A DNA stretch of 17,687 nt from UHGV virus genome UHGV-0085586. One strand, written 5' to 3'. The stretch comes from a virus. How positions within the stretch are numbered: the stretch's first letter is position 1; each line of letters begins with the position of its first letter. The notes under the pieces were generated by a model. That model made no database searches. It had not been told where the DNA came from and saw nothing but the letters and a program-made list of their open reading frames with translations. Both the position numbers and the translations under genes were made by a program. Positions 1 through 17,687 of the stretch are shown in pieces.

Positions 1-1083
1 ATGAAAAAATTAACAGTGGCAATTTCTGCTGTAGCTGCATCAGTACTGATGGCGATGTCTGCTCAGGCAGCTGAAATTTATAATAAAGACAGTAACAAGC
101 TGGATCTGTACGGGAAAGTTAATGCTAAGCACTATTTCTCCTCTAATGATGCAGATGATGGTGATACTACTTATGCCCGTCTTGGCTTCAAAGGTGAAAC
201 CCAAATCAACGATCAACTGACTGGTTTCGGTCAGTGGGAATATGAATTCAAAGGCAACCGCGCTGAATCTCAAGGTTCCTCCAAAGATAAAACCCGTCTT
301 GCCTTCGCTGGCCTGAAATTCGGTGACTACGGCTCAATCGATTACGGCCGTAACTACGGTGTAGCATACGACATCGGTGCGTGGACTGACGTTCTGCCAG
401 AATTCGGTGGCGATACCTGGACCCAAACAGATGTGTTCATGACTGGTCGCACCACTGGTGTTGCAACTTATCGTAACAACGACTTCTTTGGTCTGGTTGA
501 TGGTCTGAACTTTGCTGCTCAGTATCAGGGTAAAAATGACCGCACTGACGTAACTGAAGCTAATGGTGATGGTTTCGGTTTCTCCACTACTTATGAGTAT
601 GAAGGATTCGGTGTAGGTGCAACCTATGCTAAATCTGACCGCACTAATAATCAGGTTATCTACGGTAACAACAGCCTGAATGCATCTGGTCAAAATGCTG
701 AAGTATGGGCAGCTGGTCTGAAATATGATGCGAACAACATCTATCTGGCTACCACCTATTCTGAAACCCAGAACATGACTGTTTTTGGTAATAACCATAT
801 TGCCAACAAAGCACAAAACTTCGAAGTAGTTGCACAATATCAGTTCGACTTCGGTCTGCGTCCGTCCGTTGCTTACCTGCAATCTAAAGGAAAAGACTTG
901 GGTGCGTGGGGTGATCAGGACCTGGTTGAATATATTGATGTAGGTGCAACCTATTACTTCAACAAAAATATGTCCACTTTTGTTGATTACAAAATCAACC
1001 TGATTGATAAGAGCGATTTCACGAAAGCATCTGGCGTTGCTACCGATGATATCGTTGCTGTAGGTATGGTTTACCAGTTCTAA
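1..1083 (+). CDS. nmpC: General diffusion porin (OmpC/OmpF/PhoE family), prophage-encoded NmpC/Lc-type
   Basis: 360 aa ORF from ATG at 1 to TAA at 1081-1083. N-terminal signal peptide [23 protein letters not shown] followed by AEIYNKD; Gly/Tyr/Asp-rich beta-barrel composition; C-terminal aromatic residue (...VGMVYQF). Matches my recollection of NmpC/Lc porins, which sit next to Q in DLP12/PA-2-type prophages. Symbol is by recollection, not search. Confidence 0.85.
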
Positions 1084-1093
1084 TTTGATTACT

Positions 1094-1132
1094 AAAAGAT
1101 ATGTTGCGGGAGGCTTTGCCTCCCCAACATAT
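1094..1132 (-). terminator. Hairpin with U-tract on the minus strand (candidate tR'-like terminator or late-leader structure downstream of Q)
   Basis: Plus-strand arms atatgttgcgggaggc (1099-1114) and cctccccaacatat (1119-1132) around loop tttg. On the minus strand the stem is followed by CUUUUAGU (plus 1094-1098 aaaag). A second hairpin aagtggct/agccactt lies at 1133-1154. Confidence 0.35.
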
Positions 1133-1219
1133 AAGTGGCTCCCTCAAGCCACTTCCTTTAGGAGCACAACCTTGCTTCTAACTATATAAACCTTCTGTTA
1201 TATATTACCCTTTATTTTT

Positions 1220-1253
1220 GGGGGCGTTGCAACGCCCCATTTTTAATAATTTT
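1220..1253 (+). terminator. Rho-independent terminator downstream of the porin gene
   Basis: Perfect palindrome ggggcgttgcaacgcccc (1221-1238) followed directly by atttttaataatttt on the plus strand. Confidence 0.6.
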
Positions 1254-1271
1254 TAGTAAACAATTGGCATA

Positions 1272-1655
1272 TTAATTAGAGTTATTAACAACGATATCCA
1301 TCTCTAACCGGATATCTAATGCCATTAACATCCCTTCAATTATGCCCTCAGCCTTCTGTAACCTTTTCCCGATATAACCATCAGAGCAGCAATGCTTACC
1401 TGCCAGTGACATGAATGTCATACCGACTACATAATAATCTACTAATAAATCGTGCAAATCGCTGTTGTTCTTTTTCAGACGGGCCATGCACCCGCAAATA
1501 ATCATCGCGTCATCGTCACAACATTGCGGGCGAGATTTTACTTTTGAAGTAATTAATCCCTTAAAACCGGCGGCAATGGACGACCAGGTCACATCTTCAT
1601 GATTATTAGCCGCCCACGCTCCCCAGCGTTCGAGAACCATCTGAATATCACGCAT
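1272..1655 (-). CDS. quuD: Late-gene antitermination protein Q (DLP12 QuuD-like)
   Basis: 127 aa from ATG at 1655 ([24 protein letters not shown]...); the track ORF starts at an upstream TTG at 1670. Cys-rich motifs ([20 protein letters not shown]). Position at the end of the early-right operon, upstream of the late region, as in lambdoid phages. Symbol from memory. Confidence 0.8.
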
Positions 1656-1672
1656 CAACTTTCTCCACAAAA

Positions 1673-2692
1673 TCAGGACAGCACACCAATCGCCAGCGCG
1701 CGATCGATAAAACGAAATATCAGCTCCAGTTGGGAACCATACTTCTCTTCAAATGCCACGGTATCCGCATGTAGTTCGTCATGGTGTTTTCTGCACAAAG
1801 GCAACACAAAAAGGTCATGCGCTTTTGTACCCATTCCACCCTGACCATGACCAATCAGGTGATGAGGATCGTCGGCTGGCTTACCACAACATGCACACGG
1901 CTGCGTCTTAACCCAGCGCGTGTACTTTTCATTAACCCAGCGACGACGTTTTGGGCGTAACATAAAAGACTCCGGCGACTCCGGATCCACTTTCAGCGCC
2001 AGCACCTTTTTCGCTTTATCCTGGATGATGCTGGTGGCAGGAACCGAAGGCACAAGGTCACTTTCCCGGGTGACAGACGGCACAACAGGCTTCGGTAATC
2101 TCAGTGCCTTACGGGCTGCACTTTCCGGTAAGGCATCCGCCAGGTCATTACGAATCAGCCACCAGCACAGTTCCGGCATTGTCACAACGTGACTGTCATC
2201 AAAACCGAGATCCCGACGCACAACAGACAACACCCAGCGGGCACAGTTATCCGTTGCCATTGATTCCAGCCGTTCCGTGAACTGATCGCGCAGCTGGTTA
2301 TCGCAGTGCCAGCACAGACGGATCGCGCCCGGCGCGTGTCGCATTGTGGTCATGTTCTCGCTGTGCCAGTCGGAATGAGGCCACTGACAGCCCTTTTCAC
2401 GAAGTAACCAGCTTTCAAGACATTCCACGCCACCAGCACGACGGATCACTGCCTCATTGCAGAACACGGCTCGAACGGCAGGATCATCCGCCAGCGGTTG
2501 TGATGCCGCGGGAACGGCACCACTGGCGAAAGATGAATAACGTTCCGGCTCAGGCTCCAGCAGGACACGCCCCTGCATAAACAGGGGCATCAGCTCTGAA
2601 CCGGGCCTGAACAATACAATCCCCATACGCGGGGCAATTTCAGGGGTCAGCAGTGCTCTCACGGTCACCTCAGCAAACGATATTGAATGCAT
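1673..2692 (-). CDS. Prophage protein with C-terminal Cys/His-rich HNH-like domain (DUF968-like)
   Basis: 339 aa, ATG at 2690-2692 (minus). C-terminal ~95 aa carry [14 protein letters not shown]...[10 protein letters not shown], a Zn-finger/HNH-like arrangement that I recall from DUF968 prophage proteins. Occupies the nin-region slot between replication genes and Q. Confidence 0.7.
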
Positions 2693-2713
2693 ACAGAGAA
2701 AAAAACTCAGTCA

Positions 2714-2971
2714 TCACGCAGTAAACTCCTTCACCAGTATTTCAAACTGGCTTACCTGTCCTTCCAGTTCCTCCACGCAATCCACCAGCTCATCCACCGC
2801 CTTTTGTGTACGGTGTTTTGCCTGCAGCAGATCACGAAGCGCCGGAGTAAGCTGCTTGCGGAGCGTATCTTTTGCCACGCTCGTTTTTTCCATCTGTTCA
2901 GCACAACGAAGCATCTCCTGCGCCTGCCGACGAAGTTGTTCCGGTGAAACAGTGGTTGTTCTGTTGTTCAA
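2714..2971 (-). CDS. Hypothetical small coiled-coil protein (85 aa)
   Basis: ORF opens with TTG at 2971 overlapping the helicase stop (tTGa); GGAG lies 8 nt upstream. Charged, helical composition. Start codon uncertain (internal ATGs exist). Confidence 0.45.
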   Translation of the reverse strand: MNNRTTTVSPEQLRRQAQEMLRCAEQMEKTSVAKDTLRKQLTPALRDLLQAKHRTQKAVDELVDCVEELEGQVSQFEILVKEFTA

Positions 2972-4368
2972 AATAAACGCTCCATTTTACTGCCCGACAT
3001 GCGGTTATTGCTGTATCTGCGCGGATTGCCCGGCGTCATGGGTGTGGAAAGAACCCGGGCACTCTCCTGGTCCACAGGCAGAAAATGTCCGTTATGAAAA
3101 CGCCGGTAAATGGTCCCGAGCGTGCCATTACGCTGTTTCGTGATGTTGATTTCTGCTATGCCTCTGGCCTGAGTTTCCGGGTTGTATACCTCATCCCTGT
3201 AAAGCATCAGAATGATGTCGGCATCCGCCTCGATTTCCCCGGAGTTTTTCAGGTCCGAGTTCATTGGGCGTTTATTGGGTCTGGATTCCACGCCGCGGGA
3301 GAGCTGGCTCAGAGCAATCAGCGGAAAACCGCCGGATTTTGCCAGGCTTTTAAGTCCCTTTGAGATTTCCCCCACCGCAAGGTCGTGACGCCCCGTGCTG
3401 CGGGTTTTAATCAGGCCGAGGTAATCGACCACCACCAGCGCCGTTTCCGGGTGTTTCATCCGGTGGTGCTTCGTGGTTGCACATATCTCATCAATGGTCA
3501 GGTTTGCCTGGTCCACCATCCAGATATTACGCCCCGTCATTCGTCCCACGCCCTGCGAGAAACGCGCCCAGTCTTCATCTTCAAAACGGGCAACAGACTT
3601 AAGACGGGATACCGGCATTCCACCGGCAGCAGACACCATACGTTCACCAATCTGGATGTTCGCCATCTCCATGGTGAACAGAAGCACGCCATGCCCCTGC
3701 TCAGTCACCTTGTCGATGATGTCCAGCGCAAGTTCGGTTTTCCCCATCGAAGGACGGGCGGCAATGAATACCAGGTCTCCGGGCTCCATACCGCCCGTTT
3801 TTGCGTCCAGTTCATCAATACCGGTCATCAGCGCCCTGGATTTCTCCAGTCCCTGATTGCGGCATTCAACACGGTCGACCACTTCCGGAAGGACATCATC
3901 AATGTGAACCGGCTGAATGACGCCCTTTCCGGTCGACAGTGAGGCCATCATGTTCTGCGCATCCTTCAGGGCATCCTCGGCTGCTTCACAGGTATACGCA
4001 TCACGTAAATTCTGTAATGCTTCAGTCAGTGTTTTTTCTGCATCGCGCAGTGCGGCATTGCGCCGTAACGCTGCGACATAGTGCTCCAGTGAAGACTTCA
4101 CCCAGGTTTTGCGTCCGGTGTCGGTAATCACCGGGGCAAGTTCCGGCATCTCATTGCACAGCAGTACGGGGTCAATGACGCCGGATATGCGAGCCTGTCT
4201 GCAAATCCCCGCGTAAATATCCCGGTACTGACGCACAAAAAATACATCCGCCGGAAGTGTGGTCAGAATATCCATCACTTCCGGATCGGCCCCACGCAGA
4301 AAAAACGCACCGATGACAGCGCCTTCCAGGTCATCGTTACGCCATGCCGGGGTGTTCTGGCTGGTCAT
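2968..4368 (-). CDS. DnaB-family replicative DNA helicase
   Basis: 466 aa; ATG at 4366-4368 (minus) preceded by GGAGGTG. RecA-like C-terminal domain with Walker A-like ARPSMGKTELALD and typical DnaB motifs (GIDELD...GGMEPGDLV..., LSQLSRGVESR). Confidence 0.9.
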   Translation of the reverse strand: MTSQNTPAWRNDDLEGAVIGAFFLRGADPEVMDILTTLPADVFFVRQYRDIYAGICRQARISGVIDPVLLCNEMPELAPVITDTGRKTWVKSSLEHYVAALRRNAALRDAEKTLTEALQNLRDAYTCEAAEDALKDAQNMMASLSTGKGVIQPVHIDDVLPEVVDRVECRNQGLEKSRALMTGIDELDAKTGGMEPGDLVFIAARPSMGKTELALDIIDKVTEQGHGVLLFTMEMANIQIGERMVSAAGGMPVSRLKSVARFEDEDWARFSQGVGRMTGRNIWMVDQANLTIDEICATTKHHRMKHPETALVVVDYLGLIKTRSTGRHDLAVGEISKGLKSLAKSGGFPLIALSQLSRGVESRPNKRPMNSDLKNSGEIEADADIILMLYRDEVYNPETQARGIAEINITKQRNGTLGTIYRRFHNGHFLPVDQESARVLSTPMTPGNPRRYSNNRMSGSKMERLF

Positions 4369-5264
4369 GCGGCAACACCTCCGATACGAGAACGGTAGCT
4401 GGGCCAGTTAAACGACAACCAGTTGCGCCCGCCATCGGTGATCCTGTCGGCAATCCGGGGACTGATGAACGCCCACAATTCTTCCGGTGAAAGGTTGCTG
4501 ATCAGGATAGTTGGCAAAATACCCTCATACCGGGCATTGATAATTTCCTGCAAAATGGCCATTTCAGCCGCACTGCCAAACTGAACGCCGACTTCGTCGA
4601 CAATCAGCAAATCCAGTGACGCATAATGCTCAATGACGTCATCCGCTGTTTTTTCACTGTCATTCCGCCAGCAGTTTTTCACAGCCCGGGTAAGGCGCAT
4701 CACGTCGGTGATCTCCACACTGGCCAGATAGTTACGGATGATGTGTTTTGCCATTGATACCGCCAGATGATTTTTCCCGGTACCGCAACTGCCGGTCATA
4801 ACAAGACTGGTACCGTTCTCCAGCATATCTGGCCAGTTCTCCGCATAGCGGCGACAGGCCGCAAGATTTCTGGCTGCGTCAGGATTAACCTCCAGATAAT
4901 TATCAAACTCGCAGTCCCGAAAACGCAGAGCAATTCCGGCGTTATCAGTCAGTTCTTCCGCCTTGAGGGACGACAGTTCCATGGTCAAATCACTGGCCTC
5001 AGCGATCAAGCAGTCAGGGCAGCATGAAATTTTTTCTCTGTCCTCGCCATTACGATCGATCCACACCAGTATATGCGTACGATATTTACCGTGTTTTTCG
5101 CAATATCCGCGACCTTCACGCATCAGGCAGGAACGATAAGGCCATGGCTTTTCGCCCTTCTGAGCAAATGCAATCTCTGCCCGTAACTCATCCATTTCTG
5201 CCCGTAACTCATCCATTCGCGCCTGTAGTCTTGTTTGTTTCTCACGTTGGTCAATCGTCATCAT
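4365..5264 (-). CDS. DnaC/IstB-like AAA+ helicase loader (P-like replication protein) with N-terminal coiled-coil/Cys motif region
   Basis: Walker A GSCGTGKNHLAVSMA and Walker B DLLIVDEVG. Start set at ATG 5262-5264, 6 nt after GAGGTG; the track ORF begins at GTG 5273. Stop overlaps the helicase start (ATGA). Confidence 0.85.
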   Translation of the reverse strand: MMTIDQREKQTRLQARMDELRAEMDELRAEIAFAQKGEKPWPYRSCLMREGRGYCEKHGKYRTHILVWIDRNGEDREKISCCPDCLIAEASDLTMELSSLKAEELTDNAGIALRFRDCEFDNYLEVNPDAARNLAACRRYAENWPDMLENGTSLVMTGSCGTGKNHLAVSMAKHIIRNYLASVEITDVMRLTRAVKNCWRNDSEKTADDVIEHYASLDLLIVDEVGVQFGSAAEMAILQEIINARYEGILPTILISNLSPEELWAFISPRIADRITDGGRNWLSFNWPSYRSRIGGVAA

Positions 5265-5274
5265 CGCTGTCACC

Positions 5275-6201
5275 TCAGAATGTCAATTTGTTACTGGATT
5301 TACCGAATTTGTCAGACATGGCTCCCAGGCCAGCCAGGACATCGACCTGTCGCTGTCGCCCACCTCCGTGAGCGGCTGGCTGTTGCCAGTAATCTTCGAA
5401 GTGACGATCGGGTCCAAAGAACGTCGCAGCCTGCTTCACGAACTGTGTGCCGGTATTTCCTGTAGCACGTACCCAGGCGGCATACCGCTTCACGCCATCA
5501 AGCATGGTCTCCGGTTTTATTCCCTCCCTGATACGGGCTTTCCAGGCTTTGAAGGCTGCTGACTTGGAATTGCCACCAGCACGTTTGGGATATTCCTGCC
5601 AGGCCTGTTCAAATTCCGGTGAATATTCCTGTCTGGCAGAACGCGCTGGTGCAGACGCGTCAGCGGATGCGCCAATATCTTGCGGTTCATGTTTTGAATT
5701 TACTGGTGGTTCATGTTTTAAACCTTGTGGATCTGGAGTCAGATTCTGAAGGGTCAAACGCGTATTTTTGCCAGAATCTGAAGGGTCAAACACGCCTGAA
5801 CATACAGATTCTGACGGTTCAGATTTTGAAGGTTCAGAATCTGAAGGGTCACGTAATACTGAAAGTCTGCGCTGCTGTTTCAGTTCTGCAACCTTATCCC
5901 GCTCAGTTCTGGCAAGCTGCTCAAGCCGATCAGCATTCAGATGATAAAGATTGGACGTATTACGGTTACCTTTGCGGCGTGACTGACGCGTCAGCCAGCC
6001 ATCAGCCTCCAGTTCGGAGATTGCCGTTCTGACTGTACTTTCTCCCAATCCAAGCTGTCGACATATGGTTTCAACACCCGGGTAGCACACCCCGTCATCA
6101 TTCGAATAATCAGCCAGGCGCGCCATAATCATCAGTTTTGCACCTTTGACGCCATATGCTGCGCATGCATCCCAGACATTACCGAGGATCTTGCTACTCA
6201 T
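5275..6201 (-). CDS. Replication initiator (lambda O-like) with N-terminal winged-helix domain
   Basis: 308 aa; ATG at 6199-6201 (minus) preceded by GGGAGGTG. N-terminal HTH (...GVCYPGVETICRQLGLGESTVRTAISELEADGWL...). Central repetitive DPSDSEPSKSEPSES segment coincides with the DNA iterons, as for lambda O/ori. Confidence 0.8.
   Translation of the reverse strand: MSSKILGNVWDACAAYGVKGAKLMIMARLADYSNDDGVCYPGVETICRQLGLGESTVRTAISELEADGWLTRQSRRKGNRNTSNLYHLNADRLEQLARTERDKVAELKQQRRLSVLRDPSDSEPSKSEPSESVCSGVFDPSDSGKNTRLTLQNLTPDPQGLKHEPPVNSKHEPQDIGASADASAPARSARQEYSPEFEQAWQEYPKRAGGNSKSAAFKAWKARIREGIKPETMLDGVKRYAAWVRATGNTGTQFVKQAATFFGPDRHFEDYWQQPAAHGGGRQRQVDVLAGLGAMSDKFGKSSNKLTF
5684..5853. repeat. Candidate phage replication origin: five iterons plus a flanking duplicated AT-rich motif, inside the initiator gene
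   Basis: Iterons AGAWTYTGAMGGKTC at 5741-5760, 5774-5795, 5806-5820, 5821-5837 and 5836-5850; duplicated ggttcatgtttt at 5684-5695 and 5708-5719. Confidence 0.6.
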
Positions 6202-6422
6202 ACGACACCTCCCAGACGCTTAAACATTTTTCCGGACTGAAACGCCACCAGCGGGTAACTCAGGGTATAAGTACGCCCCTGCACCTGGCAGACAACCTTC
6301 TGACTTTCTGCATTGACCAGGCAAACCCGCAGAACGAGGCCGTTGCTGGTGGTAAACCACTGCCCCACTCGGGGGCAACGGTTGTATCGGTGATACAGGA
6401 AATTAACGATGTGGCGGATCAT
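6198..6422 (-). CDS. Hypothetical small protein (74 aa)
   Basis: ATG at 6420-6422 (minus) preceded by GGAGGTG; stop overlaps the initiator start (ATGA coupling). Sits in the cII-equivalent position; no recognisable motif. Confidence 0.6.
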   Translation of the reverse strand: MIRHIVNFLYHRYNRCPRVGQWFTTSNGLVLRVCLVNAESQKVVCQVQGRTYTLSYPLVAFQSGKMFKRLGGVV

Positions 6423-6613
6423 GGACGCACCTCCGCCGTAGTTACGTATTTAACCGGGCTACCTTTCATTGAGATGGTTTCACACATCTCTGCCGCTTTC
6501 AGTTCCGCTGTTTTTCTGGATTTATAGCGACGGTGCCAGACAGATACATCCGTGCGAACTGATACATCGTTTCTGTATTCCGTAGTGGAGATGATGATTT
6601 CGTAACTAATCAT
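6419..6613 (-). CDS. Hypothetical small protein (64 aa)
   Basis: ATG at 6611-6613 (minus) preceded by AGGAGG at 7 nt; ATGA overlaps with both neighbours. Confidence 0.55.
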   Translation of the reverse strand: MISYEIIISTTEYRNDVSVRTDVSVWHRRYKSRKTAELKAAEMCETISMKGSPVKYVTTAEVRP

Positions 6614-7173
6614 GGGCGAACCTCCTTGTCAGAACCATTCAGCCTGGAATCAACAAGTGCAGCGCCAAAAACAGCATCACCAACACGGTCGTACAGTTTG
6701 CTAGCCAGCGGAGATTCAACGGCCTTAAGCATTGGATAAAGCTGGCTTGTCCAGATTTGATGGATTTCACGCAAATGCAGGTATACGCCTCTGGCGTTTC
6801 GTGCGACAGCTGACATATCAGACGCATCGGCACCTGATAAACTCTTCTCCATCAGGTTAAAGGCGTTGATGTATGCCTCTTTGAACCGGGCAGCACGTTT
6901 ACCCGTGAAACCCATAGCAAGAAATGCAAAACCGTCTCGTGTGATTTGATAGCAAGGGAGCTTGCGTGTACCACCGTTCGGTTGATTTACCGAAATCGAT
7001 GTCTCCGCAAAATTGCGGGCACAAAACTCAGGGGAACAATCCAGAGTGCGGATCTTTTTCAGCACATCGTCGTGACGCTTGGAGAAGAAGTTGGCAACAG
7101 CCAAAGAAGTGGTAACGGCCTGGCCGTTGTCAATGGTGATTTCAGGTTGAGTGAGGGCTGGGATCGTAGCCAT
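6610..7173 (-). CDS. Rha-family phage regulatory protein (antirepressor-like), copy 3
   Basis: 187 aa from internal ATG at 7171-7173, 8 nt after GGAGG. Rha-type signature begins here (NGQAVTTSLAVANFFSKRHDDVLKKIR...YQITRDGFAFLAMGFTGKRAARFKEAYINAFNLME). The track ORF extends to 7470 through the leader; see findings. Confidence 0.75.
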   Translation of the reverse strand: MATIPALTQPEITIDNGQAVTTSLAVANFFSKRHDDVLKKIRTLDCSPEFCARNFAETSISVNQPNGGTRKLPCYQITRDGFAFLAMGFTGKRAARFKEAYINAFNLMEKSLSGADASDMSAVARNARGVYLHLREIHQIWTSQLYPMLKAVESPLASKLYDRVGDAVFGAALVDSRLNGSDKEVRP

Positions 7174-7470
7174 GATGGCAGCCTCCGTTGACAGTGAAAA
7201 ACTTCCACCACCGGAAACGCCAATTCCACTGGTGGTGAACTGGACGGGGTTGGCGTAACCGGCGTCAACGGAGACCGGCGCACCTTTCGGTGCCCCCGCC
7301 CAGCCCACCATAATCTGGATGTGAGCAAATGCGGACGATAAAAAAGACGCTGGCGCGTCATACATCGCCGTTGACAATTTCAGGACGCCAATCCCGGCAC
7401 CCGCTTTATAAGGTGCCTGAGCAGTGTAACGTCCCGAAATTGCAGAATCAATATGCTGGTGGCGGATCAT
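7174..7470 (-). promoter_or_regulatory. Structured leader copy A (c4-like tripartite RNA element: promoter-like site, terminator hairpin, GNRA hairpin, anti-SD, SD)
   Basis: Minus-strand TTGATT-17-TACACT (plus 7446-7451 / 7423-7428); hairpin gacgcGCCAgcgtc + U6 (plus 7340-7359); GAAA-loop hairpin (7280-7293); GUCAACGG at 7368-7377 and at the SD (7183-7192); complementary CCGUUGAC at 7262-7271. Confidence 0.6.
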
Positions 7471-7829
7471 AGGTGCACCTCCCGTTGATTACGACGGAAC
7501 GCGGAGTGACCCTGGACGGTTTCAGCCTCATGGAATGCTTCAATACAGCTCTCGTAGTACCGCATTGTGCGCAGACTTAACCCAAGCTGAAGCATCATCA
7601 GACCATCAAGGGTGATGTAATAACCACGCAGGGAGTCACCGTAGATGTGATAAGTACCCGGTATGAAATTGCGGGTAAAAAACTCGCGTGAGCAGTTCAG
7701 ATACTCGATTTTGTCAACGATGTTCTGGTGCATGCGCTTGAAATGGCAGGCAACATGCAGGGAGAAAATAACGGCCTTGCCGTTGACGACTTCGATTTTT
7801 AGGAATGGGGAAGTTAGGACAGTAGCCAT
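7467..7829 (-). CDS. Rha-family phage regulatory protein (short, antirepressor-like), copy 2
   Basis: 120 aa from internal ATG at 7827-7829 preceded by the same ACGGAGGCTGCCATC-ATG context as copy 3. Rha-like block (...GKAVIFSLHVACHFKRMHQNIVDKI...YYITLDGLMMLQLG...). Stop overlaps the leader-A ATG at 7470. Confidence 0.7.
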   Translation of the reverse strand: MATVLTSPFLKIEVVNGKAVIFSLHVACHFKRMHQNIVDKIEYLNCSREFFTRNFIPGTYHIYGDSLRGYYITLDGLMMLQLGLSLRTMRYYESCIEAFHEAETVQGHSAFRRNQREVHL

Positions 7830-8129
7830 GATGGCAGCCTCCGTATGCAATGGATAACTTCCACCACCGGAGCTGCGAAACTCATGGGTGGTGAACTGAA
7901 CAGGGTTCGCAGTACCGGCGCATACGGAAACCGGCGAGCCTTTCGGCTCCCCTGCCCAGCCCACCATAATTCTGGCGTGCGTGAGCGCGGACGATAAAAA
8001 AGACGCTGGCGCGTCATATATCGCCGTATGCAATTCCGGGCTGCGACCCCCGGCACCCGCTTTATAAGGTGCAGAGACAGTGTAACGTCCCGAAATTGCA
8101 GAATCAATATTTGGTCTTGAAATGATCAT
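7830..8129 (-). promoter_or_regulatory. Structured leader copy B (paralogous to copy A, altered pairing specificity)
   Basis: Same architecture: promoter-like TTGATT-17-TACACT (plus 8102-8107 / 8079-8084), terminator hairpin + U6 (7996-8015), GAAA hairpin (7936-7949). The three elements read GCAUACGG (8024-8031 and 7841-7848) versus CCGUAUGC (7920-7927). Confidence 0.6.
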
Positions 8130-8213
8130 ATAGCTGCTGATATCTTTAGAACTGTTCTTGGATGTTTCGGAGCCGTTTTATGCGAAACAGCTCCCCGTTA
8201 TTGATGTTGAGTG

Positions 8214-8238
8214 AGCCGGGTTACTCCCGGCTTTTTTT
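8214..8238 (+). terminator. Plus-strand-oriented intrinsic terminator-like hairpin between antirepressor genes (orphan)
   Basis: Stem agccggg (8214-8220) / cccggct (8226-8232), loop ttact, followed by T7 on the plus strand (8232-8238). On the minus strand an A-run precedes it, so it is not a minus-strand terminator. A second hairpin lies at 8168-8195. Confidence 0.4.
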
Positions 8239-8945
8239 CACCGCTGCCAACCAATAACCTGAAATAACCCCATTTTCGGGTGATACCAGCGAGTCCCTCG
8301 CGGTTCTGCTTCCTCCATAACCCGATAAAAAGCAGCCATAAACGGTTCCACAGCAACAATTGCGCGACGTGACAACAATCCGTCCGGCGTCATGAACTCA
8401 TGTGTATCTGTAGGAATTTGATAGGCGTTCACCAGATTGCGGCATTTATCATCTGACAAACCGGTTTTTGCTTTCAGTTGGCGATATCCGGCATAGCCCT
8501 CACGAATAGTGCCCTTTTTAATTTGCTCGACTGTTTCAGCAACGTGGCTGACTTTTTCTTCCACCTGAGTGATCCGTTTCTGTTGGCGAACGGCTTCAAG
8601 AGCCATCGCGGCAACCATTTCGATTTCGCTCATTGGCTTACGGATCTGTTCTTCCAGTTCGCGCCAGCGATCTACCAGGCGAGCTGTGAATTCAGGACAG
8701 AGCTGTGCGACGACAATGATGCTGTCGCGCTTACCTTGTTCACCTTCGAATACATACGCGCTAGAAAATCGGCGAGGCCCAAGTGATTGTTTATTCTCAA
8801 TTTCCACAGTCTGTGGAAATTGGATGATTCCCTTTTTAGCCAGTGTTTCAATAGTTCTCTTAACACTATCTGGTCGGCTTCCCACCAGCTCTGCGATCTC
8901 AACGCTGGTCATGGATGCTTTGCCGTTAAAAATTGCGGTGTTCAT
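8238..8945 (-). CDS. Phage regulatory protein, Rha/antirepressor family with C-terminal extension, copy 1
   Basis: 235 aa; ATG at 8943-8945 (minus), 7 nt after AGGAGA. N-terminal MTSVEIAELVGSRPDSVKRTIETL... and ...VVAQLCPEFTARLVDRWRELEEQ resemble phage antirepressor DNA-binding domains. Confidence 0.75.
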   Translation of the reverse strand: MNTAIFNGKASMTSVEIAELVGSRPDSVKRTIETLAKKGIIQFPQTVEIENKQSLGPRRFSSAYVFEGEQGKRDSIIVVAQLCPEFTARLVDRWRELEEQIRKPMSEIEMVAAMALEAVRQQKRITQVEEKVSHVAETVEQIKKGTIREGYAGYRQLKAKTGLSDDKCRNLVNAYQIPTDTHEFMTPDGLLSRRAIVAVEPFMAAFYRVMEEAEPRGTRWYHPKMGLFQVIGWQR

Positions 8946-9169
8946 TGTTGGTCTCCTGTGGGCTTGTCATCTTCTGTATTCGCTAGACTTGGGTGTGTAT
9001 ATGGAATGCTCGGATCCAGATGACAAAGAATGGCAACATCCTCCGGAACACCTCGCGTTTTCCACTTTCCAACACCTTGACTGCCACGAGGCCTTCCTTT
9101 CTTTGGGAACCTGCGACCAATAGCGGCATTGGTTTTAAATTGAATTTTTAATATTTCATAAAGGGTCAT
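8942..9169 (-). CDS. Small first gene of the early-right operon (Cro position; function unverified)
   Basis: 75 aa; ATG at 9167-9169 (minus); stop overlaps the Rha copy 1 start (ATGA). Basic, partly low-complexity; no clear helix-turn-helix, so the Cro call is positional only. Confidence 0.4.
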   Translation of the reverse strand: MTLYEILKIQFKTNAAIGRRFPKKGRPRGSQGVGKWKTRGVPEDVAILCHLDPSIPYTHPSLANTEDDKPTGDQQ

Positions 9170-9186
9170 TCTTTAGTCTCACACCA

Positions 9187-9258
9187 GATACTTTGTTATC
9201 CAACGATGTTAACCACAGGAATCCAAAGTATCAAGAAATTCTGTTACTTTAGTATCAA
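9187..9258. promoter_or_regulatory. OR-like divergent promoter/operator region between the Cro-position gene and the repressor
   Basis: Three copies of A(A/G)GTATCA: 9187-9195 (inverted), 9226-9233, 9251-9258. Palindrome AAGTATCA-N8-TGTTACTT at 9226-9249. Minus-strand pR candidate TTGATA(9229-9234)-17-TAACAT(9206-9211). Confidence 0.45.
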
Positions 9259-9280
9259 CAACCATGAGAGGAGAAGAAAA

Positions 9281-9937
9281 ATGAAGTCTTTAGGTGAACG
9301 TCTCATCAACGCACGGCAAAAAGCTGGGTTAACACAAGATGCGTTGGCTAAAAAAGCTGGGATCACCAGAGTTGCAATCAGTAAAGCCGAGCAAGGCCTT
9401 ACAAAAAGTTTCAACGGTGACACCCTTTTTAAAGTTGCAGCTGCACTGCGGTGTTCACCGCAGTGGCTTCAGAACGGAGATGAAAAAGATAAGCATTGGG
9501 AAAATAATGTTAAGAGCTGCCCACAGAGAGACACAGCACACTCTTACCCTGTAATTAACTGGGTTCAGGCAGGATTATTCGCAACTTCTGGTGATGACTA
9601 CAACATGTATGATCAGGATAATTGGAGGCATTCTGTAAAATACGCTGGTGAGAGGGGGTTCTGGCTGGAAGTGCACGGAGACTCAATGACTTCGCCCGTA
9701 GGAATAACATTTCCTGAAGGAATGTCGATCCTTGTCAACCCAGATAAAGAAGTTTTTTCAGGGTGTTACGTCATCGCCAGAAAAAAATCCACCAATGAAG
9801 CAACATTCAAAAAATATATTTCTGACATGGGAAAGGCGTTTCTAAAGCCCCTTAATCCACAATATCCAATCATAGAAATGGACAATGATTGCGAAATAGT
9901 AGGTGTTGTGGTTGATGCCAGGTGGGATATTTTCTGA
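9281..9937 (+). CDS. cI-type prophage repressor, HTH-XRE N-domain + S24 (LexA-like) autopeptidase C-domain
   Basis: 218 aa from ATG 9281, after gagaggagaag. HTH (LTQDALAKKAGITRVAISKAEQG); Ala-Gly cleavage site (VQAGLF); Ser nucleophile in GDSM and downstream Lys (ARKKS). The track ORF starts at 9206 in the leader. Confidence 0.9.
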   Translation: MKSLGERLINARQKAGLTQDALAKKAGITRVAISKAEQGLTKSFNGDTLFKVAAALRCSPQWLQNGDEKDKHWENNVKSCPQRDTAHSYPVINWVQAGLFATSGDDYNMYDQDNWRHSVKYAGERGFWLEVHGDSMTSPVGITFPEGMSILVNPDKEVFSGCYVIARKKSTNEATFKKYISDMGKAFLKPLNPQYPIIEMDNDCEIVGVVVDARWDIF

Positions 9938-9964
9938 CCAGACACAAAACACAAAAAGAAACCA

Positions 9965-10036
9965 AAGTATCAAAAATCACTTGCCACACCTTGATACCTT
10001 AGTTACCATAAAACAAAGTTCGTAACTGAGGTATCA
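9965..10036. promoter_or_regulatory. OL-like operator/promoter region downstream of the repressor gene
   Basis: Same motif: aagtatca 9965-9972, inverted ttgatacc 9991-9998, aggtatca 10029-10036, directly upstream of the first early-left gene. Confidence 0.4.
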
Positions 10037-10040
10037 TCTC

Positions 10041-10457
10041 ATGATCAATAAAGCTACAACTCTTGACTGTCTCGAAGAACTGAAAAACCTCGGCAGCCTC
10101 ATTACACTAATAGCAAAAGCAACACCTGATGCTACGCTCTCTAGCGATATAGAGTCATGCGCAGGACTGGCATGGGATATGACAAATAGCATATCCAGAA
10201 AGCTATCGTCAGCAATGCTTTTACAGAATAAAAATTCTGCAATCAACAACCGTCTTCGCACCCAACGCGAAGCCTGCGGCTTAACAACCGCCGAACTCGC
10301 CAGGCTGCTCGATCTCGATGAAGAAATTATCATCCAGTGGGAGAGCGGAGAGTATGAACCAACTATCAGTATGCTTATCCCACTGGCAAATATTCTTGGC
10401 TGCGATCCGATGTGGCTGTTAACTGGTAAACCAACAGGTGGAGATACTTGCGCATGA
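10041..10457 (+). CDS. Two-domain protein with C-terminal HTH-XRE DNA-binding domain (138 aa)
   Basis: ATG at 10041. C-terminal region NNRLRTQREACGLTTAELARLLDLDEEIIIQWESGEYEPTISMLIPLANILGCDPMWLLTG is a canonical XRE HTH; N-terminal ~65 aa helical, unknown. First gene after the OL-like site. Confidence 0.7.
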   Translation: MINKATTLDCLEELKNLGSLITLIAKATPDATLSSDIESCAGLAWDMTNSISRKLSSAMLLQNKNSAINNRLRTQREACGLTTAELARLLDLDEEIIIQWESGEYEPTISMLIPLANILGCDPMWLLTGKPTGGDTCA

Positions 10458-10696
10458 AAAACTGTGATGCTTACCATATTTGTCTCATTGGTGAATTGCT
10501 TGATTTCATACAAAAAAGCACTGCGCGCAATAATAAAAATATAACATATGGTGATCTGGTAATAATTTCAGAGGATATAAAGAGCATCGCTCTTAAATTC
10601 AAGAGCGACGCGAGTATTGATGACGCTATTTACGCTTATCTTGCGAAAATAATTGACGGATCCAAAATCCAGCCTCTGGATGAACCTCGTCAGTGA
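10454..10696 (+). CDS. Hypothetical protein (80 aa), translationally coupled to the XRE protein
   Basis: ATG 10454-10456 overlaps the upstream stop (ATGA); the track start at 10448 is TTG. 3' end overlaps the convergent minus ORF by ~70 nt. Confidence 0.5.
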   Translation: MKNCDAYHICLIGELLDFIQKSTARNNKNITYGDLVIISEDIKSIALKFKSDASIDDAIYAYLAKIIDGSKIQPLDEPRQ

Positions 10697-10853
10697 AAAA
10701 CTCCTTTGATGAAGATAAGAACTGCTTCATAAACTTTACTTTATCTTCAGGTGAAACTACCTGACGAATTAATGCGGAGATAGCAACTTTGTGCCAAATT
10801 AATTCTTTTTTGAGTTCTGAAATCTCTTTTTCGAGTTGCTCTGCGTTAATCAT
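10626..10853 (-). CDS. Hypothetical small protein (75 aa), convergent with its own promoter and leader
   Basis: ATG 10851-10853 (minus) preceded by AUGGAGGAUAA (GGAGG 5 nt upstream). Upstream minus-strand TTGAGA-17-GATAAT (plus 10968-10973 / 10945-10950) and a leader hairpin (plus ~10888-10910) followed by CCCAUUUUCAAUU. Confidence 0.5.
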   Translation of the reverse strand: MINAEQLEKEISELKKELIWHKVAISALIRQVVSPEDKVKFMKQFLSSSKEFFTDEVHPEAGFWIRQLFSQDKRK

Positions 10854-11032
10854 TTATCCTCCATTGAGAGCTGAATTGAAAATGGGGACCAACACGCGGC
10901 TACGTGTGGTCGTGCGCCGGACACGGATAAGCATCCGGTAACTGATTATCAATCATTGCGGAAACAGTCTCAATATGAAAACACTTCTGAGACTCGCTAT
11001 ATAGCAGGACATATAAGTCAGCTGAGGAAGCC

Positions 11033-11398
11033 ATGAAAAAGTTCGAAAACATAACTGTTCTCCATGTTGATGACTTTGATTATACAAACCCGGAACTTCT
11101 CCCGGAGGTTGTAAAGGCAATAAATGTTGCCGATATAGTGATTAGAGAAAAGAGAATTGTCAAAAACAGGCTCGCATGCACTTCAGGAGCAATGACAGAA
11201 ACAACCTCACAGCAAGATAATTACGAAGGCATTTGTCTGGAGCCTGATTCATTTGCGGTAAATGTTTATCATTTATTGCATGCAACACAGGTATTACATA
11301 TGTCCAGTAATCACGAAACGAAAACACTCGGCAGCGAAATTCTGAGTTTTGCATGTGAGTATACAAAAGCTGCTGCCGAAAAAGAATTAGCGCAATAA
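11033..11398 (+). CDS. Hypothetical protein (121 aa)
   Basis: ATG 11033 after gctgaggaagcc; stop TAA 11396-11398. No motif recognised. Confidence 0.6.
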   Translation: MKKFENITVLHVDDFDYTNPELLPEVVKAINVADIVIREKRIVKNRLACTSGAMTETTSQQDNYEGICLEPDSFAVNVYHLLHATQVLHMSSNHETKTLGSEILSFACEYTKAAAEKELAQ

Positions 11399-11592
11399 CA
11401 ACAAATATGCCCTGAACGTTTATTGCGGTTTTATCGCCGGGGATTGTTACAACCTTAATCCACAGGAGGCTTTATTGTGACTTTTATAAAGAATATGGCA
11501 TCACACAAGACCGCCTGCCTTATTGCACAATACGGTGAAAATTACATGCATATTGCCTGCTTATTTCTGCGTAAAGCATACGGGAGATAATA

Positions 11593-11793
11593 ATGCATCA
11601 GAAAACAGCAGAACACGAACAAACCAGAGTATTGCTGACCATCAAAAACGGGAAAGTAATATTCATTCGCCATGTTCATGACGATGAACATGTAGGAACT
11701 CTTTCAACATTCCTGTTTATTGCAGAAAAGGCAGGATATGACGTTATTGCACCAGCAGATGAAGATGAAGATGAAGATGAGGATGAGGAATAA
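11593..11793 (+). CDS. Hypothetical small protein with poly-acidic C-terminal tail (66 aa)
   Basis: ATG 11593 after cgggagataata; C-terminus ADEDEDEDEDEE encoded by a (GAAGAT)n-like repeat at ~11759-11790. Confidence 0.6.
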   Translation: MHQKTAEHEQTRVLLTIKNGKVIFIRHVHDDEHVGTLSTFLFIAEKAGYDVIAPADEDEDEDEDEE

Positions 11794-11798
11794 ATATC

Positions 11799-12380
11799 AT
11801 GCAATACGATGAATTCCAGGCTGAAGCAACAGCCAATGGTATACGAACTGGCAGTATGACGATTGATTATCACGACGCCATACGTCGTCTGGATGCCGGA
11901 GAATTCGATACTCCTAATGTGCGAGGTTTACGTATCCTTCAGTGTCTGGCGCAAGCCGACGAAGCAGGATTACTGGGTAAACTTCCGGTTGAGATGAAGG
12001 TTGCTCAGTGGCGATGGTTGTATGTGACGACATTCATCAACGAAGAAGAAGACAAGAACGGCACAATTGATATCCTGAATGAACACGGAACAACTGAACA
12101 CGCCGTGGTATATAACGGGATGTATGGGTTTATGACGATATATCCCGGCCCCATTCGATTTGCCTTACAACAGTATATTGAATGGAATTTAATTCAAAAA
12201 TACGGCGAAGCTGAAGGAATGGGAAGAGCGCTGTTTCTTTATCAGAAAATGCTCACTACTTCCCCTGATAAAGGTTTCATTCTTTCAGATATGGGTCGAG
12301 AAGGGCTTGAAATCCTTCTGGATGAAATTATTAACGAAATGAATACTCATGGCATGCAATCCGAAACAGATATTAAGTAA
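11799..12380 (+). CDS. Hypothetical protein (193 aa)
   Basis: ATG 11799, 5 nt after the upstream stop; tight operon packing. No motif recognised. Confidence 0.65.
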   Translation: MQYDEFQAEATANGIRTGSMTIDYHDAIRRLDAGEFDTPNVRGLRILQCLAQADEAGLLGKLPVEMKVAQWRWLYVTTFINEEEDKNGTIDILNEHGTTEHAVVYNGMYGFMTIYPGPIRFALQQYIEWNLIQKYGEAEGMGRALFLYQKMLTTSPDKGFILSDMGREGLEILLDEIINEMNTHGMQSETDIK

Positions 12381-12390
12381 AAGGGACCAC

Positions 12391-12639
12391 ATGACCGTTA
12401 TCGAGTATATCCAGGAAAATCCAGATTGCAGTAGAGAAGATATATCCCTCGCACTTGGAAGAAGCGCAACTTCTATCAGTAATGAATTATCACGGTTATT
12501 GTGGAATGGGTTAATAGTACGAACTGGAGAAAAAAACAAAATGATTCTGTACTGCGTAAACAATCTGCCGTTTGGATACAGCAATCCCCTAAGTGTTATG
12601 TTCAACCAGTTACTTAAACAGGTAAGAAATGGCAACTGA
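12391..12639 (+). CDS. Small putative winged-helix DNA-binding protein (82 aa)
   Basis: ATG 12391; ...CSREDISLALGRSATSISNELSRLLWNGLIVRTGE... resembles a winged-helix/HTH motif. The track ORF begins at 12349 inside the previous gene. Confidence 0.55.
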   Translation: MTVIEYIQENPDCSREDISLALGRSATSISNELSRLLWNGLIVRTGEKNKMILYCVNNLPFGYSNPLSVMFNQLLKQVRNGN

Positions 12640-12919
12640 CTCACAACTAACCATAGAAACGGCCCTGAATGTCGGCCTGGCACTTCTCGGTTGGCTTTAC
12701 ATCATGTCCCGTACATGGCGATGGCTGGGTTCCATTTTCCTAAAACAGTGGAAAAAACGGCGCAAACAGGAACTACGCCAGAAGGCATTAGAAGCGTTCT
12801 ATGACGCATTTGAGCTTAGCCGCATTGAACCAGGTACAACAGCCAGGATAGCGACAAAAGGCGACCTGATGATAGTGATGTTCCGACAGGAGAGAGCAGA
12901 GAAAGGGGAATCAGCATGA
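12629..12919 (+). CDS. Small predicted membrane protein (96 aa, one TM helix)
   Basis: ATG 12629 overlaps the previous gene by 11 nt. Hydrophobic segment LNVGLALLGWLYIMS followed by a basic stretch (KQWKKRRKQELRQK). Confidence 0.5.
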   Translation: MATDSQLTIETALNVGLALLGWLYIMSRTWRWLGSIFLKQWKKRRKQELRQKALEAFYDAFELSRIEPGTTARIATKGDLMIVMFRQERAEKGESA

Positions 12920-13656
12920 AATTTTCCAAATTTTCTGAGTTGGTGAATCGTATTTTGTCCAACAACCACAGCCATCGTCGCGATATGGATGTAACGATCG
13001 TTGTTCATTCGCCTGGCAGCATTGGTTCAACACCCTCAGTTGAAGTTCAGTCAATTCACGCTGGTTTTGATTGGGATTCCGGGAAAGTGCTGATTTTCCC
13101 AGCACAGCCACTGACCACTCTAACACCAGAACAGATTACTGATATTACTGATAGTGTGCGCAAAGGTCAGTCCTGGCACGCATATCAGGAATACAAGAAG
13201 CATAAAGAGCAGTTGGAAAAATTATCGATTGAACTTGATGCCGCAAAACAGCGCATTGCAGAGCTGGAGGGTAATTTCACGGCGCTGGCAGCGGAGAATG
13301 CGGGAATAAAGTCTGCAATTCCAGAATCACGGGATATTGAAGATGACAATGACAATATGGATGACGTATCTCTCGCGGAAGACTTCGGGTTCAATCATGC
13401 AATAGGACGGATGAGGAGACAGATACCTGAAACGCCAACCACTGATGCTTTCCTGGCTGAAGTCCTGGCGCAGGGGGTGGATGCTGCTATAGAAGCTGCA
13501 AAAAATCTGGTGGCCCAAGAATATGAGTATAAGGATTTCAAAGCGGCGCAGAGTGATTGCTGTATGTACCCTGGTTCAGACCTGGTAGGGAAGGTTGAAA
13601 TGACTGAGTGGTTAGTTGACTTTGCTGCCCAGCTTCGCAAAGGAGGCAACCAGTGA
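12916..13656 (+). CDS. Hypothetical protein with central coiled-coil and acidic segment (246 aa)
   Basis: ATG 12916 overlaps the upstream stop (ATGA), after gagaaaggggaatcagc. Coiled-coil-like EQLEKLSIELDAAKQRIAELEGNF. Confidence 0.65.
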   Translation: MKFSKFSELVNRILSNNHSHRRDMDVTIVVHSPGSIGSTPSVEVQSIHAGFDWDSGKVLIFPAQPLTTLTPEQITDITDSVRKGQSWHAYQEYKKHKEQLEKLSIELDAAKQRIAELEGNFTALAAENAGIKSAIPESRDIEDDNDNMDDVSLAEDFGFNHAIGRMRRQIPETPTTDAFLAEVLAQGVDAAIEAAKNLVAQEYEYKDFKAAQSDCCMYPGSDLVGKVEMTEWLVDFAAQLRKGGNQ

Positions 13657-14138
13657 GCGAAATTAATTACCAGGCACTGCGTGAGGTGGCGGAACGTGCA
13701 ATTCCAGCAATGGAACGCCTGTTAATGTTGCCAGCTGATGATGACTTGTTAAGTGAACAGGAACTTAAAGATTACGGTGTGGATATTGATGCGCTCAACG
13801 CCTTCAAATTTCTGACCGGACCAGAAACCGTGCTGGCACTGCTGGATGAACGGGAAAGAAACCTGCAATACATCAAAAGCCGCGATCAGGAGAACGAGGA
13901 TATTGCGCTAACGGTAGGGAAGCTGCGCGTTGAGCTTGAAGCAGAAAAACAGCGGGCAAAAGTTCTATTTATGGAAAATGCTCGGCTTAAGTCAGGCATA
14001 GCCGGTCTGATACACCTCGGTATTCGATATGCAGATGTTGAGGTCATGAAAATTGCTGGAGATGCCCAGCTTTCTACCCCATGCACTGACAGCATCATAA
14101 ACAGCATTGCAACAGGCATTCGCATCAAAGGAGAGTGA
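13653..14138 (+). CDS. Ea22-like early-left accessory protein (161 aa)
   Basis: GTG start at 13653 preceded by AAGGAGG. N-terminus MSEINYQALREVAERA and ...LLDERERNLQYIKSRDQENEDIALTVGKLRVELE...GIRIKGE resemble my recollection of lambda Ea22-family proteins; unverified. Confidence 0.55.
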   Translation: MSEINYQALREVAERAIPAMERLLMLPADDDLLSEQELKDYGVDIDALNAFKFLTGPETVLALLDERERNLQYIKSRDQENEDIALTVGKLRVELEAEKQRAKVLFMENARLKSGIAGLIHLGIRYADVEVMKIAGDAQLSTPCTDSIINSIATGIRIKGE

Positions 14139-14139
14139 T

Positions 14140-14655
14140 ATGGCGTTAACACACCACGAACTCTGTCAGATTGCGTACAAGTTCCTTAAGCGCAACGGGT
14201 TCAAGGTTTGCTTTCATGACCGCTTTGTTGCTGTAACCAGTACCGGAGAACAGCCAGATGCTATGGGATTCAGAAATTCAGCATCATGCCTGATAGAGGC
14301 GAAGTGTTCTCGTGCTGACTTGTTGGCAGATAGAAAAAAGCGTTTCCGTAAAAATCCCTCACTTGGCATGGGCGACTGGCGATTCTTTATTAGTGAGCCG
14401 GAAATTATTTCAGTTGAGGATTTACCTCCCGGCTGGGGATTACTTCACGTTGTTAACGGAAGAGTACGGAAAGTACATGGATGGCCCAGGGGTAATTGCT
14501 GTTGGGGTAATCCTGACGATAAGCCATTTACTGGGAATAAGCAGGTTGAATGCGATTACATGTTATCTGCATTAAGGCGCATGGAGTTGAGAGGGCACCT
14601 TAATGAAATATATGACGGTGTGATTGTTAATAAGAAAGAAGGAAACGCGGCATGA
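14140..14655 (+). CDS. Hypothetical protein with PD-(D/E)xK nuclease-like motif (171 aa)
   Basis: ATG 14140 after aaggagagtgat. Motif order E (HELCQ) ... PD (GEQPDAMGF) ... ExK (LIEAKCS) with ~12-residue D-to-E spacing. The track ORF starts at TTG 14107. Confidence 0.6.
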   Translation: MALTHHELCQIAYKFLKRNGFKVCFHDRFVAVTSTGEQPDAMGFRNSASCLIEAKCSRADLLADRKKRFRKNPSLGMGDWRFFISEPEIISVEDLPPGWGLLHVVNGRVRKVHGWPRGNCCWGNPDDKPFTGNKQVECDYMLSALRRMELRGHLNEIYDGVIVNKKEGNAA

Positions 14656-15596
14656 TCACTATTACCAAAGGGCGACTGCTGACAATCAAGCAGTGGCGCG
14701 AAACATACGGACCGGGTAGCAACGTTGTACTGCCAGCAGAAGAAGCGGAAGAACTGTCACGGATTGCACTGGCATCATTGGAAGCAGATCCAGTTAAACG
14801 AGTTAACTCAGATCAGATGCACCGAGTCTGCTTAGAAGCTAATCGCTATTTAGATAAATATGACGCGATGGCGAAAGAGGTAAATAAGTTGCTTGGACGC
14901 ACCGCCCCGCCAGCGCCAGTATTTAACGGCGAATACGGTGACGCATATCAGGGCGCTCGTGAAGACCTGTCCATCTGGAAACGGCGAGCGCTTGAAGCTG
15001 ATGAGCACGTTCGGCGACTGGAGCAAATCAATGACCACATGGTGAAAGAGGCGCAGGGAGAATCACGCATGGGCGAGCCTGTAATACGTGAGCCAGCACC
15101 GGTAGTGCCTGAAGAAGCAACTCCGGAAAACGTAGAAATGCTCTCTGGCTATGTTTCAACGTACAAATTAACCGATAGCGAGCGCGATATTGCTGCCGAA
15201 ATATGGAACGCCTGCCGCGCCGCCATGCTTCAGTCCGGAAACTTTCGGGAAAACAAGAATTCGTCAACCAATAATTTTCGGGAAATCGCGGAAACGTCAA
15301 CCAACTATCCGGCAATTCCTAGTGAGGTGTTGTCCGCAATCCTGAAGGTTGCCAGGATTCGTGCCGATTTCGATGATTTTGACGGTGACAGGCGAGGTAT
15401 CGGTGATTGTCTGGATGAGGCTGAGCAAGAGCTTATCGTTACCATTAACAAATATGCCAGTCAGTTGGCAGCAGAACCTATAGCGCCTAATGACGTTCGA
15501 GAGCAGACAGCCATTCCACAAGTTCCGGTAACTCCGGATGGTTGGATAAGCTGTAGTGAGCGAATGCCGGACGACAGGCAGGAGGTGAATCAATGA
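14652..15596 (+). CDS. Hypothetical protein (314 aa), C-terminus resembling the start of a DUF551-type motif
   Basis: ATG 14652 overlaps the upstream stop (ATGA). Ends ...TPDGWISCSERMPDDRQEVNQ; the GW-I-S...E-R-x-P pattern resembles the beginning of DUF551 as I recall it, but the ORF stops soon after. Confidence 0.6.
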   Translation: MITITKGRLLTIKQWRETYGPGSNVVLPAEEAEELSRIALASLEADPVKRVNSDQMHRVCLEANRYLDKYDAMAKEVNKLLGRTAPPAPVFNGEYGDAYQGAREDLSIWKRRALEADEHVRRLEQINDHMVKEAQGESRMGEPVIREPAPVVPEEATPENVEMLSGYVSTYKLTDSERDIAAEIWNACRAAMLQSGNFRENKNSSTNNFREIAETSTNYPAIPSEVLSAILKVARIRADFDDFDGDRRGIGDCLDEAEQELIVTINKYASQLAAEPIAPNDVREQTAIPQVPVTPDGWISCSERMPDDRQEVNQ

Positions 15597-15676
15597 GCTG
15601 GCCTGATGCAATCGTAACTCTGGGGGTGGTATTCGCAGCAGCGTTTGTTGTGTTCTCGATTTGTCGATGGGGATAA
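15593..15676 (+). CDS. Candidate 27-aa hydrophobic micro-protein
   Basis: ATG 15593 overlaps the upstream stop (ATGA), 7 nt after AGGAGG (15580-15585). Encodes MSWPDAIVTLGVVFAAAFVVFSICRWG; stop TAA 15674-15676. Below the track's length cutoff. Confidence 0.35.
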   Translation: MSWPDAIVTLGVVFAAAFVVFSICRWG

Positions 15677-15680
15677 CCAC

Positions 15681-15923
15681 ATGTTCGCTTTGATTCAACG
15701 CGGTCAGATATACACGGACAGAGCCGGATACCCCGTGGTGATTACTCGCATCACTGAGCACTCAGTGTTCTTTCGACGGATGGACGGACGATCCGGGCGG
15801 GTACGCATTGGTGAGTTAAACTGCCTGTTCGAACATATTGACCACCAGGAGTACCGCAAAATTCTCGCGGACACTGAGCAGGAAAAGCACCTGAAAAAAT
15901 TACGAGCCATAAAAAGGAAGTAA
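15681..15923 (+). CDS. Small conserved prophage protein (80 aa; possibly DUF4222-like)
   Basis: ATG 15681 (the track ORF starts at 15645). MFALIQRGQIYTDRAGYPVVITRITEHSVFF... Family assignment is from memory and uncertain. Confidence 0.5.
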   Translation: MFALIQRGQIYTDRAGYPVVITRITEHSVFFRRMDGRSGRVRIGELNCLFEHIDHQEYRKILADTEQEKHLKKLRAIKRK

Positions 15924-15926
15924 AGA

Positions 15927-16073
15927 ATGAATAAAGCATTTGAACGATGGGTCCACCAGCGTTACGGCAATCGCTATGACCTGACGCGAGATGTTGACGG
16001 CTTCTACTGTCGTGAAGTTGTGAAGCGAATGTTTGAAGTGTGTTGCCACTGCCGTGGGCTGAGTGTTGTGTGA
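15927..16073 (+). CDS. Candidate 48-aa Cys-rich small protein
   Basis: ATG 15927, 7 nt after AAGGAAG; encodes MNKAFERWVHQRYGNRYDLTRDVDGFYCREVVKRMFEVCCHCRGLSVV; stop TGA 16071-16073. C-x10-CCHC spacing suggests possible metal binding. Confidence 0.4.
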   Translation: MNKAFERWVHQRYGNRYDLTRDVDGFYCREVVKRMFEVCCHCRGLSVV

Positions 16074-16081
16074 GGTAATAC

Positions 16082-16318
16082 ATGGGCAATGTGATTCAAC
16101 TGGCTCCCAATGAATGGGTTTGTGAAAGCGTTCTTATCGCAATTACCGGGCTCAAACCAGGCACAATTCTTCGGGCCCGGAAAGAATGCTGGATGGTTGG
16201 AAGAGAGTATATTCACGTATCACCAGACGGTAATCCAAAGCCTTCCAGTGAATGTATGTATAACAGAAAAGCAATAGATGCCTGGGTCGCCTCAATGAAA
16301 AACAAACAACCCAGGTGA
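16082..16318 (+). CDS. Putative excisionase / small DNA-binding recombination directionality factor
   Basis: 78 aa, ATG 16082 after tgaggtaata; small basic protein immediately upstream of the integrase. Call is positional and by recollection of Rac/e14-type excisionases. Confidence 0.6.
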   Translation: MGNVIQLAPNEWVCESVLIAITGLKPGTILRARKECWMVGREYIHVSPDGNPKPSSECMYNRKAIDAWVASMKNKQPR

Positions 16319-16373
16319 TTTAATATCATGAAATATGTAAGCTCGTATCGCTCTTGGGCGTCTGGAGGTATCG

Positions 16374-17687
16374 ATGGATAAAGTCAAATATCCAACAGGC
16401 GTCGAAAACCACGGCGGCACATTACGCATCTGGTTTAATTTTAAAGGTAAACGTGTCAGGGAAAATCTTGGTGTCCCTGACACTGCCAAGAACAGGAAGA
16501 TCGCCGGGGAACTGCGGACATCAGTATGTTTTGCCATCCGCACAGGAAGCTTTGATTATGCTGCACAGTTCCCTGACTCCCCCAACCTTCAGGCTTTTGG
16601 GGTAAGTAAAAAAGAAATTACGGTGAAGGAACTTGAAGAAAAGTGGCTGGATCTGAAACGAATGGAAATCTCTGCAAATGCATTCAATCGCTATGAATCC
16701 GTTGCAAGAACGATGGTTCCGAAAATTGGAGGCAGTAGACTGGTGTCATCGGTAACCAAAGAGGAATTGCTGTATATCAGGAAAGATTTGCTTACCGGGT
16801 ATCAGAATTCAACGAAAAACAAAGCAGCAGCAAAAGGACGGAGCGTCGTTACTGTAAATTATTACATGACGACAATCGCTGGAATGTTTCAGTTTGCTGC
16901 AGATCACGGTTACTTAGAAGCAAATCCCTTCCAGGGAATTAAGCCTCTTAAAAGAGCCAGGGCAGAGCCAGATCCGCTAACTCGTGACGAATTTATTCGC
17001 CTGATAGATGCTTGCCGACATCAGCAGACGAAAAACCTGTGGTCATTGGCTGTGTACACAGGAATGCGTCACGGTGAACTGGTCTCCCTGGCCTGGGAAG
17101 ATATCGATCTGAAGGCAGGAACAATTACCATCAGGCGCAATTATACGAAACTTGGTGAGTTCACTCTACCGAAAACTGAAGCAAGCACAAACAGGGTTGT
17201 GCACCTTATCCAGCCCGCTATCAGTGTCCTGAAAAATCAGGCTGAAATGACAAGACTGGGTAAGCAGTACAACATCAAGGTGCAACTACGTGAATATGGA
17301 CGTTCAGTGAACCATGAATGTACTTTCGTGTTTAACCCTCAAGTGGTTAGAAAAAGCGAACAGGTAGGTTTTGTCTACAAAGTCGATTCTGTAGGTGACT
17401 CATGGGAAACAGCCATTAAGCGTGCAGGGATCAGGCATCGAAAGGCATACCAGTCACGACACACTTATGCGTGCTGGTCATTATCTGCCGGAGCAAACCC
17501 AAGCTTCATTGCCAGCCAGATGGGCCATGCAAGTGCCCAGATGGTATTCAATGTATACGGAGCATGGATGACTGACAGCAATGCAGAACAGATCGCAATG
17601 CTGAATCAGAAGCTGACAGATTATGTCCCAATGATGCCCCATAGTCACCAAAGTGACACCAGAGGCTTATTAAAATCAGTAAGTTAA
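16374..17687 (+). CDS. Tyrosine site-specific integrase (Rac IntR-like phage integrase)
   Basis: 437 aa; ATG 16374 after tggaggtatcg; stop TAA at the window end. Catalytic-domain motifs (...MRHGELVSLAWEDIDL..., HRKAYQSRHTYACWS, ...MVFNVYGAW...). Overall resemblance to Rac-type integrases by recollection. Confidence 0.9.
   Translation: MDKVKYPTGVENHGGTLRIWFNFKGKRVRENLGVPDTAKNRKIAGELRTSVCFAIRTGSFDYAAQFPDSPNLQAFGVSKKEITVKELEEKWLDLKRMEISANAFNRYESVARTMVPKIGGSRLVSSVTKEELLYIRKDLLTGYQNSTKNKAAAKGRSVVTVNYYMTTIAGMFQFAADHGYLEANPFQGIKPLKRARAEPDPLTRDEFIRLIDACRHQQTKNLWSLAVYTGMRHGELVSLAWEDIDLKAGTITIRRNYTKLGEFTLPKTEASTNRVVHLIQPAISVLKNQAEMTRLGKQYNIKVQLREYGRSVNHECTFVFNPQVVRKSEQVGFVYKVDSVGDSWETAIKRAGIRHRKAYQSRHTYACWSLSAGANPSFIASQMGHASAQMVFNVYGAWMTDSNAEQIAMLNQKLTDYVPMMPHSHQSDTRGLLKSVS

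Follow-up and report, generated by a model that had tools for sequence, protein, structure and literature searches.

The window considered here is a stretch of 17,687 nucleotides from the virus genome UHGV-0085586, at the start of which lie a complete porin gene on the plus strand (1-1083), a spacer of 188 bp (1084-1271) and a convergent gene for the antiterminator Q on the minus strand (1272-1655). The original prediction had described a complete prophage porin of the OmpC family, opposite in strand to the adjoining Q and parted from it by a structured intergenic region of 190 bp, and all of this stands apart from the exact length of the spacer. All three elements are shared, with 100% identity, by an E. 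coli chromosome in RefSeq (NZ_OZ547136) and by the plaque-forming phage PhiR34_1; in both of these loci holin and lysozyme genes follow on the minus strand beyond the porin start and thus outside the window, where a check for lysis genes had been proposed. A spacer of this type was found in 2,502 of 5,426 complete E. coli genomes (coverage of at least 80%), with identities of 91-100% across these approximately 2,500 genomes. The early region of the window's prophage carries DUF968, DnaB/DnaC-type replication genes and the Rha/Ash regulators, and the closest whole-window relatives diverge from it starting inside Q.

The porin gene encodes a protein of 360 aa which covers the whole Porin_1 profile in a Pfam search (PF00267, 1-337 of 337, E = 3e-153) and matches the solved structures of OmpC, OmpK36 and OmpF in the PDB with E-values of 1e-120 to 1e-137 (best 2e-137). 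It has the hallmarks of such proteins, namely a signal peptide (MKK...AQA|; codons 1-23, nt 1-69), the PEFGG motif of loop 3 and a C-terminal Phe (...VYQF), and from these matches it is assigned to the general bacterial porins, in the group of OmpC, OmpF, PhoE, NmpC and Lc. The alignment to NmpC and Lc that had been proposed gave 90.1% amino acid identity both to Lc of phage PA-2 and to a reconstructed NmpC of DLP12, the differences being clustered in a few blocks (residues ~181-190, 219-232 and 262-266). Since NZ_OZ547136 (WP_000737275.1) and PhiR34_1 (as 'OmpD') have the very same protein sequence among their annotations, the gene is judged to be intact and not a pseudogene, which had been named as one way in which the prediction could fail. 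Given this degree of identity, the convergent Q, and the holin and lysozyme genes beyond the porin in the identical loci, the locus is the already known NmpC/Lc-type porin cassette of lambda-like E. coli prophages. Lc and NmpC are classic lysogenic-conversion porins, and a similar phenotype would be carried over to the present porin from these homologues. Expression of Lc together with repression of OmpC via the IpeX tail is the lysogenic-conversion phenotype described in reviews and, reportedly, by Castillo-Keller et al. (2006); a search of the literature on PA-2 lysogen phenotypes yielded nothing useful.

Q is a protein of 127 aa when read from its ATG, or of 132 aa from an upstream TTG, and it is 100% identical to QuuD of K-12. 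It matches the full PF06530 profile (1-118 of 118, E = 4e-53) and the Q21 structures 6jnx and 6p18 (E = 7e-7), which places it in the Q21/Q933W family as named in bioRxiv 10.1101/651190. The Q of the Stx phage H-19B is 80% identical to it over residues 1-120, and the Q proteins of the window, H-19B and Lambda_4B5 can be aligned through ...RLEMD (residue 120), after which they diverge completely. The seven-codon tail past this mosaic junction (IVVNNSN; 1275-1295, minus strand) marks the right-hand edge of the cassette; at the DNA level homology begins at 1296 in the comparison with Lambda_4B5 and at 1323 in that with the Q genes of Stx phages.

The spacer is far more structured than expected by chance, with a plus-strand fold of -61.8 kcal/mol and z-scores against shuffled sequences of -8.3 (plus) and -6.4 (minus), none of 200 shuffles being as good. 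Three hairpins had been reported, here called A, B and C, and all are present; however, there are five in all, D and E having gone unlisted. Hairpin A (1099-1132) can form on both strands, with 15 bp and a 1-nt bulge (-22.7/-23.3 kcal/mol, z of approximately -6.5). On the plus strand it forms the first stem of the RNA discussed below, whilst on the minus strand CUUUUAG (1098-1092) comes after it and gives it the orientation of a minus-strand terminator, as had been noticed. Just four U's trail it on that strand and the terminator scan did not call it, probably because of the bulge. This terminator-like element would fit a tR' and a terminator of the Q transcript equally well; we infer that it probably ends the Q/early transcript just ahead of the porin stop codon. 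In the 4A7 and PhiR63_2 copies a C-to-G change shifts the bulge, with the 15 pairs kept. A published study of IS5 in K-12 lends indirect support to hairpin A as a minus-strand terminator: an rrnB terminator inserted between nmpC and quuD was without effect, and in its authors' view transcripts coming from quuD do not continue into nmpC.

The remaining hairpins are assigned to the plus strand. Hairpin B (1133-1154) has 8 bp and a 6-nt loop, and 4A7, PhiR63_2 and 19AR1321 do not keep its top two pairs; scanning genome contigs for its palindrome, AAGTGGCTNNNNNNAGCCACTT, returned only chance palindromes from unrelated phyla, the pattern being too unspecific. Hairpin D (1158-1181) has 9 bp including a G.U pair and is stronger on the plus strand (-9.7 kcal/mol, z = -3.9) than on the minus (-5.9 kcal/mol, z = -1.4); two variants seen in nature keep the plus-strand pairing as U.G or G.U wobbles, where the minus strand would have A.C mismatches. 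Hairpin E (1183-1204) is weak, with seven A-U pairs, one of which is broken by one variant. Hairpin C (1221-1238) is the sequence GGGGCGTTGCAACGCCCC, which had been described as a perfect 18-bp palindrome; it is indeed a perfect palindrome of 18 nt, but in practice the hairpin has a stem of 7 bp and a loop of 4 nt. ATTTTTAATAATTTTT comes after it on the plus strand alone, the one strand on which the terminator scan matched it, and therefore it is a plus-strand terminator, whereas the minus-strand sequence after it, CAAAAAUAAA, offers no terminator tail. Together with its U-tract (1221-1254) it is the Rho-independent terminator of the porin transcript. The 7-bp stem is invariant and the loop varies (TGCA, CTCA, TTCC, TTCA or TGAC); as the window has TGCA in this place and K-12 has CTCA, the perfect palindrome is specific to the window's allele. 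A covariation test on eight distinct spacer alleles found no double changes, and the hairpins thus go without covariation support because the spacer copies are more than 91% identical, too similar to bear on structure.

Known phages offer a ready identity for this region. According to reviews, IpeX is a 167-nt 3'UTR RNA of DLP12 and PA-2 that is made within the nmpC/lc porin transcript and represses OmpC and OmpF, and an Lc phenotype with OmpC repression through the IpeX tail has been reported. In the window, a feature of ~167 nt with five hairpins (1084-1250, plus strand; 3' end approximate, 1244-1254) begins directly after the porin stop codon, runs on the porin strand and, counted as 167 nt from 1084, reaches the U-tract of the Rho-independent terminator. 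Downstream of the stop codon the identity is 96.8% both to copies of the K-12 type and to PA-2 (J02580), which makes this sequence homologous to ipeX of DLP12 and PA-2. On this evidence the spacer is an IpeX-homologous porin 3'UTR which ends in the plus-strand intrinsic terminator, hairpin C, and its hairpins are for the most part those of IpeX and not of a phage late promoter. Repression of OmpC and OmpF by this homologue would be a function carried over from DLP12 and PA-2. An Rfam scan of positions 1-2000 (E up to 1) gave one chance snoRNA match, there being no IpeX family in Rfam, and RefSeq has no feature for IpeX at the locus. The RNA is thus missed by standard annotation and the spacer is easily misassigned.

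The original prediction had taken the spacer for a pR'/qut/tR'-like region from which Q-dependent late transcription would run antisense through the porin. A consensus scan of the spacer found no sigma-70 promoter on its minus strand, and a relaxed search gave at best 8 of 12 matches, with spacers of 15-19 nt and poor spacing. For comparison, PR' has been mapped by dRNA-seq and Term-seq in the Stx phages of strain Sakai that carry the window's type of Q, where it starts 258 nt upstream of the 3' end of tR' (PMC7547250). In Sp5 this start was placed at AAGAG, 7 nt past a TATCAT -10 box, with the -35 box TTTACG within the last Q codons; with this +1, the published GU|AUU site of RNase E lands at +173, as reported. 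A second candidate in H-19B, TTGCAC N17 TAAATA inside StxS, was rejected, as both the 258-nt distance and the +173 site fit the Q-proximal TATCAT promoter.

A homologue of this PR' (-35 TTTACG, +1 AAGAGTGGTTAC) lies approximately 400 nt upstream of the porin ATG and is directed away from the porin. The window itself ends at the porin ATG, and the motif and its block are missing from it when searched at up to two mismatches; the far-side PR' was seen in identical and related loci, namely in L001 and PhiR34_1 (100% identical), K-12 DLP12, PA-2 and 434B. The block as a whole (TTTACG, CGTAAAAA, TAAGAGTGGTTAC and a first hairpin) is found upstream of the porin in L001, L002, L003, L127 and L128, and the junction from porin upstream sequence to PR' is carried by 2,415 genomes. 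In the literature, the Q(DLP12)-dependent promoter essDp has its +1 ~49 nt beyond the nmpC ATG, past the porin start, and the regulatory fragment of the DLP12 lysis operon extends from within nmpC codons 19-25 to essD. Although essDp (~49 nt beyond the ATG) and the Stx-type PR' homologue (~400 nt) are different sites, the late promoter is most likely located on the other side of the porin from Q. As the PR' homologue lies beyond the porin and points away, with the cassette between it and Q, Q-dependent transcription should not cross the porin. A pR'/qut/tR' reading of 1084-1271 is thus not supported, and neither is the late antisense transcription built upon it.

The closest parallel is DLP12 (qsr') of K-12, which has the same order and orientation of Q, a spacer of 188-189 bp, a convergent porin and lysis genes, an identical Q, a spacer sequence of ~97% identity (quuD-nmpC) with all of the hairpins, and a PR'-like block upstream of the porin. 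It differs in that K-12 nmpC is interrupted by IS5 whilst the window's porin gene is intact, in the few internal blocks by which the porins differ, in the terminator loop, and in its early region, the window's prophage having another one. Phage PA-2 (J02580) is similar in its lc gene and the sequence after it (spacer likewise ~97% identical), has the PR' +1 motif ~400 nt upstream of the porin ATG and has lysis genes beyond; however, it carries another porin allele, and its record ends inside Q. The Stx phages (Sp5 and Sp15 of Sakai, H-19B and 933W) share the window's Q family, and the window's identical twin locus has a promoter block homologous to their PR'-StxS-tR' region, with a StxS-like leader and a tR', whereas the window itself is without any such leader. 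Moreover, PR' overlaps the last Q codons in the Stx phages, but here a porin cassette of ~1.9 kb intervenes between Q and PR'. The likeness to the pR'/qut/6S RNA/tR' region of lambda is more general, a Q antiterminator acting on a constitutive promoter with a terminator nearby (bioRxiv 10.1101/651190); the Q of lambda belongs to PF03589 and that of the window to PF06530, in this locus the promoter stands apart from Q, and what folds beside Q is DNA of the convergent gene.

We therefore consider it probable that the locus is a porin cassette like that of DLP12 and PA-2, set in reverse between Q and its late promoter, with an IpeX 3'UTR and with late transcription running away from the porin. 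The cassette would comprise the porin gene with its IpeX 3'UTR and terminator, driven by a promoter that lies outside the window, and it appears to have replaced ~60 nt, from Q codon 120 to the -35 box of PR', such that Q would have gained its new 7-residue tail. In the lysogen, the porin promoter would yield the porin mRNA, and its IpeX tail would, by homology, lower OmpC and OmpF, thereby remodelling the cell surface; minus-strand read-through of Q would be halted at hairpin A, ahead of the porin. Upon induction, Q would act in trans at PR' beyond the porin and late transcription would be directed away from the porin to the lysis genes.

The case for a late promoter in the spacer runs as follows. 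In lambdoid phages pR' normally lies directly after Q (bioRxiv 10.1101/651190), and Lambda_4B5, which has a related Q, shows promoter-like and tR'-like elements immediately behind that gene and an antisense moron gene after these, so that a promoter directly downstream of Q is possible in principle. With hairpin A as tR', given its minus-strand orientation, and with minus-strand lysis genes beyond the porin, Q-modified RNA polymerase would then read antisense through the porin to reach them. We regard this as very unlikely in view of the poor promoter matches on that strand, the palindrome of hairpin C being a plus-strand terminator, the mapped PR' +1 motif lying beyond the porin in all examined relatives, and a published Q(DLP12)-responsive promoter fragment located between nmpC and essD. 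It is also unlikely, if less so, that the hairpins act mainly on the minus strand, as a terminator or insulator of the early (pR-Q) operon that shields the porin, with any role of a plus-strand RNA being secondary or absent. The minus strand does fold beyond chance, hairpin A has its U-tail there, and in K-12 transcripts coming from quuD are believed to stop short of nmpC; however, B, D, E and C are without a minus-strand terminator tail, D is weak on that strand, and the homologous RNA is reported in reviews to be functional. In addition, the terminator hairpin C stands 140 nt past the porin stop, which makes sense only if a long 3'UTR is transcribed.

That the porin is a relic of a prophage, silent or in decay, next to a structured spacer without current function, seems the most improbable reading. 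It would accord with the splitting of the K-12 orthologue nmpC by IS5 and with the persistence of the porin in decayed, Q-less prophage remnants in some genomes, but the intact ORF shared with a plaque-forming phage, the conservation of the spacer across ~2,500 genomes, and a terminator stem that is invariant whilst its loop is free to vary all argue against it. A rather doubtful addition to the cassette reading concerns the convergent transcripts themselves. If each were to run on to the more distant terminator, hairpin C for the plus-strand RNA and hairpin A for that of the minus strand, their 3' ends would overlap by ~150 nt (1099-1250) and be perfectly complementary, and the Q mRNA that rises upon induction might, by pairing, neutralise IpeX or the porin mRNA or bring about their cleavage. 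Such pairing would tie the lytic switch to a reversal of the porin and OmpC remodelling. No less doubtful is a separate idea, that insertion in front of PR', on its Q side, offers accessory ('moron') genes a general route of entry on which late transcription would not cross them.

As found, the locus matters little in itself, the same DNA being present in K-12 DLP12, in PA-2 and in nearly half of the complete genomes of E. coli, and the porin and the IpeX RNA having been in the literature since 1985-2006. The lesson is a more general one: structured DNA beside Q should not be presumed to be pR'/qut/tR', as in the present case such DNA is the 3'UTR of an accessory gene convergent with Q and a whole cassette separates the late promoter from Q. 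By comparison with its relatives, the layout would insulate the porin, each strand having its own terminator, and would lead late transcription away from it, though this suggests no new kind of system. The layout may nonetheless interest specialists in phage mosaicism, as the cassette is placed precisely where Q breaks off from its relatives, at the junction behind codon 120.

The window opens with the ATG of a porin gene (1-1083, plus strand; 360 codons), whose product matched the Pfam profile for general porins over its whole length (E 3e-153) and the solved structures of OmpC, OmpK36, OmpF and PhoE with E values of 1e-117 to 1e-137. It shares 90.1% identity with Lc, and likewise with the reconstructed NmpC, the mismatches being grouped in a few internal blocks, and the protein is 100% identical in E. 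coli NZ_OZ547136 and the plaque-forming phage PhiR34_1. On sequence grounds, this close homology to Lc and NmpC bears out the lysogenic-conversion role originally predicted for the gene. Convergent with it lies the Q antiterminator gene (1272-1655, minus strand; 127 codons), a full-profile match to PF06530, the Q21/Q933W family of late antiterminators, and a weak match to the solved Q21 protein (E 7e-7). In DLP12, a cryptic prophage of K-12, the Q protein (QuuD) is 100% identical, as it is in NZ_OZ547136 and PhiR34_1, and residues 1-120 of the window's Q share 80% identity with Q of the Stx phage H-19B.

The remaining sequence, the early half of a lambdoid prophage, encodes DnaB and DnaC-like replication proteins, a DUF968 protein, three Rha/Ash regulators, cro-like and cI-like proteins, an excisionase and an integrase. 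The Rha-domain genes are consecutive (6610-7470, 7467-8129 and 8238-8945, minus strand), the first two also carrying an Ash domain, and the trio (6610-8945) has the cro-like gene on one side and the replication genes on the other. The DUF968 gene (1673-2692, minus strand; a weak HNH-like match) is directly upstream of Q, whereas DLP12 and PhiR34_1 carry rusA/ylcG/ninE genes at this position. The closest whole-window E. coli relatives (e.g., NZ_CM128593, 98.4%) match only rightward from 1510 or 1612; the same early region is thus linked there to other Q/late modules, with breakpoints inside Q.

All three hairpins predicted in the 188 bp spacer between porin and Q (1084-1271) were found: hairpin A (1099-1132; 15 bp, one bulge, about -23 kcal/mol), hairpin B (1133-1154; 8 bp) and hairpin C (1221-1238), a perfect 18-nt palindrome, GGGGCGTTGCAACGCCCC; folding added hairpins D (1158-1181) and E (1183-1204). 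On either strand the spacer folds much more stably than its dinucleotide shuffles (z = -8.3 plus, -6.4 minus). Downstream of hairpin C the plus strand reads ATTTTTAATAATTTTT and the minus strand CAAAAAUAAAGGG, which makes hairpin C a plus-strand terminator; hairpin A has a CUUUUAG tail, but just on the minus strand. Hairpin D, which includes a G.U pair, is stable on the plus strand only (-9.7 versus -5.9 kcal/mol; z = -3.9 versus -1.4), the sole one-sided changes within it being wobble pairs on the plus strand. The eight distinct spacer alleles compared are too alike for a covariation test. In all of them the hairpin C stem (7 bp) is invariant whilst its four loop bases vary freely (TGCA, CTCA, TTCC, TTCA, TGAC), and thus the pattern of variation is that expected of an RNA terminator hairpin rather than a palindromic protein-binding site; the perfect palindrome is peculiar to the window's allele.

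The locus is already known, as its exact sequences occur in annotated public records and the porin/IpeX element was described decades ago in K-12 and PA-2. The spacer DNA is 100% identical in NZ_OZ547136 and PhiR34_1, and ~97% identical both in K-12, where it lies between quuD and nmpC, and 3' of lc in the phage PA-2 record J02580 (1986). It was found at >= 80% coverage in 2,502 of 5,426 complete E. coli genomes. Castillo-Keller, Vuong and Misra (J Bacteriol 2006) reportedly located ipeX in the stretch that runs from the nmpC stop codon to the Rho-independent terminator of nmpC. According to reviews, IpeX is a 167-nt RNA of DLP12 and PA-2, made from the porin promoter within the porin transcript and then processed, which represses OmpC and OmpF and requires Hfq for some targets. 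Counted from the base after the porin stop, 167 nt ends at 1250, within the U-tract 3' of hairpin C. The spacer looks unassigned because an Rfam search returned no family for IpeX RNA and the K-12 RefSeq feature table lists no RNA gene in the nmpC-quuD region.

The original prediction judged the spacer consistent with a pR'/qut/tR'-like region and had Q-dependent late transcription run antisense through the porin. A consensus scan of the spacer minus strand found no sigma-70-like promoter, and a relaxed scan gave only 8-of-12 matches with poor spacers. In Sakai Stx phages with this Q type, dRNA-seq located the late promoter PR' and Term-seq its terminator tR', at a distance of 258 nt, and +173 was given as the position of an RNase E site, GU|AUU (PMC7547250). 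When these distances are placed on the Sp5 sequence, +1 falls in AAGAG, with a TATCAT -10 box 7 nt before it and the -35 box TTTACG inside the last Q codons, and GUAUU is exactly at +173; H-19B has the same layout. The homologous block (TTTACG, CGTAAAAA, a TATGCT -10 box, TAAGAGTGGTTAC and the first GC-rich hairpin with its U-run) lies ~400 nt upstream of the porin ATG in NZ_OZ547136.1 (the window's identical twin), PhiR34_1, K-12 DLP12, PA-2 and 434B, in all five on the Q strand and heading for the holin gene, with the porin behind it. The 12-nt PR' +1 motif was not found anywhere in the window with two mismatches allowed, and the junction between porin-upstream sequence and PR' occurs in 2,415 genomes, close to the count with the spacer. 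As the spacer lacks the Q-strand promoter that is a hallmark of such a region, and the homologous mapped promoter lies beyond the porin and points away from it, neither the pR'/qut/tR' reading of the spacer nor antisense transcription of the porin finds support.

Independent of this mapping, the DLP12 lysis operon has been reported to depend on a Q-type antiterminator and RpoE. The regulatory fragment used for it (-121 to +650) starts in nmpC codons 19-25 and ends in essD, which puts the essDp +1 of that study past the nmpC ATG, at a distance of about 49 nt. At the K-12 locus this +1 (about 4340-4375) adjoins a GAACT...TCACT RpoE-like pair, and the Stx-type PR' homologue (about 4690-4740) lies about 350 nt past it. 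The DLP12 lysis genes thus have two distinct candidate late promoters, both across the porin from Q and outside the window. The PR' -35/spacer region also holds a 10-nt perfect palindrome (712-721 in the Sakai Sp5 locus; about 5627-5618, minus strand, in the twin locus), which is TACGATCGTA in Sakai and H-19B and TACGTACGTA in the twin, DLP12 and PhiR34_1; the central AT-to-TA change preserves the palindrome, which may be a protein-binding site. Past the porin, to the left of the window's counterpart, the twin locus (2200-5640) has a Stx-phage-like PR'-StxS-like leader with tR', a methyltransferase fragment, tRNA-Ile/Arg/Arg, a SASA-family (nanS-p-like) esterase, holin and lysozyme. It has no stx genes and is a toxin-less Stx-phage late region, which likely makes an StxS-like small RNA.

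As far as ...RLEMD (residue 120) the window's Q can be aligned with those of H-19B and Lambda_4B5, after which the three have unrelated tails of 7, 24 and 5 residues, respectively; homology to H-19B resumes across the porin, about 12 nt ahead of the stop codon of H-19B Q. The simplest reading of these alignments is that some 60 nt separating Q codon 120 from the PR' -35 box gave way to a cassette of about 1.9 kb (porin promoter, porin, IpeX and terminator), in which case cassette DNA (1275-1295) would have supplied the new short tail of Q. In the present layout porin transcription would head toward Q and stop at hairpin C, whilst transcripts from Q toward the porin would pass hairpins C, E, D and B, all without a minus-strand tail, before reaching hairpin A and its CUUUUAG, where they would end 8-15 nt before the porin stop codon. 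The convergent 3' ends of the porin/IpeX and Q transcripts would thus overlap by roughly 150 nt. We infer these termination steps, and also that Q protein would then act in trans at PR' past the porin. In K-12, an rrnB terminator put between nmpC and quuD caused no change, from which its authors concluded that quuD-side transcription does not cross; this lends indirect support to a Q transcript ending short of the porin.

A different layout is found in Lambda_4B5 (LR595863.1, 1802-2560), where a TATCAT box, a TAGAAT box and a tR'-like hairpin come immediately after a related, QuuD-like Q and an antisense lipocalin (Blc) gene lies beyond them. The mosaic junction that this accessory gene occupies, after Q codon 120, is also that of the window's porin. 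As promoter-like and tR'-like elements thus lie between Q and the lipocalin gene, and the Stx-type PR' +1 motif is absent from the remaining 5.6 kb to the lysis genes, late transcription in Lambda_4B5 may well cross the antisense gene, and the antisense model proposed for the window was therefore not absurd. The porin cassette also occurs apart from Q: in E. coli 19AR1321 (NZ_CM127582.1, 1516-2812) an intact porin with an IpeX-like 3'UTR lies beside yedK, with ybcM, ybcL and emrE near, in a decayed prophage without Q or lysis genes that has retained the cassette.

Follow-up and report, generated by a model that had tools for sequence, protein, structure and literature searches.

We consider it reasonably likely that the two long minus-strand open reading frames (ORFs) studied here belong to two tandem P4-type RNA immunity cassettes in the early operon of an E. 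coli lambdoid prophage, complete with a read-through frame like that of the P4 eta gene. The window, that is, the whole 17,687-nt stretch of DNA analysed, contains a 286-aa ORF at 6610..7470 (copy 2) and a 220-aa ORF at 7467..8129 (copy 1), each consisting of a leader fused in frame to an Rha gene. Each leader is a known module, made up on the minus strand of a putative promoter, an IsrK RNA with its intrinsic terminator, a C4 RNA, a Shine-Dalgarno (SD) sequence and an ATG. Judging from sequence comparisons, the internal GGAGG-ATG at the end of each leader is a real start that is regulated by RNA, and the approximately 100 leader codons ahead of it carry no protein-level information. The same comparisons indicate that the in-frame fusion is more than a six-frame accident, and the leader frame is probably kept free of stops so that ribosomes arriving from upstream can read through it. 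The features are as follows, in minus-strand order.

8127..8129, minus strand: upstream ATG of copy 1 (220-aa ORF), 22 nt upstream of the -35 hexamer
8079..8107, minus strand: putative cassette-1 promoter (TTGATT 8107-8102, 17-nt spacer, TACACT 8084-8079), within the long ORF
7996..8072, minus strand: isrK-1, Rfam match to RF01394, homologue of P4 seqA
8032-8024, minus strand: seqA-like target in isrK-1, TGCATACGG, complementary to the loop
8015-8002, minus strand: stem of the isrK-1 intrinsic terminator, a hairpin followed by a T-run
7884..7971, minus strand: C4-1 antisense RNA, Rfam match to RF01695, homologue of P4 CI RNA
7967-7965, minus strand: ATG at the 5' end of C4 (C4-5' ATG), copy 1, conserved, in frame with Rha, at the +107 position of Gifsy-1 orf45
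7930-7919, minus strand: C4-1 specificity loop, TTTCCGTATGCG
7838..7849, minus strand: seqC-like target 1, TGCATACGGAGG, fully complementary to the C4-1 loop and including the SD GGAGG (7842-7838)
7467..7829, minus strand: short Rha-like gene of cassette 1 (ATG 7829-7827, 120 aa, N-terminal Rha domain only)
7468..7470, minus strand: upstream ATG of copy 2 (286-aa ORF), in an ATGA overlap with the TGA stop of cassette 1
7423..7451, minus strand: putative cassette-2 promoter (TTGATT 7451-7446, 17-nt spacer, TACACT 7428-7423)
7340..7416, minus strand: isrK-2, Rfam match
7376-7368, minus strand: seqA-like target in isrK-2, TGTCAACGG, complementary to the loop
7359-7346, minus strand: stem of the isrK-2 terminator, a hairpin followed by a T-run
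7228..7315, minus strand: C4-2 antisense RNA, Rfam match
7311-7309, minus strand: C4-5' ATG, copy 2, conserved, in frame with Rha
7274-7263, minus strand: C4-2 loop, TCTCCGTTGACG
7182..7193, minus strand: seqC-like target 2, TGTCAACGGAGG, complementary to the C4-2 loop and including the SD GGAGG (7186-7182)
6610..7173, minus strand: Rha gene of cassette 2 (ATG 7173-7171, 187 aa, Pfam pRha), with its stop codon overlapping the ATG of the downstream gene (6419..6613)

Together the two leaders make up a direct repeat of 294 nt (7161-7454 and 7817-8110, 80% identity), and this repeat, like the RNA matches, lies far outside what chance would produce. The isrK family scores 58.8 and 62.2 bits in the two copies (gathering score 50) and the C4 family 83.3 and 81.4 bits (gathering score 45), with E-values for the four matches of 2e-15, 5.7e-15, 1.8e-11 and 1.3e-10. 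The -35 and -10 hexamers of the putative cassette promoter are invariant in 38 unique leaders, as are the internal SD and ATG; homology among these leaders begins at the -35 hexamer, and the sequence just upstream of it is highly variable. This putative promoter aligns with the promoter region of Gifsy-1 isrK and with a -10 hexamer annotated in the P4 record, which, given its equivalent position, we take to be that of PLE. A sigma-70 scanner was silent on both cassette promoters because they fit the consensus at only 8 of 12 positions. Here and below, landmarks in homologous leaders were placed by alignment, and the counts of leaders, stops, C4 pairs and loop classes refer to these alignments, with P4 and Gifsy-1 analysed separately. 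Matches in the databases come to roughly 1,340 hits in E. coli genomes and 340 phage records.

Conservation of RNA structure is strong. Every stem position of the C4 cloverleaf is paired in 32 unique sequences, and 13 of the 27 pairs show compensatory double changes. In both copies the C4 loop is complementary over 9 nt to the IsrK target upstream and over 12 nt to the SD target downstream. Among homologues, the loop, the IsrK sequence around position 41 and the SD-overlapping target covary, giving at least 17 specificity classes, in every one of which the SD-overlapping target ends 8-10 nt ahead of the gene ATG. The cognate loop:SD duplexes of the window have predicted energies of -16.7 and -18.9 kcal/mol, compared with -8.5 and -10.3 kcal/mol for the non-cognate combinations. 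Since the loop and target sequences differ between the cassettes, the two would constitute separate locks. Tandem cassettes of differing specificity are found elsewhere as well, with two in this window and three in another homologous locus (L026).

A first-pass annotation of this DNA had noted that the N-terminal codons of both ORFs are rich in Gly, Ala and Ser, that a second frame is open across both leaders, that the leaders contain a terminator hairpin and that they diverge non-conservatively, and our analysis bears out each of these observations. Gly, Ala and Ser make up 38% and 42% of the N-terminal 100 and 99 codons, compared with 17% and 26% of the Rha parts. The second-frame ORFs are present at 7059..7361 (100 aa) and 7814..8107 (97 aa); as a candidate gene this frame was rejected, being open in only 15 of 73 homologues and carrying stops at 39 distinct positions. 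The hairpins lie within the leaders and are followed by T-runs. Nucleotide identity between the leader copies is 79.7%, compared with an amino-acid identity of 72.8%, and the differences are spread over codon positions 1, 2 and 3 as 20, 16 and 20, so that the divergence is indeed non-conservative. Also correct were the observations that the copies differ by a single in-frame codon, the extra one (100 vs 99 codons) lying upstream of the -35 hexamer, and that ATG 7470 has an SD (GGGAGGTG, 5 nt upstream).

Selection on the protein begins only at the internal ATGs, which argues that these starts are real. The leader has a pN/pS of 0.83 in the ORF frame, compared with 0.77 and 0.89 in the other two frames; across all tests the values range from about 0.8 to 1.06, equal to those of the off-frames, and the comparison of homologous leaders reveals no third-position excess in the leader frame. 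Conversely, the Rha part of copy 1 has a pN/pS of 0.17 among 15 homologues, with a threefold third-position excess, and homologues of the copy 2 Rha (181-187 aa) give values of 0.13-0.26, apart from one group of n=3 at 0.53. The comparison of leader and Rha domain that the first-pass annotation had proposed as a check, made here with pN/pS, finds no purifying selection on the leader. Its claim that Rha homology starts exactly at an internal ATG preceded by GGAGG stands as far as the start signal is concerned, as both copies have GGAGG with an 8-nt spacer. "Exactly" slightly overstates the case, since the Pfam Rha domain begins 21-23 residues past the Met. The match to Pfam pRha (PF09669) reaches 96.3 bits in copy 2 (residues 21-110 from the internal ATG); in copy 1 the short ORF just clears the cut-off of 29.9 with 30.0 bits, while scanning the long ORF gives 28 bits. 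A third candidate start, which the first-pass annotation had overlooked, is the C4-5' ATG (7967 and 7311), the positional homologue of the translated start of Gifsy-1 orf45.

Conventional annotation would read each ORF as one long protein starting at 8129 or 7470, with a functional "Ash" domain (PF10554) joined to Rha. PGAP, like most gene-calling programs, predicts the long forms, and RefSeq PGAP treats their homologues in this way. PF10554 matches the leader translations alone with 57-64 bits and the full-length ORFs with 63-75 bits (cut-off 26), and 118 of the best 120 database relatives contain both PF10554 and PF09669. We nevertheless regard this interpretation as very improbable. The Ash part shows no purifying selection on its amino acids, and in an AlphaFold2 model of low overall confidence (mean pLDDT 48, 34-sequence alignment) residues 1-110 have a pLDDT of 20-30 and no secondary structure. 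The segment is wholly explained by two structured RNAs with strong compensatory evolution, and the same leader stands ahead of genes that are unrelated to one another (Rha, ORF6N, AntA, a kil-like gene and a 77-aa ORF) and contains stops in many homologues. PF10554 also matches P4 eta, and the family can be traced to a P4 ORF ("put. ash gene", "cI gene product") that overlies the CI RNA, the actual immunity factor of P4 according to the summary of P4 immunity in PMC10111431. As the leader is free of protein-level selection, the Pfam "Ash domain" is best understood as a translation of RNA genes.

The absence of amino-acid constraint does not extend to stop codons. The first-pass annotation had described the leaders as noncoding, fused to Rha only by six-frame translation. 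The pN/pS values, the Rfam RNAs and the loop-SD covariation uphold a non-coding leader with internal starts; however, a mere artefact of six-frame translation does not fit the near absence of stops from the leader frame, which is open in 72 of the 73 unique homologous leaders compared. Of the remaining frames, one is open in 15/73 and the other in 0/73 of these leaders, and their stops fall at 39 and 59 distinct positions, respectively. Leaders stay open more often than column shuffling predicts, with P(open) of 0.63 and 0.26 under the null and observed values of 33/33 and 12/12, in tests that treat the leaders as if they were unrelated by descent. The frame itself is conserved as well: in about 60 of the 73 leaders a whole number of codons separates the C4-5' ATG from the gene ATG, and leader length variants are mostly multiples of 3. 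At most junction types the long ORF begins at an NTGA that overlaps the stop of an upstream ORF (67-332 aa), an overlap with a real upstream gene that recurs in many unrelated contexts, and ATGA junctions like that at 7470 are kept at other tandem cassette junctions among homologues. A broader sample gives a more mixed picture, since the leader frame is interrupted by stops in 44 of its 90 leaders, among them that of VT2-Sakai, so that the module does not allow read-through translation in every case. Within this sample, openness upstream is strongly linked to openness downstream (43/46 vs 6/44), and the split between open and closed leaders could in part reflect clade history.

These observations lend themselves to a model in which the promoter of origin would determine how the cassette is read. 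Transcripts from the cassette promoters would give the short form, with Rha made from the internal ATG (7829 for the 120-aa protein, 7173 for the 187-aa protein); as the upstream ATG is absent from such transcripts, the internal ATG would be their only Rha start. Pairing of the C4 loop with the SD would lock this start, with IsrK competing for the loop. Because the leader frame contains no stops, ribosomes on transcripts from upstream can translate across the leader, and would thereby cross the promoter, the terminator and the C4 structure, with the ATGA overlap at 7470 as the likely point of entry into cassette 2. Such long-frame translation would override both termination and the antisense lock, leading to expression of the ATGA-coupled downstream replication genes. 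That the cassette promoters are active, that the long frame is actually translated and that this translation counters termination, we infer by homology. For copy 2, the caveat that the first-pass annotation itself had raised, namely that the leader may be translated, probably comes closer to the truth. ATG 8129 of copy 1 has no SD and no overlap with an upstream gene (108 nt separate it from the preceding stop, and going upstream the frame first closes at TAA 8180-8178), making the long form of copy 1 doubtful; it may never be made.

Two other explanations of the leader frame deserve consideration. The leader could be nothing other than non-coding RNA, with untranslated long ORFs, use of the internal ATGs alone and openness as a by-product of a G+C-rich conserved RNA. 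This would account for a leader pN/pS near 1 without codon periodicity, the presence of a putative promoter and an intrinsic terminator inside an ORF, the second open frame in both window copies, the stops in about half of the broader sample and an ATG at 8129 that lacks an SD. It also agrees with the deposited record LC710660, where isrK and C4 are annotated as ncRNAs and the CDS begins at the internal ATG. We nonetheless think this explanation unlikely, as it leaves unexplained why, in the window's own clade, it is one particular frame that stays open, beyond the column-shuffle expectation, while the others acquire stops at scattered positions, why length variants come mainly in multiples of 3, why ATGA overlaps with real upstream genes recur in unrelated contexts, and why openness upstream and downstream go together; moreover, according to the account given by PMC10111431, eta of P4 is both translated and functional.

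Alternatively, as in Gifsy-1 orf45, ribosomes on cassette-promoter transcripts might start at the C4-5' ATG (7967 or 7311, at +107 of the IsrK transcript), read 46 leader codons and open the downstream structure. Given the continuous frame here, such a start would yield Rha with 46 additional residues, making 233 aa for a start at 7311, and/or internal initiation. In Gifsy-1 the +107 AUG is translated, as seen with an SPA tag, and mutation of the AUG or insertion of a stop lowers anrP translation (PMC4825925); the supplement to that study remarks that the orf45 of Shigella dysenteriae "seems to be fused to anrP (287 aa)". In addition, the C4-5' ATG occurs at the same place in 73/73 leaders. 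This ATG lies within the conserved 5' flank of C4, however, so RNA function alone can explain its conservation, and neither 7967 nor 7311 is preceded by a recognisable SD. In the closed half of the family, the C4-5' ORF usually stops well ahead of the gene ATG (38 of 44), which indicates that such coupling is not general. We therefore judge this mechanism improbable as the principal explanation, although it can coexist with read-through from upstream. The invariance of the internal SD and ATG, which counts against the orf45-type start, would also be needless under a model of read-through alone.

Taken further, the read-through model suggests a broader role for the segment annotated as an Ash domain. 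It is conceivable, though we put this forward tentatively and it may well prove wrong, that this segment is no protein domain at all but a "ribosome track" that overlies an RNA immunity module and is obliged to stay open, a track whose sole selected coding property would be the lack of stops and whose translation would discriminate between promoters of origin in lambdoid prophages and in P4, with tandem cassettes as serial locks. Transcripts from the early promoter would then be translated through the lock and be insensitive to immunity, while those from the cassette promoters would be locked by C4, and tandem cassettes would form serial, independently keyed locks on the expression of antirepressor and replication genes. 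In the databases, thousands of entries of 281-500 aa under the names "Ash family protein" or "Rha family regulator" carry an N-terminal extension that in fact consists of a putative promoter and two regulatory RNAs. PF10554 has been treated as a protein domain in comparative studies, and one paper labels it P4 epsilon; gene-calling programs overlook the RNA genes as well as the start that is regulated. More generally, this locus clearly exemplifies RNA-level selection on a sequence that nevertheless remains translatable. The locus also suggests that E. coli lambdoid prophages use the P4 device of overriding an RNA immunity lock by translating a long nested ORF, and do so just upstream of their replication genes, where tandem cassettes that differ in specificity could influence induction and heteroimmunity.

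The window can be compared with three known systems. Like the immI region of P1 and P7 (c4 - icd - ant1/ant2), it has C4 loops that pair with a ribosome-binding region ahead of an antirepressor gene; the P1/P7 C4 is the founding member of RF01695, and differences in its loop and targets give heteroimmunity. Both targets of P1, a' and b', lie downstream of c4, and the blocked ribosome-binding site is that of icd, a small ORF coupled to ant. In the window, by contrast, IsrK supplies one target upstream of C4, the SD of Rha itself serves as the other, and no icd is present. We rejected an icd-type architecture for the window, where the SD target stands directly ahead of the Rha ATG and the second target upstream in isrK.

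Gifsy-1 of Salmonella (isrK-orf45-anrP-isrJ; Hershko-Shalev et al. 2016, PMC4825925) shares with the window an IsrK with a terminator, the +107 AUG and a C4-like processed RNA (STnc1160, the counterpart of C4), and in both an antirepressor-type gene is controlled through the leader. Control of an antirepressor gene by such an RNA-regulated leader is supported by data in Gifsy-1 (PMC4825925), and the complementarity of loop, seqA and SD is visible there as it is in the window. In Gifsy-1 a stop closes the frame two codons before the +107 AUG, and the end of orf45 forms an AUGA with the anrP start, whereas in the window the frame is already open ahead of the putative promoter and runs without interruption past the +107 ATG into Rha. 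The orf45 architecture was accordingly set aside for the window, whose +107 ATG is in frame with Rha and does not open a small ORF ending at AUGA. AnrP is an ORF6N protein and its locus lies downstream of the Q gene, while the window encodes Rha in cassettes that lie in the early operon.

The closest parallel is the immunity region of P4, with the order PLE - seqA - cI (CI RNA, seqB) - seqC and the nested genes eta (long) and kil (short). When aligned with nhmmer, P4 matches the window leaders with E=4e-63, so that the two are homologous and not merely analogous. They share the order of elements and the SD-ATG-GCT-AC gene start, GGAGG-N8-ATG-GCT-AC being common to the window and kil. P4 eta begins at ATG 776, which overlaps the stop of ORF88 (AlpA) at an ATGA, and stays in frame through PLE, seqA and CI into kil. 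The window's long ORFs likewise start upstream of the internal promoter and cross seqA, CI and seqC in the same frame; a stop-start overlap with an upstream gene is found in eta and in copy 2 (ATGA 7470-7467) but not in copy 1. As summarised in PMC10111431 from Forti et al. 1999, the long form of P4 is translated only from transcripts of the upstream promoter, and its translation prevents termination; according to PMC5021804, the ribosome blocks both formation of the terminator hairpin and loading of Rho. The systems differ in the downstream gene, a 65-aa kil in P4 and Rha (187 or 120 aa) in the window, and in an extra insert of about 40 nt between seqA and CI that is specific to P4. Whereas P4 is a satellite, the window has a tandem pair of cassettes that differ in specificity and precede the replication genes of a lambdoid early operon, extending a known principle without changing it.

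Two long minus-strand ORFs in the window carry Rha-family sequence behind leaders of about 100 codons, and the first-pass annotation took them to be six-frame fusions of noncoding leaders to Rha genes whose true starts are internal. The sequence facts on which it drew (the ORFs, a second open frame, hairpins, internal ATGs preceded by GGAGG, an SD at 7470 and a one-codon difference between the copies) are all correct, as is the Gly/Ala/Ser-rich character of the N-terminal regions, at 38% and 42% vs 17% and 26% in the Rha parts. These regions form a direct repeat of 294 nt with 80% identity; the extensions are 100 and 99 codons long, the extra codon lying upstream of the repeat. ATG 7470 shares bases with the TGA that closes the previous ORF, and GGGAGGTG lies 5 nt ahead of this ATG. 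Within each "ORF" lie a putative promoter, two structured RNAs and an intrinsic terminator.

Features of the two leader-Rha regions
6610..7470, minus strand, long ORF of copy 2 (286 aa)
7467..8129, minus strand, long ORF of copy 1 (220 aa)
7059..7361 and 7814..8107, minus strand, alternative-frame ORFs, the second open frame over the leaders
8107-8079 and 7451-7423, minus strand, putative promoter TTGATT-N17-TACACT, 6 nt upstream of each IsrK 5' end
8072-7996 and 7416-7340, minus strand, isrK (RF01394), Rfam, above gathering score
8015-8002 and 7359-7346, minus strand, terminator-like hairpins with T-runs
7971-7884 and 7315-7228, minus strand, C4 antisense RNA (RF01695), Rfam, above gathering score
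7967-7965 and 7311-7309, minus strand, ATG at the C4 5' edge, counterpart of the Gifsy-1 orf45 +107 AUG
7829-7827 and 7173-7171, minus strand, internal start ATGs, GGAGG before each with an 8-nt spacer

Protein-level selection differs sharply on the two sides of the internal ATG. Downstream, the 120-aa gene has a pN/pS of 0.17 (15 homologues) and most groups of the 181-187-aa Rha genes lie at 0.13-0.26 (0.53 in one group of three), and third-position diversity is about three times that of the other codon positions. The leader, in contrast, has a pN/pS of 0.83 in the ORF frame (0.98 in the promoter and IsrK part, 0.71 in the C4 part), much like its off-frames (0.77 and 0.89), with diversity flat across codon positions; the two window copies differ at 20, 16 and 20 sites in codon positions 1, 2 and 3, in keeping with the non-conservative divergence first described. 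AlphaFold2 gave residues 1-110 of the 286-aa ORF a pLDDT of 20-30 without secondary structure, vs 46-79 for the Rha part, which is weak evidence given the shallow alignment. The leader also precedes unrelated genes, namely Rha, ORF6N (AnrP of Gifsy-1), ORF6N with P22_AR_C, AntA, a kil-like 64-aa ORF and a 77-aa ORF. With the selection contrast, this shows that the internal ATGs are genuine starts, as had been proposed, and that the leader encodes no selected peptide. Rha homology had been placed as starting at the internal ATG itself; coding selection is indeed seen downstream of this ATG, but alignment to the Pfam Rha model puts the domain start 21-23 residues past the internal Met. In the leaderless Rha paralogue (8238..8945) the domain likewise begins close to the N-terminus, at an offset of 12 residues.

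The leader is instead constrained as RNA. IsrK corresponds to P4 seqA and C4 to the P4 CI RNA, and IsrK-C4 systems are already known from lambdoid prophages (PMC3632133, PMC4825925, PMC10111431). Homologues were collected with a DNA pattern rather than by protein and then with nhmmer, yielding 73 unique full-length leaders. In 32 unique sequences all positions of the C4 stems are paired, with compensatory double changes at 13 of 27 pairs, while shifting the 3' partner as a control brings pairing down to 29-49%. The 12-nt C4 loop is complementary both to a 9-nt site at about IsrK position 41 and to a 9-12-nt site overlapping the GGAGG of the internal start. Among homologous leaders, loop, IsrK site and SD site covary in at least 17 sequence classes, and the end of the SD-side target invariably lies 8-10 nt ahead of the ATG. 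The window holds two such cassettes (putative promoter, IsrK, C4, SD-overlapping target and Rha gene) in tandem, with the following pairings.

Loop and target sequences of the window cassettes
Cassette 1: loop UUUCCGUAUGCG, targets UGCAUACGG and UGCAUACGGAGG
Cassette 2: loop UCUCCGUUGACG, targets UGUCAACGG and UGUCAACGGAGG

Since these sequences differ, the two cassettes should not cross-react; loop:SD duplex energies are -16.7 and -18.9 kcal/mol for the cognate pairs and -8.5 and -10.3 for the non-cognate ones.

The putative promoter is invariant in 38 unique leaders, and the sequence adjoining it upstream is the most variable of the region. The hexamer pair aligns with the Gifsy-1 isrK promoter region and with a -10 hexamer annotated at the equivalent position of P4, which we take to be PLE. 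A sigma scan for promoters did not list the pair because just 8 of 12 consensus positions match. With this promoter inside the long ORF, the upstream ATG would be absent from transcripts that it initiates.

The openness of the leader frame does not look accidental. Between the -35 and the gene ATG, stops occur in this frame in only one of the 73 unique leaders, vs 58 and 73 of them for the other frames, where they fall at 39 and 59 distinct positions. Shuffling the observed bases within alignment columns gave an open frame with a probability of 0.63 (lambdoid type) and 0.26 (P4 type), where in fact 33/33 and 12/12 are open. The C4-5' ATG lies 138, 141, 135 or 144 nt from the gene ATG in about 60 of the 73, all of them multiples of three that conserve the frame. 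Homology is entirely lost upstream of the -35, and in many unrelated contexts the leader frame extends up to a start that overlaps, as NTGA, the stop codon of a real ORF (67-332 aa) located upstream, including every tandem junction like that at 7470. A second sample of 90 leaders, chosen on the C4 5' stem motif and counted without phylogeny correction, contained 46 that are open through the promoter, 43 of which go on beyond the gene ATG, and 44 that are closed upstream (the group to which Gifsy-1, VT2-Sakai and Stx phage F039 belong), 38 of which also stop ahead of it. The leader (Ash) peptide is thus dispensable for the RNA module, and being open is a coordinated trait of a large sub-group to which the window belongs.

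Tandem arrays of two cassettes, three in locus L026, occur at window 6610-8129 and in homologous loci L001, L002, L005, L018, L019, L026, L067 and L084, joined by a conserved junction, GGGAGGTGCAnCnATGA. Gene boundaries of the window show the motif GGAGGTGC..ATGATCCGCCAC three times (7482-7459, 6625-6602 and 6434-6411), and this repeated junction may be a scar left by recombination where cassettes were inserted or duplicated. In L059 (about 3127-3790) only about 20 codons remain of the gene behind the first leader, and they continue in frame into another, divergent leader followed by a Rha-like gene, so that the 243-aa ORF looks as if it contains a recombination remnant. In L010, L158 and L200 the SD-ATG spacer is 1 nt shorter; the conserved ATG is off the leader frame and opens an 81-aa ORF, and the leader frame stays open over some 1.1 kb more, running into an integrase-like ORF. 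The 108-nt gap between cassette 1 and the leaderless Rha-family gene holds a strong terminator-like hairpin on the plus strand (8213-8233, GAGCCGGGTTACTCCCGGCTT, then TTTTT) that has no U-tail on the minus strand.

A P4-like mechanism of lock and read-through is the most likely one for the window cassettes. It builds on direct observations: the anatomy of the cassettes, their constraint at the RNA level, the antisense target overlapping the SD, two cassettes of different specificity, the absent peptide constraint, the stop-free frame and a chain of ATGA overlaps that links every gene from cassette 1, by way of cassette 2 and the small ORFs 6419..6613 and 6198..6422, down to the replication genes. 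In a lysogen, the cassette promoters would yield terminated IsrK and some read-through RNA giving C4, which would then block the Rha SD. Early transcripts would come from a candidate promoter at 9234-9206, adjoining a cI-like gene, and ribosomes in the long frame would cross promoter, terminator and C4 structure; entry is clearly possible at 7470 but doubtful in copy 1, whose ATG 8129 has neither an SD nor an abutting upstream gene. Such translation would prevent hairpin formation and Rho loading, a general principle stated in PMC5021804, and would carry expression into the replication genes. The HTH_36 gene (5275..6201, minus strand, 308 aa) lies just upstream of genes for an ATP-binding protein and a replicative DNA helicase, by RefSeq annotation of homologous loci. 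At 5740-5857 it contains a ~23-nt unit in five direct copies, together with overlapping inverted repeats; the repeats resemble the iterons of an origin, here situated inside a gene for a replication initiator.

In RefSeq and Pfam the leader counts as protein, named either "ash family protein" or a 283-286-aa Rha regulator with PF10554. This family goes back to a P4 ORF overlying the CI RNA, whose first entry reads "put. ash gene (aa 1-137)" and whose later one reads "cI gene product". PF10554 matches the P4 cI/ash/eta ORF (776-1375 in L124, the P4 record), whereas P4 epsilon (1368-1655) matches PF25738; in a survey of P4-like satellites that takes PF10554 as its epsilon marker (PMC8628076), the marker therefore really detects the immunity-RNA region. 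The old "ash/cI" ATG of P4 (958-975) lies within ATTATGGTGTGG, which resembles the conserved C4 5' edge AUUAUGGUGGG and may be a partial duplication of it; the real CI-like element follows 78 nt downstream. Annotation of the module is mutually incompatible among LC710660 (L126), NC_000902 (L127), NC_010392 (L123, Gifsy-1) and RefSeq loci L001 and L002: one record has isrK and C4 ncRNAs with a short CDS, another a separate small ORF overlapping the ant start, Gifsy-1 an unannotated leader with the CDS beginning at the internal ATG, and RefSeq a single long "ash family" or Rha protein. LC710660 in GenBank thus already carries isrK, C4 and the internal start as the first-pass annotation proposed. 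The principle, too, has been published for both P4 and Gifsy-1, and Rfam already contains the RNA families; modestly new are the quantitative evidence that the "Ash domain" avoids stops yet lacks protein-level constraint, the breadth of loop-target covariation, and tandem heterospecific cassettes in a lambdoid early operon.

Phage P4 is among the closest known systems. There the same frame is open from ATG 776, which overlaps the ORF88/AlpA stop, to the kil stop, through PLE, seqA, CI and seqC, and the long ORF matches PF10554 over residues 22-146. According to PMC10111431, summarising Forti et al. 1999, eta contains a constitutive internal promoter and Kil is a truncated product from an internal start; only transcripts of the upstream late promoter give full-length Eta, whose translation is coupled to the alpA homologue and prevents termination. 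The long and short ORFs of the window are homologous in arrangement to eta and kil, with eta-like coupling to an upstream gene found for copy 2 only. The observation behind the first-pass annotation is confirmed and its interpretation partly supported: the internal starts hold and no selected leader peptide emerges, but a frame stop-free in 72 of 73 leaders, the ATGA coupling and the eta/kil homology speak against a mere fusion artefact.

The C4-5' ATGs (7967 and 7311) are candidates for a third start, through a less likely, orf45-like route to Rha. The Gifsy-1 +107 AUG is experimentally translated and needed for anrP translation, and the same paper reports a like orf45 fusion in Shigella dysenteriae (PMC4825925); against this, the window ATGs have no SD and also belong to the conserved C4 flank. 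The Gifsy-1 orf45 architecture itself was rejected, since orf45 ends in an AUGA on the anrP start whereas the window counterpart is in frame with Rha, 46 codons upstream, without such an end; nor is the region a member of the P1 icd architecture. From its sequence, the region appears to belong with the P4-type IsrK/C4 immunity modules and their eta/kil arrangement of nested genes.

Follow-up and report, generated by a model that had tools for sequence, protein, structure and literature searches.

What do the three genes behind the Cro-position gene of this prophage encode, and what controls them? In the window, that is, the whole stretch of 17,687 nucleotides of the virus genome UHGV-0085586 that we analyzed, the minus strand carries, from the Cro-position gene onward, open reading frames (ORFs) of 235 aa (8945-8238), 120 aa (7829-7467) and 187 aa (7173-6610), exactly the consecutive sizes given in a first-pass annotation, which classed all three as antirepressor-like (Rha family). 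We consider it likely that the array is, instead, a single Roi/Ant-like gene (235 aa) followed by two tandem IsrK-C4 antisense-RNA immunity cassettes that would work as proposed below.

Gene order and the three proteins

The cI-type repressor gene is divergent from the array (Table 1), and a near-identical homologue of its product is named 'LexA family protein' by PGAP. Apart from the three operator-like sites between cI and the Cro-position gene, a pattern search located three more, at 9958, 9993 and 10022, and recovered none at the cassette promoters; no LexA box was found within 6610-8945. The stop of the Cro-position ORF overlaps the start of the 235-aa ORF by 4 nt (ATGA). The array was originally placed at the position that cII occupies in lambda, which is accurate insofar as it lies between cro and the replication genes, but a Pfam search detected no lambda cII domain (PF05269) in the array, the 235-aa protein that follows cro included. 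An identical downstream context, with replication genes, was found in 71 of 112 related loci.

The three proteins had been described as paralogues, which is strictly true only of the last two, because the similarity of the 235-aa protein is below the cut-off. The 187-aa protein is well above the Rha cut-offs (95 bits against 29.9 for Pfam PF09669, and 89 against 45.95 for TIGR02681). The 120-aa protein is below both (28.0 bits, E = 3e-6, and 37.9 bits) and is clearly paralogous to the 187-aa protein (37% identity, E = 2e-19); in both ORFs, the start ATG is preceded by ACGGAGG. The 235-aa protein reaches 25.7 bits (E = 2e-5) with Pfam Rha, under the same cut-off, has no NCBIfam match, and yields E = 0.057 against the 187-aa protein in BLASTP; over its first 99 residues (1-99), it shows 62-69% identity with Roi DNA-binding proteins, and it matches phrog_63 'anti-repressor Ant' (E = 3e-46). 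A profile search against the Rha, Ant and KilA families thus assigns the 187-aa protein to Rha and leaves the other two under the cut-off, and no ANT, AntA, KilAC or P22_AR antirepressor domain was detected in any of the three (Pfam, E <= 0.01). The label 'antirepressor' comes only from annotation names in PHROG and GenBank.

That the three proteins inactivate the cI-type repressor in a layered induction circuit, with the RNA leaders only tuning their dose, as first supposed, appears unlikely. The cargo of the two best-studied homologous cassettes does promote induction (P1 Ant binds C1, and AnrP induces the Gifsy-1 prophage), and relatives of the proteins are named 'anti-repressor' in the two databases. 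However, apart from the missing ANT, AntA and KilAC domains, AnrP belongs to the ORF6N proteins and has no relationship to the Rha cargo, the N-terminal domains of Rha and Roi are DNA-binding winged helices, and the cargo carried by the same cassette elsewhere is very diverse; furthermore, cI possesses an S24 autocleavage domain of its own, the array contains no LexA box, and the first gene lacks any RNA control.

Two IsrK-C4 cassettes and their predicted pairing

The proposal that the last two genes have their own structured leaders proved sound. Each leader contains, in this order, an isrK and a C4 match, and all four exceed the curated Rfam thresholds (50 bits for isrK, RF01394, and 45 bits for C4, RF01695); the z-scores of the C4 folds against shuffles, included in Table 1, likewise place the leaders well outside what chance would give. 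As judged by these models, the two leaders are tandem copies of the known phage antisense-RNA switch (IsrK plus C4) of P1, P4 and Gifsy-1; the C4/CI cassettes of P1 and P4 come under Rfam clan CL00128. The minimum-energy fold of C4 equals the family structure, in which a long closing stem is combined with two internal hairpins and a single-stranded junction, and its stems covary over 63 related cassettes. The IsrK folds are of ordinary stability (z about -1 versus shuffles), and the features of the family are present: two 5' hairpins and a Rho-independent terminator, directly upstream of a C4-like RNA. The c4-a1b1 model scores 22.5 bits in the window, below its cut-off of 46.7 bits, whereas Gifsy-1 is above it. 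The promoter-like site in front of each cassette aligns with the promoter region of Gifsy-1 isrK and matches the consensus at 8/12 positions, and was, therefore, not called by the scan, the threshold of which is 9/12.

Table 1. Features of the array and its surroundings, with the basis of each assignment
Feature	Position	Strand	Basis and remarks
cI-type repressor (HTH_3 + peptidase S24)	9281..9937	+	divergent from array; Pfam S24 78.5 bits, HTH_3 53.7 bits
Three operator-like sites, GATACnnnnGTATC type	9187..9256 (at 9187, 9219, 9243)	.	between cI and Cro-position gene; pattern search
Cro-position ORF, 75 aa	8942..9169	-	without Pfam family; phrog_4749, unknown function
ORF-A, 235 aa, Roi/Ant-like DNA-binding protein	8238..8945	-	sub-threshold Rha-type N-terminal domain; without RNA leader
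Long in-frame ORF 1, 220 aa, annotated 'ash family protein'	7467..8129	-	begins upstream of cassette 1 promoter; Phage_ASH 62.7 bits
Cassette 1 promoter-like site, TTGATT-17 nt-TACACT	8079..8107	-	ends 6 nt before IsrK 5' end; read from sequence
IsrK-1 sRNA (seqA / c4-a1b1-like)	7996..8072	-	Rfam isrK 58.8 bits
IsrK-1 sites	a1 8047-8041; b1 8032-8024; intrinsic terminator 8015-8002 + T6	-	terminator scan
C4-1 antisense RNA	7884..7971	-	Rfam C4 83.3 bits; fold z = -4.6, a' and b' unpaired
C4-1 sites	b' loop 7930-7919 (UUUCCGUAUGCG); a' 7912-7906 (CUGCGAA)	-	
Cassette 1 targets	7838..7879: a2 7879-7873 (UUCGCAG); b2 7849-7838 (UGCAUACGGAGG)	-	duplex energies, covariation
Rha-short cargo, 120 aa	7467..7829	-	phrog_995 E = 1.6e-55
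Junction repeat copy A, GGAGGTGCACCTATGATCCGCCAC	7459..7482	-	21/24 positions match copy B
Long in-frame ORF 2, 286 aa, 'Ash + Rha'	6610..7470	-	begins upstream of cassette 2 promoter, like P4 eta
Cassette 2 promoter-like site	7423..7451	-	identical to cassette 1 site
IsrK-2 sRNA	7340..7416	-	Rfam isrK 62.2 bits
IsrK-2 sites	a1 7391-7385; b1 7376-7368; terminator 7359-7346 + T6	-	terminator scan
C4-2 antisense RNA	7228..7315	-	Rfam C4 81.4 bits; fold z = -5.1
C4-2 sites	b' loop 7274-7263 (UCUCCGUUGACG); a' 7256-7250 (ACGCCAA)	-	
Cassette 2 targets	7182..7223: a2 7223-7217 (UUGGCGU); b2 7193-7182 (UGUCAACGGAGG)	-	duplex energies, covariation
Rha cargo, 187 aa	6610..7173	-	N-terminal Rha domain and C-terminal long helical hairpin (AlphaFold2 model, mean pLDDT 77)
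Downstream genes, same operon: orf64, orf74, O-like (HTH_36), DnaC-like loader, DnaB helicase	2968..6613	-	mostly 4-nt ATGA overlaps
Junction repeat copy B	6411..6434	-	with copy A brackets ~1,048 bp cassette

The single-stranded a' and b' segments of C4 are complementary both to a1/b1 of IsrK and to a2/b2 just upstream of the Rha start, where b2 overlies the Shine-Dalgarno sequence (includes GGAGG) of the 120-aa gene in cassette 1 and of the 187-aa gene in cassette 2. The differences between the two cassettes are confined to a1, b1, the spacer, a', b', a2, b2 and compensated stem positions, and the six recognition sites vary in compensating fashion, such that the predicted cognate duplexes are stronger than the crossed ones by about 8 kcal/mol per site (b'-b2: -21.6 and -23.8 versus -13.4 and -15.5 kcal/mol; a'-a2: -14.2 and -15.7 versus -6.7 and -3.7 kcal/mol).

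The same pattern extends to the 63 distinct related cassettes that we compared, in which 97-100% of the cells in the inter-site helices are paired, against 26-49% in slid controls: 97.4% in b'-b2 (7/12 pairs changed on both sides), 98.7% in the main a'-a2 helix (4/5), 99.8% in b1-b' (7/9) and 97.3% in a1-a' (5/7). These cassettes contain six a' and nine b' alleles in 19 combinations, for which the mean energies are -13.5 and -21.6 kcal/mol between cognate partners but only -6.0 and -11.1 kcal/mol between non-cognate ones. Outside the two recognition patches, in which the alleles have been replaced, identity to the nearest E. coli prophage is ~100%. In tandem loci, none of the 16 within-locus pairs, admittedly a small sample, has both alleles in common, and in some of these loci the cassettes have one of the two in common.

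Two RNA locks that are apparently independent of each other thus precede the early and replication genes of the prophage, and their orthogonality is predicted from the duplex energies. This orthogonality may be incomplete because the crossed b' duplexes still reach -13 to -15 kcal/mol, owing to a CCG/GGAGG core common to both cassettes. The layered or cross-immunity circuit envisaged in the first-pass annotation is tenable in part: the last two genes have separate RNA controls with different recognition sequences, which makes a layered or hetero-immune design a reasonable reading, but the 235-aa gene has no RNA leader.

A very different picture emerges from the automatic annotation. Mechanical ORF calling, as well as PGAP in near-identical genomes, lengthens the 120-aa and 187-aa ORFs to 220 and 286 aa, and the translations of the leaders match the Pfam family PF10554 'Ash protein family' (Phage_ASH) with 62.7 and 74.9 bits, so that in database annotations leader and gene are merged into 'Ash/Rha' proteins. 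Should the long ORFs be ordinary two-domain proteins of this kind, the RNA matches would be incidental. We regard this as highly improbable, even though nearly all database entries are annotated in this way, 63/63 cassettes have an open frame in phase with the cargo, with length differences that are all multiples of 3, an in-frame start lies upstream of the promoter in 70/70 contexts among related cassettes, and the ATG of long ORF 2 has a good Shine-Dalgarno sequence (GGGAGG) and forms an ATGA overlap with the stop of the 120-aa gene; the ATG of long ORF 1 has none. Against it stand the substitutions, which show no third-codon-position bias over the 63 cassettes and cluster in mutually complementary patches, the promoter-like site and the intrinsic terminator inside the 'domain', and the attachment of the same 'domain' to unrelated cargo. 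Furthermore, in P4, the Ash profile maps on the old 'cI ORF', exactly over the gene for the CI RNA, a stable immunity RNA (PMC10111431), which implies that the family describes the translation of RNA genes or of an eta-like frame and represents no independent domain. On this evidence, the Pfam 'Ash' family is a conceptual translation of IsrK-C4 RNA genes.

It might also be supposed that cassette 1, with its 120-aa Rha gene, is a duplicate in decay and that function resides in cassette 2 alone, given that the 120-aa protein has no C-terminal half and fails to reach the Rha cut-offs. There is little to recommend this idea, however: the RNA sites of cassette 1 are fully matched, and the 120-aa cargo is a conserved class that occurs 29 times in the related loci sampled, is the cargo of the sole cassette in phiP27 and UMNF18, and favors the upstream slot in tandem arrays (11/29 versus 3/41).

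A possible mode of action and the spread of the cassettes

We propose the following working for the two IsrK-C4 cassettes, each of which comprises, in order, its own promoter-like site, IsrK with a1/b1 and a presumably leaky terminator, C4, and a2/b2 before the Rha-domain gene. In the lysogen, the putatively cI-independent cassette promoters would yield IsrK, and read-through followed by processing would yield C4; in P1 and P4, the C4 and CI RNAs are released by RNase P. C4 would then pair with a2/b2 on its own read-through transcript and block translation of the Rha gene, and the loss of translation would probably end transcription prematurely, ahead of orf64, orf74 and the replication genes. 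Because IsrK carries the same target sequences, it may compete with them for C4, in which case the ratio of short to read-through transcripts would set the threshold. When transcription arrives from upstream, ribosomes translating the long in-frame ORF across the whole cassette could override the block, as in the case of P4 eta, a logic with which the open frame and the upstream starts of the related cassettes agree; for cassette 2, this translation would be coupled by the ATGA overlap to that of the 120-aa gene, whereas the missing Shine-Dalgarno sequence of long ORF 1 makes the override step doubtful for cassette 1. Since the cassettes differ in their a and b sequences, the action of each C4 should be confined to its cognate target, and epistasis of the upstream over the downstream cassette is to be expected. 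The Rha proteins would be pro-lytic, and, given that the cassette directly precedes the replication genes, the output is perhaps not three antirepressors but the entire downstream operon.

The cassette is portable, with unrelated cargo elsewhere. The isrK-C4 pair of Rfam matches is present also upstream of anrP in Gifsy-1, over the immunity region of P4, and in phiP27 and Stx1a, Eru7 Stx2a and UMNF18 relatives, and the cargo behind it includes 77-aa and 81-aa proteins. The family is found in about 914 of 5,426 complete E. coli genomes, in up to 6 places per genome. In the window, the ~1,048 bp between the junction repeats comprise cassette 2, the 187-aa gene and orf64, and this segment is absent from E. 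coli UMNF18.

This breadth brings up the possibility that the main selected function is RNA immunity in trans, whereby C4 would silence matching cassettes, and through them the replication genes, of phages, satellites or PICIs that enter the cell or already reside in it and have the same alleles, the two cassettes representing two specificity classes. The P4 and P1 cassettes are immunity determinants, the alleles are many and have been replaced in near-identical prophages, the abundance of the family and its position upstream of replication genes fit, and an anti-satellite role has been raised by Barquist et al. We view this as a possibility worth entertaining rather than as the probable answer; it is, in any case, compatible with the cis-acting lock proposed above and not exclusive of it.

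Systems of this type are already well known, which makes the advance an incremental one and not a fundamental one, and it is for the tandem, apparently orthogonal arrangement that we found no description in the literature. Tentatively, one might go further and envisage that lambdoid and Stx prophages of E. coli have, superimposed on cI, a second, RNA-only immunity-type system with freely recombining a/b alleles (at least 6 x 9 in our sample), which would combine a tandem two-key lock on replication with broad trans-immunity against phages, satellites and PICIs, the allele replacements in otherwise identical prophages reflecting an arms race at the RNA level; the tandem cassettes would then have non-overlapping alleles, and translational coupling would link them to one another as well as to the replication genes. 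Recognition of Ash as the IsrK-C4 switch would correct a widespread annotation (PGAP, Pfam, PHROGs). The switch predicts cI-independent control of early and replication genes that could affect lysogen stability and toxin release, a matter of some relevance in that Stx2a phages of the Eru7 type are defined by this very gene order; the type has been reported to be more widespread in Europe than any other and to occur in HUS-associated strains (PMC8951638). Moreover, nature provides in this family a set of RNA-RNA recognition pairs that appear to be orthogonal, and near-isogenic prophages that differ almost only in their alleles are material for direct tests of RNA hetero-immunity.

Comparison with known systems

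Among the closest known systems is the isrK - orf45/STnc1160 - anrP locus of Gifsy-1, which aligns over the whole cassette, from the promoter region to the Shine-Dalgarno sequence and ATG of the cargo, and the a allele of which (ACGCCAA) is that of cassette 2. Apart from its unrelated ORF6N cargo, Gifsy-1 differs from the window in having a single copy, located after a Q-like gene, as opposed to two copies between cro and the replication genes, and, as read from the alignment, in a small ORF at the 5' end of C4, which in Gifsy-1 is out of frame and stops at the anrP start whereas its counterpart in the window (46 codons) shares the frame of the cargo. In Gifsy-1, IsrK activates translation of anrP, and AnrP induces the prophage (Hershko-Shalev et al. 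2016, PMC4825925). IsrK is described there as a trans-activator that acts via alternative mRNA structures, not as a simple decoy for C4, and constitutive STnc1160 gave no relief of toxicity (PMC4825925).

Satellite P4 (PLE - seqA - CI RNA - seqC, with nested kil/eta) shares the same pair of isrK/c4-a1b1 and C4 matches and resembles the window in that the RNA genes lie inside a long ORF, the start of which precedes an internal constitutive promoter, with the cassette placed before replication functions; translation of this long ORF overrides termination in P4, as summarized for the kil/eta logic (PMC10111431). In the satellite, the cassette is the primary immunity, whereas the window additionally has a cI/cro switch, as well as two cassettes and Rha-domain cargo.

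In the immI region of P1 and P7 (c4 - icd - ant1/2), C4 is likewise co-transcribed with its target, and the a2/b2 segments with which a'/b' pair lie at the ribosome-binding site of the first ORF that follows. Citron and Schuster are said to have described, in 1990, that P1 and P7 differ in their a/b sequences and are hetero-immune. The P1 promoter is also controlled by C1, whereas the cassette promoters of the window show no cI-operator-like site, and the cargo of P1 is icd and Ant, in contrast to the Rha-domain proteins of the window. C4 of P1 blocks ant expression, and Ant binds C1 (PMC8198154).

Finally, the Eru6, Eru7 and Eru9 Stx phages, which carry 'Rha' or 'Rha/Ash' by cI (PMC8951638), have the gene order of the window: cI - cro - DNA-binding protein - Rha/Ash - small ORF - O - helicase. 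Ash is treated in Eru typing as a protein domain of unknown function (PMC8951638). In the Eru7 representative LC567818.1, the 'putative phage regulatory protein' contains isrK and C4, in a single cassette where the window has two.

Early operon and regulator genes

The window is a lambdoid prophage in which a cI-type repressor gene is followed by a leftward early operon, with three operator-like sites between cI and the Cro-position ORF and, at the 3' end, genes for an O-like protein, a DnaC-like loader, the DnaB helicase, and a DUF968 protein. Along the operon (8945 -> 2968, minus strand), the majority of adjacent genes are joined by ATGA 4-nt stop/start overlaps with Shine-Dalgarno sequences of the GGAGG type, namely, cro/ORF-A (the 235-aa ORF), Rha120/long ORF 2, Rha187/orf64, orf64/orf74, orf74/O-like, and DnaC-like/DnaB. 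The operon forms a translational-coupling chain that accommodates cassette 2 with its long 'Ash' frame. ORF-A is separated by a 108-nt gap from long ORF 1; Rha120 and Rha187, the 120-aa and 187-aa genes, start at ATGs internal to long ORFs 1 and 2, each preceded by ACGGAGG, and the RNA leaders ahead of them are denoted cassettes 1 and 2, respectively.

Features of the window and of the P4 genome discussed in the text
Feature	Coordinates	Strand	Remarks
Porin gene	1-1083	+	complete; Porin_1, 510 bits
Junction motif GGAGGTGCnnCnATGATCCGCCAC	7482-7459 and 6434-6411	-	copies 21/24 identical
Long ORF 2	7470-6610	-	286 aa; encloses Rha187
isrK-2	7416-7340	-	Rfam 62.2 bits (cut-off 50)
C4-2	7315-7228	-	Rfam 81.4 bits (cut-off 45)
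b2, cassette 2	7193-7182		UGUCAACGGAGG; Shine-Dalgarno within
Long ORF 1	8129-7467	-	220 aa; encloses Rha120
isrK-1	8072-7996	-	Rfam 58.8 bits (cut-off 50)
C4-1	7971-7884	-	Rfam 83.3 bits (cut-off 45)
b2, cassette 1	7849-7838		UGCAUACGGAGG; Shine-Dalgarno within
Terminator-like hairpin	7784-7770	-	AACGGCAAGGCCGTT then ATTTTCTCCC
Ash-type translations, window	8129-7830 and 7470-7174
Ash-type translation, P4 (L125)	8168-8705
Plus-strand element	8117-8241	+	terminator 8213-8233 plus T7
ORF-A	8945-8238	-	235 aa
Cro-position ORF	9169-8942	-	overlaps ORF-A start by 4 nt
cI-type repressor	9281-9937		S24/HTH; divergent from Cro-position ORF
Second operator-like trio	9958-10035		just downstream of cI
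HTH_3 protein gene	10041-10457	+	138 aa
Ead/Ea22 genes			part of the prophage
Integrase	16374-end of window

The array of three consecutive genes that the first-pass annotation placed at the lambda cII position is confirmed, including the 120-aa and 187-aa genes, which start at the internal ATGs. Its assignment of all three products to the Rha family holds in part. The 187-aa protein is a clear member, above the cut-offs (Pfam 95 bits, TIGR02681 89 bits). The 120-aa protein falls just short of the curated Rha cut-offs but is paralogous to the 187-aa one (37% identity, E = 2e-19) and is part of a conserved group of short Rha cargo, cargo being the genes downstream of a cassette (phrog_995, E = 1.6e-55; found 29 times in related loci). 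For the 235-aa protein, the Rha match is sub-threshold (25.7 bits), and residues 1 to ~100 share 62-69% identity with Roi DNA-binding proteins from Stx and lambdoid phages. A Pfam search detected no ANT, AntA, KilAC, or cII domain in any of the three proteins. The best PHROG of the 235-aa protein carries the name 'anti-repressor Ant'. PADLOC yielded no defence-system match among six proteins searched. In the AlphaFold2 model of the 187-aa protein (pLDDT 77), an alpha/beta domain at the N terminus is followed by a long helical hairpin at the C terminus; fold searches gave no informative match, and no solved-structure relatives of the 187-aa and 235-aa proteins were found. AnrP of Gifsy-1, considered as a homologue of the Rha cargo, was rejected (E = 2.1). 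The antirepressor function of all three proteins is putative. Given that LexA boxes are absent from 6610-8945 and occur at chance level over the window in total, SOS-controlled antirepressors of the Tum/GfoA/AntC type are not indicated.

Several other elements of the window deserve mention. The second trio of operator-like sites and the co-directional HTH_3 protein gene that comes after it may represent a second regulator or an OL-like region. The porin gene, of the Gram-negative type, is located at the end of the prophage early region, adjoining the DUF968/HNH-like gene, and is probably prophage-borne. The gap between ORF-A and cassette 1 contains, on the strand that does not carry the operon, a promoter-like site (TTGAAA-18-TATCTT plus upstream TG), then two hairpins, and then an intrinsic terminator of canonical form. 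This element (fold z = -3.3) recurs at 98.6-100% identity in 14 other loci and could either be a small RNA of the plus strand or serve to stop antisense transcription.

Paired IsrK-C4 leaders and their recognition sites

Both leaders consist of an isrK sRNA and a C4 antisense RNA, in identical order and above the Rfam cut-offs, so that the structured leaders originally noted for the last two genes are real; isrK-2 is also overlapped by a weak c4-a1b1 match. Each isrK ends in an intrinsic terminator and is preceded by a promoter-like site, TTGATT-17-TACACT, identical in both cassettes. The promoter scan did not call these cassette promoters, which were assigned instead by alignment with Gifsy-1, and a pattern search found no cI-operator-like sites at them. 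The C4 folds are far more stable than shuffles (z = -4.6 and -5.1); in them, b', which is a hairpin loop of 12 nt, and a', which is a junction, remain unpaired.

The two cassettes are near-identical over 293 nt and differ in a spacer, in six short patches, and at stem positions where the change is compensated. The b' loop is UUUCCGUAUGCG in cassette 1 and UCUCCGUUGACG in cassette 2, and the b1 site within IsrK is UGCAUACGG and UGUCAACGG; a' is CUGCGAA and ACGCCAA, a2, which like b2 is a target site before the Rha gene, is UUCGCAG and UUGGCGU, and a1, within IsrK, is GUCGCAG and UUGGCGU, respectively. The energy gap between cognate and crossed duplexes is ~8 kcal/mol for b and 7.5-12 kcal/mol for a2, in a comparison restricted to site-level energies; full-length duplex and cofold energies of the whole RNAs did not discriminate cognate from crossed.

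An exact-word scan of viral contigs provided 120 loci, in which a profile search found 132 cassette matches (113 loci, 18 of them with at least two matches and one with three). Among 63 distinct full-length cassettes, a' has 6 alleles and b' has 9, combined in 19 ways, and a1/a'/a2, and likewise b1/b'/b2, are mutually matched in all 63. Pairing was found in 97.4% of the cells for helix b'-b2 (both sides changed in 7 of 12 pairs), 98.7% for the main 5-pair helix of a'-a2 (4 of 5), 99.8% for b1-b' (7 of 9), and 97.3% for a1-a' (5 of 7), compared to only 26-49% in a control with slid partner columns; the sequences are related, so that these cell counts overstate the independent events. The large variety of distinct pair types within columns, together with a and b alleles re-assorting freely, argues for repeated co-variation. 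Within loci, 12 of the 16 typed cassette pairs have neither allele in common, 4 have one, and none has both. The 120-aa cargo is preferentially the upstream member of an array (11/29 versus 3/41).

Unrelated cargo genes are also found behind the same IsrK-C4 cassette in related loci, with the first cargo residues (MAT or MTT) conserved: the small cargo forms two families, of 77 aa (e.g., L040) and 81 aa (e.g., L100), and the longer proteins, in L025 and L099, are 264 and 196 aa long, the former sharing a sequence stretch with Gifsy-1 AnrP.

Long frames and the Ash family

The leaders have also been read as protein. Both leader translations match Pfam Phage_ASH, and they also match several PHROGs that contain the same segment fused to differing C-terminal parts; PGAP names the 220-aa ORF 'ash family protein', and homologues of the 187-aa protein in the databases are nearly always annotated with an Ash extension. 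In P4, the Ash profile falls on the old 'cI ORF' and coincides exactly with the CI RNA gene. Equating 'Ash' with the P4 epsilon protein, as is sometimes done, was rejected: epsilon belongs to a different family, PF25738, and the Ash match falls in the cI/CI RNA region. In work that defines Eru6/7/9 Stx phages by gene order with 'Rha' or 'Rha/Ash' proteins beside cI (PMC8951638), Ash is taken to be a protein domain of unknown function, and the location of CI RNA inside a 'Bro network' gene has been noted previously. The PF10554 'Ash protein family', the PGAP 'ash family protein', and PHROGs 3960, 821, 995, 6928, 4908, and 29966 are built on the conceptual translation of isrK/seqA and C4/CI RNA genes. 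Among the 63 cassettes, substitutions are not enriched at third codon positions (columns that vary, by codon position, over four segments: 23/22/21, 7/7/8, 16/15/18, and 12/16/14) and, therefore, it is not the amino-acid sequence that is conserved.

The frame is open in 63/63 cassettes, and each of the three length differences observed is divisible by three. An AUG at the 5' end of C4, matching by position the AUG that comes first in Gifsy-1 orf45, shares the cargo frame in every case (46-47 codons; 63 cassettes), and an in-frame start lies upstream of the cassette promoter in 70/70 distinct contexts, with a Shine-Dalgarno-like motif in 44. The ATG of long ORF 2 has GGGAGG and an ATGA overlap with the gene before it (the 120-aa one), a pattern shared across most of the operon; long ORF 1 has no Shine-Dalgarno sequence. 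The arrangement is that of P4 kil/eta, a long ORF that contains the constitutive promoter and the translation of which from an upstream promoter prevents immunity-dependent termination (PMC10111431). The terminator-like hairpin located 45 nt into the Rha120 coding region could be an attenuator that responds to translation; in cassette 2, the corresponding position lacks a T-run.

Allele replacement, possible cassette gain or loss, and comparison with known systems

The closest complete E. coli genome, NZ_CP018991, is ~100% identical to the window across 9300-6400 outside two patches, 8060-7830, the recognition region of cassette 1, and 7410-6920, the recognition region of cassette 2 with the N-terminal Rha domain, and has other alleles in both cassettes. 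In the window, ~1,048 bp comprising cassette 2, the 187-aa gene, and orf64 are bracketed by copies of the 24-nt junction motif. Because in E. coli UMNF18 the 120-aa gene directly abuts orf74 at a similar motif, GGAGGTGCGCCCATGATTCGTCGC, these sequences suggest cassette gain or loss through recombination at gene boundaries. The cassette family is present in ~914 of 5,426 complete E. coli genomes, in up to six places per genome.

The mechanism proposed here is built on homology with three experimentally studied systems: in P1, C4 blocks ant expression (PMC8198154); in Gifsy-1, IsrK turns on, in trans, translation of a read-through transcript, and AnrP induces the prophage (PMC4825925); and in P4, CI with seqA causes early termination, which is overridden by eta translation (PMC10111431). 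Beyond these precedents, cassettes 1 and 2 are predicted not to cross-talk. Cassette 1 would be epistatic to cassette 2 because translation of the cassette 1 cargo is coupled to that of the long frame of cassette 2. The output probably includes the replication genes, given that, in 71/112 related loci, orf74 and/or the O-like, DnaC-like, or DnaB genes come next on the strand of the cassette or cassettes. The interpretation in the first-pass annotation receives partial support: the separate RNA controls of the last two genes stand, whereas the antirepressor role is putative.

IsrK-C4 systems are already known from P1, P7, N15, P4, and lambdoid Salmonella prophages. In the literature, as incompletely covered here, we found no description of tandem cassettes of different specificity, combinatorial alleles, or allele replacement between near-identical prophages, which is weak evidence of novelty. 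In Gifsy-1, the isrK and C4 pair lies upstream of anrP as it does upstream of the Rha genes in the window, and the alignment of this locus with the cassettes of the window runs from the promoter region through the cargo ATG; in P4, the pair covers the immunity region, as seqA and CI RNA. A single cassette is present in each of the relatives phiP27, Stx1a phages, the Eru7 Stx2a phage LC567818.1, and E. coli UMNF18, whereas the window has two and represents a tandem, apparently orthogonal form of the well-known IsrK-C4 system.

Follow-up and report, generated by a model that had tools for sequence, protein, structure and literature searches.

Two tandem C4/IsrK-type RNA cassettes with different address elements precede the Rha genes of a phage genome

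The DNA analysed here, referred to as the window, is a stretch of 17,687 nucleotides from the virus genome UHGV-0085586. Our main reading, to which we assign a probability of about 0.75, is that it carries two complete, differently addressed C4/IsrK cassettes, each controlling its own Rha gene as an independent channel. The preliminary description had reported a paralogous leader of ~300 bp upstream of each of two tandem Rha genes and had compared three short elements in it with the c4 system of phages P1 and P7. The two leaders are an ungapped direct repeat of 294 nt (7161-7454 and 7817-8110) with 80% identity, and c4-like control is supported. The former elements 1, 2 and 3 correspond to b1, b' and the SD-fused b2 of P1. 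When the minus strand is read directly, the positions given for these elements are right to within 1-3 nt in both copies. The triple that they form is real; a second covarying triple (a1, a', a2) had been missed.

Two cassettes in front of two Rha genes

All cassette features and both rha genes lie on the minus strand. A cI-like S24 repressor gene is found on the plus strand (9206-9937) and a small ORF occupies the cro position on the minus strand (8942-9169); as part of the best explanation, both cassettes and the rha genes belong to the early operon of a lambdoid prophage. The predicted target of cassette A, rha-A (6610..7173), encodes a 187-aa Rha-family regulator that scores above the cut-offs of Phage_pRha PF09669 (95.1 bits against 29.9) and TIGR02681 (88.1 against 45.95) and matches phrog_821 (6.9e-103). 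The predicted target of cassette B, rha-B (7467..7829), encodes a short Rha-family regulator of 120 aa, which shares 37% identity with Rha-A, matches phrog_995 (1.6e-55) as well as phrog_518 (Rha-like), and is weak against PF09669 (28 bits, cut-off 29.9) and TIGR02681 (35.6, cut-off 45.95). Rha proteins are called antirepressors by family annotation only.

Cassette B begins with a candidate promoter consisting of a -35 TTGATT (8102..8107), a 17-nt spacer and a -10 TACACT (8079..8084), with a predicted start near G8072. The same letters recur in cassette A (-35 at 7446..7451, -10 at 7423..7428, predicted start near G7416). Both candidates score 8/12, and a scan for the sigma-70 consensus with a cut-off of 9/12 flagged neither; they are called as promoters because the TAnnnT pattern is conserved across 72 homologous cassettes, in which the T, A and final T of the -10 are invariant or nearly so while the middle bases vary. 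The match to the isrK model begins 7 nt 3' of the candidate -10. The IsrK-type RNA of cassette B (7996..8072), which carries a1 and b1, comprises two hairpins, a linker and an intrinsic terminator. Its a1, GTCGCAG (8041..8047), lies in the loop of hairpin 2 and pairs with a'; b1 is GCATACGG (8024..8031), and the terminator hairpin GACGCGCCAGCGTC (8002..8015) is followed by a T-run. In cassette A the IsrK-type RNA spans 7340..7416, with a1 TTGGCGT at 7385..7391, b1 GTCAACGG at 7368..7375 and the terminator hairpin at 7346..7359. The terminator scan found both terminators independently of the isrK model.

The C4 antisense RNA of cassette B (7884..7971; predicted fold -46.2 kcal/mol, with the family structure) presents b' CCGTATGC (7920..7927) in the 12-nt loop of its hairpin 2 and a' CTGCGAA (7906..7912) in its single-stranded 3' internal strand. 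The first target site 3' of C4 is a2, TTCGCAG (7873..7879), and b2, GCATACGG fused to the SD GGAGG, reads GCATACGGAGG (7838..7848) ahead of the rha-B ATG at 7829. Correspondingly, the C4 RNA of cassette A (7228..7315; predicted fold -52.2 kcal/mol) holds b' CCGTTGAC (7264..7271), in a region that provides a perfect 10-nt complement to 7183-7192, and a' ACGCCAA (7250..7256); a2 is TTGGCGT (7217..7223), and b2, GTCAACGG fused to GGAGG, reads GTCAACGGAGG (7182..7192) ahead of the rha-A ATG at 7173. The fusion of b2 to a GGAGG located 9 nt before the ATG is shared by both copies and nearly all of the 72 cassettes. Minimum-free-energy folds of the C4 RNAs give a long closing stem around two hairpins, whereas in that of the whole leader B b1 pairs with b' in cis and C4 is not formed.

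The Rfam scan proposed in the preliminary description placed both leaders above the gathering scores of C4 (RF01695, 45 bits) and isrK (RF01394, 50 bits). The C4 model is matched over positions 1-87 of 87 with 83.3 bits in B and 81.4 bits in A, and the isrK model with 58.8 and 62.2 bits, respectively. For c4-a1b1 (RF03163, gathering score 46.7) copy A stays below threshold with 22.5 bits and copy B gives no match at E <= 0.1. The loop of hairpin 1 in the IsrK-type RNA of the window differs from the c4-a1b1 model. The a1/b1 carrier of the window is functionally the same element as c4-a1b1, though filed outside RF03163. Both cassettes look intact.

A two-part address code

Copies A and B differ in only the three central bases of each of b1, b' and b2, with identical flanks, which confirms the coordinated changes noted before. 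The chance of three matched positions at two further sites is ~(1/64)^2, with the second triple not yet counted. Compensatory differences between A and B also occur in C4 hairpin 1 (GCACC/GGUGC versus GAGCC/GGCUC) and in the outer stem of C4. Pairing between the elements was assessed in 72 distinct homologous cassettes (alignment A1, in which the b':b2 helix occupies columns 206-217/305-316 and the a':a2 helix columns 227-233/263-272), with shuffled and slid pairings as controls. The b':b2 and a':a2 helices together with the C4 stems are 97.2% paired, compared with 80.8% after shuffling and 37-48% after sliding; b1:b' together with a1:a' are 97.0% paired, compared with 65.2% and 36-49%. In both tests, none of 500 shuffles reached the observed covariation score.

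This alignment of homologous leaders, likewise proposed beforehand, reveals covariation in all four intermolecular pairings, and the matched changes seen between A and B extend to the family at 97% pairing. The a1:a' helix is 97.8% paired with both sides changed at 6/7 pairs, the b1:b' helix 96.3% paired (8/9 pairs), the a':a2 helices 94-98% paired (6/7 pairs) and the b':b2 helix 93.1% paired (8/12 pairs). Among the stems, the outer stem of C4 is 99.8% paired and changes on both sides at 9/17 pairs; hairpin 1 of C4 does so at 4/5 pairs and hairpin 1 of IsrK at 6/6. Among the 72 cassettes there are 21 variants of b' and 11 of a', which occur in 33 combinations. As shown across the family, the address code has two parts that assort independently, each changing as a matched triple.

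In both copies of the window, a':a2 forms 7 bp and b':b2, GGAGG included, as many as 12 bp. A and B differ at 3/8 positions in b and at 3-4/7 in a; recognition by each C4 should therefore be restricted to the rha mRNA and the IsrK-type RNA of the same cassette, which would create two independent channels. For the cognate combinations, b':b2 and a':a2 together give duplex energies of -29.2 and -27.2 kcal/mol, versus -12.2 and -11.9 kcal/mol for the non-cognate ones. The corresponding values for P1/P7, which are described as heteroimmune through c4 (PMC12197685), are -20.1 and -20.2 versus -8.2 and -10.5. Judged from these sequences, A and B are probably orthogonal, because they differ more from each other than P1 does from heteroimmune P7; the shared CCG/CGGAGG part still allows b' and b2 of different copies to pair with -8.5 to -10.3 kcal/mol.

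Related immunity systems and the proposed mechanism

Citron and Schuster reportedly described in 1990 that the c4 antisense RNA of P1/P7 immI, with the elements a1 b1, a' b' and a2 b2, controls icd-ant. In P1 immI (NC_005856) all six elements are colinear with those of the window, in the order a1, b1, C4 (b', a'), a2 and b2-SD. As in the window, a1 lies in a hairpin loop and b1 follows immediately. Within C4, hairpin 2 presents b' in its loop and the 3' internal strand contains a'; a2 comes directly after C4, and b2-SD ~30 nt beyond. P1 scores 68.8 bits for C4, 51 for c4-a1b1 (pass) and 35.1 for isrK (fail); the window, which has a canonical terminator, conversely passes isrK and not c4-a1b1. 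Specificity changes as matched triples in P1, P7 and D6, and the matched differences between P1 and P7 invoked in the preliminary description were verified by alignment. The two specificities of P1 and P7 reside in different phages with one cassette per genome, whereas the window has two specificities of its own in tandem. Moreover, the target in P1 is icd, with ant translated by coupling, while in the window the Rha gene itself is targeted. One of the two P1 promoters is overlapped by a C1 operator.

By analogy with these systems, the constitutive internal promoter TTGATT-17-TACACT would make a short IsrK-type RNA, and read-through of the terminator would yield a leader from which C4 is released, with RNase P as in P1/P4. 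The a' and b' of C4 would pair with a2 and b2, hide the SD and block translation of rha, with secondary polarity as a probable consequence. By mimicking the target and competing for a'/b', the a1/b1 RNA would relieve the block, comparable to the activation of anrP by IsrK in Gifsy-1. Ribosomes on early-operon transcripts, or those starting at the C4 AUG, may also translate through the cassette, because the leader frame is open into rha and usually ATGA-coupled upstream.

The isrK-orf45(STnc1160)-anrP region of Gifsy-1 is arranged as in the window and scores 79.3 bits for isrK, 69 for C4 and 48.1 for c4-a1b1. Its a specificity is that of copy A (TTGGCGT/ACGCCAA), its terminator is read through and, as in the window, an AUG at the 5' end of C4 opens an ORF that reaches the start codon of the effector. 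Only one cassette is present in Gifsy-1, where it follows the Q gene, whereas the window has two, and orf45 ends in an ATGA overlap with anrP, whereas the frame of the window is fused to rha (138 nt versus 134 in Gifsy-1). Rha-A was tested as a homologue of AnrP and is unrelated. In Gifsy-1, pairing of the IsrK region with the C4 region was proven experimentally (Hershko-Shalev et al. 2016, PMC4825925). The authors attribute control to a cis-refolding switch of the leader, with IsrK as the activator of anrP, and not to a free C4-like repressor; trans activation is lost in IsrK G28 or G31 mutants, anrP expression needs translation of orf45, and constitutive STnc1160 left IsrK toxicity unrelieved (PMC4825925). 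As G28/G31 fall in a1 TTGGCGT and C159/C162 in a' ACGCCAA, the published compensatory mutants test the a1:a' helix.

The window might accordingly work by such a cis switch only, with a1/b1 locking a'/b' in the read-through transcript, an IsrK-type RNA as trans activator and no free C4. The mutational, native-gel and footprinting data from Gifsy-1 (PMC4825925) and the cis pairing of b1 with b' in the minimum-free-energy fold of leader B favour this possibility, which we nevertheless regard as unlikely. It leaves unexplained why a2/b2 covary with a'/b' as tightly as a1/b1 do, and a stable processed STnc1160 species exists in Salmonella. Furthermore, the double mutants G28A+C162U and G31A+C159U reach 224 and 327 units versus 4 in the wild type, ~50-80-fold higher (PMC4825925); we infer, as the authors did not, that such levels are expected if a mutated a' fails to pair with an unchanged a2.

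A different output is known from the immunity region of P4 (seqA, the CI RNA = seqB, and seqC), which contains both Rfam families in the same order as the window (C4 74.9, isrK 60.8 and c4-a1b1 44.1 bits). The P4 specificities (TTCACAGG / GTGAGAA) are found among the cassettes collected here, too. P4 has one cassette and no Rha target, and its output is premature transcription termination of the replication operon. If the window followed this seqA/seqC logic, its C4-like RNA would mainly cause premature transcription termination rather than mask the RBS, an option consistent with the shared models and layout, the description of the P4 CI RNA as a termination factor and the intrinsic terminator directly 3' of b1 in both cassettes. 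We consider it quite improbable as the main output, since the fusion of b2 to GGAGG, 9 nt from the ATG, is the arrangement of translational repression in P1. The two modes are compatible rather than exclusive. In P1, the translational block causes Rho-dependent termination.

Tandem arrays and the open frame through the leaders

The preliminary description rightly held that two specificities stand in tandem in the window, but this is a recurrent architecture and not a singular case. Tandem arrays recur in at least 72 E. coli genomes, in several phage contigs (one with three cassettes) and in Symbiopectobacterium. The SD-linked b triple differs between neighbouring cassettes in 10/10 distinct arrays (the window and nine others), the a triple is common to the cassettes of the Symbiopectobacterium array, and the arrays conserve both a period of ~656 nt and a short rha gene in first place. 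In a fixed-pattern scan of 596 Gb, the matches listed were mostly chance matches in GC-rich genomes; among them were ~7 loci with nhmmer matches, two or three of them full-length (L165 with two cassettes, and L233). Lone relatives with 99% identity exist elsewhere for cassette B (L106) and cassette A (L053). A recent duplication in situ with subsequent divergence is rejected, as A and B are 76% identical and each is 99% identical to a lone cassette elsewhere. C4 cassettes in tandem did not come up in a literature search that had most subscription papers outside its reach. Both copies are members of a described family; the tandem, ORF-embedded, in-frame arrangement alone seems undescribed.

That the tandem pair is a passive product of recombination, in which one copy is redundant, decaying or cross-talking and the specificities are without function, appears very unlikely to us. 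In favour of this view, each cassette has its 99% identical relative elsewhere, repeats at the junctions suggest recombination at gene starts, the Symbiopectobacterium neighbours share a triple and exclusivity within arrays is statistically insecure (estimated p ~0.07 for a and ~0.3 for b). However, both copies keep a promoter, a terminator, a C4 match of >80 bits, six matched elements and an intact rha ORF, and neither the b triples that differ between neighbours in all ten distinct arrays nor the conserved period and short first rha fit a passive origin.

The leaders are also translatable. Both lie inside long ORFs in frame with rha (7467..8129 through cassette B and 6610..7470 through cassette A), a position absent from the preliminary description. 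The AUG at the 5' end of C4, located at 7967..7965 in B and 7311..7309 in A, is in frame in both cases. The ATG of the long frame through cassette A overlaps the stop codon of rha-B (ATGA) and is preceded by GGGAGGTG. Among the homologues the C4 AUG is present in 72/72 cassettes, the frame is open to the rha start in 71/72, and on its upstream side it usually reaches an ATGA junction or merges with a longer ORF. Stop codons account for 4/816 distinct codon variants in the leader frame versus 71/1643 in the other two (p = 6e-9), a bias by which we judge that the leader frame is kept open by selection. There is no signature of codon position, as entropies at positions 1/2/3 are 0.77/0.80/0.78 (alignment A1) and differences between A and B are distributed 20/16/20. 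Starting from the C4 AUG, the P1 frame meets a TAA within the b' loop, whereas that of the window stays open and is fused to rha.

The leader translations pass Pfam PF10554 Phage_ASH with 62.7 and 74.9 bits (gathering score 26), PHROG families take in the leader, and PGAP labels homologues 'ash family protein'. In P4, however, PF10554 matches the old 137-aa 'cI' ORF, which overlaps the CI RNA gene, and not epsilon (= PF25738). Pfam Phage_ASH turns out to represent the translated C4/CI RNA locus. The view that the leaders are simply the N-terminal 'Ash' domain of Ash-Rha fusion proteins, with incidental complementary octamers, can appeal to these family matches and to the selectively open frames, but it is largely refuted by two covariance models above threshold in each leader, by base pairing that persists in the stems and between the elements although both partners change, by variability that is flat over codon positions, by the P4 match and the closed P1 frame, and by Gifsy-1 orf45, which, as summarised in a review, is reported to be conserved in nucleotides and variable in amino acids (PMC12197685). 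Translation as part of a long protein had been named at the outset as a finding that would speak against RNA control; the leader ORF is indeed selectively open, but the leader is not simply translated, because the constraints on its sequence are those of RNA. The selected property appears to be translation rather than the peptide.

Returning to the two independently addressed cassettes, we tentatively suggest that they are dual-use, in-frame RNA locks which can be overridden by upstream-coupled translation, and that arrays of them constitute independent Rha channels. From their own promoter, the cassettes would produce non-coding RNAs that lock the downstream regulator; on upstream transcripts, ribosomes would cross the terminator, C4 and the SD and give fusion proteins. 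If this is true, a recombining library with at least 21 b and 11 a addresses would supply arrays of 2-3 cassettes, and each channel of such an array would gate a different Rha paralogue of the same prophage.

Recognition of the 'Ash' family as the translation of an RNA gene affects genome annotation as well as studies that use PF10554 as a marker of P4 epsilon (PMC8628076). The matched-triple code explains heteroimmunity of the P1/P7 type in general terms, and the collected addresses are an available source of RNA regulators that are presumably orthogonal. At present, the 'Rha/Ash' genes adjoining cI are regarded as encoding proteins whose role is unknown (PMC8951638); the tandem arrays imply that the lysis-lysogeny circuits of many E. 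coli and Stx phages include Rha regulators under separate control.

Anatomy of the two leaders and the P1 immI layout

The cassettes lie among genes of the immunity and early region of a lambdoid prophage. Around the S24/HTH repressor gene (9206-9937, plus strand), the minus strand carries a small ORF in the cro position (8942-9169) without Pfam match and, directly after it, an Ant/Rha-like gene (8238-8945; phrog_63, 3e-46), which is the third of its kind and is leaderless, i.e., without C4/IsrK. Beyond the two cassettes and their Rha genes follow two small ORFs and then replication genes. A G+C-rich hairpin (8213-8233) between the Ant/Rha-like gene and cassette B is scored by the scan as a terminator for the plus strand only. 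It is overlapped by a sub-threshold Rfam match to sroD (8178-8238, plus strand; 24.5 bits versus a gathering score of 50, E = 0.03), which is most likely due to chance.

On the minus strand, the leaders form an ungapped direct repeat of 294 nt with 80% identity (7161-7454 and 7817-8110). The preliminary description had placed three matched octamers in each leader, and its positions are correct to within 1-3 nt. Read directly from the minus strand, copy A comprises GTCAACGG (7375..7368), CCGTTGAC (7271..7264) and the SD-fused GTCAACGGAGG (7182..7192), followed by an ATG at 7173, and copy B comprises GCATACGG (8031..8024), CCGTATGC (7927..7920) and the SD-fused GCATACGGAGG (7838..7848), followed by an ATG at 7829. 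The flanks, described as near-identical, are in fact identical in both copies, and the differences are confined to the three central bases. A second matched triple emerges from the A/B alignment, likewise on the minus strand: TTGGCGT (7391..7385), ACGCCAA (7256..7250) and TTGGCGT (7223..7217) in copy A, and GTCGCAG (8047..8041), CTGCGAA (7912..7906) and TTCGCAG (7879..7873) in copy B. The first member of this triple occupies the loop of IsrK hairpin 2 and the second the single-stranded 3' internal strand of C4.

Scanning with Rfam covariance models, the check suggested in the preliminary description, gives a clear result. The C4 model matches both leaders over its full length with 83.3 (B) and 81.4 (A) bits (gathering score 45), and the isrK model matches both with 58.8 (B) and 62.2 (A) bits (gathering score 50). 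An independent terminator scan finds intrinsic terminators closing each IsrK-type element (8015-8002 in B, 7359-7346 in A). Each C4 alone folds into the family structure, a long closing stem enclosing two hairpins (-46 kcal/mol for B, -52 kcal/mol for A). In the annotated record of P1 immI, a1 resides in a hairpin loop that is closely followed by b1; within C4, the loop of hairpin 2 contains b' and the 3' strand contains a'; a2 directly follows C4, and the SD-fused b2 lies ~30 nt further. Both window cassettes share this arrangement and, judged by sequence, their layout is exactly that of P1 immI. Thus, the three octamers correspond to b1, b' and b2, and the second triple to a1, a' and a2. The matched changes between P1 and P7 stated in the preliminary description are confirmed by an alignment of P1, P7 and D6: from P1 to P7, two bases change in a (TTGACAG vs TTAGCAG) and two in b (GTTAGTG vs GATTGTG), matched at all three places, while D6 combines the a address of P1 with a different b.

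Covariation and the open reading frame across the family

Viral contigs were scanned for a single exact pattern of the C4 loop and then searched with nhmmer, which yielded 72 distinct cassettes (alignment A1); the sample is biased towards Enterobacterales phages. The covariation anticipated for homologous leaders is found both in the stems and in the intermolecular pairings. For the C4 and IsrK stems together with b':b2 and a':a2, 97.2% of the cells are paired, compared to 80.8% after shuffling and 37-48% when the partner is slid by 1-3 columns, and the covariation score is 0.483 vs 0.175 (0/500 shuffles). For b1:b' and a1:a', the corresponding values are 97.0, 65.2 and 36-49%, with a score of 0.803 vs 0.189 (0/500 shuffles). 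Two-sided changes occur at most pairs in all four intermolecular helices. Shared descent and recombination among the cassettes cause the shuffle controls to overstate independence; sliding the partner avoids this problem and gives an equally clear result. The repertoire comprises 21 b' cores and 11 a' heptamers in 33 combinations. Hence, the two address parts assort independently, as in P1 vs D6. In several lineages (L070, L037, L081, L018a, L087, L032, L025, L121, L084b, L026b, L019b and others), one A-to-G change, located opposite a U of b', distinguishes b1 from b2, so that the decoy site pairs by G-U and the SD-linked site by A-U. The upstream decoy could systematically be the weaker partner; the window cassettes have identical b1 and b2 sites.

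According to the preliminary description, its reading would be refuted if the region were simply translated within a long protein. Both leaders indeed lie inside ORFs in frame with rha (7467-8129 and 6610-7470), their translations (7174-7470 and 7830-8129) exceed the threshold of Pfam Phage_ASH (PF10554), and RefSeq names the homologs "ash family protein". An AUG is present at the C4 5' end in 72/72 cassettes and the frame is open from there to the rha start in 71/72, mostly over 135-144 nt in multiples of three; the IsrK part is also open in 71/72. Among distinct codon variants, stops account for 4/816 in the rha frame, all four from one sequence, compared to 34/824 and 37/819 in the other two frames (71/1643 jointly; p = 6e-9). 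The stop-free frame spans promoter, IsrK, terminator, C4 and SD, and begins upstream usually with an ATG overlapping the preceding TGA (ATGA) or in a longer ORF (up to >400 codons upstream). The open frame is thus no accident, but protein-type conservation is not seen: alignment A1 has no codon-position signature (variability 0.77/0.80/0.78 by position), differences between A and B fall 20/16/20 on the codon positions, and the visible constraints are base pairs. In P1, a stop in b' interrupts the same frame, which is open in the window. The Gifsy-1 homolog, orf45, is translated and required for anrP expression; according to a review (PMC12197685), its amino-acid sequence is not conserved. In our view, the leader is an RNA element, and what keeps its frame open appears to be a need for translation rather than a need for the peptide.

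In P4 (L123 8168-8584, 7888-8175), PF10554 matches the obsolete 137-aa "cI" ORF, which overlaps with the gene for CI RNA (74.9 bits to the Rfam C4 model). Phage_ASH therefore corresponds to an RNA locus in translated form. The P4 epsilon protein belongs to another family, PF25738. A published survey took PF10554 as an epsilon marker (PMC8628076), and a study on Stx phages regards "Ash" as a protein domain whose function is not known (PMC8951638).

Proposed regulation

By analogy to P1, P4 and Gifsy-1, each cassette would be driven by a candidate constitutive internal promoter (TTGATT-17-TACACT), in which the initial TA and the final T of the -10 hexamer vary little or not at all across the 72 cassettes. 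Transcription from this promoter would give a short IsrK-type RNA and, upon read-through, an RNA comprising C4 and rha. C4 would pair with a2 and b2 and mask the SD, and the a1/b1 RNA would compete for a' and b' and relieve the block, an idea credited by Weinberg et al. to Citron and Schuster. The Gifsy-1 mutations map to a1 (G28, G31) and a' (C159, C162; L244 1492-1740), and the published compensatory pairs thus directly test the a1:a' helix. The double mutants (G28A/G31A with C162U/C159U) gave 224 and 327 units vs 4 for wild type (Table 1D, PMC4825925), i.e., 50-80-fold over wild type, and wild-type repression was not regained. In our interpretation, which is not that of the Gifsy-1 authors, this persistent derepression reflects loss of a':a2 pairing; it would be expected if a' has to pair with the unmutated a2 as well, so that P1-type repression by the C4 homolog STnc1160 is at work in Gifsy-1 too. 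Two alternatives for the use of the pairing are still in play: cis refolding, as modelled by the Gifsy-1 authors, and termination of the P4 type.

C4, IsrK and the a1b1 motif have been described (Rfam; Weinberg 2010; Hershko-Shalev 2016, PMC4825925), and an APSE phage record annotates a'/b' features (discussed in PMC7313666). The literature searched contained no description of tandem cassettes with different addresses, of the combinatorial a x b repertoire, of the in-frame embedding or of the "Ash" domain as a C4 locus, which is weak evidence as few subscription papers were covered.

Tandem arrays and predicted separation of A and B

Two specificities in tandem within one prophage, as proposed in the preliminary description, recur in other genomes. 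A near-identical arrangement (>=80% query coverage) is present in 72/5,426 complete E. coli genomes. Arrays occur in seven viral contigs. Six of them have two cassettes each, two of the six with identical addresses; the seventh, L026 (9627-11223), has a row of three cassettes in which all three b and all three a addresses differ. In a Symbiopectobacterium genome (L165 134-1242), two cassettes share the a address of P7 and hardly differ outside the three b sites (ACCAAAG vs CTCCAGG). The SD-linked b triple differs between neighbors in 10/10 distinct arrays (the window and nine others) and so does the a triple, Symbiopectobacterium excepted. With few arrays, this exclusivity is only suggestive (p ~0.07 for a and ~0.3 for b, estimated from address frequencies). 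In one contig (L059 3151-3801), the two cassettes are just 369 nt apart, so that an ORF between them would have to be very short.

A and B are 76% identical, and each is 99% identical to a lone cassette in another contig. This rejects local duplication and drift, and the array was therefore assembled by cassette recombination. A repeated 24-nt junction, GGAGGTGC..ATGATCCGCCAC, at three consecutive gene starts (6411-6434, 6602-6625 and 7459-7482) comprises an SD, an ATG that overlaps with the TGA of the gene before it, and the codons for the initial residues MIRH; it looks like a recombination seam and fits cassette exchange. The start of the long ORF in cassette A is taken from a 74-aa ORF (6198-6422).

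Inside rha-B, ~40 nt after the ATG, CGTCAACGG (7780-7788, minus strand) is a perfect 9-nt complement of the b' loop of the other cassette's C4 (C4-A). It lies within conserved VVNG codons and also occurs in first-position rha genes of other arrays irrespective of leader address; the complementarity may be an accident of a protein motif or may mark a site of cross-regulation.

A and B differ at 3/8 positions in b and 3-4/7 in a. The summed b':b2 and a':a2 duplex energies are -29.2 and -27.2 kcal/mol for the cognate and -12.2 and -11.9 kcal/mol for the crossed combinations, compared to -20.1 and -20.2 (cognate) and -8.2 and -10.5 kcal/mol (crossed) for P1/P7, which are described as heteroimmune through c4 (review, PMC12197685). 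Hence, A and B are predicted to discriminate between their targets, with a separation at least as large as that of a pair reported to be heteroimmune.

Follow-up and report, generated by a model that had tools for sequence, protein, structure and literature searches.

In phage P1, work attributed to Citron and Schuster in 1990 and to Biere et al. in 1992 is said to have described a form of translational control in which the a' and b' sequences of the c4 antisense RNA mask a2 and b2 sequences at a ribosome site, with a1 and b1 lying upstream. In P1/P7, RNase P reportedly releases C4 from the leader transcript by processing, an observation credited to Hartmann et al. in 1995. A member of the isrK family is expected to be expressed, to associate with Hfq and to activate downstream translation in trans. 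The P1/P7 immI c4 antisense RNA (RF01695, with c4-a1b1 as RF03163) is covered by Weinberg et al. (2010, PMC2864571). In the Salmonella prophage Gifsy-1, the short IsrK RNA has been shown experimentally to end at its own terminator, while partial read-through yields an isrK-orf45-anrP transcript that is translationally silent; IsrK acting in trans pairs with the orf45/STnc1160 region and activates translation (Hershko-Shalev et al. 2016, PMC4825925). The same study describes a processed RNA of about 80 nt, STnc1160, from the orf45 region, and reports that translation of orf45 is required, even though the amino acids it encodes are not conserved. Its authors regarded IsrK as a structural homologue of the SeqA RNA of satellite phage P4 and compared STnc1160 with the P4 CI RNA, which is described there as the P4 immunity factor and as acting by transcription termination (PMC4825925).

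The stretch of DNA analyzed here (the window) comprises the 17,687 nt of virus genome UHGV-0085586, and its gene content identifies it as a lambdoid prophage early region. A LexA-like S24 repressor gene lies on the plus strand (9206-9937). On the minus strand, a small gene at the cro position is followed by a gene for a 235-aa HTH/Rha-like protein (8238-8945; a third, weaker Rha-like match of 25.7 bits), by two leader-gene units that we refer to as module B and module A and, 3' of module A, by replication genes (6201-2968), i.e., an HTH_36 replication-initiator-like (O-like) gene, a DnaC-like gene and a DnaB helicase gene. The 235-aa gene occupies the cII position and is without an isrK-C4 leader. 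The two modules are spaced 656 nt apart, and their leaders are 87% identical across about 330 nt. The gene behind leader A (cargo A; 6610..7173, minus strand, ATG at 7173) encodes a Rha-family regulator of 187 aa (Pfam Phage_pRha, 96.3 bits), and that behind leader B (cargo B; 7467..7829, minus strand, ATG at 7829) a short Rha-like protein of 120 aa (Phage_pRha, 30.0 bits), which is 37% identical to cargo A (BLASTP E = 2e-19). The leader has homologues in 315 phage records, Shiga-toxin phages accounting for many of these, and matches to part of the surrounding 3.3-kb region are present in 1354 of 5426 complete E. coli genomes. In the nearest E. coli genomes (92-97% identity), the long ORFs are annotated as "ash family protein" and "Rha family phage regulatory protein", and the counterpart ORF of phage SfV carries the label "immunity region".

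On the strand opposite to this operon, a promoter-like TTGAAA-18-TATCTT with an upstream TG (8117-8146, plus) is followed by a strong terminator (8213-8233, plus, with a T run), which extends as far as the stop codon of the 235-aa gene. The putative RNA from this region (8117-8240, plus) would be about 90 nt and would lie at the position of lambda OOP; the region has a weak, sub-threshold Rfam match to sroD (24.5 bits).

From the evidence set out below, we consider it very likely that both leaders are RNA switches of the P1 immI, P4 CI and Gifsy-1 IsrK type, each placed ahead of a Rha-family regulator gene. An earlier, sequence-only reading of the window had proposed that each leader encodes a minus-strand sRNA of about 75 nt that starts at its own promoter and stops at an intrinsic terminator. 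When the strand was read and the motifs were located by script, all of those claimed for the two leaders were found in place. An Rfam scan of the window at gathering thresholds (50 bits for isrK, RF01394; 45 bits for C4, RF01695; 46.7 bits for c4-a1b1, RF03163) then returned four full-length matches, two to isrK and two to C4, and the isrK matches, of 77 nt, bore the sRNA proposal out in both copies. isrK-A occupies 7340..7416 (minus; 62.2 bits) and isrK-B 7996..8072 (minus; 58.8 bits), both over model positions 1-77 of 77, with E-values of 1.8e-11 and 1.3e-10.

The predicted isrK promoter consists, in module A (7423..7451, minus), of a -35 element TTGATT (7451-7446), a 17-nt spacer and a -10 element TACACT (7428-7423); in module B (8079..8107, minus) the same hexamers lie at 8107-8102 and 8084-8079, again 17 nt apart. 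The isrK model starts 6 nt past the end of the -10 element and ends at the U tract. The putative promoter matches the consensus at only 8 of 12 positions, and a promoter scan with a threshold of 9/12 did not list it; we therefore relied instead on its conservation across 79 homologous modules, in which the T, T and A of the -35 element and the A, A and T of the -10 element are conserved in at least 90%, with a variable spacer. The terminator is GACGC-GCCA-GCGTC followed by six T residues in both copies (7359-7340 in isrK-A, 8015-7996 in isrK-B, minus), i.e., a G+C-rich stem of 5 bp, a 4-nt loop and a U6 tract. Both were detected in a terminator scan, which found nine terminator-like sites in 6500-9300, compared with 3.0 +/- 1.8 in shuffled sequences.

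Within isrK-A, a 5' hairpin (7416-7397) is followed by b1 (GGGAUUGGCGU, 7395-7385) and a1 (UGUCAACGGCG, 7376-7366); in isrK-B, b1 is GGGGGUCGCAG (8051-8041) and a1 is UUGCAUACGGCG (8033-8022), all on the minus strand. Taken alone, isrK did not fold better than its shuffles (z = -1.2 and -0.9), and the c4-a1b1 model (RF03163) scored below gathering in the window, with 22.5 bits at 7377-7429 and 17.2 bits at 8033-8085. Despite this, a function of a1 and b1 is supported by their complementarity to C4. The sRNA does carry a repeated element, as had been noticed from the sequence; what had been overlooked is that this element is none other than a1/b1, the decoy for the loop of C4.

The second RNA of each leader is C4, an antisense RNA of 88 nt. 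C4-A (7228..7315, minus; 81.4 bits) and C4-B (7884..7971, minus; 83.3 bits) both match RF01695 over model positions 1-87 of 87, with E-values of 5.7e-15 and 2e-15. C4-A comprises a closing stem of 17 bp, a GAAA hairpin (7293-7280), a loop containing a' (CUCCGUUGACG, 7273-7263) and a junction containing b' (ACGCCAACCCC, 7256-7246), with a conserved AUG at its 5' end (7311-7309, minus). The corresponding parts of C4-B are a GAAA hairpin at 7949-7936, a' (UUCCGUAUGCG, 7929-7919) and b' (CUGCGAACCCU, 7912-7902). After the stem, the C4 RNA in the window finishes with CACCACCA. The minimum free energy (MFE) fold of C4 is identical to the model structure and is more stable than those of shuffled sequences (z = -5.07 for A and -4.56 for B). 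In the 79 modules the architecture is that of a long closing stem around two hairpins, with 94-100% pairing in helices 5-7, where double-sided changes occur.

The GAAA hairpins are GCACC-GAAA-GGTGC in A (7293-7280) and GAGCC-GAAA-GGCTC in B (7949-7936), two base pairs differing between the copies with both sides changed (C-G to A-U and A-U to G-C). The sequence-only reading had taken these changes as compensatory, and a check of the 79 homologues upheld this, three of the five pairs of the GAAA helix having double-sided changes. It had also argued that the hairpin is selected as RNA rather than as protein, which agrees with the covariation of the C4 helices, with a fold that outperforms shuffles and with a leader that does not display a protein-type substitution pattern (see below). 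The hairpin, although real, is not a separate element, being the first inner hairpin of the 88-nt C4 RNA. More generally, both elements that had been singled out are genuine RNAs, but it had escaped notice that isrK and C4 form one known system: the promoter-terminator unit is IsrK, and both elements and their joint mechanism have already been described.

Downstream of C4, each leader contains sequences b2 and a2, complementary to b' and a' of C4. In module A (7180..7223, minus), b2 is UUGGCGU (7223-7217) and a2 is UGUCAACGGAGGCU (7193-7180), which includes the Shine-Dalgarno sequence GGAG of cargo A; in module B (7836..7879, minus), b2 is UUCGCAG (7879-7873) and a2 is UUGCAUACGGAGGCU (7850-7836), lying over the Shine-Dalgarno sequence. 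The GGAG within a2 sits 7-8 nt ahead of the cargo ATG, and a2 overlies the Shine-Dalgarno sequence in essentially every module of the homologue set. To obtain that set, viral contigs were searched for exact matches to a pattern taken from the conserved 5' strand of C4; this yielded 120 loci and, from these, the 79 distinct modules of 296 nt that were used for covariation.

The internal helices of isrK and C4 were 93.6% paired across the 79 modules, and 12 pairs had double-sided changes. For the pairing of b1 with b' and of a1 with a', the covariation score was 0.464, compared with 0.147 in shuffled alignments and at most 0.106 in slid registers; for the pairing of a' with a2 and of b' with b2 it was 0.451, compared with 0.160 and at most 0.092. 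None of 500 shuffles reached the scores observed for the internal helices or for a and b. Membership of the two RNA families, their structure and all four complementarities, together with their covariation, are direct observations. Cognate partners pair at about 8 of 8 positions for a (8.00 of 8 for a' with a2) and about 7 of 7 for b, whereas between non-cognate classes about 5 of 8 positions pair for a and 4-5 of 7 for b. Across the set there are ten specificity classes of a' and eight of b' (alignment columns 243-250 and 258-264), occurring in 20 combinations. The a and b determinants therefore assort independently and behave like specificity cassettes that can be swapped, which suggests that recombination exchanges them. 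The determinants are b = UUGGCGU and a = GUCAACGG in module A, and b = GUCGCAG (in b1) or UUCGCAG (in b2) and a = GCAUACGG in module B, and the two modules of the window are mutually non-cognate.

A skeptical view would be that a hairpin, a duplicated leader and weak hexamers resembling a promoter have come together by chance, without any RNA function. It could appeal to the promoter match, which is only 8/12, and to the fact that copies A and B are paralogous, so that their shared features are partly inherited. However, Rfam E-values of 1e-10 to 1e-15, covariation at a level never reached by shuffling and the occurrence of the same architecture in three experimentally studied phages effectively refute it, and we regard it as almost certainly wrong.

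Whole-leader folds were also strongly structured (z = -4.7 and -4.8). For the copy B leader, the pairing of b1a1 with a'b' is present in the MFE structure; for copy A, the C4 fold is present in the MFE structure and the pairing of a'b' with b2a2 in the centroid. The low ensemble frequencies of these leader folds are expected of a switch.

The leaders can also be read as protein. When translated, they match Pfam Phage_ASH (PF10554) with 74.9 and 62.7 bits (7141-7428 and 7810-8084, minus), the cut-off being 26. Ash has been treated as a domain of unknown function in the Rha/Ash proteins of Stx phages (PMC8951638), and PF10554 has been used as a profile or marker for P4 epsilon (PMC8628076). A rival explanation, in line with public annotation, would be that the region is simply protein-coding, i.e., the N-terminal "Ash" domain of Ash-Rha fusion proteins, and that the hairpins and complementarities are incidental. 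Besides the Pfam scores, the long ORFs annotated in PGAP and phage records favor this, as does the leader frame itself (7173-7470 and 7829-8129, minus), which was open and in frame with the cargo in all 53 modules of the window lineage. In these 53 modules the cargo frame had no stop sites and the other two frames had 8 and 11 polymorphic ones; equal stop tolerance in the three frames would give a probability of about (2/3)^19, a figure that is indicative only, the sites and sequences being non-independent. Moreover, the ATG at 7470 is preceded by a strong Shine-Dalgarno sequence (GGGAGGUG) and shares bases with the stop codon of the gene before it (ATGA).

The substitution pattern was nevertheless unlike that of a protein. 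In the 53 modules without indels relative to copy A, pN/pS of the leader was 0.70 in frame, close to one of the two off-frame values (0.74 and 1.17); for the short Rha-like cargo, used as a positive control, it was 0.17 in frame compared with 1.35 and 1.67 off frame. For the long Rha cargo the same control gave an uninformative 0.71, an ungapped comparison being invalid for sequences with indels. The leader frame was closed in 26 of the 79 modules, 15-81 nt from the cargo ATG, these 26 carrying different cargo genes, and it is closed also in Gifsy-1 and in the P1-like phage RCS47, yet in all of these the RNA features persist. Where copies A and B differ, the changes are for the most part non-synonymous and preserve pairing. 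Finally, the 47-aa translation of each C4 region by itself still scores about 50 bits to Phage_ASH, and this family is also matched by the obsolete P4 "cI ORF" (L124, 8168-8584), an ORF that overlaps the CI RNA, the P4 immunity factor (PMC4825925). Judging from these sequence comparisons, "Ash" is best read as a translation of the isrK-C4 RNA locus and not as a conserved protein domain, and a purely protein-coding leader is very unlikely.

The open frame in the window lineage still counts against the simplest form of the switch model, which does not need it. One possibility, which we consider rather unlikely, is that the RNA switch is in this lineage also deliberately translated. That orf45 of Gifsy-1 needs translation though its amino acids are unconserved offers a natural reading of the open frame, namely that ribosomes must traverse the leader RNA. 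In the window, ribosomes could initiate at the AUG at 7311, at the 5' end of C4, or in module A also at the ATG at 7470; when an upstream early promoter drives the operon, they might cross the IsrK terminator and C4 into Rha, melting the switch. If the leaders are indeed translated switches, arrays of two or three that differ in a and b would provide a prophage with several independent RNA "immunity channels".

Returning to the switch as such, promoter activity, termination, processing and the direction of regulation can be predicted by analogy with the characterized relatives. Transcription would start from the promoter within the operon, near position 7416 in module A and near 8072 in module B, and most transcripts would end at the intrinsic terminator, producing the 77-nt IsrK with b1 and a1. 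Read-through transcripts would carry the 88-nt C4, which is probably excised as in P1, P4 and Gifsy-1. The a' loop and b' junction of C4 would then pair with a2 and b2 and, because a2 includes the Rha Shine-Dalgarno sequence, block Rha translation; this pairing probably also reduces transcription of downstream genes through polarity. The b1 and a1 sequences of IsrK would be a second, competing partner for the same C4 bases, so that binding of short IsrK to C4, or to C4 as part of the long transcript, may free the ribosome site, as in Gifsy-1.

It is also conceivable that the modules act mainly on transcription, as in P4, with the pairing of C4 to sites on either side of it, upstream and downstream, leading to premature termination, the replication genes (6201-2968) remaining silent in the lysogen and control of Rha translation being secondary. 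The modules lie between the genes at the cro and cII positions and the replication genes, on the same strand, and in P4 the isrK-C4 pair precedes the epsilon-alpha replication operon. In addition, terminator-like hairpins occur just within both cargo genes, 45-70 nt from their starts (7784-7770 and 7104-7091, minus); these may be coincidental, or sites at which termination depends on an antisense RNA, as in P4. However, a2 overlies the Shine-Dalgarno sequence in virtually all modules, an arrangement indicative of translational control, as for P1 and Gifsy-1. The two modes are compatible and not exclusive, since a translational block can cause Rho-dependent polarity, and we view a mainly transcriptional role as somewhat unlikely, if by no means implausible.

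The possibility that cargo A is a homologue of Gifsy-1 AnrP was ruled out (E = 2.1), and P1 has Ant where the cargo here belongs to the Rha family. This counts against a direct transfer of the switch model, in that the downstream biology may differ from that of Ant and AnrP; it also implies that the RNA module is portable and not bound to one protein family. The isrK-C4 module is a portable control cassette. It was also seen ahead of unrelated first genes (loci L011, L012, L022, L074, L095, L113 and others), with N-termini such as MANAQT..., MPGQKI..., MPNLTI..., MTSTLT... and the Icd-like MLATTP....

Two or three C4 copies were present at 14 of 122 loci, mostly with a period of about 656 nt. 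Examples of such tandem arrays are the window itself (7162-8113) and loci L009, with three copies, L048, L027, L067 and L001, among others. Since the two tandem modules of the window differ in a and b, they should operate independently. Co-resident copies always differed in a' or b' (none of about 15 pairs was identical in both), but as about 10% would be expected to be identical by chance, this was not significant.

The practical value of these results is in annotation, leaders of this kind being labeled at present as an "Ash" domain of unknown function. Reading them as RNA switches with exchangeable specificity cassettes offers a testable route to how lysogens hold off Rha-type regulators and, perhaps, the replication genes behind them.

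How closely does the locus resemble the described systems? The order isrK, C4, gene is common to Gifsy-1 (isrK 34316-34240, C4 34214-34131), P4 (isrK-like 8692-8615, C4, i.e., CI RNA, 8507-8420) and RCS47 (isrK 3005-3083, C4 3128-3215, then ant). The window shares with P4 and RCS47 both the stretch from the Shine-Dalgarno sequence to the ATG, GGAGGCUGCCAU(C/U)AUGGCUAC, and the distance of 138 nt from the AUG of C4 to the ATG of the cargo. As in Gifsy-1, where the Rfam feature "a1, b1 targets of C4" overlaps isrK, the window has a 77-nt RNA with a 5' hairpin, predicted to run from its own promoter to an intrinsic terminator, the middle part of which is complementary to the downstream C4/orf45 region; behind it come a C4-like RNA (STnc1160 in Gifsy-1) and a regulator gene, the ribosome site of which would be masked. 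Our ORF analysis reproduced the 45-codon orf45 of Gifsy-1 with its AUGA overlap, whereas its equivalent in the window, starting at the AUG at 7311, lacks a stop codon and continues in frame into the cargo. The window also differs from Gifsy-1 in its Rha-family cargo, unrelated to AnrP, in lying within the early-right operon by the replication genes rather than after a Q-like gene, and in having two tandem modules.

As in P1/P7 immI, the window has a C4 with a' and b' exposed, a1 and b1 upstream, and a2 and b2 over the ribosome site of the first downstream gene. Unlike in those phages, the c4-a1b1 model scores under gathering, and while the cargo of P1 is icd followed by ant, the Rha-family gene of the window starts directly at an icd-like MAT(I/V)P N-terminus. 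With the seqA-seqB-seqC immunity region of P4 the window shares the order of an isrK-like RNA (SeqA) and then C4 (CI), a leader that is open in frame with the first gene, and a position ahead of replication genes; in P4, however, the terminator and CI are about 100 nt further apart, and there is a single module where the window has two. What is locally distinctive, i.e., the Rha-family cargo, the in-frame fusion of the orf45 equivalent and the tandem orthogonal pair, is a set of variations within a known system.

Follow-up and report, generated by a model that had tools for sequence, protein, structure and literature searches.

The window, the whole stretch of 17,687 nucleotides of viral DNA analysed here, belongs to a prophage of phiP27-like, lambdoid type, and we consider it probable, with moderate confidence, that the interval beyond its OL-like operators is a mosaic junction in a CI-repressed early-left operon and not a three-gene module. 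Comparison with a relative that has no insert indicates that two open reading frames (ORF80 and ORF75), the leader of the second and its antisense promoter are carried on a 579-bp insertion flanked by the 9-bp repeat CATGAAAAA. Annotation of the region changes as a result: an apparently ancestral pair of coupled genes, L10 and L08, is interrupted by an inserted 75-aa gene, and the start of the 80-aa ORF would come from the junction itself.

The early-left control region and the L10-L08 junction

An OL-like operator cluster occupies 9956..10037 (no strand assigned; repeats D1, D10, I3, I5 and I13-I15, together with a pattern scan). Its three sites follow the form GTAAC-N4-GTATCA and lie at about 9958-9973, 9990-10007 (reversed) and 10022-10037, and three further copies of the motif are found in the OR region at 9186-9259. 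A strict scan for the pattern G[TA][TA]AC-N3-5-GTATC gave five hits in the window, of which four fall in OR or OL; shuffles gave an expectation of 0.4. Embedded in the operators is a PL-like sigma-70 promoter (TTGCCA-17-TACCAT, 9981..10009, plus strand) with 9/12 consensus matches, and with this concentration of operator patterns it bears out the OL-like site proposed in the initial annotation. From here the early-left order runs from the CI operators and PL-like promoter to the L10 gene, ORF80, the convergent ORF75 and an L08-like gene.

The first of these (10041..10457, plus strand) encodes a 138-aa early-left regulator of the L10 family (phrog_4739). Residues 72-126 match Pfam HTH_3 (PF01381; E 2.6e-11, 43.8 bits against a gathering cutoff of 23), the first ~60 residues matched no family in Pfam, PHROG and PADLOC scans, and the only PDB sequence matches were to the HTH domains of the P22 C2 and 434 repressors, at E about 1e-5. 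The architecture is that of a type-A helical N-domain followed by a single Cro/CI-type HTH, and an ATGA overlap at 10454-10457 couples the gene to ORF80; the initial annotation, which had described an XRE-HTH protein with an N-domain of no known family coupled in this way, was right on each point. It was right, too, that the gene is not N-like. The lambda N-type antiterminator encoded by the first PL gene is small, arginine-rich and RNA-binding, with a nutL site in the PL leader, whereas the first PL gene here encodes an acidic HTH protein (pI 4.5), and the predicted PL start lies ~25 nt from the ATG, which leaves no space for a nut site (its absence was judged by eye). P0012 shares the N-domain and tail of L10 but carries two HTH domains, and L10 is best read from such comparisons as a one-HTH deletion form of its 218-aa tandem-HTH relatives. 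L10 belongs to a widespread, uncharacterised family of prophage proteins in which the N-domain can be exchanged and the HTH occurs singly or in tandem.

In the relative L144, L08 is the ATGA-coupled partner of L10 and follows it directly, with no cassette between; the cassette is missing from PhiR49_2 too. The window carries a 121-aa L08-like gene (11033..11398, plus strand), to which L08 in L144 is 93% identical, and the C-terminal 47 residues of its product share homology with the type-B N-domain found in L10 paralogues. Alignment of the window with L144 places the left copy of CATGAAAAA at 10453..10461 (plus strand), where it contains the L10 stop and the ORF80 start, and the right copy at 11032..11040 (plus strand), where it contains the L08 start. 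On this alignment L10 and L08 would be the ancestral coupled pair and the 75-aa gene an insertion between them, and ORF80 would owe its open frame to a second copy of the L08 start.

The antisense cassette and its structured leader

ORF75 (10626..10853, minus strand; 75 aa; PGAP WP_000606214; phrog_20080) converges on ORF80, with an overlap of 71 nt at 10626-10696, and has the predicted parts of an autonomous antisense cassette, namely a sigma-70 promoter, an 86-nt 5'UTR, the ORF and an intrinsic terminator. The promoter (TTGAGA-17-GATAAT, 10945..10973, minus strand), a consensus match only, has 10/12 matches and is joint best in a 3-kb scan; the start predicted from it, at ~10939, is the first base of the conserved leader. 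A Shine-Dalgarno sequence (SD; GGAGG, 10862-10858) stands 4 nt ahead of the ATG. The terminator (10584..10611, minus strand) is a 12-bp stem with six G-C pairs followed by UCUUUAUA (RNAfold -17.8 kcal/mol), and lies 15 nt past the ORF75 stop, inside ORF80. A convergent 75-aa cargo gene with an overlap of ~70 nt and its own promoter and SD had been proposed beforehand, and all of these signals were found, the predicted terminator in addition.

The encoded protein (pI 8.0) is predicted to be soluble (GRAVY -0.47), with three helices in its AF2 model (pLDDT 81). Foldseek against PDB and BFVD returned no fold match for it, with nothing below E = 1, the PDB sequence search returned nothing, and no Pfam or PADLOC family was matched. 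Searches of 5.8 billion and 1.84 billion proteins, word-indexed for both ORF75 and ORF80 and exhaustive for ORF75 only, recovered for ORF75 only close relatives inside this cassette. The cargo gene of the cassette is ORF75, which represents one allele at a hypervariable slot.

The 86-nt 5'UTR (10854..10939, minus strand) belongs to a conserved family of structured leaders. Its parts are a first hairpin, HP1 (10938-10917), the invariant linker CGCACG, a second hairpin, HP2 (10911-10887), and an anti-SD (10886-10881) that pairs with the SD region (10865-10860) as a third hairpin, the whole folding at -30.5 kcal/mol (z = -2.57 against shuffles). The alignment had been fitted to the model, a bias in favour of the structure; in it 97.3% of cells are paired, against 24-52% in slid controls, and six pairs have compensatory changes, five of them in HP2. 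Shuffles matched the observed values in 0/500 cases for four of five whole-structure measures and in 1/500 for the number of compensatory pairs. Helix 3, in which CUCCAU(U) pairs with (A)AUGGAG, likewise has 97.3% of cells paired in this alignment, with one compensatory pair, and RNAalifold independently predicts the anti-SD/SD helix.

The initial annotation had called this leader attenuator-like, a hairpin with a U-rich tract. Its hairpins stand and its terminator does not, none being flagged in the leader by the terminator scan of the window. The anti-SD/SD pairing is kept across genera, whereas the U-tract is not: the U-run occurs in common E. coli variants and is absent from Edwardsiella and Pluralibacter leaders. 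Pairing of anti-SD with SD in the third hairpin suggests translational control rather than transcription attenuation, and the conserved features together suggest an SD-sequestering translational leader. In the window the anti-SD has C where 30/31 distinct leaders have U (pair 69-103), so occlusion of the SD may be weaker here, or an alternative fold may be followed.

An invariant U.G pair in HP1 fits an RNA of the minus strand and not of the plus strand. A plus-strand function, as terminator or processing site, was rejected, as the hairpins are followed by no T-run and the U.G pair would turn into an A-C mismatch, and HP1 is unlikely to be a DNA operator, with half-site centres ~17 bp apart and a stem containing the invariant U.G pair. 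Rfam 15 held no covariance model matching 10854-10939, either at E <= 1 or at the gathering threshold, and a full-text literature search did not find the leader sequence. Among known EHEC/EPEC prophage sRNAs considered as possible identities of the leader, HnrS, the Pas sRNAs, AgvB and AsxR sit in late regions, and EcOnc04, 06 and 22 fall, in Sakai, within lysis or tail regions.

A cargo slot and its possible functions

The leader is present in 972 of 5,426 complete E. coli genomes, at 1,626 places and up to four per genome; O157:H7, O104:H4 and ST131 are among its bearers, often with several copies. It is also found on at least 120 IMG/VR contigs and, beyond E. coli, in E. albertii, Shigella, Edwardsiella and Pluralibacter. 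Its position is always antisense in the early-left operon, either beside the immunity repressor or upstream of dicF-dicB. The copies cease to be homologous at the ATG, behind which at least ten unrelated small ORF families occur, and upstream there are five other sequence types in which a -10-like hexamer can be read 6-10 nt before CCGGAT. From these boundaries the conserved unit appears to be exactly the stretch from predicted transcription start to ATG, with interchangeable promoters upstream and interchangeable ORFs downstream. Scans of ten alternative cargo proteins together with L10, ORF80, ORF75 and L08 against Pfam, PHROG and PADLOC yielded generic HTH matches, PHROGs of unknown function and one borderline GhoS, a 94-aa alternative cargo protein (MAKFTVRIELRD...) that reaches 21.2 bits against PF11080 with a cutoff of 21; ORF75 had no such match.

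Selection could instead act on the RNA or on antisense transcription itself, with the small ORFs largely passengers; the leader would then work as an sRNA, or would insulate toxic downstream genes, dicF and dicB among them, from leaky PL read-through. The leader is far better conserved than the sequence downstream, and some 20% of the cargo ORFs that follow it are frameshifted or truncated, phiP27's own copy included, so that leader or promoter, rather than protein, could be under selection; ORF75, however, evolves as a coding sequence, with 8/16 substitutions synonymous and first codon positions unchanged throughout (simulation P = 0.005). Copies in K-12, Shigella and E. albertii retain HP1 and HP2 with no SD or ORF, yet in leaders that do precede an ORF the SD, the anti-SD and the placing of the ATG are conserved throughout. 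The commonest E. coli variant has UCCAUUUUU after HP2, terminator-like by eye, but Edwardsiella and Pluralibacter lack the tract, and terminators also lie downstream of several other cargo types. IsrK sets a precedent, being both prophage leader and sRNA (PMC4825925); even so, we regard an RNA-only function as unlikely, while giving it real weight.

For the reading that we prefer, an inserted cargo cassette at a mosaic junction, the following mechanism is proposed. PL/OL would drive L10. In the lysogen PL would be silenced by CI, and the antisense promoter would yield an mRNA of ~355 nt, stabilised by the 5'-terminal HP1, in which the third hairpin (HP3) would hide the SD; with the SD so occluded, translation of ORF75 would be low or conditional. 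After induction, PL transcription would run into the cassette, make complementary RNA and shut the cassette off; the PL transcript would be fully complementary to the cassette mRNA, and no separate antisense RNA gene was identified. Antisense transcription may in turn reduce the leaky PL read-through that reaches early-left genes farther downstream. The -10 of the antisense promoter is overlapped by a degenerate sequence resembling a CI operator (GTAACTGATTATCA, 10938-10951), and if CI binds this candidate site the cassette would be off, not on, in the lysogen. ORF75 itself most likely acts via protein-protein contact, as a lysogen-expressed accessory factor for exclusion, defence or host modulation. 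More speculatively, and with a low probability, the leader could represent a kind of prophage cis-regulatory RNA not recognised before, the hallmark of a hypervariable early-left cargo slot in enterobacterial lambdoid prophages. It would hold back translation of diverse small effectors (anti-phage, anti-defence or host-modulating) until a specific signal, perhaps infection, induction, temperature or a trans-acting RNA, opens the anti-SD helix, and by its antisense orientation the slot would be tied to the lysis-lysogeny state.

ORF80 (10454..10696, plus strand; 80 aa, pI 5.2; phrog_23054) is probably translated. Its frame is open in 14/14 haplotypes, and 7/14 of its substitutions are synonymous against 3/14 in every other frame, a weak signature (simulation P = 0.10). 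Its AF2 model (pLDDT 68) has three helices and it is predicted soluble (GRAVY -0.14); Foldseek against PDB and BFVD gave no fold match, with nothing below E = 1, and sequence searches of Pfam, PADLOC and PDB turned up nothing significant; neither route led to a known toxin fold or family. The word-indexed searches found it only within this cassette. The notion that it is a split second HTH domain of L10 was rejected: the tandem-HTH relatives share L10's tail, and ORF80 has no HTH match.

ORF80 and ORF75 might nevertheless form a functional convergent pair, in which ORF75 is a lysogen effector, ORF80 an early-lytic antidote made from PL, and the 71-nt overlap a device for reciprocal antisense control. 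The two are strictly co-inherited, but none of the other cargo types comes with an overlapping partner of this sort; both frames are open with a synonymous excess between clades, but that of ORF80 is not significant. ORF80 is intact in phiP27 despite the frameshifted ORF75, and the charges of the two proteins are opposite; yet the ORF80 start is the L08 start duplicated at the insertion junction, the ORF75 terminator falls inside ORF80, and ORF80 is left unannotated both by PGAP and in phiP27. Such a pairing seems to us quite unlikely.

The initial annotation had gone further and offered L10, ORF80 and ORF75 as one candidate exclusion, abortive-infection or toxin-antitoxin module beside the repressor. 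The genes are adjacent, L10 and ORF80 are coupled, ORF80 and ORF75 overlap convergently, and all three occur together in about 20 loci, some with a different L10 N-domain. They are not, however, conserved as a unit in related prophages, where only the overlapping ORF80 and ORF75 always co-occur, and the proposal is largely refuted on that account: L10 homologues occur without ORF80 or ORF75, about 110 Qin/dic-type loci have the promoter/leader slot without L10, and the cassette is an apparent insertion into the L10-L08 coupling. Profile searches matched no toxin-antitoxin, abortive-infection or defence family to any of the proteins, and PADLOC, Pfam and PDB gave no toxin, antitoxin or defence match beyond generic HTH, which leaves the module very improbable. 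Gene order, the ATGA overlap and a C-terminal HTH behind an extra N-terminal domain, as in some HigA/MqsA-type antitoxins, recall a type II toxin-antitoxin of L10 and a small coupled toxin, ORF80, but this is extremely improbable: the same ATGA joins L10 to L08 in L144, L10 homologues precede unrelated genes elsewhere (PhiR49_2, phi467 and Stx1 phages), and ORF80 is acidic, helical, matched by no toxin family or PDB entry and, unlike the widespread L10, limited to this one cassette. Nor do ORF75 and ORF80, as predicted soluble three-helix proteins, resemble the small hydrophobic or membrane toxin of a type I system.

The leader, if a genuine regulatory RNA, would be an unannotated element in about 18% of complete E. 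coli genomes, lying in most of them about 250 nt from the well-studied dicF-dicB locus. The leader also offers a sequence handle with which to gather at least ten uncharacterised small-protein families swapped by prophages at one position. Such cargo diversity elsewhere goes with phage-phage and phage-host conflict.

Comparison with known systems

Lambda sieB and rexAB are lysogen-expressed exclusion genes near the immunity region, and sieB is also opposite to PL in orientation. What the cassette has in common with them is an accessory gene under its own promoter, placed within the PL operon or next to it; there is no homology, and ORF75 is a 75-aa predicted soluble helical protein rather than a membrane protein. 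The C-terminal domain of L10 matches the HTH (PF01381) of P22 C2 and 434 repressors, but L10 has a swappable helical N-domain ahead of that HTH, is the first PL gene under CI control and not the immunity repressor, and lacks a peptidase domain.

Most copies of the leader slot lie in Qin-type dicBF operons, between a ydfC-like gene and dicF. The dicBF papers searched (PMC5069750, PMC10448788) mention no antisense element, and Qin of K-12 retains only an ORF-less leader remnant.

IsrK of the Salmonella Gifsy-1 prophage has a read-through form that is an mRNA made translationally inactive by 5' structure (PMC4825925), and like the present leader it is a prophage leader RNA in the early region of a lambdoid prophage. 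The two differ in that the leader has no sequence or Rfam relation to IsrK and its U-tract after HP2 is not conserved across genera. True isrK copies in the window lie elsewhere, at 7340-7416 and 7996-8072.

Lambdoid morons are described, in the passage of PMC4104026 that cites Juhala, Hendrix et al. 2000, as extra genes with their own promoter and terminator, lying between genes that are adjacent in a close relative. The cassette shares with them a predicted promoter and terminator of its own and an empty junction in L144. Whereas classic morons are single insertions, the slot here is recurrent, with a conserved structured 5'UTR and at least ten alternative cargo genes, and the cassette, instead of lying downstream of PR' or in the late region, runs antisense within the early-left operon.

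The prophage, its operators and the antisense cassette

The window represents a lambdoid E. coli prophage of the phiP27-like type: phiP27 shares 95% identity with it across 9900-11450, and prophages in around 30 complete genomes are 98-99.5% identical. Diverging from the OR region are a LexA/CI-type repressor with Peptidase_S24 and HTH_3 domains (9281-9937, plus strand) and, on the minus strand, a cro-like gene (8942-9169); a second operator cluster sits downstream of cI. The 17.7-kb window contains five copies of the motif G[TA][TA]AC-N3-5-GTATC, four of them at OR or OL (0.4 expected from shuffles), and a looser motif gives three sites at each. As a promoter scan also places a PL-like promoter (TTGCCA-17-TACCAT, 9981-10009, plus strand) within the OL sites, the initial annotation was sound in proposing an OL-like site followed by the first early-left gene. 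In the PR operon, beside Rha/antirepressor genes (7228-8072, minus strand), the known phage regulatory RNAs C4 antisense RNA (RF01695; 7228-7315 and 7884-7971) and isrK (RF01394; 7340-7416 and 7996-8072) occur as two tandem pairs, all four above Rfam gathering thresholds and suggestive of a duplicated P1/P7-type C4-ant control layer.

The first early-left gene, L10 (10041-10457, plus strand), encodes 138 aa with a C-terminal HTH_3 domain (residues 72-126, E 2.6e-11) and roughly 60 N-terminal residues without a family match. Its stop overlaps, through ATGA at 10454-10457, the start of an 80-codon ORF, ORF80 (10454-10696, plus strand). On the minus strand, the 75-aa ORF75 (10853-10626) overlaps ORF80 by 71 nt and carries its own signals: a promoter, TTGAGA-17-GATAAT (10973..10945), that is the joint-best consensus match in a 3-kb scan; an 86-nt leader (10854-10939); an SD, GGAGG, 4 nt 5' of the ATG; and a scan-flagged terminator (12-bp hairpin and U-rich tail, 10611..10584) 15 nt past its stop and inside ORF80. 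These observations, from the HTH protein with an unknown N-domain and its coupled 80-aa ORF to the convergent gene with its ~70-nt overlap, promoter and SD, had been made from the sequence and are confirmed. The leader hairpin and U-rich tract noted with them are likewise present, and the leader folds more stably than shuffles (-30.5 kcal/mol, z = -2.57). No terminator was flagged within it; the one that the scan flagged lies at 10611..10584.

Insertion at the L10-L08 junction and coding status

L10 belongs to a large family in E. coli prophages (131-242 aa, named only 'helix-turn-helix domain-containing protein') whose members join a type-A or type-B N-domain to one or two HTH domains. One relative, P0012 (218 aa), has the N-domain and exact C-terminal tail of the window's L10 yet two HTH domains, so the latter is a one-HTH deletion form. 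On the contig encoding P0012 (L144), an ATGA stop/start overlap joins L10 to a gene of 121 aa whose identity with the window's L08 (11033-11398, plus strand) is 93%, and the junction holds no ORF80, ORF75 or leader; PhiR49_2 likewise lacks the cassette. The three genes proposed as a module therefore do not form a conserved unit. Alignment places CATGAAAAA at 10453-10461 and again at 11032-11040, and the 579 bp between these repeats are additional DNA inserted at the L10-L08 coupling point; since the repeat stands at both ends, the ATG and first two codons of ORF80 are a copy of the L08 start. L10 and L08 fit an original functional pair, because the C-terminal 47 residues of L08 resemble the type-B N-domain of L10 paralogues (43% identity, E 9e-10; locus L004, 2743-3291). 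L08 and the neighbouring L10 paralogue have a swappable helical module in common. Just 5' of the ORF80 start, at the L10 3' end, several haplotypes otherwise 98-99% identical carry 11 substitutions within 22 nt (10427-10448), which looks like a recombination boundary.

Across 14 distinct haplotypes in two clades about 6% apart, 8 of 16 substitutions in the ORF75-only segment are synonymous, mostly at third codon positions with none at first (simulation P = 0.005), and we rate ORF75 a real gene. In the ORF80-only segment the synonymous count is 7 of 14, compared with 3 of 14 for every one of the five other frames, an excess short of significance (P = 0.10); no haplotype interrupts the frame, an uncommon state for 80 codons at 37% G+C. 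The case for ORF80 as a gene is weakened by the ORF75 terminator lying inside it and by its lack of annotation from PGAP and in the phiP27 record, but it is probably translated, since it has inherited a working coupled start, and its function is uncertain. In phiP27 (L002, 5848-6042) the ORF75 homologue is frameshifted, leaving 35 aa from the conserved ATG, whilst ORF80 is intact; the annotated phiP27 L09 (59 aa) begins at an internal start in this frameshifted homologue. The profile and structure-prediction searches advised at the outset returned the generic HTH_3 in L10 and no fold match for ORF75 or ORF80: AlphaFold gives three helices each (pLDDT 81 and 68, respectively), Foldseek found nothing below E = 1 with either model, and homologues were confined to close relatives within the cassette (word-indexed search for both ORFs, exhaustive search for ORF75 only).

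A conserved, structured leader ahead of variable cargo

Of 5,426 complete E. coli genomes searched by BLAST with 10440-11040, around 850 matched only 10853-10945, the DNA from the -10 hexamer to the ORF75 ATG, at 82-92% identity and without an annotated feature beneath. The match stops precisely where a small gene on the minus strand begins, at its start codon, in O157:H7, O104:H4 and other strains; the products (69, 61 and 64 aa) are unrelated to one another and to ORF75. As a query alone, the 90-nt leader gives 1,626 hits spread over 972 of the 5,426 genomes, with no genome holding more than four; at least 120 IMG/VR contigs came up in an exact-match scan with 22 nt, and a 28-nt degenerate pattern in which 23 bases were specified also located it in E. 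albertii, Shigella, Edwardsiella ictaluri, Edwardsiella anguillarum and Pluralibacter gergoviae. The upstream sequence falls into at least five unrelated types, each offering a -10-like hexamer, read by eye, 6-10 nt ahead of CCGGAU, and the conserved unit thus appears to be a 5'UTR, from predicted transcription start to ATG. Neither Rfam 15 nor a full-text literature search with the sequence gave a match. Of the known EHEC/EPEC prophage sRNAs, HnrS, the Pas sRNAs, AgvB/AsxR and EcOnc04, 06 and 22 were rejected as candidates, all being late-region elements.

The leader comprises an invariant hairpin HP1 (CCGGAU...GUCCGG, including a U.G pair), an invariant linker, CGCACG, a 9-bp HP2 stem with one bulge, and HP3, formed by CUCCAU(U) and the SD region, (A)AUGGAG; the window's anti-SD has C where nearly all other leaders have U. 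The U.G pair is compatible with RNA from the minus strand; read from the plus strand it would become an A-C mismatch. Between E. coli and Edwardsiella five HP2 pairs differ, and all five are compensated (GACCACACG/CGUGUUGGUC versus GAACUCCAU/AUGGAGGUUC). A covariance model of this structure, built from 12 E. coli leaders, recovered all divergent copies (E 1e-10 to 1e-15) and, more weakly, the K-12, Shigella and E. albertii remnants that lack an ORF. In its alignment, which is fitted to the model and so biased toward the structure, standard pairs fill 97.3% of cells (24-52% with partners slid) and six pairs show compensatory change; none of 500 shuffles matched the observed value in four of five whole-structure measures, and one matched the number of compensatory pairs. 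RNAalifold on an independent MAFFT alignment also predicted HP1 and the anti-SD/SD helix. The U-run after HP2 is found in common E. coli variants and is absent from Edwardsiella and Pluralibacter, so the conserved feature is predicted to be SD sequestration, and the description of the leader as attenuator-like does not hold.

Translation after the conserved SD yields at least ten unrelated cargo families (30-104 aa) and frameshifted remnants. They match only PHROGs of unknown function, with the exception of two related families that are borderline for Pfam GhoS, and nothing in PADLOC. Families of 94 aa (MAKFTVRIELRD...) and 100 aa (MHSKSNRYYVHV...) share phrog_8894 (L021, L028, L045, L030 and others), and the former clears the GhoS gathering score by 0.2 bits.

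In every prophage locus with readable context the slot is antisense to the early-left operon. Around 110 fetched loci place it between a ydfC-like gene and dicF-dicB in Qin/dic-type prophages, DicF (confirmed by Rfam) being encoded opposite the leader at a distance of ~250 nt, and around 20 between L10/ORF80 and L08; in Pluralibacter, also antisense, it immediately follows a DicA-like immunity repressor. One IMG/VR locus alone (L098, ~5448-5537; 81-aa cargo) has L08 and the L10 HTH inverted on the leader's other side, which may be a rearrangement or assembly artefact. K-12 Qin retains an unannotated remnant of HP1 and HP2 only, without SD or ORF, between ydfC and dicF (L009 2573-2631; NC_000913.3 ~1,649,072-1,649,130, minus strand). 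Stx2a phages P13374, TL-2011c and phi191 (O104:H4-type) carry partial copies, comprising HP1 and the 5' half of HP2, between early-left genes; that of P13374 (L145 2501-2545; NC_018846.1 7271-7315) occupies the intergenic gap that separates an ea22-like gene from ORF16 and is antisense to early-left genes. The Edwardsiella slot sits within a small integrase element adjoining icd. There (L131 2181-2835, L140), and in L132, a conserved proline-rich ORF of 30-32 aa, MRINQFGG..RPRPDGQV.YRP.P.PKP, comes after the leader; it is followed in the Edwardsiella element by a 156-aa ORF (long hydrophobic stretch, by eye) and a 288-aa protein, neither with a Pfam or PADLOC match.

A proposed role in lysogeny

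The proposed module is thus only partly supported: ORF75 is a real gene with its own signals, but the three genes are not a unit. The object of interest, smaller than that module but more general, is an autonomous antisense cassette; its leader, conserved, structured and unannotated, marks a hypervariable slot for small genes in prophages of enterobacteria. Since ORF75 is one allele of a rapidly swapped slot adjoining the immunity region, it may be an accessory factor for exclusion, defence or host modulation. With cargo ORFs broken in about a fifth of cases, there is also room for an RNA-centred or insulator function instead of a protein cargo.

For the cassette with its cargo, we envisage that in the lysogen CI represses PL whilst the antisense promoter gives an mRNA of ~355 nt, to which HP3 would restrict ribosome access. 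Antisense transcription may also damp leaky read-through into the early-left genes that lie downstream, among them, in Qin-type prophages, the toxic dicF and dicB. On induction, converging transcription from PL would silence the cassette. CI could itself repress the cassette, because GTAACTGATTATCA at 10938-10951, a predicted operator-like site that departs from GTAAC-N4-GTATCA by one mismatch and a spacer of 3 nt, overlaps both the antisense promoter's start site and its -10 hexamer; the phiP27 counterpart of this site is GTGACTAATTATC. At the 5' end of the transcript, HP1 may shield the mRNA from 5'-end-dependent decay, much as 5' stem-loops protect other mRNAs, ompA among them.

Follow-up and report, generated by a model that had tools for sequence, protein, structure and literature searches.

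The question raised by this locus is whether three genes joined end to end form a single functional system, and whether the last of them, an open reading frame (ORF) of 27 codons, is a gene in its own right. The window studied, a 17,687-nucleotide stretch of the virus genome UHGV-0085586, carries three + strand ORFs encoding products of 171 aa (14140-14655), 314 aa (14652-15596) and 27 aa (15593-15676), and, as the first-pass annotation had reported, they are chained by ATGA overlaps at both junctions (14652-14655 between the 171-aa and 314-aa genes, 15593-15596 between the 314-aa and 27-aa genes). The region comes from a lambdoid E. coli prophage, where it forms a mosaic segment of the early-left (exo-xis type) accessory operon transcribed from pL. 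Overlaps of the ATGA kind are commonplace in phage operons and are without significance by themselves; the coupled junctions here are the expected architecture of lambdoid phages, with nothing unusual about them, and, as at the mosaic module boundaries of those phages, the homology breaks coincide with gene boundaries. Two genes upstream (12916-13656 and 13653-14138) match the Ead_Ea22 model (PF13935), and the stop codon of the Ea22-like gene upstream of the 171-aa gene lies at 14136-14138. The features of the locus are as follows.

14128-14133, + strand: Shine-Dalgarno (SD) sequence AAGGAG of the 171-aa gene (from sequence; anti-SD duplex -9.1 kcal/mol)
14140-14655, + strand: 171-aa gene, intact, for a protein of predicted PD-(D/E)xK fold (ORF)
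14248-14304, + strand: putative active-site codons of the 171-aa gene, E37 and D40 (GEQPD) and E53-x-K55 (IEAK)
14652-15596, + strand: 314-aa mosaic gene of the DUF551 family (EaA/Ea22-V2-like) without the DUF551 core (ORF; PGAP annotation)
15540-15587, + strand: DUF551 remnant (GWISCSERMPDDRQ plus EV) in the 314-aa gene (Pfam match, positions 1-16 of 68 only)
15580-15585, + strand: SD sequence AGGAGG of the micro-ORF, within the Q-E-V codons of the upstream tail (from sequence; -11.6 kcal/mol)
15593-15676, + strand: conserved 27-aa micro-protein, predicted single-span membrane protein, MSWPDAIVTLGVVFAAAFVVFSICRWG (27-codon ORF in diverged copies)
15681-15923, + strand: DUF4222 gene, beginning 4 nt past the micro-ORF stop (Pfam DUF4222, 8.2e-14)

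For the 171-aa protein, the predicted fold is of the restriction-endonuclease-like PD-(D/E)xK type, with an alpha-beta-beta-beta-alpha-beta core. The E...PD...ExK arrangement noticed on first inspection is present as GEQPD (E37, D40) and IEAK (E53, K55), and structure prediction did return the restriction-endonuclease-like fold, with catalytic residues that are invariant: all four were conserved throughout set A2 and the distant set A4 (33-48% identity). In the predicted structure D40 lies just before a strand (residues 41-45), E53 is at the C-terminal end of the strand at 48-54, and K55 is one residue beyond it. The active-site motif is followed by the family signature SRADLLADRKK, and further conserved blocks were GMGDWRF, GWGLL and KP..NKQ.E.

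In both predicted structure and profile the 171-aa protein resembles 3dnx, a solved member of PF06319, to which its active-site motif aligns. Sequence searches gave little: there was nothing in Pfam at E <= 0.1, no NCBIfam model was reached either, the PF06319 gathering threshold was not attained, 40 close relatives had no Pfam match (E <= 1), and a direct PDB search with the protein as single query returned noise only. PF06319 was matched weakly by 6 of 41 distant relatives (best E = 2.9e-4). Since the 171-aa protein reaches no Pfam or NCBIfam model, the link to MmcB rests on predicted structure and weak profile matches, which suggest that the protein belongs to an unnamed family remotely related to the MmcB-like/DUF1052 proteins (PF06319; 3dnx, SPO1766; Caulobacter crescentus MmcB), with it and its close relatives falling below the PF06319 model. 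This large family, which has no Pfam model, is carried by phages and prophages of Enterobacterales, whereas DUF1052 genes are mostly chromosomal and found in alpha-proteobacteria (PMC3424549). Tolerance to crosslinking agents (mitomycin C, cisplatin) is a role known only for Caulobacter MmcB (PMC9578287). In other genera, homologues of the 171-aa gene reside mainly in nin regions beside the recombination genes NinB, NinG and RusA, a placement that is no more than suggestive, since many unrelated genes are found in nin regions. The gene was annotated as a frameshifted pseudogene in all four RefSeq loci inspected; in the O157:H7 allele 2 bp are deleted precisely at the active-site motif, and the pseudogene label arises because this truncated allele appears to serve as the annotation reference.

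At the end of the 314-aa protein, GWISCSERMPDDRQEVNQ covers no more than positions 1-16 of the 68 in the DUF551 model (23.3 bits, barely above the 22-bit cut-off); full-length relatives match positions 1-68 at 69-76 bits. Complete DUF551 domains were present in L005, L009, L010 and P0142, the last being a 360-aa relative that is 96% identical to the 314-aa protein and keeps the whole domain. The GW-I-S...E-R-x-P motif that had looked truncated is thus a truncated DUF551 domain, and the ORF is indeed longer elsewhere. The first-pass annotation had envisaged an uninterrupted longer gene that would reveal a recent frameshift; the longer gene exists in P0142, but the lesion is a deletion and there is no frameshift. 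The in-frame deletion junction follows the CAG at 15579-15581, with GCAG microhomology at 15578-15581, and the alignment to L144/L145, at 99.66% identity, ends at 15574. The O157 copy spans 320 nt for a 161-nt query, giving approximately 159 extra nt, or 53 codons, and the deletion allele retains the original stop and the QEVNQ tail. On this sequence evidence, the 314-aa gene lost its DUF551 core by in-frame deletion at GCAG microhomology and not by frameshift. Approximately 159 nt were excised in frame between two GCAG microhomologies, so that ~14 residues at the beginning of the domain and ~4 at its end remain, as do the original stop and the SD of the next gene. No exact parent of the deletion allele turned up among the relatives compared. 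The allele is common and hence tolerated, and the DUF551 function of the protein has presumably been lost.

RefSeq annotates only a 259-aa version of this protein, starting at 14817; the SD at 14652 is better than that at 14817, the N-terminus M-x-T-x-T-K of the longer product is conserved in paralogues, and the exact 314-aa sequence has been deposited as "DUF551 domain-containing protein". A single-sequence AF2 model was helical and of low confidence (pLDDT 49), with residues 274-314 disordered, and was too poor for use. Two trivial short tandem repeats were the only ones in the gene, and the protein did not match the Ead_Ea22 (PF13935) coiled-coil model. We regard it as probably a modular, helical protein of the EaA/Ea22-V2 type. 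In common with DUF551 proteins of lambdoid phages (PF04448; P22 EaA-like, Stx-phage Ea22 variant 2, K-12 YfdS) it has the modular N-terminus M-x-T-x-T-K ... ALASLEA-PV, the NACRAAML block, the domain start (PVTPDGWISCSERMPDD) and the tail QEVNQ-stop, and its gene is located at the site in exo-xis where the mosaic Ea22 variants are also found (PMC10834534). Unlike full-length DUF551 copies, it is without ~53 core codons, including the (T/S)HWMPLPEPP motif.

The AGGAGG of the micro-ORF lies 7 nt ahead of its ATG, and its predicted anti-SD pairing energy is at the top among 16 starts, as first proposed, but it shares that rank with the gene at 13653. A CAGGAGGTGA cassette stands ahead of the micro-ORF in nearly all copies, and what follows the SD cassette (CCGCAGGAGGTGA) inside the DUF551 tail differs between loci, being the micro-ORF, a 3'-5' exonuclease or NinX. 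Copies of the micro-ORF were defined by a strict pattern of 27 codons reading M-[STN]-W-P-[DE]-A ... G11 ... R-W-[GRW]-stop, with a strong SD and an ATGA overlap with the upstream stop. The window copy fits this pattern, and the window together with the loci collected for this count had 132 such copies, giving 19 protein variants; the copy counts are non-independent because the copies are phylogenetically related. These 19 variants and three outside the pattern came from lambdoid, Stx, P1-like and Vequintavirinae phages, with further variants from 933W-type, Punavirus and Av-05 phages.

Across the variants M1, W3, P4, A6, G11, R25 and W26 were invariant, no charged residue occurred at positions 7-24, and substitutions were hydrophobic for hydrophobic (the best 19-residue Kyte-Doolittle window of the peptide is 2.63). 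Variation was concentrated at third codon positions (14/19, 9/19 and 19/20 variable at positions 1, 2 and 3; Fisher p = 0.0012 for position 2 versus 3), with a pN/pS-based ratio of 0.29, and the homology blocks around the micro-ORF end at its SD and at its stop. A 161-nt query comprising the DUF551 remnant and the micro-ORF was matched in part or whole in 1799 of 5426 complete E. coli genomes, 447 of which covered at least 80% of it; in K-12, no copy was found in Qin or CPS-53. By a rough count, the DUF4222 gene begins 4 nt downstream in half to 60% of tabulated copies, making it a frequent, non-obligatory neighbor. Gene callers and PGAP omit the micro-ORF, and none of the RefSeq and phage records inspected annotates it; sporadic GenBank entries for other variants read "putative prophage protein" or "bacteriophage protein". 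The peptide had no matches in PHROG, Pfam, NCBIfam or PADLOC, and neither ribosome-profiling nor literature support for it was found in the literature and the part of the supplements covered. Promoter-like and terminator-like sites were not in excess by simple consensus scans, and no Rfam family was matched. Recurring as a 27-codon ORF in diverged copies, the micro-ORF is, judged by its pattern of conservation, a genuine conserved small gene and more than a chance occurrence.

The conservation at 15593-15676 could have other origins. An overlap with the upstream stop, an end only 4 nt ahead of the start of DUF4222, a gene with a weak SD of its own (-5.5 kcal/mol), and neglect by gene callers and PGAP would all suit a micro-ORF that is not an independent coding gene, being either the leftover of a frameshifted DUF551 C-terminus, as the first-pass annotation had considered, or a spacer that passes ribosomes downstream and whose peptide sequence is irrelevant. 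The leftover version is excluded: intact DUF551 genes have the same 27-codon ORF behind their natural stop, the truncation here is an in-frame deletion that keeps the stop and QEVNQ, and no frame downstream of 15596 resembles DUF551. A pure spacer is at odds with the fixed length of 27 codons, the seven invariant residues, the uncharged and conservatively substituted segment at 7-24, the mostly third-position variation, and the occurrence of the micro-ORF with different downstream genes or none nearby. We consider this non-coding explanation distinctly unlikely. An RNA element was also rejected, there being no Rfam family, no promoter or terminator excess, and a fold no more stable than that of shuffled sequences (z = +1.4), a value that shows no unusual RNA structure and likewise speaks against a pure spacer. 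The conserved signal might instead belong to an antisense ORF, here a 154-aa - strand ORF at 15297-15761, as the wobble-aligned antisense frame is open in 8/8 main variants; because of this open frame and the similar pN/pS (0.22 antisense, 0.29 sense), substitution ratios alone cannot fix the strand. Such an ORF would, however, run across the 314-aa and DUF4222 genes, each of which is backed by homology; it lacks a conserved start, SD and stop, its extent varies with each flank, and the homology block stops exactly at the sense SD and sense stop. An open antisense frame is in any case expected from GYN-rich hydrophobic codons, and we find this explanation extremely improbable.

At the level of the whole locus, tight chaining by ATGA overlaps, location in an early accessory region, and joint inheritance in 23 complete E. 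coli genomes (99.5-99.8% identity) might indicate a single module combining nuclease, adaptor and membrane component for anti-defense or superinfection exclusion. This arrangement is not borne out by the way in which the genes are distributed. Of the 97 micro-ORF loci with sufficient sequence upstream, only 23 had a 171-aa homologue, members of the 171-aa family stand alone in the nin regions of other genera, the 171-aa and 360-aa pair exists without the micro-ORF, and the micro-ORF follows unrelated genes in 933W-type and Av-05 phages. As each of the genes assorts independently of the other two, they do not make up a single system, and we regard a joint module as very improbable. The anti-defense or exclusion functions suggested at first for such components also found no backing: PADLOC, searched for a defense or anti-defense role, returned no matches, and the nuclease-fold homologues lie mainly beside recombination genes. 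The 171-aa protein might still have the PD-(D/E)xK fold and be something other than a repair or recombination nuclease, such as a degradative, host-directed enzyme (anti-plasmid, anti-phage or against host DNA) or a non-catalytic DNA binder. Invariant catalytic residues argue against the last of these; structure and profile place it closest to MmcB-like repair proteins and not to restriction enzymes; and the gene has no methyltransferase, immunity or specificity partner nearby, its neighbors in other genera being NinB, NinG and RusA. We judge these alternatives unlikely.

Taken jointly, the findings are probably best explained by an early-left mosaic of three independent cassettes, namely a putative MmcB-related endonuclease of 171 aa, a DUF551-deleted 314-aa protein and a genuine 27-aa peptide predicted to span the membrane, which would be translated in succession by translational coupling. 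The 171-aa enzyme may be a metal-dependent DNA endonuclease, probably specific for structures or lesions, that aids the recombination or repair of phage DNA. The micro-ORF normally lies directly behind DUF551 tails (...PLPEPPQEVNQ-stop), with its own SD inside those codons, and both this strong SD and the overlapping start and stop codons point to efficient translation from the early mRNA. Its product would be a single-span membrane peptide, in which W3 and W26 bracket the hydrophobic core and the C-terminal end is basic; its target would most likely be the inner membrane of the host or one of the host's membrane proteins.

Small single-span membrane proteins include MgtS, AcrZ and KdpF, and the type I toxins DinQ, ShoB and TisB. 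The micro-ORF peptide is like these in having fewer than 30 residues and one hydrophobic helix with aromatic and basic flanks, and in being overlooked by standard annotation, but no sequence similarity to any of these was seen. Simple consensus scans and Rfam gave no sign of a promoter, antisense RNA or terminator of its own, and it differs from both groups in being encoded within a long phage operon, as a cistron coupled to the tail of a DUF551 gene. We offer a more specific proposal, tentatively and as less than probable: that the 27-aa peptide is an early phage membrane effector of an unrecognized family (in lambdoid, Stx-converting, P1-like and some virulent E. coli phages) that binds a protein of the host inner membrane and might thereby block entry of superinfecting DNA, say, or tune a transporter or sensor, and that the 171-aa family is a phage-borne MmcB-type lesion or branch endonuclease aiding prophage induction after crosslink damage.

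The region is of an ordinary kind, with one mildly new, almost never annotated small gene. It leaves current concepts unchanged and represents incremental cataloguing with two testable leads. Naming the 171-aa family and correcting its pseudogene label would improve prophage annotation. Small early proteins of the exo-xis region influence the lysis-lysogeny decision (PMC10834534), and, if confirmed, the micro-ORF would add a widespread small membrane protein to this under-studied region of lambdoid and Shiga-toxin phages.

The window represents a lambdoid prophage of E. coli, and the layout of its repressor, excisionase and integrase genes places the three open reading frames (ORFs) studied here in the pL-driven early-left accessory region, the equivalent of lambda exo-xis:

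Minus strand: antiterminator Q, DUF968, DnaB and DnaC-like replication genes, Rha/Ash regulators
9206-9937, plus strand: CI-type repressor
3' of the CI-type repressor, up to the excisionase and integrase, plus strand: run of small genes
14140-14655, plus strand: 171-aa ORF (ORF call)
14652-15596, plus strand: 314-aa ORF (ORF call)
15593-15676, plus strand: 27-aa micro-ORF (ORF call)
16082-16318, plus strand: excisionase
16374 to window end, plus strand: tyrosine integrase

The first-pass annotation had described these ORFs as chained, the micro-ORF having the strongest Shine-Dalgarno (SD) site, and every feature was found in place: ATGA overlaps at 14652 and 15593, and AGGAGG at 15580-15585, 7 nt from the ATG, with a predicted anti-SD pairing energy of -11.6 kcal/mol (joint strongest of 16 starts tested). 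Stop/start overlaps are routine in phage operons and therefore provide no evidence of a functional unit. Two Ead/Ea22-like genes lie immediately upstream. Within 13500-16500, promoter-like and terminator-like sites, sought by simple consensus scans, were no commoner than in shuffled sequence and no Rfam family matched; the three genes appear to be internal cistrons of a single operon. The interval 14117-15950 was near-identical (99.5-99.9%) in 23 complete E. coli genomes, with two different integration sites among four inspected copies.

Elsewhere in the window, a full-length Gram-negative porin gene (1-1083; Porin_1, E = 3e-153) adjoins the Q gene, as in porin-carrying lambdoid prophages. Between the replication genes and a cro-like gene, three genes in tandem (6610-8945, minus strand) encode Phage_pRha domains, and two of the three encode Ash domains as well. 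A 48-aa ORF between DUF4222 and the excisionase (15927-16073) matched phrog_3871 over its full length (E = 7.5e-33); related loci list it as hypothetical.

The 171-aa protein had no Pfam or NCBIfam match and matched phrog_9263 and phrog_631 over its full length. Its 308 close homologues, mostly about 155-200 aa, came from Klebsiella, Lelliottia, Cronobacter, Pectobacterium, Serratia, Rahnella, Providencia, Morganella and other genera, and a profile search of 1.84 billion representatives returned 3250 clusters at 50% identity (E <= 1e-3). Residues E37, D40, E53 and K55 were invariant in both the close set and a broader set of 33-48% identity. The AlphaFold model built from 40 sequences was confident (pLDDT 87.1, pTM 0.81); it puts D40 immediately ahead of strand 41-45, and E53 and K55 at the C-terminal end of strand 48-54. 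The nuclease-like fold proposed earlier is supported by prediction. The profile of the broader alignment reached 3dnx by sequence (E = 1.7e-5), with the motif ExK-S-R-A-D-F-x-x-D-x-K aligned; 3dnx is the structure listed for DUF1052/PF06319 in a PD-(D/E)XK catalogue (PMC3424549), and Pfam now names PF06319 MmcB-like. Weak PF06319 matches were present in 6 of 41 distant family members, and the nearest named proteins in a viral structure library were 'MmcB family DNA repair protein'. One paper (PMC9578287) describes Caulobacter MmcB as an endonuclease of the PD-(D/E)XK type, protective against mitomycin C and cisplatin. In other genera, homologues occupy nin regions: in Providencia the gene directly adjoins RusA, in Lonsdalea and Morganella it is flanked by NinB and NinG, and in Rahnella it is a few genes away from a RecA-dependent nuclease; the Cronobacter homologue is in an early-left region, directly 3' of an SSB gene. 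We conclude that the 171-aa gene encodes an intact enzyme with a nuclease fold, from an unnamed family with a remote relationship to MmcB. Damaged or branched DNA is the most likely target of its putative nuclease activity.

In the four RefSeq loci inspected, PGAP labelled the opening 179 nt of the gene, although it is intact, a 'frameshifted' pseudogene. The gene segment concerned has these coordinates (L001 and L005 are fetched comparison loci):

Window 14140-14318: segment concerned
L001 3141-3319: segment concerned
L005 488-664: segment concerned

The O157:H7 prophage allele has a 2-bp deletion exactly within the ExK codons, leaving a 58-aa product annotated as a protein (WP_001356547.1; matching phrog_16308). 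This truncated product appears to serve as the annotation reference, and the deletion allele is the likely cause of the label. The window carries the ancestral, intact allele.

RefSeq starts the 314-aa gene at ATG 14817 (259 aa) in copies annotated as intact. The start at 14652 has a better SD (-5.7 vs -2.5 kcal/mol), overlaps the upstream stop, and yields an N-terminus, M-x-T-x-T-K ... ALASLEA-PV, that is kept in paralogues with differing next segments; M-x-T-x-T-K is also found in K-12 YfdT. The exact sequence is deposited in GenBank as 'DUF551 domain-containing protein'. The protein is a mosaic, with separate PHROGs matching residues 1-53, 147-195, 183-297 and 259-312, and its single-sequence model, a low-confidence one, showed helices and a disordered segment at residues 274-314. 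A relative of 325 aa from Shigella boydii has two copies of an 11-residue unit, STNNFREIAET; in the window a full unit is accompanied by a degenerate copy, GNFRENKNS (~15240-15300, residues ~197-217). Tandem Repeats Finder did not call this repeat.

The truncated look of the C-terminus reflects a truncated domain, as its match to the 68-position DUF551 model was confined to positions 1-16. Full DUF551 genes encode GWISCSERMP(D/N/E)(D/E).Q, ~50 residues, then (T/S/I)(H/N)W(M/I)PLPEPPQEV(K/N) and a stop. A 360-aa relative, 96% identical over the shared part, has the complete domain (1-68 of 68) and is encoded immediately downstream of the 171-aa gene; by the called gene coordinates, its start and the preceding stop overlap by four bases. 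The window DNA was 99.66% identical to that locus over 14117-15574 and diverged after. At the junction the window reads GAC GAC AGG CAG/GAG GTG AAT CAA TGA, a related full-length gene GAT GAC GGG CAG/TGG..., and all intact tails CCG CCG CAG/GAG GTG. The simplest account is an in-frame deletion between two GCAG microhomologies, of ~159 nt as derived from the O157 copy (320 nt long against a 161-nt query). Since frame, stop and downstream SD are all retained, the truncation is no frameshift. The junction sequence was present in 31 of 132 micro-ORF copies examined; so common an allele suggests that the deletion is tolerated.

The alternative that the micro-ORF is a frameshifted C-terminal remnant failed on this in-frame truncation and on the finding of the window's micro-ORF variant behind intact DUF551 tails as well, which makes it older than the deletion. 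In other genomes, distant BLAST matches (74-78% identity) had limits close to those of the SD-to-stop block (window 15578-15677); there the block starts at the DUF551 gene end and extends into unannotated DNA, and every such copy contained a 27-codon ORF with the same ends (e.g., MSWPEAFAIVGVAISIALIIFSICRWG). A pattern constrained at just the opening five and closing three codons matched 2 of about 185,000 species genomes (E. coli and Shigella flexneri) and at least 120 viral contigs. All 132 copies of this pattern from the window and the loci fetched up to then were open (19 protein, 29 nucleotide variants). In the unconstrained interior, the first, second and third codon positions varied at 14/19, 9/19 and 19/20 sites (second vs third, Fisher p = 0.0012), and the pN/pS-based ratio was 0.29. 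On the opposite strand the wobble-aligned frame is likewise open and its ratio is similar, and a 154-aa antisense ORF (15297-15761, minus strand) covers the 314-aa gene end, the micro-ORF and the DUF4222 start. Although substitution ratios are compatible with coding on either strand, the SD, start, length and stop are conserved in the sense frame only, and module boundaries coincide with them; the antisense ORF is probably a by-product of codon composition. The micro-ORF, by these sequence patterns, is best regarded as a genuine conserved small gene. Its RNA showed no unusual structure, and it is probably translated efficiently on the early transcript. All variants share residues M1, W3, P4, A6, G11, R25 and W26, charged residues are absent from positions 7-24 throughout, and the best 19-residue Kyte-Doolittle window is 2.63. 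We infer that the product is a micro-protein that spans the inner membrane once.

Three further phage groups carry variants that depart from the strict pattern: 933W-type Stx2 phages, where the preceding gene is not a DUF551 gene; a P1-like Punavirus; and Av-05, a virulent phage of the Vequintavirinae, where the preceding gene likewise has a C-terminus other than DUF551. In E. coli 203740 (L008 1331-1966), a 62-aa DUF551 gene and the micro-ORF lie shortly before hokD, within a nin region that resembles the one in Qin; at the matching position K-12 Qin has relBE and no micro-ORF. Other variants are entered in a few GenBank records as 27-aa products named 'putative prophage protein' or 'bacteriophage protein'. 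None of the collections searched contained the exact variant of the window, the slot was empty in the RefSeq and phage records inspected, and our literature search found no mention of the peptide in papers or supplements.

The three genes assort separately. A homologue of the 171-aa gene was present in only 23 of the 97 micro-ORF loci with enough upstream DNA (disrupted in 7 of the 23), the 171-aa family occurs in other genera without either partner, and the 171-aa/DUF551 pair was also found without the micro-ORF. By rough count, DUF4222 follows the micro-ORF in half to 60% of copies tabulated. An SD cassette that is almost constant (CCGCAGGAGGTGA; SD CAGGAGGTGA) lies in the DUF551 tail PLPEPPQEV(K/N)-stop, ahead of the micro-ORF, a 3'-5' exonuclease or NinX (L009, L010 and L144 are comparison loci):

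L009 ~1670-1690: SD cassette
L010 ~1690-1710: SD cassette
L144 3568-3590: SD cassette
Window 15578-15596: SD cassette

This cassette may be a recombination-prone inter-module junction. The three genes are no unit, and form the usual cassette mosaic with junctions at gene boundaries. The first-pass interpretation stands for the nuclease-like fold and the truncated domain, but not for the frameshift relic, nor for a joint anti-defence or exclusion system, for which we found no supporting evidence. The region is ordinary in kind, and the functions of all three genes are inferred; its modest novelty lies in a large unnamed MmcB-related family and a near-unannotated, predicted 27-aa phage membrane peptide.
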